In this document: positions 1-20,000 of the stretch, one piece after another
How the letters are laid out: every line of letters starts with the position of its first letter
Position numbering within the stretch: the first letter of the stretch is position 1
IMG/VR virus record: IMGVR_UViG_2061766007_000545
Length of the DNA: 20,000 nucleotides
Direction: 5' to 3' (one strand)
Source: an uncultured virus (IMG/VR IMGVR_UViG_2061766007_000545)
Lineage: Duplodnaviria; Heunggongvirae; Uroviricota; Caudoviricetes
The notes under the pieces: model-generated
The model's database searches: none
The model's input: the letters and a program-made list of their open reading frames with translations, nothing else
Told to the model about the DNA's origin: nothing
Program-made: the position numbers and the translations under genes

Positions 1-1
1 A

Positions 2-139
2 CAGGTTTTTGTAACAGATGGCGGTAAGCTTGAAGCTTTTTGGAAGGTATATGACGAAGCTGGCATAATGGGTGATGAGACAAGACTTGAGATTACCTTA
101 ACGTCTAGTTCTCCTATTACTCCAATAGAAGATTTTTGA
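2..139 (+). CDS. 3' end of a hypothetical protein (5'-truncated by window)
   Basis: Open frame QVFVTDGGKLEAFWKVYDEAGIMGDETRLEITLTSSSPITPIEDF ending TGA at 137-139. Confidence 0.7.
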   Translation, partial: QVFVTDGGKLEAFWKVYDEAGIMGDETRLEITLTSSSPITPIEDF

Positions 140-164
140 TTTTTCTTAAAATTTTTGATATAAT
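136..164 (+). promoter_or_regulatory. sigma70/sigmaA-type promoter driving first tRNA/ncRNA block
   Basis: TTGATT-17 nt-TATAAT with extended -10 TG; same architecture recurs five more times. Confidence 0.85.
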
Positions 165-204
165 ATATATAGAAAAGTTGAGAGAGAAATAAAAAAGTTT
201 ATAA

Positions 205-320
205 AAGTTATAGCCTCTGTGACAATTTAGGGTGCTTACGCTATAACTTCTTAAGCGCAAACCTCAAGTTATGCCTAATCTGCTGCTATCGCGCTATATA
301 AACTGAGCAGGAAAAGGCAA
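205..320 (+). ncRNA. candidate structured leader RNA with pseudoknot
   Basis: 10-bp stem AAGTTATAGC(205-214)/GCTATAACTT(240-249); loop GTGCTTA(232-238) can pair with TAAGCGC(252-258); second hairpin TGCCT..CTGCT/AGCAG..AGGCA. Confidence 0.4.
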
Positions 321-323
321 TTC

Positions 324-396
324 GGTTCTATAGTTTAGTTGGTTAAAATACGGCGCTGTCAACGCCGAGTCATGGGTTCAATCCCCATTGGAACCG
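324..396 (+). tRNA. tRNA-Asp(GTC)
   Basis: Acceptor GGTTCTA/TGGAACC, anticodon arm CGGCG-ctGTCaa-CGCCG, T loop TTCAATC, G73. Confidence 0.95.
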
Positions 397-623
397 CGCC
401 CATAGTGGATAGACGGGTTCAGAGATGCCTTAAGGTGTAACTCTATAAAAATACCTTTATTGCAAGGATAACTAGTGCCACCTAGGAAACCTTAGCCGGA
501 GTCAAAACAGGGTTTTTCTCCTTATTAATTCAAGGGCGTACGACGCTGAGAGTGAATTAAGTTAAAGGAGGTTTTCTGATGGCAGCGACTTACGACAACA
601 AAAACAGGCAGAGAAAACTTTTG

Positions 624-697
624 GGGGGTTTAGCTCAGTTGGTTAGAGCGCTTGACTGTTAATCAAGATGTCCTAGGTTCGAGTCCTAGAATCCCCG
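624..697 (+). tRNA. tRNA-Asn(GTT)
   Basis: Acceptor GGGGGTT/AATCCCC, CTTGA-ctGTTaa-TCAAG, TTCGAGT, G73. Confidence 0.96.
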
Positions 698-758
698 TTG
701 AACAAAAACCTCCTAAAGGTTTTTACTAGTAATGTGCTTGCACTACCCTAGGTTTTTT

Positions 759-953
759 GTGAAGGTTGGCGGAGTATGTAGGTGTACGCAGTATAAATTC
801 ATAGTAATTGGATTCTAAAAAGAATTGGGCGCCACGTGGGTGGCTCGGAGAAAGTTAGGACTTCTCTCAATCAACTCTACGGGACTATGATACCTCTCTA
901 TAATGAATACCCGAACCAAGAGGGAGTCGATTAACTCCAACTCTTGCCTTCAC
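759..953 (+). ncRNA. unnamed ~195-nt structured RNA
   Basis: Ends pair GTGAAGG/CCTTCAC; internal TCATAGT/ACTATGA domain with three hairpins; 3' hairpin CAAGAG-GGAGT/ACTCC-CTCTTG; no ORF. Confidence 0.5.
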
Positions 954-956
954 TAT

Positions 957-1028
957 GCACCCATCGTCGAATAGGCAAGACTACTGACTTGTAATCAGTG
1001 TATGGCGGTTCGAGTCCGTCTGGGTGCT
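957..1028 (+). tRNA. tRNA-Thr(TGT)
   Basis: Acceptor GCACCCA/TGGGTGC, ACTGA-ctTGTaa-TCAGT, TTCGAGT. Confidence 0.95.
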
Positions 1029-1035
1029 CTCCCAC

Positions 1036-1392
1036 CACTCGATACTAGTAGGAAAACCGAAGCTTTATTTCGAGTTAATGTGACTCTAGTGGAATCTTAG
1101 GAAAGTCGAGGAACTCGAGGGATATACCCTCCAAGAAGGGTTGAGCCTTCAGCACAGGGGTTTAAGGTCGAAGTGACAATAGTCATATGGTAAGAACCAG
1201 GCATGTAAATGTGCGTTAGTGCGAAAAACCTTAAAGAACCTAACACGCCTCTCAACGATGCGGACCACGTTAGGTCTGGGAATACTGAAAAACGAGAGCA
1301 GTGAGCACACACAGGAATCTCACGCCGTACTAGTCTCCGGTACACGACTATGAGGTGGTAATAGTCCCTCGTCACGATGTGTAGGTATTCCC
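1036..1392 (+). ncRNA. unnamed multibranch structured RNA(s) between tRNA-Thr and tRNA-Glu
   Basis: Nested stems GTTGAG(1140)/CTCAAC(1251), TTTAAGGT(1161)/ACCTTAAA(1228), GGGAATAC(1278)/GTATTCCC(1385) each enclosing short hairpins; GC-richer than coding DNA; no credible ORF. Confidence 0.5.
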
Positions 1393-1399
1393 GTAATTT

Positions 1400-1472
1400 G
1401 TCGCCTTCGTCTAATTGGCTAGGACAGCGCCCTTTCACGGCGCAAACGTGGGTTCAAACCCCATAGGCGGTA
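1400..1472 (+). tRNA. tRNA-Glu(TTC)
   Basis: Acceptor GTCGCCT/AGGCGGT (two G-U), GCGCC-ctTTCac-GGCGC, TTCAAAC. Confidence 0.93.
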
Positions 1473-1475
1473 TAT

Positions 1476-1830
1476 TGGGTAGAAAGATAAACTACCCCTC
1501 CCTTCCGAGGGAAAAGGTCCCTGACATCTTTAAGAGTCGACACTTGAAAGGTGCATACCAAACTTCTTATAATGGGCAAGCGATAGTCCCATATCGTTAA
1601 CGCTTCTAACACGGAAGTAAAAATAGGTAGTTGCTCGTAAGGCAAGCTTCGACAGAAAGGCTGACATGAGGACTCCGCGGATGTCGTGCCGCGGTATAGA
1701 AATGGTTGGACAGTTCTACTAGGGATGACAACTAAAGTAGCAGTATGGAGCATTCTATGTAATGCGGTTGAAATGCTGAAGTAGTTTGCGGTGGTTTTGG
1801 GGCGACATTTATCCACTTGTCAAAAAGAAA
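1476..1830 (+). ncRNA. unnamed ~350-nt structured RNA between tRNA-Glu and tRNA-Pro
   Basis: Nested GTCCCT(1517)/AGGGAT(1721), GAGTC(1534)/GACTC(1671), hairpins GGGTAG/CTACCC, ATGGG/CCCAT, CCGCGG/CCGCGG, TAGAA/TTCTA, AGCATT/AATGCT; boundaries approximate. Confidence 0.45.
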
Positions 1831-1842
1831 GAGCGTTCATCA

Positions 1843-1916
1843 CGAGGGATACGTCAATTGGCTAGACGGCGTGCGTTGGATGCACGAGGTTGCGGGTTCG
1901 AATCCTGCTCCTTCGA
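1843..1916 (+). tRNA. tRNA-Pro(TGG)
   Basis: Acceptor CGAGGGA/TCCTTCG, CGTGC-gtTGGat-GCACG, TTCGAAT, A73. Confidence 0.93.
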
Positions 1917-1925
1917 CTCGAAAAT

Positions 1926-1954
1926 TTGAAAATTTTCGGAATTTTTGGTATACT
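1926..1954 (+). promoter_or_regulatory. sigma70/sigmaA-type promoter
   Basis: TTGAAA-17 nt-TATACT with extended -10 TG. Confidence 0.8.
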
Positions 1955-1978
1955 ATATTTACAAAAGTTAAGAAATAT

Positions 1979-2049
1979 CGCGCTGTGATGTAATGGAAGC
2001 ATACTAGCCTCATACACTAGAAATACGGGTTCAAGTCCCGTTGGCGCAA
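1979..2049 (+). tRNA. tRNA-Met(CAT), initiator-like acceptor stem
   Basis: Acceptor CGCGCTG/TGGCGCA with C1xA72 mismatch, CTAGC-ctCATac-ACTAG, TTCAAGT. Confidence 0.85.
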
Positions 2050-2096
2050 GTCCATTATCTATAGGTGGCGCTGAATACATAAGAAAGGAAAAAGAA

Positions 2097-2453
2097 ATGG
2101 GATATTATACTGATTATTCACTTAAGGTTTATAATGAGAAAGGTCAGTTAATCGATTCAGAAGATAAGGAATTCGAAGAAGTACGTAGAGTCTTTTCTGA
2201 AAAGGTTGAATGGATAGATTCTGATGACCTTAATGCTCTTAATACTGAACACGGAGTTAATTGGAAGTGGTATTCTGCGCGAAGAGATATTGAAGAAATC
2301 GCAAAAGAACTTCCTTCTTATTACTTTATTCTCGAAGGACAGGGAGAAGAGAATGGAGATTGGTGGACTCTTGCTCTTCATGGAACACAAATTTATGAAG
2401 ACGAAGTAGTTGCACCCGCAAATCATTTTGATGATTTTTGGGTTGCTTATTAA
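2097..2453 (+). CDS. acidic phage hypothetical protein embedded in tRNA array
   Basis: 118-aa ORF with RBS AAAGGA; starts MGYYTDYSL, contains WKWY and LEGQGEENGDWW. Confidence 0.88.
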   Translation: MGYYTDYSLKVYNEKGQLIDSEDKEFEEVRRVFSEKVEWIDSDDLNALNTEHGVNWKWYSARRDIEEIAKELPSYYFILEGQGEENGDWWTLALHGTQIYEDEVVAPANHFDDFWVAY

Positions 2454-2530
2454 GTCCTCGTACGCCAATAGGAACCAGACGGCTTGACTACGAATCAACG
2501 CAGATGTGGGTTCGAATCCCTCCGAGGACA
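2454..2530 (+). tRNA. tRNA-Arg(ACG)
   Basis: Acceptor GTCCTCG/CGAGGAC, TTGA-ctACGaa-TCAA, TTCGAAT; single mismatches in D, anticodon and T stems. Confidence 0.88.
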
Positions 2531-2533
2531 TAT

Positions 2534-2619
2534 GCCGCAGTACCTTAGTGGGGAGGAGGGACGGTCTTGAAAACCGTTGACCTTCACGGGTCTGTTAGGT
2601 TCGAATCCTACCTGCGGCG
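2534..2619 (+). tRNA. tRNA-Ser(TGA)
   Basis: Acceptor GCCGCAG/CTGCGGC, ACGGT-ctTGAaa-ACCGT, long variable arm GACC/GGTC, G73. Confidence 0.93.
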
Positions 2620-2623
2620 CTCT

Positions 2624-2712
2624 GTTTGGGTGGCAGAGTCTGGTCGAATGCGGTGGATTGCTAATCCATTGAACATTAAATTGTTCCGAAGGTTCGAATC
2701 CTTTCCCAAACG
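2624..2712 (+). tRNA. tRNA-Ser(GCT)
   Basis: Acceptor GTTTGGG/CCCAAAC, GTGGA-ttGCTaa-TCCAT, long variable arm GAACA/TGTTC, G73. Confidence 0.93.
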
Positions 2713-2784
2713 TTTAAACTAATTTAAAGGAGAACTATGATGAAGCGAAAACATATTCACAAATTAAAATCGAAGAAAATTTAC

Positions 2785-2856
2785 GCGTCCGTGGCAGACA
2801 AGTAATGCACACGACTTTTAATCGTGGATATGTGGGGGCAGTACCCATCGGGCGCA
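2785..2856 (+). tRNA. tRNA-Lys(TTT) with non-canonical D and T loops
   Basis: Acceptor GCGTCCG/CGGGCGC, CACGA-ctTTTaa-TCGTG, T stem GTGGG/CCCAT but loop GGCAGTA. Confidence 0.85.
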
Positions 2857-2860
2857 CTAT

Positions 2861-2934
2861 ACCGATGTAGTTTAACTGGCAAAATAGCTGACTCTTAATC
2901 AGTAAGACTGTGGGTTCAACTCCCACCATCGGTA
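2861..2934 (+). tRNA. tRNA-Lys(CTT)
   Basis: Acceptor ACCGATG/CATCGGT, GCTGA-ctCTTaa-TCAGT, TTCAACT. Confidence 0.94.
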
Positions 2935-2936
2935 CT

Positions 2937-3008
2937 GTGGGAGTGGCAGATAGGTAATGCGCTAGATTGTGGCTCTAGTTTATGCGGGTTCAAATCCCGT
3001 CTCTCACC
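2937..3008 (+). tRNA. tRNA-His(GTG)
   Basis: Acceptor GTGGGAG/CTCTCAC, CTAGA-ttGTGgc-TCTAG, TTCAAAT, C73. Confidence 0.94.
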
Positions 3009-3011
3009 TAT

Positions 3012-3086
3012 ACGAGCATAACTCAGTAGGTAGAGTGTCCGTCTGATACGCGGGAAGTCGGTTGGGTTCAAATCCCCCTGCTCGTA
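3012..3086 (+). tRNA. tRNA-Ile(GAT)
   Basis: Acceptor ACGAGCA/TGCTCGT, TCCGT-ctGATac-GCGGG, TTCAAAT; T stem has 2-nt bulge. Confidence 0.88.
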
Positions 3087-3098
3087 CTTACCGAAAAT

Positions 3099-3127
3099 TT
3101 GATTTTTTCTTAAATTTTTGGTATAAT
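3099..3127 (+). promoter_or_regulatory. sigma70/sigmaA-type promoter upstream of the large ncRNA
   Basis: TTGATT-17 nt-TATAAT with extended -10 TG. Confidence 0.87.
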
Positions 3128-3157
3128 ATATGTATAGAAAATAAGAAAAGAACTTTG

Positions 3158-3752
3158 AAAACTTTATAAAAAGCGTGTTGCAACCTTGTGAAGAGCGTCT
3201 AACCAACGCTGCAAGGGCGCCTCGGAACAGCTGAGGAGTCGTCAGAAGGATACTTCAAAACGGCTCAACTTTCACAGAAATCGAAAGACGAAGTGAGAAG
3301 GAGTAAAACTCCAACAGAGAAGAGGTGGCGCAAGGGCAATATGATTATAAGACACGATTCCGGTTTTCCCAACAATAGACGCCTCGGTGAGGAATAACCC
3401 TATAGACCACATCCGCAAGATGTGAGCCAATGTAGGGAATGCAAAAGCAATGGGAATGCCTCGACACTACGTCAGAAATGGCGTAGAACCGGTTTGCGGT
3501 ACGAGTAGCCTAAGAGGCGTAATATTTCTAAAATAGTTGACATTAATTATTGGGCAAATGTTATTAATCTGAATGGTTGGTGAAAGTTAGGGGTACATGA
3601 ATCCCCTTCGAGACAGTGGTTCCGAAAGGAACTGGGGTAAGAAGTTATACGGCGACGGCTGTATGGCTCAGACTTATCTCCTCGGTGGTCGAATAATAAA
3701 GGTTATTGAGGGAGTATAGCGAAGGCTAGCAATATACTTTTTATAAAGTTTT
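3158..3752 (+). ncRNA. large ornate ncRNA, ROOL-like (GOLLD as alternative)
   Basis: Perfect 16-bp terminal stem AAAACTTTATAAAAAG/CTTTTTATAAAGTTTT enclosing ~560 nt of ORF-free hairpins, several with GNRA loops; own promoter; inside phage tRNA array. Family assignment is from size and context only. Confidence 0.65.
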
Positions 3753-3819
3753 TAAAGAAAAGAAAAGGAGTTAAGTTATGATGAGACGATGGTGTATGGA
3801 GCAGCACATTAAGTAATAT

Positions 3820-3890
3820 GCGGCTCTAGTGTAATGGTAACATGGCGGTCTCCAAAACCGCAGATTAGGGTTCAACTCCCTAGAGTCGTG
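3820..3890 (+). tRNA. tRNA-Trp(CCA)
   Basis: Acceptor GCGGCTC/GAGTCGT, GCGGT-ctCCAaa-ACCGC, TTCAACT, G73. Confidence 0.94.
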
Positions 3891-3894
3891 CTTC

Positions 3895-3968
3895 GGCATT
3901 GTACTCAAGTGGATTAAGAGGCGGGGCTGCAACCTCCGTAGTCGTTGGTTCGAATCCAACCAATGCCT
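3895..3968 (+). tRNA. tRNA-Cys(GCA)
   Basis: Acceptor GGCATTG/CAATGCC, CGGGG-ctGCAac-CTCCG, TTCGAAT, U73. Confidence 0.95.
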
Positions 3969-3982
3969 CTTTAATAATATAT

Positions 3983-4055
3983 GCCCCGATAGTCGAACGG
4001 CATAGACGCTTGTCTTAGGAACAAGTATTTGGGGGTTCAAATCCCTCTCGGGGTA
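3983..4055 (+). tRNA. tRNA-Leu(TAG) with short variable loop
   Basis: Acceptor GCCCCGA/TCGGGGT, CTTGT-ctTAGga-ACAAG, 5-nt variable loop TATTT, TTCAAAT, A73. Confidence 0.9.
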
Positions 4056-4180
4056 CGCCGCGGTAACAAAGGTATATACCTAGGGGTAAAGAGAATAGAG
4101 ATAGTATGGGACGCTCGAGGGACTAACCTCGTTCTGCGCTTTGCCAGAGAATTTAAAGTGCGCAACCCATGCCCCGGCGT
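4056..4180 (+). ncRNA. unnamed ~125-nt structured RNA
   Basis: CGCCG/CGGCG end pairing; GTATGGG(4104)/CCCATGC(4166) closing CGAGG/CCTCG and GCGCTTT/AAAGTGC hairpins. Confidence 0.5.
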
Positions 4181-4222
4181 TTTTGTAGTGGCGCTCGAAG
4201 TAATACACTACGATAGAAGGTT

Positions 4223-4289
4223 AGTCTTATGGTCTAATTGGACAAGGACGCGCAAAAGCGAGGTAGGGGTTCGATTCCCTTTAAGACAA
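4223..4289 (+). ncRNA. tRNA-like RNA with anticodon arm reduced to a 3-bp tetraloop hairpin
   Basis: GTCTTA/TAAGAC acceptor, D arm GTC..TGG..GAC, CGC-AAAA-GCG, T arm AGGGG-TTCGATT-CCCTT. Confidence 0.8.
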
Positions 4290-4315
4290 TTTATTTTATT
4301 TTGGAGGAAAAGAAA

Positions 4316-4651
4316 ATGCCGTTTTCATTTACTACTACAAATTTACTAGATGATATCTTTCTTTCTGCTGATTGTAGACTTGTTGTTCGATCTCAATCTC
4401 GTGTTGAACGATTTAAAAATCTTGTAAAGGTTGTGTTTAAGAATAAGGATAAAAGAATTTTTGGAGTAAAGCTTTCTAATGGCGAAGTAATTACTGTTAA
4501 GTGTGCCGAGAATGATACTTGGGATGAAGAGAAGGCATTGCTTGCATGCTTCGCAAAGTGGGAAGCCGGTAATAATGGTACATTCAATAAGCTCTTTAGC
4601 TTACTTGATAATGTAGTAGATACTTCGAAAGGACAAAAGAAAAATGACTAA
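4316..4651 (+). CDS. phage hypothetical protein
   Basis: RBS GGAGG then ATG 4316 (true start; track start 4238 lies in the tRNA-like gene); VKCAENDTWDEEKALLACFAK segment. Confidence 0.85.
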   Translation: MPFSFTTTNLLDDIFLSADCRLVVRSQSRVERFKNLVKVVFKNKDKRIFGVKLSNGEVITVKCAENDTWDEEKALLACFAKWEAGNNGTFNKLFSLLDNVVDTSKGQKKND

Positions 4652-4778
4652 TAAAGATAAATATAATCTGATGTTCGCGCGCTATGTAACTTTGAGCGAA
4701 AAGCCGAAAAACATTAAGTCAGGTGGAGTACTACGGAAGCTGCGCCGTAAGCTGCGCGCAATGAAAAAAGACAATTAA
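4644..4778 (+). CDS. small basic protein (44 aa)
   Basis: MTNKDKYNLMFARYVTLSEKPKNIKSGGVLRKLRRKLRAMKKDN; overlaps stop of upstream gene; followed by terminator. Confidence 0.7.
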   Translation: MTNKDKYNLMFARYVTLSEKPKNIKSGGVLRKLRRKLRAMKKDN

Positions 4779-4811
4779 CTAATTTTTGTTTCCTGTTTTT
4801 CTTTTCTTATC

Positions 4812-4845
4812 GGGGTTACTCGATAGAGTAACCCCACCTCTTTTT
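4812..4845 (+). terminator. intrinsic terminator
   Basis: GGGGTTACTC-GATA-GAGTAACCCC hairpin followed by pyrimidine/T run. Confidence 0.7.
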
Positions 4846-4863
4846 CTTAGAAAGGATTCGCTT

Positions 4864-5073
4864 ATGTATAAAATGACAAAAGTAAACTCAAGTGCGATTG
4901 CAGAAATTGGTTATGATAAAGATACGGGTACTTTGAAAATTACTTTTAATAGTGGTTTAGAGTATGAATATCCAAACTTTGAAGAAGCGCAATATAAAGA
5001 ATTTCTTCATGCGCCTTCAATAGGAAAATATTATAATAAGAATATACGCTCAAGCTTCTCAATAAAAAGATAG
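4864..5073 (+). CDS. KTSC domain protein
   Basis: Typical KTSC pattern VNSSAIAEIGYD..TLKITFNSG..YEY..FLHAPSIGKYYNKNIR; RBS AAAGGA before ATG 4864. Confidence 0.92.
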   Translation: MYKMTKVNSSAIAEIGYDKDTGTLKITFNSGLEYEYPNFEEAQYKEFLHAPSIGKYYNKNIRSSFSIKR

Positions 5074-5083
5074 AACAAATAAT

Positions 5084-5118
5084 AAAAACTCCCACTTATA
5101 AATGTAGGGAGTTTTTTT
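5084..5118 (+). terminator. intrinsic terminator
   Basis: AAAAACTCCC...GGGAGTTTTTTT hairpin with T tail. Confidence 0.75.
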
Positions 5119-5138
5119 AATATGGAGGATTATAAAGA

Positions 5139-5765
5139 ATGGCGAAGAATGACTTGACCATTAGAATTCCAAATTTGGCAAAGGAAACAATGCCACTTCC
5201 CGATCCAGAGCTACTTCAGTTTTATAGGGAATATGAAAATAGAATTATTTGGCTTATAGATGAGATTGGAGATGAAGTCTATAGTGTGATGCAAATGATT
5301 CTACAATTTAATAGAGAAGATGAGGAGATTGCCCCTGAAGATAGAAAACCTATCCGATTAATTATCGCTTCACCCGGCGGTACGCTTGATTGCGCGCGCT
5401 CATTGGTTTCTATTATGAGACTTTCAATAACCCCAATTTATACAATTGCTGTTGGAAGCGTAGCTAGCGCAGCTTCTATGATTTATCTCGCAAGTAATCG
5501 TAAATTTGCAATCCAAGGTGCGTCCTTCCTTTTCCATCAAGGGAGTTGCGATAATGTAAGCGGTAGCTATGCAGAAGTTACTGCTTTTGCAGATAATTAT
5601 AAGAAAATTATTTCTGATATGACAGAATTTTATAAAACACATACAAAGTTTCCAAGTGAAGTTATTGAAGAAAAAATTCAAAAAGATTGGTATATTGGTC
5701 TTGATGAAGCACTTGAAAATGGAGTAGTAGATGAAATTATAGAAGATATTAGTATACTTCTGTAA
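5139..5765 (+). CDS. clpP: ClpP-family serine protease
   Basis: PIRLIIASPGG, catalytic Ser in VASAASMI, His in FLFHQ, Asp in KDWY, C-terminal EALENGVVDEI. Confidence 0.93.
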   Translation: MAKNDLTIRIPNLAKETMPLPDPELLQFYREYENRIIWLIDEIGDEVYSVMQMILQFNREDEEIAPEDRKPIRLIIASPGGTLDCARSLVSIMRLSITPIYTIAVGSVASAASMIYLASNRKFAIQGASFLFHQGSCDNVSGSYAEVTAFADNYKKIISDMTEFYKTHTKFPSEVIEEKIQKDWYIGLDEALENGVVDEIIEDISILL

Positions 5766-5777
5766 TGAAGGAGGAAT

Positions 5778-6614
5778 ATGAACGAACTCAATTATACGGG
5801 TTACATTGAAGCAGACTTGAATGATGAAAGTCTTGCTGAACTCATAGAAAAGGGAACGTCTAAAATACTTAGTACAACTACGGAGAATCAGTACGTAATC
5901 GCGCACGATGAACATGGAAAAGAAGTTTATTTTAAGTGTAAAAATGGGAAATATGAATTAGTTAAATATCCTTTTATAAATTCGATACTTACTGGTCAGT
6001 TGAAGCCGAGAAACCCTCAGCAGTATTGCGCGATGGATATGTTACTTGATGAAAGTATTCCGGTTAAATTGATTACGGGTAAGTTTGGTAGTGGTAAGAC
6101 ATTGGCTTGTATTGACTTTGCAATACAGGCAATTGAAGCAGGAAAATTTGAGAAGATTGTATTTGTAAGGAATAATGTACAGGTGGCTAACACAGATAGT
6201 TTGGGTGCGCTTCCCGGTGACGAGTTGGAGAAGACGCTGCCTTATGTGATGCCTTTTGCTGACCACTGCGGTGGAAAGGATGGGTTGATGCGCTTGATTC
6301 ATGATGAAAAGTTGGAAGTTATTCCACTTGCTTTTCTGCGCGGGCGCAGTATACGTAATGCCATCATTTACTCTATGGAGTCGGAGAACCTTACAAAGGA
6401 GCAGATTCAGTTAATTATGGGGCGCGTAGACGAGGGTTCTATCTTGGTTATGGACGGTGATATAAAGCAGAGAGATAAAGCTGCTTTTGAGAAGTCGATG
6501 GGACTTGAGAGAATGGTGAGCGCGCTTAAGGGGAATAAATTATTTGGATATATTCATTTAGTAAAATCAGAAAGAAGTGAGGTTAGCGCGCTTGCGGATT
6601 TACTTGATGAATAA
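5778..6614 (+). CDS. phoH: PhoH-like ATPase
   Basis: PRNPQQ, Walker A GKFGSGKT, LGALPGD, FLRGRSI, GDIKQRD, SERS motifs. Confidence 0.93.
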   Translation: MNELNYTGYIEADLNDESLAELIEKGTSKILSTTTENQYVIAHDEHGKEVYFKCKNGKYELVKYPFINSILTGQLKPRNPQQYCAMDMLLDESIPVKLITGKFGSGKTLACIDFAIQAIEAGKFEKIVFVRNNVQVANTDSLGALPGDELEKTLPYVMPFADHCGGKDGLMRLIHDEKLEVIPLAFLRGRSIRNAIIYSMESENLTKEQIQLIMGRVDEGSILVMDGDIKQRDKAAFEKSMGLERMVSALKGNKLFGYIHLVKSERSEVSALADLLDE

Positions 6615-6623
6615 GGAGACGCA

Positions 6624-8699
6624 ATGGGAAGAAAAGGGATTGGACATATTACGAGTTTTACCGGCGCCGGCGATTTTGCTGACGTCGGTTCAAGTGCGTC
6701 TTTTGTTAAGAATAGTTATATTGTATATCCTCAAGGATTAAATGGACAAAACCCTAACTTAGCTGCTGTTGCGCAAGCTACATTTGTTAAAAATACTATG
6801 TCATATATGTCTGGTAATAAATTAACTGGACTTGACTATTTGTTTTATTTCTTAGAGGACTTGGCACAGAAAGAACGTAAAAAGGAAATAGAGTTTTTTA
6901 GAAAACAACGAGATGTTCTTAAAGCCGATAAAAATAAGTTCTTTAAAGAAACTAACACCTTGCGTGCTATTAATACTATTATTGACCACTTGACCGGTTA
7001 TGGAACTAAAGGGCCGGCAGACGAAACTCTTTCTTCTGCGTTTACTTTATTACTTAATCCACTTGGTTATGATGAAATTAAGAGACAACTTAATAGCATA
7101 CATAATAGTGGTGGCGCGCAACATATGAGTGATTTATATGATGCACTTTGTAGAGATGTATTTAATGAAACTTATGAGAAGTATAAAGACGAGTTTGAAA
7201 AAGAACTCGTTGTTAATGCTAAAAGTGCAAAATTTGAAGATATAGCCGATCCCAAAAAAGTAAATAATTTGGCTAAGAATTTTATAAATAAATTTGTGCA
7301 AGGCGCGCAAAAGAAGTTGCGAAAAGAATTAAATATTCAGGATGACTACCGTAAAGAACTTTTTGATAAATTAAAGGATGCCATGAGAATTAATGGTATC
7401 GTTACTTTTAGTGAAAGAAGTAATGGAACAGTTTGGAATAATGAAAAATGGGACGCTCTTCGTAATGAATACAAACATAAGAGTAAAGAAATGGAAAAAG
7501 ATTCTGAACAAAAGAAACTTGCGGCTCATTTGGTTAATTCTTATGTAAGTAAAACGACTAATAAAAGACAAGAAGCAAAAAGTATTAGGACTATTCTAGA
7601 CCAAATTGTTCAGAATATAATGGGCGATTATTTGTGGCGAGTTGCCGAAGATATGCCTGCCGCGAATAAAGATAAAATAACAAACTATCAAGTTTCAGTT
7701 CATACTGGAGATAAAAATATAGGTCGTCAATCCCTTTTGGATAAAGCCAGTAGTACTAAGGATAATATTGTAACCCATCCGGGCACGGCAACTACCGATA
7801 GTTTTAGTATATTTAGTTTTACTCCTATTGTCCTTGATGGAGAAGGGATAGCTAAGTATTATGAGGGAATTTTAAAAGGTGATGAAAAAGCACTTGAAAA
7901 TTACTTAAAAGAATTCCATAAAGAATTAGAGACTGACGAGGCGCGCCATGAAGTTCTAAAGAATCTTTTTGTTGTTCATTTTAACACAAAAGGTTATAAG
8001 TCTCAGAATAACTTAGCGGCTGTTAATAATAGAAATTTAGATAGTTTAATGGGTACTTTTAAAGATATATCCCAAGCTTTTTATGACATTAGTGGTACTT
8101 CTAAGGGTAGAGCCGTTTATCGTAATGAACATTTGGGATTAATGTTTGACGATCTTATCTTTATGCTTAATAATACAGTAAAAGGTGCTGCCTTTGAAGA
8201 TAATCGTAAAATGGTAGAGTCTCTTATAAGTTATAATTGCTGTACTTGGATGTGGGATGGCTTAACTACCGATATTAAGAATATAGATAAAGAATTAAAT
8301 GGTGTAAGAAATATTCATGTTTTCCAAAGTGGAGGCGCATACTTTACTATTTCTGATCTTCTGATGGAGATAGTAAAACTCTTTAGAGGTTATTTTCTTG
8401 GCTCTGACCTTGAGTCTTTTGTTCAAACCACTTTAAAGCCTGCTTCTTTTAATGCTGAAGAAGAGTACAAAAGATTAACAAGTTATTATCCTATTGATAC
8501 TAAGAAGTTTAAAAAGACCGATAATGGTAAGATGAAGAGAGAGAAACTTAGCTATGAAGAGAAGCAAGAGCAACTAAAAAAACGATGGATGGAAATGCGT
8601 AATTTAGGTCTTAATGGTACTACCTTATCTATCCATTTTCGTCAAAAAAAGATTGATGAATTACTTGGAAGATTATCTATGTTACGTAAGCTTCAATAA
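6624..8699 (+). CDS. large hypothetical protein (691 aa)
   Basis: Long ORF with RBS AAGGAG; no family recognised. Confidence 0.9.
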   Translation: MGRKGIGHITSFTGAGDFADVGSSASFVKNSYIVYPQGLNGQNPNLAAVAQATFVKNTMSYMSGNKLTGLDYLFYFLEDLAQKERKKEIEFFRKQRDVLKADKNKFFKETNTLRAINTIIDHLTGYGTKGPADETLSSAFTLLLNPLGYDEIKRQLNSIHNSGGAQHMSDLYDALCRDVFNETYEKYKDEFEKELVVNAKSAKFEDIADPKKVNNLAKNFINKFVQGAQKKLRKELNIQDDYRKELFDKLKDAMRINGIVTFSERSNGTVWNNEKWDALRNEYKHKSKEMEKDSEQKKLAAHLVNSYVSKTTNKRQEAKSIRTILDQIVQNIMGDYLWRVAEDMPAANKDKITNYQVSVHTGDKNIGRQSLLDKASSTKDNIVTHPGTATTDSFSIFSFTPIVLDGEGIAKYYEGILKGDEKALENYLKEFHKELETDEARHEVLKNLFVVHFNTKGYKSQNNLAAVNNRNLDSLMGTFKDISQAFYDISGTSKGRAVYRNEHLGLMFDDLIFMLNNTVKGAAFEDNRKMVESLISYNCCTWMWDGLTTDIKNIDKELNGVRNIHVFQSGGAYFTISDLLMEIVKLFRGYFLGSDLESFVQTTLKPASFNAEEEYKRLTSYYPIDTKKFKKTDNGKMKREKLSYEEKQEQLKKRWMEMRNLGLNGTTLSIHFRQKKIDELLGRLSMLRKLQ

Positions 8700-8706
8700 A
8701 AGAAAT

Positions 8707-8735
8707 TTGAAATTTTTAGAAAAATATTATATAAT
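8707..8735 (+). promoter_or_regulatory. sigma70/sigmaA-type promoter
   Basis: TTGAAA-17 nt-TATAAT, followed by the shared ATATTTAGAAAA leader. Confidence 0.8.
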
Positions 8736-8766
8736 ATATTTAGAAAAGATGAAAGAGGAAAAAAAT

Positions 8767-8949
8767 ATGGCTAACTATAACTACAAACCTAAAAGAAATT
8801 GCGAAAACTGTGCAAACCTTATTAAAGAAAAAAGTTTTAACGGAGGTGTACTATACAAGTGCGCAAAAACCGGAAAGTATCTAACACTTGCAGACACCTT
8901 CAAGACAAACTGTCTTCTTGGCGCTCTGTTCAAGTACAAAGACAGATGA
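8767..8949 (+). CDS. small Cys-rich protein
   Basis: RBS GAGGA, MANYNYKPKRNCENC..C..C. Confidence 0.75.
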   Translation: MANYNYKPKRNCENCANLIKEKSFNGGVLYKCAKTGKYLTLADTFKTNCLLGALFKYKDR

Positions 8950-9704
8950 TGCGTTTTTTAGGCTACATAAATAGACTATTATTTATTTTATTAATGGTTT
9001 TGGTTTTATGTAGCTTTAAAAAGACTTACCATTCAAATTGCCGATTAAGGGGAGAGTTTAACTTCTTCCCTATTCTAATTCAAATAGAGGATATTCCAAT
9101 AAGTTCTGATGTACATAGCGCGCCTTCGTTAATTCCTACGATAACGGTAAGTCTTACGCCTACACCAACTACAATTGAGGTAAGGACAGAACCAAAAATT
9201 TATCATTGGGAAGAGATAGATAGCACGAAGCATCGAAAAAAAATCTATACAGACTATCGCGCAGTAACAAGCAAAACAAGCGAACAGTATAAATTACTTA
9301 AGCAAACAATTACTGATAGTCGTACAGGTATTCGTGTTATTGAAGATAGATACGGTGATATGCGTTATTGCGTAGCACTCGGTAGCTATTGGGCGCGCAA
9401 TCAGATTGGACTTTTGGTTGACTTCTATATGGATAATGGATACATATTAAAATGCGTTGTGTGCGATGTAAAACAGAATGAGCATACAATGGGTGGGCAG
9501 AAGAAATATGGCTATATTGCTAATGATTTAATTGAGTTCTATGTAGATACAAAAACAATAGGAACTGTTGATTGGTATGCTGATGAAAATGGGACTTTAA
9601 TTCCATTAAGTTACCCTGCAGGAGATGTATCTTTTATTGGAGAAGAATTTAGTGGTGGTATAAAGTTTATAATTATTTATGAAGAAATATTAGAGTTTAG
9701 ATAG
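8946..9704 (+). CDS. membrane-anchored/secreted protein, possible 3D/RlpA-like cell-wall domain
   Basis: ATGA overlap start; N-terminal hydrophobic helix, P/T linker, C-terminal RYCVALGSYW..VCDVK..IEFYVD domain; fold is an inference. Confidence 0.6.
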   Translation: MMRFLGYINRLLFILLMVLVLCSFKKTYHSNCRLRGEFNFFPILIQIEDIPISSDVHSAPSLIPTITVSLTPTPTTIEVRTEPKIYHWEEIDSTKHRKKIYTDYRAVTSKTSEQYKLLKQTITDSRTGIRVIEDRYGDMRYCVALGSYWARNQIGLLVDFYMDNGYILKCVVCDVKQNEHTMGGQKKYGYIANDLIEFYVDTKTIGTVDWYADENGTLIPLSYPAGDVSFIGEEFSGGIKFIIIYEEILEFR

Positions 9705-9712
9705 GAGAAAAT

Positions 9713-10189
9713 ATGGCTACTGTATATATGCTTATTGGAATTTCAGGATGTGGAAAGTCGACGATGGCACGCAAACTTAATGTCATGGGAGAAGGGAAAG
9801 TTGGTATTGTCTCTTCTGATGATATTAGAGAAGAGCTTTATGGTGATGCCTCGGTACAGAATAACCCTAAAAAAGTCTTTGAAATTGTGCATAAGCGGAT
9901 TAAAGGACTGCTTGACGAAGGATATGATGTAGTCTTTGATGCGACGAATCTTACAAAGAAGAATCGTAAGTCGTTTTTCTCTTTTTTAGATAAAGAAAAT
10001 TTGCGCGACAAGGTAGATGTTATTGGTTGTGTATGTAACGTTGATATTGAAACCTGCGTAAAGCGTCAGGCACTGCGCGCAAGAAAAGTACCAAAAGAAG
10101 TTATAGAGCGTCAGTCGTTGCAGTATGAAAAGCCTGAGATTAGCGAAGGGTTTTATGCGATTGCTGATTTTACAGAAAGGGAGAATTAA
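9713..10189 (+). CDS. polynucleotide kinase-like P-loop protein (AAA_33)
   Basis: Walker A GISGCGKS, SSDDIR, DATN, lid RQALRAR as in T4 Pnk-type kinase domains. Confidence 0.9.
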   Translation: MATVYMLIGISGCGKSTMARKLNVMGEGKVGIVSSDDIREELYGDASVQNNPKKVFEIVHKRIKGLLDEGYDVVFDATNLTKKNRKSFFSFLDKENLRDKVDVIGCVCNVDIETCVKRQALRARKVPKEVIERQSLQYEKPEISEGFYAIADFTEREN

Positions 10190-10190
10190 A

Positions 10191-10748
10191 ATGATATGGT
10201 TTAGTTCCGATCCGCATTTTTGTCACCAGAAAGACTTTCTTTGGGGACCTCGTGGATATGCGGATCAGTATGAAATGAATAGAGATATTATAAAGAATTG
10301 GAATGAACAAGTTCAGCCGAATGATGATGTATATCTTCTTGGAGATATAATGCTTAATGATAATGAGGAAGGACTTAAGTGTCTAAAAGCGCTGAAGGGA
10401 CGGATTCATATAGTACTTGGGAATCATGACTCTAAGGCAAGAGCAGAACTATATAGGTCTTGTCGTAATGTAGTGGAAGTAGAAAGAGCTATTCCACTTA
10501 AGGCAGAAGGATATACTTTTTATCTTACTCATTATCCAACTCTTACCGATAATTTTGATGAAGAGAATCATAAACCACTAGAAAATCGAGTAATAAATCT
10601 TTGTGGACATTCGCATACTAAGGATAAGTTTAAGGATATGAATAAAGGACTTATTTATCATGTAGAATTTGATGCTCACGATAATGCGCCTGTTGATATT
10701 AAGACGGTTATTTATGATATTAAAAAGTATATTGAAAGGAAAAGATAA
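10191..10748 (+). CDS. calcineurin-like metallophosphoesterase
   Basis: SDPH, LGD, GNHD, THYP, GHSH motifs; start MIWF at 10191. Confidence 0.92.
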   Translation: MIWFSSDPHFCHQKDFLWGPRGYADQYEMNRDIIKNWNEQVQPNDDVYLLGDIMLNDNEEGLKCLKALKGRIHIVLGNHDSKARAELYRSCRNVVEVERAIPLKAEGYTFYLTHYPTLTDNFDEENHKPLENRVINLCGHSHTKDKFKDMNKGLIYHVEFDAHDNAPVDIKTVIYDIKKYIERKR

Positions 10749-10750
10749 AA

Positions 10751-10933
10751 ATGATTGTATATATTTGTTTAATTGTATTTGGATTAACCAATATCTTTTT
10801 ACTTTTAAATTTGGTGCAGATTGATAAGATTTATGATAAGAGAACCTCTTTTATGCAGAAAGAAATTAGAGAACTAAAGCGTAAAATTGAGAATCCAACT
10901 TATGGTGGCGAAGAGGTAGAGGACGAAAAGTAA
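10751..10933 (+). CDS. small single-pass membrane protein with coiled coil
   Basis: RBS AAAGGA, N-terminal hydrophobic stretch. Confidence 0.75.
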   Translation: MIVYICLIVFGLTNIFLLLNLVQIDKIYDKRTSFMQKEIRELKRKIENPTYGGEEVEDEK

Positions 10934-10950
10934 CTCTATCGAGGAGGTCT

Positions 10951-11175
10951 ATGGAAGAGATATTAGTCTCTTTAATTGCCTTTTGTCTTACAATAAGCGG
11001 TAATCTTCTTATAAATAATAAGAAAAAGTTTGGCTTTATTATATGGACATTAGGTGATATTGTATGGATTTGCGTAGAGTTTATGTTCGGAGTTAATTGG
11101 TTCCGATTTATGATGTTTTTTACTTATATTTTGGTAAATATTGATGGATATAGGAAATGGTTAAAAGTAGAGTAA
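10951..11175 (+). CDS. small 3-TM membrane protein (PnuC-like half)
   Basis: RBS GGAGG; three hydrophobic helices, GFIIW..GD..W and G..KW motifs. Confidence 0.65.
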   Translation: MEEILVSLIAFCLTISGNLLINNKKKFGFIIWTLGDIVWICVEFMFGVNWFRFMMFFTYILVNIDGYRKWLKVE

Positions 11176-11200
11176 GCCGGAACAGGTTTACTCTATTTTT
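11168..11200 (+). terminator. intrinsic terminator
   Basis: TAGAGTAAGCC/GGTTTACTCTA hairpin plus TTTTT. Confidence 0.75.
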
Positions 11201-11227
11201 GACTTTTTAAGAAATTTTTGGTATAAT
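11199..11227 (+). promoter_or_regulatory. sigma70/sigmaA-type promoter
   Basis: TTGACT-17 nt-TATAAT with extended -10 TG. Confidence 0.88.
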
Positions 11228-11258
11228 ATTTTTAGAAAATAGGAAAAGAGGATTTTTT

Positions 11259-11453
11259 ATGAAATATTTGGTTGAATTTTGCGAGAAAACTTATTATAGT
11301 ACAATAGTTGAGGCTGATTCATTTGAAGAAGCAAGCGAAACCCTGAAAAAGCAGTGGTATAAAAATCCTGAAGATGTTGTTATTGATGAGTATGGCGCAA
11401 ATTTTATTGATATAGAAGATATTTTTGAATATCCACCAGAGGAAGAAGAATAA
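11259..11453 (+). CDS. small acidic protein, DpnD/PcfM-like
   Basis: MKYLVEFCE...IVEADSFEEA pattern. Confidence 0.7.
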   Translation: MKYLVEFCEKTYYSTIVEADSFEEASETLKKQWYKNPEDVVIDEYGANFIDIEDIFEYPPEEEE

Positions 11454-11502
11454 GAATATTAAAGATAATTAAATTAGTAAAAATTAAAAGGAGAATATTT
11501 TT

Positions 11503-11796
11503 ATGAAAGACGATGCTAAAACTATTTTAGGTGCTATTGTAGGACTAGGACTTATGATTGGTTTTTTAATTCTTTTTGTTTCTTGTGTAGAGCACGTACA
11601 GGAAGATAGTTTTAAAGAAGATATTTCACATTACTCCATAATTAGTGTGAATGGTGAGGAATATAAAACAGAAGATATTGAGAGTGTTAAAGTTGATTGT
11701 TATACACATAGAAATGATGTTTATACTGTTTACTTAAAAGATGGTACAAAGATTACCTTTATGGAAGGTGGATACACATTAAAGGAAAAGAAATAG
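11503..11796 (+). CDS. membrane-anchored hypothetical protein
   Basis: RBS AAGGAG, N-terminal TM helix ending VSC. Confidence 0.8.
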   Translation: MKDDAKTILGAIVGLGLMIGFLILFVSCVEHVQEDSFKEDISHYSIISVNGEEYKTEDIESVKVDCYTHRNDVYTVYLKDGTKITFMEGGYTLKEKK

Positions 11797-11805
11797 GAGA
11801 ACAAA

Positions 11806-12636
11806 ATGTTTAAGAAAATTTTTCTAACCGGTGACTATCACGCAGAAGTGCAATCTTTTGAGCGGTTTAGAGAGTTTGAGTTTCCTAAATATAATCTCGA
11901 GCCGAAGGATGTTGCGATTATTCAGCTTGGAGACTTTGGAATGAATATGGTTAAGGGTTGTGGACATCCTGTGGTAGAGGCATATTTTGAGAAGGAGAAG
12001 CAAAAGCTCGAAGATAGTGGATTTACTTTCTTCGTAATTCGCGGCAATCATGACCAGCGTCCATCTAACTTGTTTAATAGCGAAGAGTGGCGCTTTGAGA
12101 CTATGTTTGATGGTCCGACCTATGTGGAGAAGAAGTATCCTCATATCCACTATGCGATGGATTATCCATGGGTATACAACATTAATGAATATAAGACACT
12201 CGTACTCCCCGGCGCACATAGTGTAGATAAAGCTCGTCGTTTATATGAAGAGCATATTGGTGGTATTAAGACTTGGTTTGAGGATGAGGCTATGACCAAT
12301 TCTGAGATGGATTATGCACTAAGTCTTGTACGCCAAAATAATGCAACCTTTGACCTTATCCTTAGCCATACTTGCCCTTGGTCTTTTATTCCTCGTTTCT
12401 CCATTAATCAGGGGCCGCACCTTAGCGTAGATATGGAAAGATTGTTTGAGCAGATTCTTCGTGAAGTTGAGGAAAATGGAAAGTATGGTGGATGGGTATG
12501 GGCGCATCATCATACTAACGCTCTTTATGAGAAGCCAGATGGAGGGTACAATATGGTTCTTTATGAACTACACGTACCATTGGATGATTATATTGAGAAT
12601 AAAGGACGGGTTGAGAATTTTGTTATTCTCTACTAA
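11806..12636 (+). CDS. calcineurin-like metallophosphoesterase (second family)
   Basis: TGDYH, LGDFG, RGNHD, GAHSVDK, SHTCP, AHHH motifs. Confidence 0.92.
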   Translation: MFKKIFLTGDYHAEVQSFERFREFEFPKYNLEPKDVAIIQLGDFGMNMVKGCGHPVVEAYFEKEKQKLEDSGFTFFVIRGNHDQRPSNLFNSEEWRFETMFDGPTYVEKKYPHIHYAMDYPWVYNINEYKTLVLPGAHSVDKARRLYEEHIGGIKTWFEDEAMTNSEMDYALSLVRQNNATFDLILSHTCPWSFIPRFSINQGPHLSVDMERLFEQILREVEENGKYGGWVWAHHHTNALYEKPDGGYNMVLYELHVPLDDYIENKGRVENFVILY

Positions 12637-12638
12637 TT

Positions 12639-12675
12639 AAAAAGTCAAAAAGTAAATTTTGCTTTTTGACTTTTT
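12639..12675 (+). terminator. inverted repeat / probable terminator overlapping next -35
   Basis: AAAAAGTCAAAAAG / CTTTTTGACTTTTT perfect 14-bp inverted repeat. Confidence 0.65.
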
Positions 12676-12694
12676 TTAAAATTTGTGGTATAAT
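12666..12694 (+). promoter_or_regulatory. sigma70/sigmaA-type promoter
   Basis: TTGACT-17 nt-TATAAT with extended -10 TG. Confidence 0.88.
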
Positions 12695-12725
12695 TATTAT
12701 AGAAAGTAGAAATAGGAGAGGTTTT

Positions 12726-13205
12726 ATGGAGAATAAAATGAGTAATTTTGATTTTATTGGAGATGGATATAATTTTTGGGGAATACCGCAAGGATGGCGC
12801 TGTCCAGTTTGTGGAAGTGTATATTCTCCAACTATGCCCTTTTGTACCTTGTGTGCAAGTCGAGACAATAGCTATGTAAATGATTATACGGGTACTCCAC
12901 AAGAAAATTTGCAAAAACCAATGCCCCAACTTACTCCGTATGTAGTTAGCGCGCGACCTCAGATTGCTTTGGAAGAAGTTTTGGCTCCAATTAAGGAGAA
13001 GATTGAGCGATTGGTTAGTAACGAGGAGCCAGAGACAGAAGAGATTCGTATTCGTAAAGAAGCTTATGATTTGGCGATTGAGGATGTAATTGAATTGATT
13101 GAAGAAGAGACAGAAGATAGGACTCTTACAATCGATATTCCTAGACCATGCGGCGCAAATTGTGAGAAGTGTGCTGATAAGAAAAAGTGTAAGGAGAAAA
13201 AATAA
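12726..13205 (+). CDS. zinc-ribbon phage protein
   Basis: RBS AGGAG; GWRCPVCGSVYSP..CTLC plus C-terminal Cys cluster. Confidence 0.82.
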   Translation: MENKMSNFDFIGDGYNFWGIPQGWRCPVCGSVYSPTMPFCTLCASRDNSYVNDYTGTPQENLQKPMPQLTPYVVSARPQIALEEVLAPIKEKIERLVSNEEPETEEIRIRKEAYDLAIEDVIELIEEETEDRTLTIDIPRPCGANCEKCADKKKCKEKK

Positions 13206-13534
13206 TGGATTCTTTTATTTTTAAGGCAGATACAATGCGTGGTTTAACAGGTCTCGCGCTGAGTACGGCAGAGCTTAAGACTAAAATTAATGAGACGATG
13301 AAGGCGGCTGCAGATAATGGCGAGTATTGGTGTCATTATATGGTGCCCGCGCTGTGTAATGAGAGTACTGTTAAGGATATTAAGAATACACTTCTGCATT
13401 GTGGATATAGGGTTAAGGTTCAGTATTTAAATTCAAGATTTTATATAACGATTCTTTGGGCGCCTGAAGATAGACGGGTTGTATGCGATGGCGTTGAATG
13501 GAATGAATTGGAAGATTATTTTGAAAGGAAATAG
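13205..13534 (+). CDS. hypothetical protein
   Basis: RBS AAGGAG, TAATG overlap. Confidence 0.82.
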   Translation: MDSFIFKADTMRGLTGLALSTAELKTKINETMKAAADNGEYWCHYMVPALCNESTVKDIKNTLLHCGYRVKVQYLNSRFYITILWAPEDRRVVCDGVEWNELEDYFERK

Positions 13535-13537
13535 GAA

Positions 13538-13801
13538 ATGACAGTAGAAGAGAAGCTTAGAGCTATTAAAGAACTTGAAGAATTTATGGTAATCGATGAT
13601 TGGTCTTTTGTGTATATGCCTGACCTACATGAAACACTTCAGAAGATTGTGGATAATTTTAAAGATGAGTTAGGATTAGATAAAGATAAGCTTTATATCG
13701 CCGAAGATTACCAGCAAGGAGGATATGTAGACGAAGAAGAATTGTTTGAAGCAGTAAAAGATAGTTTGCAGAATGACTTTTCTTGTATAATACCGTGGTA
13801 A
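13538..13801 (+). CDS. acidic hypothetical protein
   Basis: Tightly packed ORF with RBS. Confidence 0.8.
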   Translation: MTVEEKLRAIKELEEFMVIDDWSFVYMPDLHETLQKIVDNFKDELGLDKDKLYIAEDYQQGGYVDEEELFEAVKDSLQNDFSCIIPW

Positions 13802-13816
13802 GAAAGGAAAAGAGGA

Positions 13817-14053
13817 ATGAAAAGAACAGTTGAGATTGAATTTCCGGACGGCTGGATAAAGGGTAAATGTGAAGATTGTCCGTTGTGGAATAGTGGAGAG
13901 TGCTTCTTAGGCTTAAACAAAAATGGGTGGTGTAAGTTGCAAGTGGTACCTTCAAAGGAGAAATCATATCAAAAAGGATTTGATGATGGCTATAAGAAAG
14001 GACACAAAGCCGGAGCAGACGCGATATTTTCGAGATATGAGGATGTTTGGTAA
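13817..14053 (+). CDS. Cys-rich hypothetical protein
   Basis: CEDCPL..C..C and YQKGFDDGYKKG repeat typical of phage accessory ORFs. Confidence 0.8.
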   Translation: MKRTVEIEFPDGWIKGKCEDCPLWNSGECFLGLNKNGWCKLQVVPSKEKSYQKGFDDGYKKGHKAGADAIFSRYEDVW

Positions 14054-14071
14054 GAAGAGAGGAGCAGAAGA

Positions 14072-14239
14072 ATGAAACATAATTTGTGGTATCGAATAGT
14101 TAGATGGTTAATAAGACACTCCACCGCCGCAATGACTTATGTAATTGAGATGCGAAACGAGGTTGCAGATGGGTATGAGTATAAACTGCAACAATACGAG
14201 GACAGATTGGCAAAGTATGAAATGAAGGGAGTGAAGTAG
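14072..14239 (+). CDS. small hypothetical protein (55 aa)
   Basis: RBS AGGAG; MKHNLWYRIVRWLIRH...MKGVK fills the gap between neighbours. Confidence 0.7.
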   Translation: MKHNLWYRIVRWLIRHSTAAMTYVIEMRNEVADGYEYKLQQYEDRLAKYEMKGVK

Positions 14240-14240
14240 A

Positions 14241-14483
14241 ATGATTAGATTGGAATGTGATAGATGCAAAAAAGATGCAGATAAATGTGCTTACGACATT
14301 ACCATTCAAGTAATTCATAACCCAACACCAAGCACTTATAACGATGTTGGCAGAGTTGAAATAACACACGATAGAACAGTTAAGCGATTTCTTTTATGTA
14401 GTGAATGTTTGCGTAAACTTGGACTTCCAAATCCGTATGCAGATGGAATTACTTTTCGTGATGAAGGGAATGAAACGGAATGA
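14241..14483 (+). CDS. zinc-finger-like hypothetical protein
   Basis: CDRC..CSEC. Confidence 0.8.
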   Translation: MIRLECDRCKKDADKCAYDITIQVIHNPTPSTYNDVGRVEITHDRTVKRFLLCSECLRKLGLPNPYADGITFRDEGNETE

Positions 14484-14755
14484 GTTTAGGTGAAGAGATT
14501 TCTTTAGAATATGAAATAGCATATGAATTATATTTATTAAAAATACGTTCAATAGTAGAGTCAAATGCAAGAAAAGGTATTTGGACTACTAAAGATGGTA
14601 AGAAGATTCATGTATCTGATATGACAACTAGTCATATAAAGAACACAATAAAAATGTTAGAAAGAAACGATGAGGAAGACTTATTCCTACCTTGGATTAA
14701 AAGATTTGAAGAAGAATTAAACAAAAGAGGAGAAGAAAATGCTGATAACTCTTGA
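14480..14755 (+). CDS. phage hypothetical protein
   Basis: WTTKDGKKIHVSDMTTSHIKNTIKML motif; ATGA overlap. Confidence 0.82.
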   Translation: MSLGEEISLEYEIAYELYLLKIRSIVESNARKGIWTTKDGKKIHVSDMTTSHIKNTIKMLERNDEEDLFLPWIKRFEEELNKRGEENADNS

Positions 14756-15002
14756 TATCCCTAATCCGCCAAAGAATCAACAGATAATCGAAATCCCTTT
14801 GCACTTTTGTGGTGGCAAGGTGGTTGAAGCAGGTGGATTTGGGTTTGAAGAACGCAAAGTGACTGGAAGATGGATGCTGATAGGCGGTAGATGCCGTTGT
14901 ACTGAGTGTATGAAACCTGCGGGGAAGAAGAATGATGATTCTTCTTGGTTGTCGAAATTCTGTCCTAATTGTGGAGTAAAGATGGAAGGAGCGGAAGAAT
15001 AA
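14739..15002 (+). CDS. zinc-ribbon phage protein
   Basis: GRW..CTEC..FCPNCGVKM. Confidence 0.8.
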   Translation: MLITLDIPNPPKNQQIIEIPLHFCGGKVVEAGGFGFEERKVTGRWMLIGGRCRCTECMKPAGKKNDDSSWLSKFCPNCGVKMEGAEE

Positions 15003-15157
15003 TGTATAGAGGAAGTTATATAAGAGACTTTTATTTTATTCCAACAATTCTATACCATAATGGAGACGGAATATATGCGCAATTAGATTTTGCATGGCTG
15101 AAGTGGTATGTGGGTTTTTGCTGGGTTAAAGGCAGAAAGCGGAGAAAAGAGAAATGA
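15002..15157 (+). CDS. small hypothetical protein
   Basis: TAATG overlap, MYRGSYIRDFYFIP..WLKWYVG. Confidence 0.7.
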   Translation: MYRGSYIRDFYFIPTILYHNGDGIYAQLDFAWLKWYVGFCWVKGRKRRKEK

Positions 15158-15200
15158 AATATGTGATTGATATAGATGAAAATGTATTTANNNNNNNNNN

Positions 15201-15437
15201 GCGCCAGAATAATGCGACCTTTGACCTTATCCTTAGCCATACTTGTCCTTGGTCTTTTATTCCTCGTTTCTCCATTAATCAGGGGCCGCATCTTAGTATA
15301 GATATGGAGAGATTGTTTGAGCAGATTCTTCGTGAGATTGAGGAAAATGGAAAGTATGGTGGATGGGTATGGGCGCATCATCATACCAACGCTCTTTATG
15401 AGAAGCCAGATGGAGGGTACAATATGGTTCTTTATGA
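15201..15437 (+). repeat. gap-flanked diverged copy of 12330-12566 (metallophosphoesterase segment); likely misplaced strain-variant contig
   Basis: Near identical to the internal gene segment, bounded by 10-N gaps on both sides. Confidence 0.85.
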
Positions 15438-15448
15438 NNNNNNNNNNT

Positions 15449-15588
15449 TATACCATAATGGAGACGGAATATATGCGCAATTAGATTTTGCATGGTTAAA
15501 GTGGTATGTGGGTTTTTGCTGGGTTAAAGACAGAAAGTGGAGAAAAGAGAAATGAAATATGTGATTGATATAGATGAAAATGTATTTA
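15449..15588 (+). repeat. near-identical repeat of ~15051-15190 across scaffold gaps
   Basis: TATACCATAATGGAGACGG...GAAAATGTATTTA occurs twice with a few SNPs. Confidence 0.85.
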
Positions 15589-15914
15589 CGAGACTATTTG
15601 ATAATGGCACAGAAGATTATGAGATTTCGAATGATGATTTATCTACAATAACAAAAGCAATCCGAAATGGTAAACCGCTCCCGAAGGGACACGGGCGGTT
15701 GATTGATGCGGATGCGTTGAAGAAAAAAGCAGTAATGTGTCCGACAGTAGGCAACACAGAAACTCTTTTGCTTGACATTGGTGATGTCGAAAACGCACCG
15801 ACCATCATCAAAGCAGACAAGGTATGCACATACAAGGAAACAGGGTGCGGAAGTTGCAGATGGCAGATAGAGTGTCCGTATGATGAAGCAGACGAGGAAG
15901 GAACAGAGGAATGA
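15552..15914 (+). CDS. phage hypothetical protein (RLIDADAL family)
   Basis: NGKPLPKGHGRLIDADAL..NAPTII motif, C-terminal Cys cluster. Confidence 0.82.
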   Translation: MKYVIDIDENVFTRLFDNGTEDYEISNDDLSTITKAIRNGKPLPKGHGRLIDADALKKKAVMCPTVGNTETLLLDIGDVENAPTIIKADKVCTYKETGCGSCRWQIECPYDEADEEGTEE

Positions 15915-16405
15915 CTGATAGAGAAAAAGCTATAGTAATGGCGTATACTGGTACTGCATTACTTGCGGGAGATAAACTTAATATCTTTTATGAATATTTA
16001 AATGAGTTATATCATAGACCGGTGTATACCCACGAAATTCCATTTTTAGATATTAAAGAAAAAGCCAAGCAAGACTTTTTAGATTTATGTAAAAATGATG
16101 ACGACAAGTTTAAAGAGAGAGCAGAAATTGTAATTCGTCAATTGCGCGAAGATAATGAAAGATTGAATGAACTGATCGAAGATATAAAAGAAGAAATAAC
16201 TGACTCCTATGTTTATTTTCGTCAAGTAAACGGTGAGACGCCATATGTAAAAGCATTACGCTACTGTCTTGAAACAATGAAAAATTTTACGAAAAAAAGT
16301 ATTCAAAGAAGAGAGTGCGGTAATTGTTCGATGTTGGGGGTAATAGAAGACCCTATTGATTGTATTGATTGTCTTAAGTATATGAATGAGGGTAAGACGG
16401 AATGA
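15911..16405 (+). CDS. phage hypothetical protein
   Basis: MTDREKAIVMAYTG; ATGA overlap. Confidence 0.82.
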   Translation: MTDREKAIVMAYTGTALLAGDKLNIFYEYLNELYHRPVYTHEIPFLDIKEKAKQDFLDLCKNDDDKFKERAEIVIRQLREDNERLNELIEDIKEEITDSYVYFRQVNGETPYVKALRYCLETMKNFTKKSIQRRECGNCSMLGVIEDPIDCIDCLKYMNEGKTE

Positions 16406-16713
16406 ATTTCGAAATAGGCAAACAATATATTGTTAGTGTATCTGAAAATGGCATTGTTCCGATAGAGGAGTTTTCTAACGAAAGATACTTTGATATAGAA
16501 TATGATAGTATAGATTTTCTGACAGATGAAGAAAAGGTAGTTATTATCAATGATGTGCTTGACAAGATAAAGAACGAGTTTATTGACAGATACCCTCGTA
16601 ATTATGCAAATGGATTAGAGTTAGGTGGTAGAAGTTGTGTATTTTCATTGAATGATGTATTACGAATTATTGATAAGTACAAGGTAGAAAGAGAAGGAGA
16701 AACAGAGGAATGA
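16402..16713 (+). CDS. hypothetical protein
   Basis: ATGA-coupled ORF. Confidence 0.8.
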   Translation: MNFEIGKQYIVSVSENGIVPIEEFSNERYFDIEYDSIDFLTDEEKVVIINDVLDKIKNEFIDRYPRNYANGLELGGRSCVFSLNDVLRIIDKYKVEREGETEE

Positions 16714-16910
16714 AAGAGTTTGACATAAATACTATGAAACTTGTTTTGAAAGAAGTAAGTGATGCTTGCAAGAAAACCGATATGTGTAAAGATTGTCCGT
16801 TTGTCGTAATAATAAAAGGACCAGGTATAGAAGGGTTTGATTGCAGAATTAGTAGAGAACCATATATGTGGTTTTTTGAGGAAGGAGCAGAAGATGGGAA
16901 GATTGATTGA
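16710..16910 (+). CDS. small Cys-rich protein
   Basis: C..CKDCPF..C..P..W; ATGA overlap. Confidence 0.75.
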   Translation: MKEFDINTMKLVLKEVSDACKKTDMCKDCPFVVIIKGPGIEGFDCRISREPYMWFFEEGAEDGKID

Positions 16911-17196
16911 TGCAGATGAGTTGAAGGATGCACTTGATTATATCGATTATGGGCAACACCAATATGACTTGACGATGGAAGCAATTGATTCTGCTCCTAC
17001 CATCGAAGAACGCAAGGTCGGAGAGTGGTTTGACAATGCAAATGTGTATGATAGAAGAGCAAATAAGCATGATTATTTCTGCTTAGAGTGCAAGACACAC
17101 GCAATGGATTTTATCTGCGGTTCTGAAGATTGGTGGTGCGGTAAAGCTCCAAAGTATTGCCCTAATTGCGGAGCAAAGATGAAAGGAGTAGAGTAA
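16894..17196 (+). CDS. zinc-ribbon phage protein (RLIDAD family)
   Basis: RBS AAGGAG, MGRLIDADEL..CLEC..YCPNCGAKM. Confidence 0.82.
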   Translation: MGRLIDADELKDALDYIDYGQHQYDLTMEAIDSAPTIEERKVGEWFDNANVYDRRANKHDYFCLECKTHAMDFICGSEDWWCGKAPKYCPNCGAKMKGVE

Positions 17197-17369
17197 TGAG
17201 TAATGTAGAACATTATTTTGAGAATTTGCTTTTCAGCGGCAAGGATTGCAAGGGTGAACCGAACAAAAATTCGTTAAGTAAGGAAGTACAAGAAGCGGTA
17301 GAAGAATGCGCTCAATATATTATTTATTCAGGATTACTAAAGGAAAATTATAAGGAGAATATATTATGA
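17196..17369 (+). CDS. small hypothetical protein
   Basis: RBS AAGGAG, TAATG overlap, MSNVEHYFEN. Confidence 0.75.
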   Translation: MSNVEHYFENLLFSGKDCKGEPNKNSLSKEVQEAVEECAQYIIYSGLLKENYKENIL

Positions 17370-17581
17370 CCATTTACAGATGTGATAAGTGTCATGAAGA
17401 TTTTGAAAAGTATACAGACTTATTAAGGGTAGAATTTAATGCAGAATTTTATGACGATTCTAAGGGAATGCACTGTTATTGTAGAGATGAAATATACAGA
17501 ACTGGTACATTCGAAGTGTGTAGAAATTGTGCGGCAGTACTTAAAGCAACATTTCTTAAGTGTATGGAAGGAACAGATTGA
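17366..17581 (+). CDS. zinc-finger-like hypothetical protein
   Basis: CDKC..CRNC. Confidence 0.78.
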   Translation: MTIYRCDKCHEDFEKYTDLLRVEFNAEFYDDSKGMHCYCRDEIYRTGTFEVCRNCAAVLKATFLKCMEGTD

Positions 17582-17736
17582 TGAAACGGTCAACGAAAAA
17601 TAGAGCATTTCTTGATAGATTTATAAAGCGCTGGACTAAATCGTCAGACAATCACCCAAGCGGATGGTCTTGGTGGAAGCGCAAGAATCGTAGAGATACA
17701 AGAAGAAAATTAAAAGCGGAGGAAAACGAAGAATGA
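17581..17736 (+). CDS. small basic Trp-rich protein (copy 1)
   Basis: MKRSTKNRAFLDRFIKRWTKSSDNHPSGWSWWKRKNRRDTRRKLKAEENEE; homologous to 18434-18589. Confidence 0.75.
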   Translation: MKRSTKNRAFLDRFIKRWTKSSDNHPSGWSWWKRKNRRDTRRKLKAEENEE

Positions 17737-17807
17737 CTAATTTTGAATATATTGTGAATANNNNNNNNNNTTAAAGGAAAATTATAAAGAACGAGGAGAG
17801 GAGTAAG

Positions 17808-17966
17808 ATGTACTATATCATAATTGGTTTCATTGTAGAATTTGTTGTCTCATTCTGCTTAGGATATATGATAGGCAAGAGGAAGAATAAGAACAAGACT
17901 ACAATTCTTATCAAGAATGTCCCATCTCATCTTTTGCTAATGGAGGACGATTATGGAGTTGAGTAA
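17808..17966 (+). CDS. small membrane protein
   Basis: RBS AGGAG; MYYIIIGFIVEFVVSFCLGYMIGKRK. Confidence 0.7.
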   Translation: MYYIIIGFIVEFVVSFCLGYMIGKRKNKNKTTILIKNVPSHLLLMEDDYGVE

Positions 17967-18306
17967 CGAAGAAGCAATCGAAATCTTATATAGAGAACTT
18001 GGAACAGAGACAGAAGATAAATTATTTCCCGAAGTTATTGAAGCAAGAGATATGGCAATCAAAGCACTTGAAGATAGCAGATGGATTCCGGTCACAGAGA
18101 GATTGCCCGAAGACGAGGTTGATGTGCTAATTTATACTACAGATAAAAAGATAAACAAAGCATATCGCAGATATAAGCCGTGGACAGAAAACCAAATGGA
18201 ATGGATTGTTTTTGAAACTCTTGGTTTTGGTTATATCTATGATGATGATGAGGTTTTGGAGTGGATGCCTTTACCGAAACATTATGAGAGGAGTGAAGAA
18301 GAATGA
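17953..18306 (+). CDS. DUF551-like phage protein
   Basis: WIPVTERLPE..VL..WMPLP signature. Confidence 0.87.
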   Translation: MELSNEEAIEILYRELGTETEDKLFPEVIEARDMAIKALEDSRWIPVTERLPEDEVDVLIYTTDKKINKAYRRYKPWTENQMEWIVFETLGFGYIYDDDEVLEWMPLPKHYERSEEE

Positions 18307-18437
18307 CAGCAAGAAATTTTAGCGAATTGTGTTTTGTTATTGCAAGTATACTGACTACATTATGTGCATTTTGTGCTGGTTATTGGATTGGAAAGAATAA
18401 GAGAAATGATAAGAATGAAGGGAGTGAAGAGGAATGA
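18303..18437 (+). CDS. small membrane protein
   Basis: ATGA overlaps at both ends; hydrophobic helix then basic tail. Confidence 0.65.
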   Translation: MTARNFSELCFVIASILTTLCAFCAGYWIGKNKRNDKNEGSEEE

Positions 18438-18589
18438 AGGGCAACCCACAGAAGAAGGTCTTTCAAGATAATTTCATAAAGCATTGGGTTAAATCCTCTC
18501 ACAATCATCCTGAAGGCTGGCGATGGTGGAAGCGCAAGAATCGTAAAGACGCGAGAAGAAAACTAAAAGCGGAGGAAAACGAAGAATGA
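18434..18589 (+). CDS. small basic Trp-rich protein (copy 2)
   Basis: MKGNPQKKVFQDNFIKHWVKSSHNHPEGWRWWKRKNRKDARRKLKAEENEE. Confidence 0.75.
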   Translation: MKGNPQKKVFQDNFIKHWVKSSHNHPEGWRWWKRKNRKDARRKLKAEENEE

Positions 18590-18872
18590 CTAATTTTGAA
18601 TATATTGTGAATAATAATACAGAAGCAAGAGAATTAATATTGGATACTTTCTGTAAAGCCTTCAACGACTGTTTAGGATGTCCTTGTTATGATAATAAAG
18701 GTAATTGTAACATGGATAAAGAAACAGTAATTAATTGGTTTTTAGGTGAATATGATCCTTTTGGCTATATTCTAAATAAATTAAAGAAAGGATACCCTCA
18801 GGTTGAGCGGAAAATTCAAGAATTTAAAAAGGCTTTTATTGATTGCTCTTATTTTACCCATAACACAGAACC
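18586..18872 (+). CDS. Cys-containing hypothetical protein, truncated by gap
   Basis: MTNFEYIVNN..CLGCPC..INWF open into the N run. Confidence 0.72.
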
Positions 18873-19664
18873 NNNNNNNNNNNNNNNNNNNNNNNNNNNN
18901 NNNNNNNNNNNNNNNNNNNNNNNNNNNNNNNNNNNNNNNNNNNNNNNNNNNNNNNNNNNNNNNNNNNNNNNNNNNNNNNNNNNNNNNNNNNNNNNNNNNN
19001 NNNNNNNNNNNNNNNNNNNNNNNNNNNNNNNNNNNNNNNNNNNNNNNNNNNNNNNNNNNNNNNNNNNNNNNNNNNNNNNNNNNNNNNNNNNNNNNNNNNN
19101 NNNNNNNNNNNNNNNNNNNNNNNNNNNNNNNNNNNNNNNNNNNNNNNNNNNNNNNNNNNNNNNNNNNNNNNNNNNNNNNNNNNNNNNNNNNNNNNNNNNN
19201 NNNNNNNNNNNNNNNNNNNNNNNNNNNNNNNNNNNNNNNNNNNNNNNNNNNNNNNNNNNNNNNNNNNNNNNNNNNNNNNNNNNNNNNNNNNNNNNNNNNN
19301 NNNNNNNNNNNNNNNNNNNNNNNNNNNNNNNNNNNNNNNNNNNNNNNNNNNNNNNNNNNNNNNNNNNNNNNNNNNNNNNNNNNNNNNNNNNNNNNNNNNN
19401 NNNNNNNNNNNNNNNNNNNNNNNNNNNNNNNNNNNNNNNNNNNNNNNNNNNNNNNNNNNNNNNNNNNNNNNNNNNNNNNNNNNNNNNNNNNNNNNNNNNN
19501 NNNNNNNNNNNNNNNNNNNNNNNNNNNNNNNNNNNNNNNNNNNNNNNNNNNNNNNNNNNNNNNNNNNNNNNNNNNNNNNNNNNNNNNNNNNNNNNNNNNN
19601 NNNNNNNNNNNNNNNNNNNNNNNNNNNNNNNNNNNNNNNNNNNNNNNNNNNNNNNNNNNNNNNN
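18873..19664. other. assembly gap (N run)
   Basis: Continuous N bases. Confidence 0.99.
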
Positions 19665-19665
19665 G

Positions 19666-20000
19666 GTTGGACGCTGGCTTGCAAAGAGAGAGTGGGGACG
19701 AAAGTTAATTACTTTCTTCCTTTACTCGAAGAAAAAGCAGACCGGTACTGATTGGCCCGTAGGTAGATTCCCTGGTGTCAGCAAGACCGATCAGGAGAGA
19801 TGTGAGAATATGACTTGGGTTCTTAATGATAAGACTCCATTTATTCGTACTCAGAAGTGCGACGGTTCTTCGGGTACTTTTATCCTTGAGCGGAAGAAGC
19901 GCGGTAAGTACGAGTTTTATGTGTGCTCGCGCAATGTAAGAATGCTTAAGCCTGAGCAGACTTGCTTCTATGGGGATAAGAATTACTACTGGGATGCCGC
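19666..20000 (+). CDS. ATP-dependent RNA ligase (Rnl2/DRB0094-like), internal fragment
   Basis: Open frame ..FPGVSKTDQERCEN..TQKCDGSSGTF..FYVCSRN..: nucleotidyltransferase motif I KxDG, motif Ia SRN and the upstream KTDxER segment. Confidence 0.88.

Follow-up and report, generated by a model that had tools for sequence, protein, structure and literature searches.

A tRNA island of a large rumen phage carries a ROOL RNA and an orphan abiF-type hairpin, a candidate antitoxin decoy

AbiF (Abi_2) is a HEPN RNase that acts as an abortive-infection toxin, and the abiF motif is its RNA antitoxin. ROOL is a described phage RNA of ~580 nt, which assembles into an octameric RNA-only cage. In a preprint, the abiF-motif RNA is reported to counter AbiF in trans through direct binding (bioRxiv 10.1101/2025.04.15.648962). 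On the phage side, RNA antitoxin mimicry has been reported for phage PhiTE (PMC3475682), a phage hairpin inhibiting AbiF is reported at the sk1 cos site (review, PMC13064643), and the presence of ROOL in phage tRNA islands has already been published (PMC5737381; bioRxiv 10.1101/2024.12.08.627333). We propose, with a probability of about 60%, that the tRNA island described here is a tRNA-processed counter-defence cassette delivering an antitoxin decoy against host AbiF. The proposed hairpin decoy would be of the same kind as the RNA antitoxin decoy known for ToxIN.

The window analysed, 20,000 nt from an uncultured virus, belongs to a large phage of the rumen, whose tRNA island occupies region 200..4300. 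Fifteen tRNAs, all on the + strand, were called by ARAGORN between 324 and 4056 and are recognised by the Rfam tRNA model. These are tRNA-Asp(GTC) (324..397), tRNA-Asn(GTT) (624..697, identical at up to ~88% to tRNA-Asn genes in Lachnospiraceae-family genomes), tRNA-Thr(TGT) (957..1029), tRNA-Glu(TTC) (1399..1473), tRNA-Pro(TGG) (1843..1917), tRNA-Met(CAT) (1978..2050), the run of tRNA-Arg(ACG), tRNA-Ser(TGA) and tRNA-Ser(GCT) (2454..2713, gaps of 2-3 nt), the run of tRNA-Lys(CTT), tRNA-His(GTG) and tRNA-Ile(GAT) (2861..3087, gaps of 1-3 nt), and tRNA-Trp(CCA), tRNA-Cys(GCA) and tRNA-Leu(TAG) (3820..4056). The Rfam model adds two tRNA-like elements on the same strand, one with an odd T-loop at 2785-2856 (43.4 bits) and one at 4223-4289 (37.6 bits), just 5' of the first downstream ORF (4316-4651). 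Neither gave an ARAGORN call, relaxed settings included, and with them the island holds 17 tRNA or tRNA-like genes. A 22-codon ORF with a Shine-Dalgarno (2737-2805) overlaps the 5' part of the first of the two elements. A 118-aa ORF within the island (2097..2453, +) matches PHROG 6306, a family of unknown function; no Pfam family was matched, and no relatives were found among viral contigs. Further downstream lie RNA-repair genes, namely a polynucleotide kinase, phosphoesterases and an RNA ligase. We infer Lachnospiraceae as the host family.

Neighbouring tRNAs are separated either by 1-13 nt or by long gaps of ~150-590 nt. The long gaps, all read on the + strand, lie at 171-323 (spacer 0, the leader 5' of tRNA-Asp), 398-623 (spacer 1), 698-956 (spacer 2), 1030-1398 (spacer 3), 1474-1842 (spacer 4), 3160-3747 and 4057-4222 (spacer 6), which closely matches the coordinates given in an earlier, sequence-only reading of this DNA as a tRNA island with long non-coding spacers. 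That reading also proposed three promoters, and one 49-nt promoter region with extended -10 boxes is indeed present in three copies on the + strand, at 135-183 (TTGATT, 17 nt, TG-n-TATAAT), 1925-1973 and 3098-3146, the last immediately 5' of ROOL. The 19-mer core of this repeat family has four matches in the 20-kb window, the fourth at 11213, against 0.04 expected, and none of 200 shuffles contained four. The first copy is the likely start of a transcript with spacers 0-4 and five tRNAs.

The largest spacer, 3160-3747, is ROOL (RF03087), a known family and not a new one. The match is full-length (292.4 bits, model positions 1-574 of 574, gathering score 99.1), and the closing helix reaches out to an inverted repeat at 3153-3181 / 3729-3757, which gives the RNA an extent of 3153..3757 on the + strand. 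Its folding z is -6.17, with none of 100 shuffles equally stable. Near-identical RNA-library contigs, from runs of two studies, cover 3247-3714, 3204-3363 and 3329-3517, and at the locus of one relative (L001) ROOL stands behind a promoter of the same type. Another spacer contains the described abiF motif (RF03085), and the description of the island's RNAs as unnamed and undescribed is supported for neither.

The G+C content of the remaining spacers is 0.42 in spacers 1 and 2, 0.45 in spacer 4 and 0.49 in spacer 6 (0.42-0.49 over spacers 1-4 and 6), close to the 0.44 of ROOL, in comparison with a mean of 0.35 for 27 ORFs, 0.23-0.40 for 11 other intergenic gaps and 36% for the genome; spacer 0 is at 0.37. 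The spacers are hence GC-richer, as had been claimed. The claim that they are ORF-free also holds, in that code 11, with or without TAG recoding, leaves no + strand open frame longer than 58 codons; in spacer 3, frames lengthen to as many as 72 codons with TGA recoded and 67 with TAA recoded. Among 31 spacer open frames of at least 28 codons on both strands, no convincing Pfam or PHROG match was obtained (best E 0.006 over 31 residues). Long minus-strand frames at 1097-1438 and 1454-1816 have translations implausible as protein and are attributed to the A-rich + strand. Heavy base-pairing, by contrast, is confined to ROOL: spacers 0, 1, 2, 3, 4 and 6 present z values of -0.50, -0.12, -0.82, +0.44 (whole spacer), -0.10 and -0.87, a stability no greater than that of dinucleotide shuffles, and two sub-stretches present in RNA libraries (z -0.40 and -0.67) fold no better than shuffles either. 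At the start of spacer 2 (704-757), U runs come after A/U-rich hairpins. In the Rfam scan, ROOL scores above its gathering threshold and the abiF hairpin below; otherwise no convincing match was obtained in the spacers at E up to 10. Two candidates were rejected as chance-level, v-snoRNA-1 at 1717-1782 (18.6 bits vs a cut-off of 75, E 2.4) and JA02 at 3095-3211 (E 1.6), which spans a promoter and the start of ROOL.

As to conservation, an nhmmer search of 21 loci of relatives recovered ROOL, yet no homologue of spacers 0, 1, 2, 4 and 6, so the conservation looked for in related phages has not appeared thus far. Spacers 1, 2, 4 and 6 were each without a match in 101 Lachnospiraceae-family genomes, and two seed scans across the viral collection returned no match for spacers 1 and 4. 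In the single close relative seen (~93%, DNA), spacer 1 differs by ~15 substitutions and 11 indels, versus one change in tRNA-Asp; among the differences listed for spacer 0 are four substitutions and one 2-nt deletion. In RNA libraries, an exact 186-nt contig covers 414-599 of spacer 1 (depth 21.5; one study), and a contig from a ~89% relative corresponds to 1506-1740 of the 369-nt spacer 4 (18 substitutions, 7 gaps; one study), with depths comparable to parts of ROOL in similar data. At least some spacers, ROOL among them, are thus represented in RNA libraries, which speaks weakly for the stability of spacers 1 and 4 as RNA. In a related gut-phage clade, a 287-nt inter-tRNA spacer has 2.4% variable columns, and its flanking tRNAs have 0-1.3% (three of them) and 5.1% (the fourth). 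We infer that spacers 0, 1, 2, 4 and 6 and the rest of spacer 3 are transcribed non-coding RNA, and put the existence of a functional RNA among them, in any one, at about one chance in three.

A possible alternative, though a tentative one, is that the spacers beyond ROOL and the hairpin are functionless transcribed filler, perhaps decayed genes retained inside essential tRNA operons. Homing-endonuclease or RNA genes are common in phage tRNA regions and could have left such remnants, and at L001 a 198-aa ORF lies between tRNAs where the window holds spacer alone. The missing folding signal, the missing homologues and the fast divergence of spacer 1 are what filler would present. Neutral DNA in a 36% G+C genome, however, should turn AT-rich like the other gaps, whereas these spacers hold 0.42-0.49; moreover, traces of protein families are absent in every frame, and the depths of the spacer 1 and spacer 4 contigs count against filler.

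The abiF-type hairpin lies at 1239-1275 (+) in the 369-nt spacer 3 and has a 6-bp P1, a 3-bp P2 and the invariant loop CUCUCAACGAU. The abiF model yields 34.7 bits (E 9.9e-5), below the Rfam gathering score of 37, with the 11-nt loop at consensus and both stems formed; the exact hairpin 15-mer occurs once in the window. Over 81 distinct viral hairpins with the same loop there is covariation in the stems: 87.9% of stem cells are paired versus 70.0% in shuffles (reached by 0 of 500), 142 cells carry changes on both sides versus 46.6 in shuffles, and slid controls are 31-47% paired. In comparison with one allele, four positions differ over 45 nt: a compensatory stem pair, C-G to U-A, and two bases in the 3' tail. 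This allele is carried by one viral locus and 22 bacterial loci, mostly Lachnospiraceae; the 16 titled loci include Roseburia, Coprococcus, Acetatifactor, Lachnobacterium and ruminant-gut Lachnospiraceae MAGs. Three allele-bearing genomes are 94-95% identical to window positions 1231-1277, and elsewhere only tRNAs match. Judged by these alignments, the hairpin is a near-exact copy of a Lachnospiraceae abiF antitoxin hairpin.

It is an orphan in the window, where none of 28 ORFs tested is Abi_2; an AbiF gene may lie elsewhere in the phage, outside these 20 kb. Among the RNA-library matches shown, a contig covering the hairpin is absent. The exact loop was found in none of 21 loci of PhoH-defined relatives, and an abiF match at gathering score in none of 13 relative loci scanned with Rfam, hence the hairpin is not a conserved trait of the phage lineage as sampled. 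It lies 209 nt 3' of tRNA-Thr and 123 nt 5' of tRNA-Glu; since it adjoins neither, processing would leave it within a 369-nt RNA unless that RNA is cut elsewhere. Also against the decoy reading, C. difficile RCd22 is reported to require two abiF motifs (bioRxiv 10.1101/2025.04.15.648962), and the window carries one.

In other phages the association with tRNAs is closer. A same-strand tRNA lies within 50 nt of the hairpin in 23 of 109 viral loci versus none of 120 bacterial loci, and in the 34 viral loci with any tRNA the nearest one is always on the hairpin's strand; some begin at the hairpin's last base or finish 8 nt before it. Given that 14 of the 23 form one group beside tRNA-Arg, the independent events number nearer 8-10. 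The first downstream ORF is Abi_2 in 2 of 67 cases in viral contigs versus 33 of 67 in bacterial genomes. In these viral-bacterial comparisons the seeds (15-mer for viral, subfamily 24-mer for bacterial) and the ORF length limits (80 vs 100 aa) differ, and about one third of loci per set have 300-nt flanks only. None of five viral records with tRNA-adjacent hairpins, three of them rated 100% complete, has any Abi_2 match, and Abi_2 is above cut-off in 33 of 101 sampled Lachnospiraceae-family genomes. The loop variant of Bacilli, CUCUUAACAAU, is present in 18 cultured Bacillus phage records (phiNIT1, Grass, SBSphiJ5-7, Goe24 and others). In phiNIT1, the single record with annotation examined, it lies within a tRNA island, and a skipping-rope RNA adjoins a tRNA, which indicates that further RNAs do reside in such islands. 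Sampling of the class to which an Alicyclobacillus genome belongs gave the same variant in 16 of 401 genomes (reversed control, 1 of 401); in five of six loci examined it lies 25-45 nt upstream of an Abi_2 gene. On this sequence comparison, the loop variant goes with the host clade.

It is unlikely, in our view, that the hairpin is instead a relic of a captured host AbiF cassette that lost its toxin, or a co-opted structure that acts in tRNA precursors only as an attenuator or as a signal for their processing or stability. The bacterial hairpin is reported to be followed by a U-rich tract and to work partly by premature termination (bioRxiv 10.1101/2025.04.15.648962), and the window's copy is single, placed mid-spacer and missing from sampled relatives; orphan hairpins occur in bacteria as well, where 34 of 67 downstream ORFs are without Abi_2. 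A decaying relic, however, should not have all 15 bases of its loop and P2 intact, nor a stem restored by a compensatory double change, and a structural signal alone would not need the AbiF-specific loop. The orphan layout moreover recurs with various tRNAs, on either side, in complete phage genomes without Abi_2, and the loop follows the host clade.

Least probable is the broader proposal of the sequence-only reading, under which the long spacers would each be a separate ncRNA, stable and structured, and jointly make up an undescribed multi-RNA system freed by tRNA excision: the ROOL-like G+C, the lack of coding signal, the RNA-library contigs of spacer 1 and of the relative's spacer 4, the gut-phage spacer conserved like its tRNAs and the skipping-rope RNA agree with it, but the z values of six spacers lie between +0.44 and -0.87 where ROOL reaches -6.17, and the lack of convincing Rfam matches beyond the abiF hairpin, the empty nhmmer and 101-genome searches and the divergence of spacer 1 relative to tRNA-Asp speak against it.

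Under the decoy reading, the three copies of one strong promoter would drive polycistronic RNA precursors, in which the 17 tRNA and tRNA-like units would direct cleavage by host RNase P and by the enzymes of 3' processing. Cuts at tRNA borders would free the intervening RNAs as separate molecules, ROOL and the spacer with the abiF hairpin among them, and this release is made more plausible by the abiF hairpins that adjoin tRNAs in other phages. The phage would make the hairpin early and in quantity, and the hairpin would bind host AbiF and hold it inhibited once the host's labile antitoxin runs short during infection. Taken with the downstream RNA-repair genes, the tRNAs give the island the look of a cassette that counters RNA-targeting defences of the host. 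The hairpin copy probably enables the phage to disarm the AbiF suicide toxin of gut bacteria.

The RNA gene island occupies the first 4.3 kb of the window on a single strand, in a phage-like gene context, and the window DNA is present complete in bovine gut metagenome runs. ARAGORN called 15 tRNAs in the island. Two tRNA-like elements (2785-2856 and 4223-4289) were added by the Rfam tRNA model only, with no ARAGORN call at either position even under relaxed settings. The spacer coordinates proposed in the sequence-only reading were correct to within a few bases, and its three promoters were supported: a 49-nt promoter region with extended -10 boxes was found in three copies within the island (135-183, 1925-1973 and 3098-3146). 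The 19-mer core of this region occurs four times in the 20 kb, against 0.04 occurrences expected, and stretches related to the island's promoters were also found in the loci of relatives. The fourth copy of the core (11213-11231) is distant from any tRNA. No convincing plus-strand terminator was found between the island units, and promoter repeats and units all lie on one strand.

All three stop codons are in use among the window ORFs (14 TAA, 8 TGA and 4 TAG). Three very short ORFs with good Shine-Dalgarno sequences were observed, at 579-662 (27 codons), 2737-2805 (22 codons) and 3778-3816 (12 codons), each of which directly precedes or overlaps a tRNA or tRNA-like gene. Downstream of the island lie a KTSC-domain protein (4786-5073), a ClpP-type protease and PhoH, as well as an RNA-repair-like gene set (9713-10748, 11806-12636 and 18586-19998) made up of a polynucleotide kinase (AAA_33 / PHROG 505), a pair of metallophosphoesterases and a protein that resembles RNA ligase by its PHROG match. 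The set is reminiscent of the kinase-ligase answer of phage T4 to anticodon nucleases.

The spacers between the tRNAs had been taken to hold unnamed RNAs, yet the Rfam scan put names to two of them, one above and one below the gathering threshold. The first is ROOL (RF03087), which matches 3160-3747 over model positions 1-574 of 574 with 292.4 bits (gathering 99.1, E 1.3e-66) and lies between tRNA-Ile and tRNA-Trp, among phage genes. Its minimum free energy is -189 kcal/mol against -150.9 +/- 6.2 for shuffled controls (z -6.17, 0 of 100 shuffles as stable), a measure of overall stability. The family was reported in 2017 on the basis of cow rumen data, with members lying close to tRNAs and in phages (PMC5737381), and a cryo-EM account of another member presents it as an eight-chain (homo-octameric) RNA cage of unknown function (bioRxiv 10.1101/2024.12.08.627333). 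The window's copy, a full-length member in the tRNA island of a rumen phage, is exactly as these accounts describe the family; it differs in having its own island promoter and a closing helix longer than the model, and otherwise offers nothing of note. A relative defined through its PhoH gene (locus L001) likewise carries ROOL behind the same kind of promoter. The presence of ROOL within a phage tRNA island is thus already known.

Contigs from RNA libraries of three studies were mapped on the region; their ends, strand, level and linkage are not readable, and DNA carry-over is possible. ROOL is covered near-identically by contigs of two studies, the longest spanning 3247-3714 (1 difference, depth 79) and others 3204-3363 and 3329-3517. 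No such contig was seen over the hairpin discussed below or over the CDS at 2097-2453, where absence of cover proves nothing.

The most interesting content of the island is a putative tRNA-linked antitoxin mimic. A single copy of the abiF motif (RF03085) was found at 1239-1275, in spacer 3 (1030-1398), which separates tRNA-Thr from tRNA-Glu; the hairpin sits in mid-spacer, off the tRNA borders. Its score of 34.7 bits is below the gathering threshold of 37; the E-value is 0.0013 when 4.7 kb is searched and 9.9e-5 for the spacer alone. The 11-nt loop, CUCUCAACGAU, equals the consensus and is closed by G-C and C-G pairs, and the outer stem, which has an internal loop, shows 6 of 6 pairs; both stems are formed. 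At up to 3 mismatches, no second or degenerate abiF loop was found in the window. According to a study of Clostridioides difficile (bioRxiv 10.1101/2025.04.15.648962), the abiF motif is an RNA antitoxin that neutralises AbiF in trans by direct binding, AbiF (Pfam Abi_2) being a HEPN RNase toxin of abortive-infection systems; its RCd22 antitoxin is reported to use two abiF motifs, against one in the window. According to reviews, an AbiF-RNA complex has been solved and Cas13 descends from AbiF (PMC12737573, PMC13064643).

No toxin gene accompanies the hairpin within the 20-kb window: Abi_2 was found neither among the 28 ORFs tested nor among 31 open frames from the spacers, and the next feature downstream of the hairpin is tRNA-Glu. 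Closeness to the antitoxin of the putative host, the mark of a mimic, is evident in that the hairpin differs at only 4 of 45 nt (one compensatory pair, C-G to U-A, and two 3'-tail bases) from an allele present in one viral locus (L099) and 22 bacterial loci. Among the 16 titled loci of the latter are Roseburia, Coprococcus, Acetatifactor, Lachnobacterium and Eisenbergiella, together with Lachnospiraceae MAGs from the gut of goat, roe deer and buffalo. The allele is followed by an Abi_2 ORF in, for example, loci L186 and L208. We take Roseburia, Coprococcus, Acetatifactor and the others to form one family. Of 101 genomes sampled from this putative host family, 33 had Abi_2 matches above the cut-off, often in several copies. 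Three allele-bearing genomes match 1231-1277 at 94-95%, and the rest of 171-1842 matches them in tRNAs only. The hairpin is absent from the sampled relatives of the phage, 13 of whose loci were scanned with Rfam.

The loop core was found, as a 15-mer, in at least 117 viral contigs, and 109 of these form at least 5 of the 6 pairs of the outer stem. After removal of 8 stemless loci, rows identical over 45 nt and 2 loci cut by contig ends, 81 distinct viral hairpins were aligned. The 15-mer is invariant in all 81 by selection. The stems covary: 87.9% of cells are paired, compared with 70.0% in shuffles (0 of 500 as high) and 31-47% in slid controls, and 142 cells are changed on both sides, compared with 46.6 in shuffles.

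Phage copies of the hairpin differ from bacterial ones in two ways, the gene that follows and the neighbourhood. Abi_2 is carried by 2 of 67 first downstream ORFs in viral contigs and by 33 of 67 in bacterial genomes, the two censuses having used different seeds and ORF limits, with flanks of no more than 300 nt at one third of the loci in each. The viral test considered ORFs of at least 80 aa and retained 67 of 77 candidates (4 stemless loci, 1 distant ORF and 5 cut ORFs were left out); the bacterial test considered ORFs of at least 100 aa and retained 67 of 72 (5 cut ORFs left out). A tRNA was found within 50 nt of the hairpin in 23 of 109 viral loci, 14 of these being one tRNA-Arg group, and within 300 nt in 30 of 109; the bacterial figures are 0 and 3 of 120, respectively. 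Wherever a viral locus held a tRNA (34 loci), the nearest tRNAs shared the strand of the hairpin. The contact can be very close: a tRNA starts at the last base of the hairpin in L083 and L025, and one ends 8 nt upstream of it in L029, L032 and L041. Five viral records with a tRNA-adjacent hairpin have no Abi_2 match anywhere along them; three are rated 100% complete, two of which have terminal repeats.

Other neighbours of the hairpin were also observed. In six viral loci, an ORF of about 390 aa without a Pfam family lies 23-89 nt downstream (389-393 aa in L040, L044, L051, L057 and L062; 411 aa in L080), and large viral contigs with both hairpin and ORF have tRNAs 150-400 nt upstream. This ORF may encode an unrecognised partner protein of the abiF motif. 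Some viral hairpins are located just upstream of packaging genes, namely the small terminase (L029 and L043) or an HNH endonuclease (L012, L037, L045, L069, L075 and L076), which recalls the reported protection against AbiF by the sk1 cos region. In the bacterial loci L170 and L189, the hairpin is followed not by Abi_2 but by a gene for RlaP, an RNA repair pathway protein of the DNA polymerase beta family.

A BLAST search with the hairpin returned 18 records of Bacillus phages, among them phiNIT1, Grass, SBSphiJ5-7 and Goe24. In phiNIT1 (locus L272), the abiF-like hairpin (2501-2539 of the locus, about 34364-34402 of the phage) lies in a G+C-rich, unannotated 1-kb gap of the tRNA island (2340-3575), between tRNA-Asn with a small ORF and tRNA-Gln/Asp. 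The same gap also holds a skipping-rope RNA (RF02924, 46.8 bits) that ends 2 nt before tRNA-Gln. Two substitutions turn the loop of the phiNIT1 hairpin into CUCUUAACAAU, which explains why Rfam misses it (E up to 1). Of 401 genomes sampled from the class of an Alicyclobacillus genome, 16 have this loop variant, against 1 of 401 for the reversed control. Among six loci examined, five form a hairpin 25-45 nt upstream of an Abi_2 gene, while the sixth has no stem; AbiF cassettes of this type include those in L283-L286 and L288. Given that CUCUUAACAAU is shared by phiNIT1 and by hairpins preceding Abi_2, the phage copies carry the antitoxin variant found in the clade of their host. A generic structural element would not predict such matching of the loop to the host clade, whereas a mimic would.

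The remaining spacers were described as GC-richer, ORF-free and heavily base-paired, and the first two properties held. The G+C content is 0.42-0.49 in five spacers and 0.44 in ROOL, compared with an ORF mean of 0.35 (n=27) and 0.23-0.40 in ordinary intergenic gaps (n=11). Frame-length and protein-family tests gave no coding signal: no plus-strand open frame in the spacers is longer than 58 codons, whether under code 11 or after recoding of TAG, and the 31 open frames from the spacers gave no convincing protein-family match. With TGA or TAA recoded, frames reach 72 or 67 codons in spacer 3, and under none of the three alternative codes (TAG, TGA or TAA recoded) does a plus-strand frame span a spacer. 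Minus-strand ORFs at 1097-1438 and 1454-1816 were rejected as coding. Heavy base pairing applies to 3160-3747 alone, which folds 6.2 SD better than its shuffles; the other six spacers have z between +0.44 and -0.87, and two sub-stretches seen in RNA libraries fold no better. Tandem repeats of the ToxI kind were looked for and none was found.

No homologue of spacers 0 (171-323), 1 (398-623), 2 (698-956), 4 (1474-1842) or 6 (4057-4222) was found in the phage BLAST, the loci of relatives, the seed scans or the genome searches run. A BLAST search of 150-4350 against cultured phages matched 525 records, only in tRNA pieces and none covering 80%. Relatives were defined by a PhoH anchor (4 viral and 17 metagenome loci), the closest (88-90% PhoH identity) being contigs too short to reach the island, and blastn and nhmmer with each spacer against these loci returned nothing beyond promoters, tRNAs and ROOL. 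Several bovine-gut runs contain relatives of 88-93% identity. In the viral collection, a 27-mer seed from spacer 4 hit 0 loci, a 16-mer from the same spacer hit 10 and a 17-mer from spacer 1 hit 3; since none shows extended similarity, these are chance hits. Spacers 1, 2, 4 and 6 each matched 0 of 101 genomes of the Roseburia genome's family, a search that, having no positive control, shows little. When 171-1842 was searched against a set of 401 genomes, each of the 150 matches listed (with 792 more beyond the listing) was a tRNA or the hairpin, with only two candidates scored per genome, such that weaker spacer matches would be invisible. A 118-aa ORF of the island likewise has no relatives in the viral contigs.

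Two of these spacers do occur in RNA libraries: one exact 186-nt contig of depth 21.5 covers 414-599 in spacer 1, and a 274-nt contig from a relative covers 1506-1740 in spacer 4 with 18 substitutions and 7 gaps. A relative of about 93% identity in a DNA run covers 150-672, with 1 change in tRNA-Asp, 4 in spacer 0, and about 15 substitutions and 11 indels in spacer 1, concentrated at 518-569. It also has one deletion, of 1 nt, within the small ORF starting at 579, which argues against the coding of 579-662. That these spacers are conserved structured RNAs is argued against by their fast change and the lack of a folding signal; that they are plain junk is argued against by their ROOL-like G+C content. 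We regard them as transcribed RNA with no assigned role and put the chance that one or more of them is functional at about a third. The reading of the island as an undescribed multi-RNA system is supported only in part: its largest supposedly unnamed RNA is ROOL, and most other spacers present no sign of conserved structure.

The islands of relatives have features of their own. A human-gut phage clade with a suppressor tRNA(CTA) has a 287-nt ORF-free spacer between tRNA-Val and tRNA-Leu (L003:4881-5167, equal to L004:6545-6831; also L134:5897-6183 and L135:5659-5945). It is as conserved as the tRNAs, with 2.4% variable columns against 18% in the neighbouring spacer, and its 4 changes within predicted pairs all keep the pairing. 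With a folding z of -1.35 and no Rfam match, it is a candidate new RNA. The PhoH-defined relatives L003, L004 and L132 have suppressor tRNA(CTA) genes along with unusual tRNAs whose anticodons are called as 4 or 2 bases, which hints at stop-codon recoding in their clade. In another locus, L128, a short match to the tmRNA model (7065-7144, 65.3 bits, clan tRNA) adjoins tRNA-Met and is probably a tRNA-like element.

Compared with the known type III toxin-antitoxin RNA (abiF motif / AbiFr / RCd22), the window's hairpin shares the loop, the two stems and the flanking AGAACC...GGUC of the Lachnospiraceae alleles that precede Abi_2. It differs in being a single, toxin-less copy inside the tRNA operon of a lytic-type phage, rather than in a 5' UTR. 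The pseudo-ToxI of phage PhiTE, as presented in PMC3475682, is likewise a phage-borne copy of the RNA antitoxin of a host, by which a type III toxin would be neutralised and abortive infection averted. The putative target here is the HEPN toxin AbiF instead of ToxN, and the RNA is a hairpin instead of a repeat array. Moreover, the abiF copies are natural, widespread and tRNA-linked, whereas that of PhiTE is a laboratory escape mutant. The cos-site hairpin of phage sk1 is reported to inhibit AbiF (Rince 2000 and Zilberzwige-Tal 2025, via the review PMC13064643); it is a phage nucleic-acid hairpin that, according to this review, does not resemble the AbiF ncRNA, unlike the window's hairpin, which is a near-copy of it. 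An abiF sRNA is listed as an Rfam match in the tRNA-rich lytic cyanophage S-CREM1 (PMC9964418), with no anti-defence role, tRNA linkage or host matching reported there.

The T4 tRNA gene cluster encodes two small stable RNAs. In GOLLD RNAs, tRNAs are found in the linker (bioRxiv 10.1101/2024.12.08.627333). Both recall what is proposed for the island, in that stable RNAs other than tRNAs share transcripts with phage tRNAs and are released by tRNA processing; unlike the window's hairpin, they have no known function and no antitoxin link. In our literature survey, which is possibly incomplete, no report of host-matched AbiF antitoxin copies in phage tRNA operons was found, nor of a phage-borne abiF decoy, the nearest being the S-CREM1 entry and the sk1 hairpin.

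We infer the following as the most likely mechanism, as regards both tRNA excision and decoy binding of AbiF. The three promoters would give rise to precursors from which RNase P and 3' processing enzymes excise the tRNAs, freeing the intervening RNA. ROOL would assemble into its cage. The abiF hairpin would bind the AbiF dimer of the host, taking the position of the native antitoxin RNA, and the bound decoy would hold the RNase inactive through infection, such that no abortive infection occurs. The 17 tRNAs and the downstream kinase, phosphatase and ligase genes would fit a theme of withstanding RNA-cutting defences.

A broader reading, to which we tentatively give a probability of roughly 35% as a whole, is that phage tRNA islands serve to deliver RNA counter-defence. 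Lytic phages whose hosts are unrelated (rumen Lachnospiraceae, Bacillus and probably cyanobacteria) would insert host-matched AbiF antitoxin hairpins beside or between tRNA genes, so that RNase P and 3' processing yield a flood of decoy RNA that keeps off the HEPN toxin AbiF, the Cas13 ancestor. Other G+C-rich, fast-evolving spacers would then be decoys or inhibitors of other RNA-regulated defences not yet known. Candidates are spacers 1 and 4 of the window, the 1-kb gap of phiNIT1 and the 287-nt spacer conserved in the gut-phage clade.

AbiF, a toxin of abortive infection, is widespread and, as stated in recent papers, is the evolutionary source of Cas13. The decoy idea is directly testable in cultured Bacillus subtilis phages with an analogous hairpin (phiNIT1, Grass, SBSphiJ5-7 and Goe24), and the antitoxin allele, in naming a host clade, would be a host-prediction clue for uncultured phages. 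If true, host-matched antitoxin copies would constitute a second, natural and apparently common route of escape from AbiF beside the sk1 cos-site hairpin, the one route described in the literature surveyed, and would provide a concrete function for the RNAs other than tRNAs that phage tRNA clusters have long been seen to contain.

Follow-up and report, generated by a model that had tools for sequence, protein, structure and literature searches.

A probable cage-forming ROOL RNA gene in the tRNA array of an uncultured bovine gut phage

The ROOL locus and its surroundings

We analysed a 20,000-nucleotide stretch of DNA from an uncultured virus of the Caudoviricetes (IMG/VR IMGVR_UViG_2061766007_000545), referred to below as the window. 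Positions 324–4289 hold 17 Rfam tRNA matches on the same strand (15 of the 17 are also called by ARAGORN), and a ROOL RNA lies between tRNA-Ile and tRNA-Trp of this 17-tRNA array. Phage-like genes follow downstream. They encode PhoH, a head maturation protease of the Clp type, an ATPase resembling polynucleotide kinase (AAA_33), two metallophosphoesterases and the product of an ORF that matches an RNA-ligase PHROG weakly. The kinase-like ATPase and the metallophosphoesterases stand a few kb from ROOL, and the RNA-ligase-like ORF about 15 kb from it. The features of the locus are as follows.

3012..3087, + strand: tRNA-Ile (GAU), upstream neighbour (Rfam and ARAGORN)
3099..3127, + strand: putative sigma-70-type promoter (-35 TTGATT at 3099–3104, 17-nt spacer, -10 TATAAT at 3122–3127)
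3153..3181, + strand: closing helix P1, 5' arm of 29 nt with 86% complementarity to 3729–3757
3160..3747, + strand: ROOL RNA, the RF03087 match (3153–3757 with the extended closing helix)
3184..3216, + strand: P2 stem-loop (helices 2 and 3, 100% paired among six close relatives)
3199–3205, + strand: loop L2, CUAACCA, with CCA at 3203–3205 as one side of the candidate L2–L13' inter-subunit contact
3245..3256, + strand: conserved GGAUAC hairpin, GAAG-GAUA-CUUC (Rfam alignment)
3372..3381, + strand: ACAAUAGACG junction, an exact match to the upper-case Rfam consensus, in invariant or near-invariant columns among 55 ROOLs
3382..3392, + strand: short hairpin CCUC-GGU-GAGG (Rfam structure mapping)
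3408..3424, + strand: hairpin CACAUC-CGCAA-GAUGUG (L11), with CACAT/ATGTG at 3408–3412/3420–3424
3467..3486, + strand: 8-bp hairpin CTACGTCA-GAAA-TGGCGTAG, tetraloop at 3475–3478
3514..3567, + strand: variable A+U-rich linker (L13), with a spacing equal to the family median
3568..3576, + strand: UCUGAAUGG, with the putative pseudoknot arm UCUGA at 3568–3572 and the candidate contact arm UGG at 3574–3576
3590..3607, + strand: hairpin GGGG-UACAUGAAUC-CCCU with the conserved GUA..AAUCC loop (helix 21, 100% paired in six relatives)
3620..3631, + strand: hairpin UUCC-GAAA-GGAA, in the minimum free energy (MFE) fold
3644–3653/3658–3667, + strand: 10-bp hairpin GTTATACGGC/GCTGTATGGC, apical CGACGG at 3653–3658
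3668..3672, + strand: UCAGA, the second putative pseudoknot arm, complementary to 3568–3572
3717..3728, + strand: hairpin UAGC-GAAG-GCUA, adjoining the P1 3' arm (Rfam alignment)
3729..3757, + strand: 3' arm of P1, an imperfect extension of a 16-bp stem
3820..3891, + strand: tRNA-Trp (CCA), downstream neighbour (Rfam and ARAGORN)

Searches for counterparts of the locus gave no match by blastn of 3100–3800 against cultured phage records, and PhoH is at most 38% identical to cultured phage proteins. The 691-aa ORF at 6624–8699 had no match on the contigs carrying the five nearest ROOLs, in phage records (tblastn) or in viral contigs. Among the nearest ROOL contigs, PhoH was found only in G002, at 38% identity and about 100 kb from its ROOL, and no protein gene co-occurring with the ROOL subfamily of the window was found in the contigs of the nearest relatives. 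Since the genes around ROOL show no synteny with those of its nearest ROOL relatives, gene context says little on function. For the family as a whole, ROOL and GOLLD are described as sharing a tRNA and prophage context, and ROOL as occurring also outside prophages (PMC5737381).

The initial annotation of this DNA had placed a promoter about 30 nt upstream of the RNA, and a promoter-like site is present there, ending 31 nt before 3158. It matches the consensus at 10 of 12 positions and carries an extended -10 TG at 3119–3120 (TGgTATAAT). Promoter-like sites number five in 2400–4700, against 4.6 ± 2.1 in shuffled sequences, which is not above chance; the 3099–3127 site is the joint-best hexamer match of the five and the sole one with the TG. 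The relative L188 has a site at the same place (TTGACT, 17 nt, TGcTATAAT) set within a tRNA-to-ROOL spacer that otherwise differs, and this conservation strengthens the promoter assignment. Of the five close relatives, L188 has diverged most and alone shares the promoter; in the other four (L158, L136, L166 and L178), a tRNA ends 5–8 nt before the closing helix and leaves no room for one.

From these tRNA-abutting and promoter-bearing relatives, we take it that ROOL is either self-promoted or co-transcribed with tRNAs; co-transcription has been suggested as the reason for the proximity of ROOL and tRNAs (Weinberg et al. 2017, PMC5737381). Transcription of the window copy would proceed from its own sigma-70-type promoter at 3099–3127, with a probable start near 3134–3137. 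No terminator-like site was found between ROOL and tRNA-Trp, and therefore read-through into the downstream tRNAs is probable; the 3' end of the RNA would then be set by tRNA processing together with the 29-bp closing helix.

The ROOL of the window is present in RNA libraries. A single bovine gut sample, perhaps the one from which the stretch came, has it in full in four metagenome runs, and sampled-word shares were 0.20–0.57 in four metatranscriptome runs of two studies. RNA-library contigs were compared over 2400–6000, leaving aside the runs X16–X20 with their small word shares, and the fitting contigs all lie within 3200–3714: a 468-nt contig (3247–3714, 1 difference, depth 78.7) in the X5 RNA assembly, two contigs of 164 nt (3200–3363) and 151 nt (3564–3714) with 0 differences in X7, and two in X12, one of 160 nt with 3 differences and one of 189 nt with 2. 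Near-identical RNA-library contigs reach depths of 75–79. What these contigs show is presence, not transcript ends, strand or abundance, and DNA can occur in RNA libraries; X21, a DNA run of an RNA-library sample, gave short pieces only. No RNA contig was found over 3973–6000, and this uncovered part is not evidence of silence. Several ROOL variants were found together in one rumen RNA sample.

Family assignment and the conserved fold

Through an Infernal search with the Rfam models, a check suggested in the initial annotation, the ROOL model RF03087 was found to match 3160–3747 (+) over 588 nt with 292.4 bits (E 1.3e-66), about three times the gathering score of 99.1, and the match covers the whole model (1–574 of 574). 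GOLLD was absent both among the 18 gathering-level Rfam matches of the whole window and among the 23 Rfam matches at E ≤ 0.1 for positions 1–5200. These searches likewise gave no ribozyme family beside ROOL. The RNA had been termed ROOL/GOLLD-like; the ROOL half of this name holds and the GOLLD half falls away. A new RNA class is rejected on account of the full-length RF03087 match. The length of 588 nt compares with a median of 595 (range 547–677) in a set of 55 ROOL sequences, and with a published family mean of 581 nt (PMC5737381). Conservation among 49 distant ROOLs is 90% or more in 77 alignment columns; the window agrees with the majority base in 69 of these and departs from it in 8. Judged by these comparisons, 3160–3747 (+) reads as an ordinary, well-preserved member of the known ROOL family, with the ACAAUAGACG junction among the most conserved stretches of ROOL.

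The features from which the RNA had been recognised proved to be present as described. The closing stem is a perfect 16-bp one (3158–3173 is the reverse complement of 3737–3752) and is paired in the MFE fold; all hairpins that had been named are found at their positions; the arms TCTGA (3568–3572) and TCAGA (3668–3672), proposed as a long-range pairing, are perfectly complementary; and every ORF wholly inside the RNA is shorter than 60 aa, the longest being 52, 40 and 40 aa. A 96-aa minus-strand ORF with a TTG start (2916–3206) overlaps the first 49 bases and runs antisense through tRNA-His and tRNA-Ile; it had no PHROG family match.

The MFE of the RNA was −195.9 kcal mol−1, against −151.7 ± 6.3 kcal mol−1 for 100 shuffles (z = −7.06), none of which was as good. 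Two 369-nt tRNA-free gaps of the same array gave fold z values of +0.44 and −0.10; because these gaps fold no better than shuffles, base composition is not behind the fold signal. We found no repeats and no fold signal in the two gaps, and no PHROG family match for their minus-strand ORFs. When the Rfam consensus structure was laid on the window, 121 of its 159 pairs were canonical, 31 non-canonical and 7 gapped, so that 31 of the 152 scorable pairs are non-canonical under the Infernal alignment. This alignment shifts three helices by one base (3644–3653/3658–3667, for example, is a clean 10-bp hairpin), and from reading the sequence we attribute several of the non-canonical pairs to such one-base slips.

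We collected relatives through two motif-pair scans of viral contigs, which gave 82 and 111 stretches (193 loci); nhmmer with the window ROOL as query matched 166 of the 193. A loose motif, ACAATAGACGN{8,18}AAYAA, had given 115 stretches on viral contigs, only one of which (L099) was ROOL-like by nhmmer; it was rejected as too loose and replaced by two longer patterns. The loci formed 82 clusters, 69 of them with full flanks, and 60 representatives were sent to Rfam. A full-length ROOL was found in 54 of the 60 (19/20, 18/20 and 17/20), the six loci with none being L141, L133, L147, L154, L175 and L184. The viral ROOLs scored 216–406 bits (n = 54), and tRNAs adjoin nearly all of them.

The main alignment (MAFFT) comprised the window and the 54 viral ROOLs. 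RNAalifold, with no structure supplied, predicted 89 pairs from these 55 sequences, and 87 of the pairs show compensatory change at least once. Its prediction includes the closing helix, P2, the GGAUAC hairpin and the long 3' hairpin. In the GGAUAC hairpin, alignment columns 135–141 and 146–152 pair with compensatory changes, and in the 3717–3728 hairpin (columns 932–935/945–948) 10 to 34 sequences per pair are changed on both sides.

A second test used the window and its five close relatives (L158, L136, L166, L178 and L188). Among these six sequences, 79.2% of cells were paired, against 40–50% with slid partners, and 54 of 162 pairs were changed on both sides, against 7–17 when slid; 0 of 500 shuffles reached the observed score. 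Compensatory changes occur in nearly every helix, including P1 (29 pairs, 6 of them with changes on both sides, and 94.2% of cells paired) and the 10-bp hairpin, helix 26 (88.7% paired, with 5 such two-sided changes). The structure used in this six-sequence test was partly fitted to the register of the window, which favours the window, and the RNAalifold result is free of that bias. The initial annotation had allowed for a lack of covariation among homologs; what we found among ROOLs is heavy compensatory change. Judged by family match and covariation, the window RNA adopts the conserved ROOL fold.

Predicted cage contacts

ROOL RNAs have been seen by cryo-EM to form closed, hollow, protein-free cages (PMC12286853). 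The same source describes the env-120 ROOL as a D4 octamer about 280 Å across, with the variable linker disordered inside, and as stable down to nanomolar concentration (PMC12286853). A review gives tetramers and octamers for the Enterococcus faecalis ROOL, and hexamers for the Ligilactobacillus salivarius ROOL, owing to its ultrashort P10 (PMC12990946); ROOLs from three sources formed hexamers or octamers in vitro (PMC12286853, PMC12990946). The contacts listed in the review are L2–L13' and J11/9–L11' (3 bp each), J9/10–L10' (2 bp), L12–P3' through the minor groove, L14–P7'' through A stacking, and a 4-bp L15–L15'' kissing loop (PMC12990946); an intramolecular L13–P15 pseudoknot is named in a CASP16 paper (PMC12412911). 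We equated loops of the window with these named bridges solely by position and by passages of text.

The L2–L13' pair at alignment columns 51/704 is U-A in 25, C-G in 16 and A-U in 8 of the 55 ROOLs, and C-G in the window. For loop L2 and the L13 flank, the match averages 3.82 within a sequence against 2.95 between sequences, and the window keeps it, with CCA at 3203–3205 and UGG at 3574–3576. This putative inter-subunit contact, which covaries family-wide, probably corresponds by its position to Kretsch bridge B1.

For the L11 loop and J11/9, the longest match averaged 4.20 within and 3.12 between sequences, and reached at least 4 in 44 of the 55 ROOLs. The window has only a 3-bp match here, GCA (3415–3417) with UGC (3440–3442), which is lacking in four of the five close relatives (L158, L166, L178 and L188), and J11/9–L11' showed no covariation in the subfamily of the window. 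From its position, the GCA/UGC match is likely to be the equivalent of Kretsch bridge B4 (J11/9–L11'), a bridge reported as highly conserved.

All 55 ROOLs have a GNRA word in the region of the L12 hairpin, and the GAAA hairpin at 3467–3486 would by position be L12, the minor-groove bridge to P3' of a neighbouring copy. The pseudoknot arms are near-invariant (TCTGA in 54 and TCAGA in 55 of the 55), so that they speak for presence only and covariation is uninformative. The apical loop of the 3' hairpin falls into the classes TCGC (23), CGAC (20), TAGC (9) and other (3) among the 55 sequences, the window having CGACGG. A CGACG loop could pair with itself through four Watson-Crick pairs around an A-A mismatch, and the apical loop of 3644–3667 is, by position, the probable L15 (Su-lab) or L18 (Kretsch), the half-shell kissing loop of bridge B6.

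By the same reasoning, the 3382–3392 hairpin appears to be P10 (Su-lab) or P7 (Kretsch numbering), a hairpin whose length reportedly influences the stoichiometry of the cage. The P10-like region measures 12 nt in the window (family range 11–28, median 14), and this short hairpin does not tell whether the window copy forms a hexamer or an octamer. The linker has no conservation in the 55-ROOL alignment; its spacing, AGTAGC to TCTGAA, is 64 nt, the median of 162 loci (range 37–97). In the ROOL of L202, a complete tRNA-Phe lies exactly within the interior linker.

By homology to the solved ROOLs, the window RNA would be expected to assemble by itself into a cage of six or eight copies. Copies would join via loop-loop and minor-groove contacts, namely the L2 CCA with the UGG next to the linker, the GCA/UGC match, the GAAA tetraloop and the self-pairing apical loop, and would close into a hollow, RNA-only cage with the variable linker inside.

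Function and comparison with known systems

The best overall explanation, to which we assign a probability of about 0.88, is that 3153–3757 (+) is a cage-forming ROOL gene in the tRNA array of an uncultured bovine gut phage. We commit to a self-assembling RNA cage that would be made during phage infection. The RNA had been described as having no known function; the literature that we found still assigns ROOL none, and its structure is now known to be that of homo-oligomeric RNA cages. Our guess, from context and weakened by the lacking synteny, is that the cage serves a phage tRNA supply-and-repair programme.

One step further, and improbable in our estimate, ROOL cages would be cargo or storage devices of the phage tRNA economy, in which the linker tethers RNA cargo and the cage, during infection, shields or withholds tRNA-related RNA or acts as a decoy for the host nucleases attacking that RNA. 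The place of ROOL among tRNA genes, with RNA-repair genes of the kinase, phosphoesterase and ligase types downstream of it, fits such a use. So does the tRNA-Phe in the linker of the L202 ROOL, which points inward and has a parallel in some GOLLDs. Among ROOLs, the interface loops occur in varied combinations (L2–L13' pair type by apical loop class), and this variation and the co-occurrence of variants would fit assembly 'addresses' that keep the cages of each phage homomeric.

It is unlikely that ROOL works as a ribonucleoprotein instead, binding or sequestering a host or phage protein such as a tRNA-targeting nuclease, with the cage as an in vitro or storage state. The polynucleotide-kinase-like ATPase and metallophosphoesterases a few kb downstream, and the RNA-ligase-like ORF about 15 kb downstream, would suit this role, and the review speculates on encapsulation of macromolecules (PMC12990946). 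However, these neighbouring genes are not common to the nearest ROOL relatives, and PMC12286853 reports that no ROOL protein partner has been identified.

We give little credence to a role in cis only, in which ROOL is a structured spacer or processing platform for RNase P/Z cleavage of the flanking tRNAs, with no role for a free particle. The position inside the tRNA array with no terminator after ROOL, the tRNAs whose ends, in four of the five close relatives, lie 5–8 nt upstream of the closing helix, and the co-transcription suggested for tRNA proximity (PMC5737381) are all consistent with it, but the inter-subunit contacts covary, which a cis spacer would not need; the solved ROOLs assemble at nanomolar concentration (PMC12286853); and ROOL is reported outside prophages as well (PMC5737381). 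A decaying relic with no working fold or particle is highly improbable, since the 31 of 152 non-canonical pairs under the Infernal alignment, the 8 departures at 77 highly conserved columns and the weak J11/9–L11' match stand against a full-length match whose 292 bits lie within the 216–406 of 54 viral ROOLs, compensatory changes in nearly every helix of the close relatives, the retention of the L2–L13' contact, pseudoknot arms and GNRA loop, and near-identical RNA-library contigs at depth 75–79.

The ROOL family is already catalogued and its cage structure solved, so this copy alone matters little. It is a documented natural variant for the question of what ROOL and GOLLD cages do, and its interface variants (the C-G L2–L13' pair, the CGACG loop and the short P10-like hairpin) could be used to probe what sets six- or eight-fold assembly and whether different ROOLs mix.

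The prohead RNA (pRNA) of phage phi29 is far smaller than ROOL. It resembles the window RNA as a phage-encoded RNA that forms a homo-oligomeric ring via intermolecular loop-loop pairing, but it makes four- or five-copy rings and no closed cage, and it has a known role in the DNA-packaging motor; we found no sequence or model relation between pRNA and the window. pRNA is named as a precedent in the ROOL literature (PMC12286853, PMC12990946). GOLLD (Weinberg et al. 2009) is likewise large and ornate, is found in phages or prophages close to tRNA arrays, and builds a cage of RNA alone whose interior loop is disordered, in its case a 14-mer (PMC12286853); and some GOLLDs carry an embedded, inward-pointing tRNA-Phe (PMC12990946), which resembles the related ROOL of L202. 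In contrast, its sequence and secondary structure are distinct, and no GOLLD match was found in the window at the gathering score or in 1–5200 at E ≤ 0.1.

The window RNA shares with ROOL (RF03087) the full-length model match, the size, the closing helix and the multi-junction fold with covariation, as well as the UCUGA/UCAGA arms of the putative pseudoknot, a variable linker of typical length, and the GNRA and candidate kissing-loop interface elements. The tRNA-array and phage context is also shared, and the cow rumen or gut is the habitat in which the family was first discovered. The window copy differs in having its own candidate promoter, whereas most close relatives have an abutting tRNA instead; in its L11 loop, CGCAA rather than the common (G)UGGCA type, giving a 3-bp contact; in its candidate apical kissing loop, of the CGACG class (20 of 55); and in its short P10-equivalent hairpin, from which hexamer and octamer are not distinguishable. 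These differences are variation within the family, and nothing of a different kind.

Variation among ROOLs and the interval to tRNA-Trp

Within one close ROOL subfamily, a comparison of the window with five close relatives revealed two arrangements 5' of ROOL. The window (3088-3152) and L188 (400-484) carry a spacer of ~70-86 nt upstream of ROOL with a conserved extended -10 promoter; in the other four relatives (L158, L136, L166 and L178), the upstream tRNA ends 5-8 nt from the ROOL closing helix.

We classified the loop that caps the long 3' hairpin (window 3653-3658) in the MAFFT alignment of the window ROOL and 54 viral ROOLs (A1, columns 836-874; n = 55). TCGC (23) and CGAC (20) were the most frequent classes, followed by TAGC (9) and other loops (3). 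From its position, we infer that this loop corresponds to the cage's self-pairing kissing loop. Loop class combined freely with the pair type of the L2-L13' inter-subunit contact in the same alignment (n = 55), and the classes could represent assembly-specificity variants of ROOL.

Several further ROOL variants were observed in the rumen RNA libraries X5 and X7 (contig depths ~20-206; compared at window 3360-3450). These contigs match the conserved core only and diverge beyond it, indicating that several different ROOLs co-occur as RNA in one sample.

Between ROOL and tRNA-Trp, reading by eye revealed an AAGGAG (3765-3770, + strand), followed after 7 nt by a 12-codon ORF (+ strand; ATG at 3778, TAA at 3814-3816); this combination (3765-3816) may be a chance occurrence.

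Other RNA elements in the tRNA array and near the L163 ROOL

Rfam matches in the window and in L163, a ROOL-motif locus from a viral contig.
1239-1275, + strand: abiF RNA motif (RF03085), sub-threshold (34.7 bits, gathering score 37; E 0.0014)
2785-2856, + strand: tRNA, no ARAGORN call (43.4 bits)
4223-4289, + strand: tRNA, no ARAGORN call (37.6 bits)
L163:1152-1232: tmRNA model, 81 nt (58.9 bits, gathering score 47; model positions 1-374)

The abiF match lies in the 369-nt gap from tRNA-Thr to tRNA-Glu, which showed no fold signal when evaluated as a whole. The tRNA match at 2785-2856 folds as a cloverleaf with the anticodon loop CUUUUAA, and would read Lys-UUU. The match at 4223-4289 has a good T arm and a stunted anticodon arm, the latter indicating that this element is tRNA-like and not a standard tRNA. 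The tmRNA-model match, beginning 52 nt 3' of the L163 ROOL, is probably also a tRNA-like element.

Protein genes downstream of the tRNA array

Genes of an RNA-repair type were found downstream of the tRNA array (9713-12636 and 18586-19998, + strand).
RNA-repair-type set, all + strand: AAA_33/polynucleotide-kinase-like ATPase; two calcineurin-like phosphoesterases; ORF with an RNA-ligase PHROG match (weak, E 4.2e-9; ORF open at its 3' end)
6624-8699, + strand: 691-aa ORF

Phage T4 mends cleaved tRNA by a kinase-phosphatase and ligase route, which the set recalls by analogy. The 691-aa ORF matched no Pfam or PHROG family, and had no relative among phage records, viral contigs or the contigs of five ROOL relatives.

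tRNA embedded in related ROOLs

A related viral locus, L202, holds a full-length ROOL with a tRNA inside it.
L202:420-1015: full-length related ROOL (326.5 bits)
L202:774-847: complete tRNA-Phe (GAA), found by Rfam (53.1 bits) and ARAGORN

This tRNA occupies exactly the variable linker of ROOL, the portion inside the cage. Only two of the 193 ROOL-motif loci (L202 and L284) carry a tRNA in the linker, and a literature search on this point found no report of a tRNA embedded in ROOL. For GOLLD, the review PMC12990946 describes one such RNA in which a tRNA-Phe is embedded.
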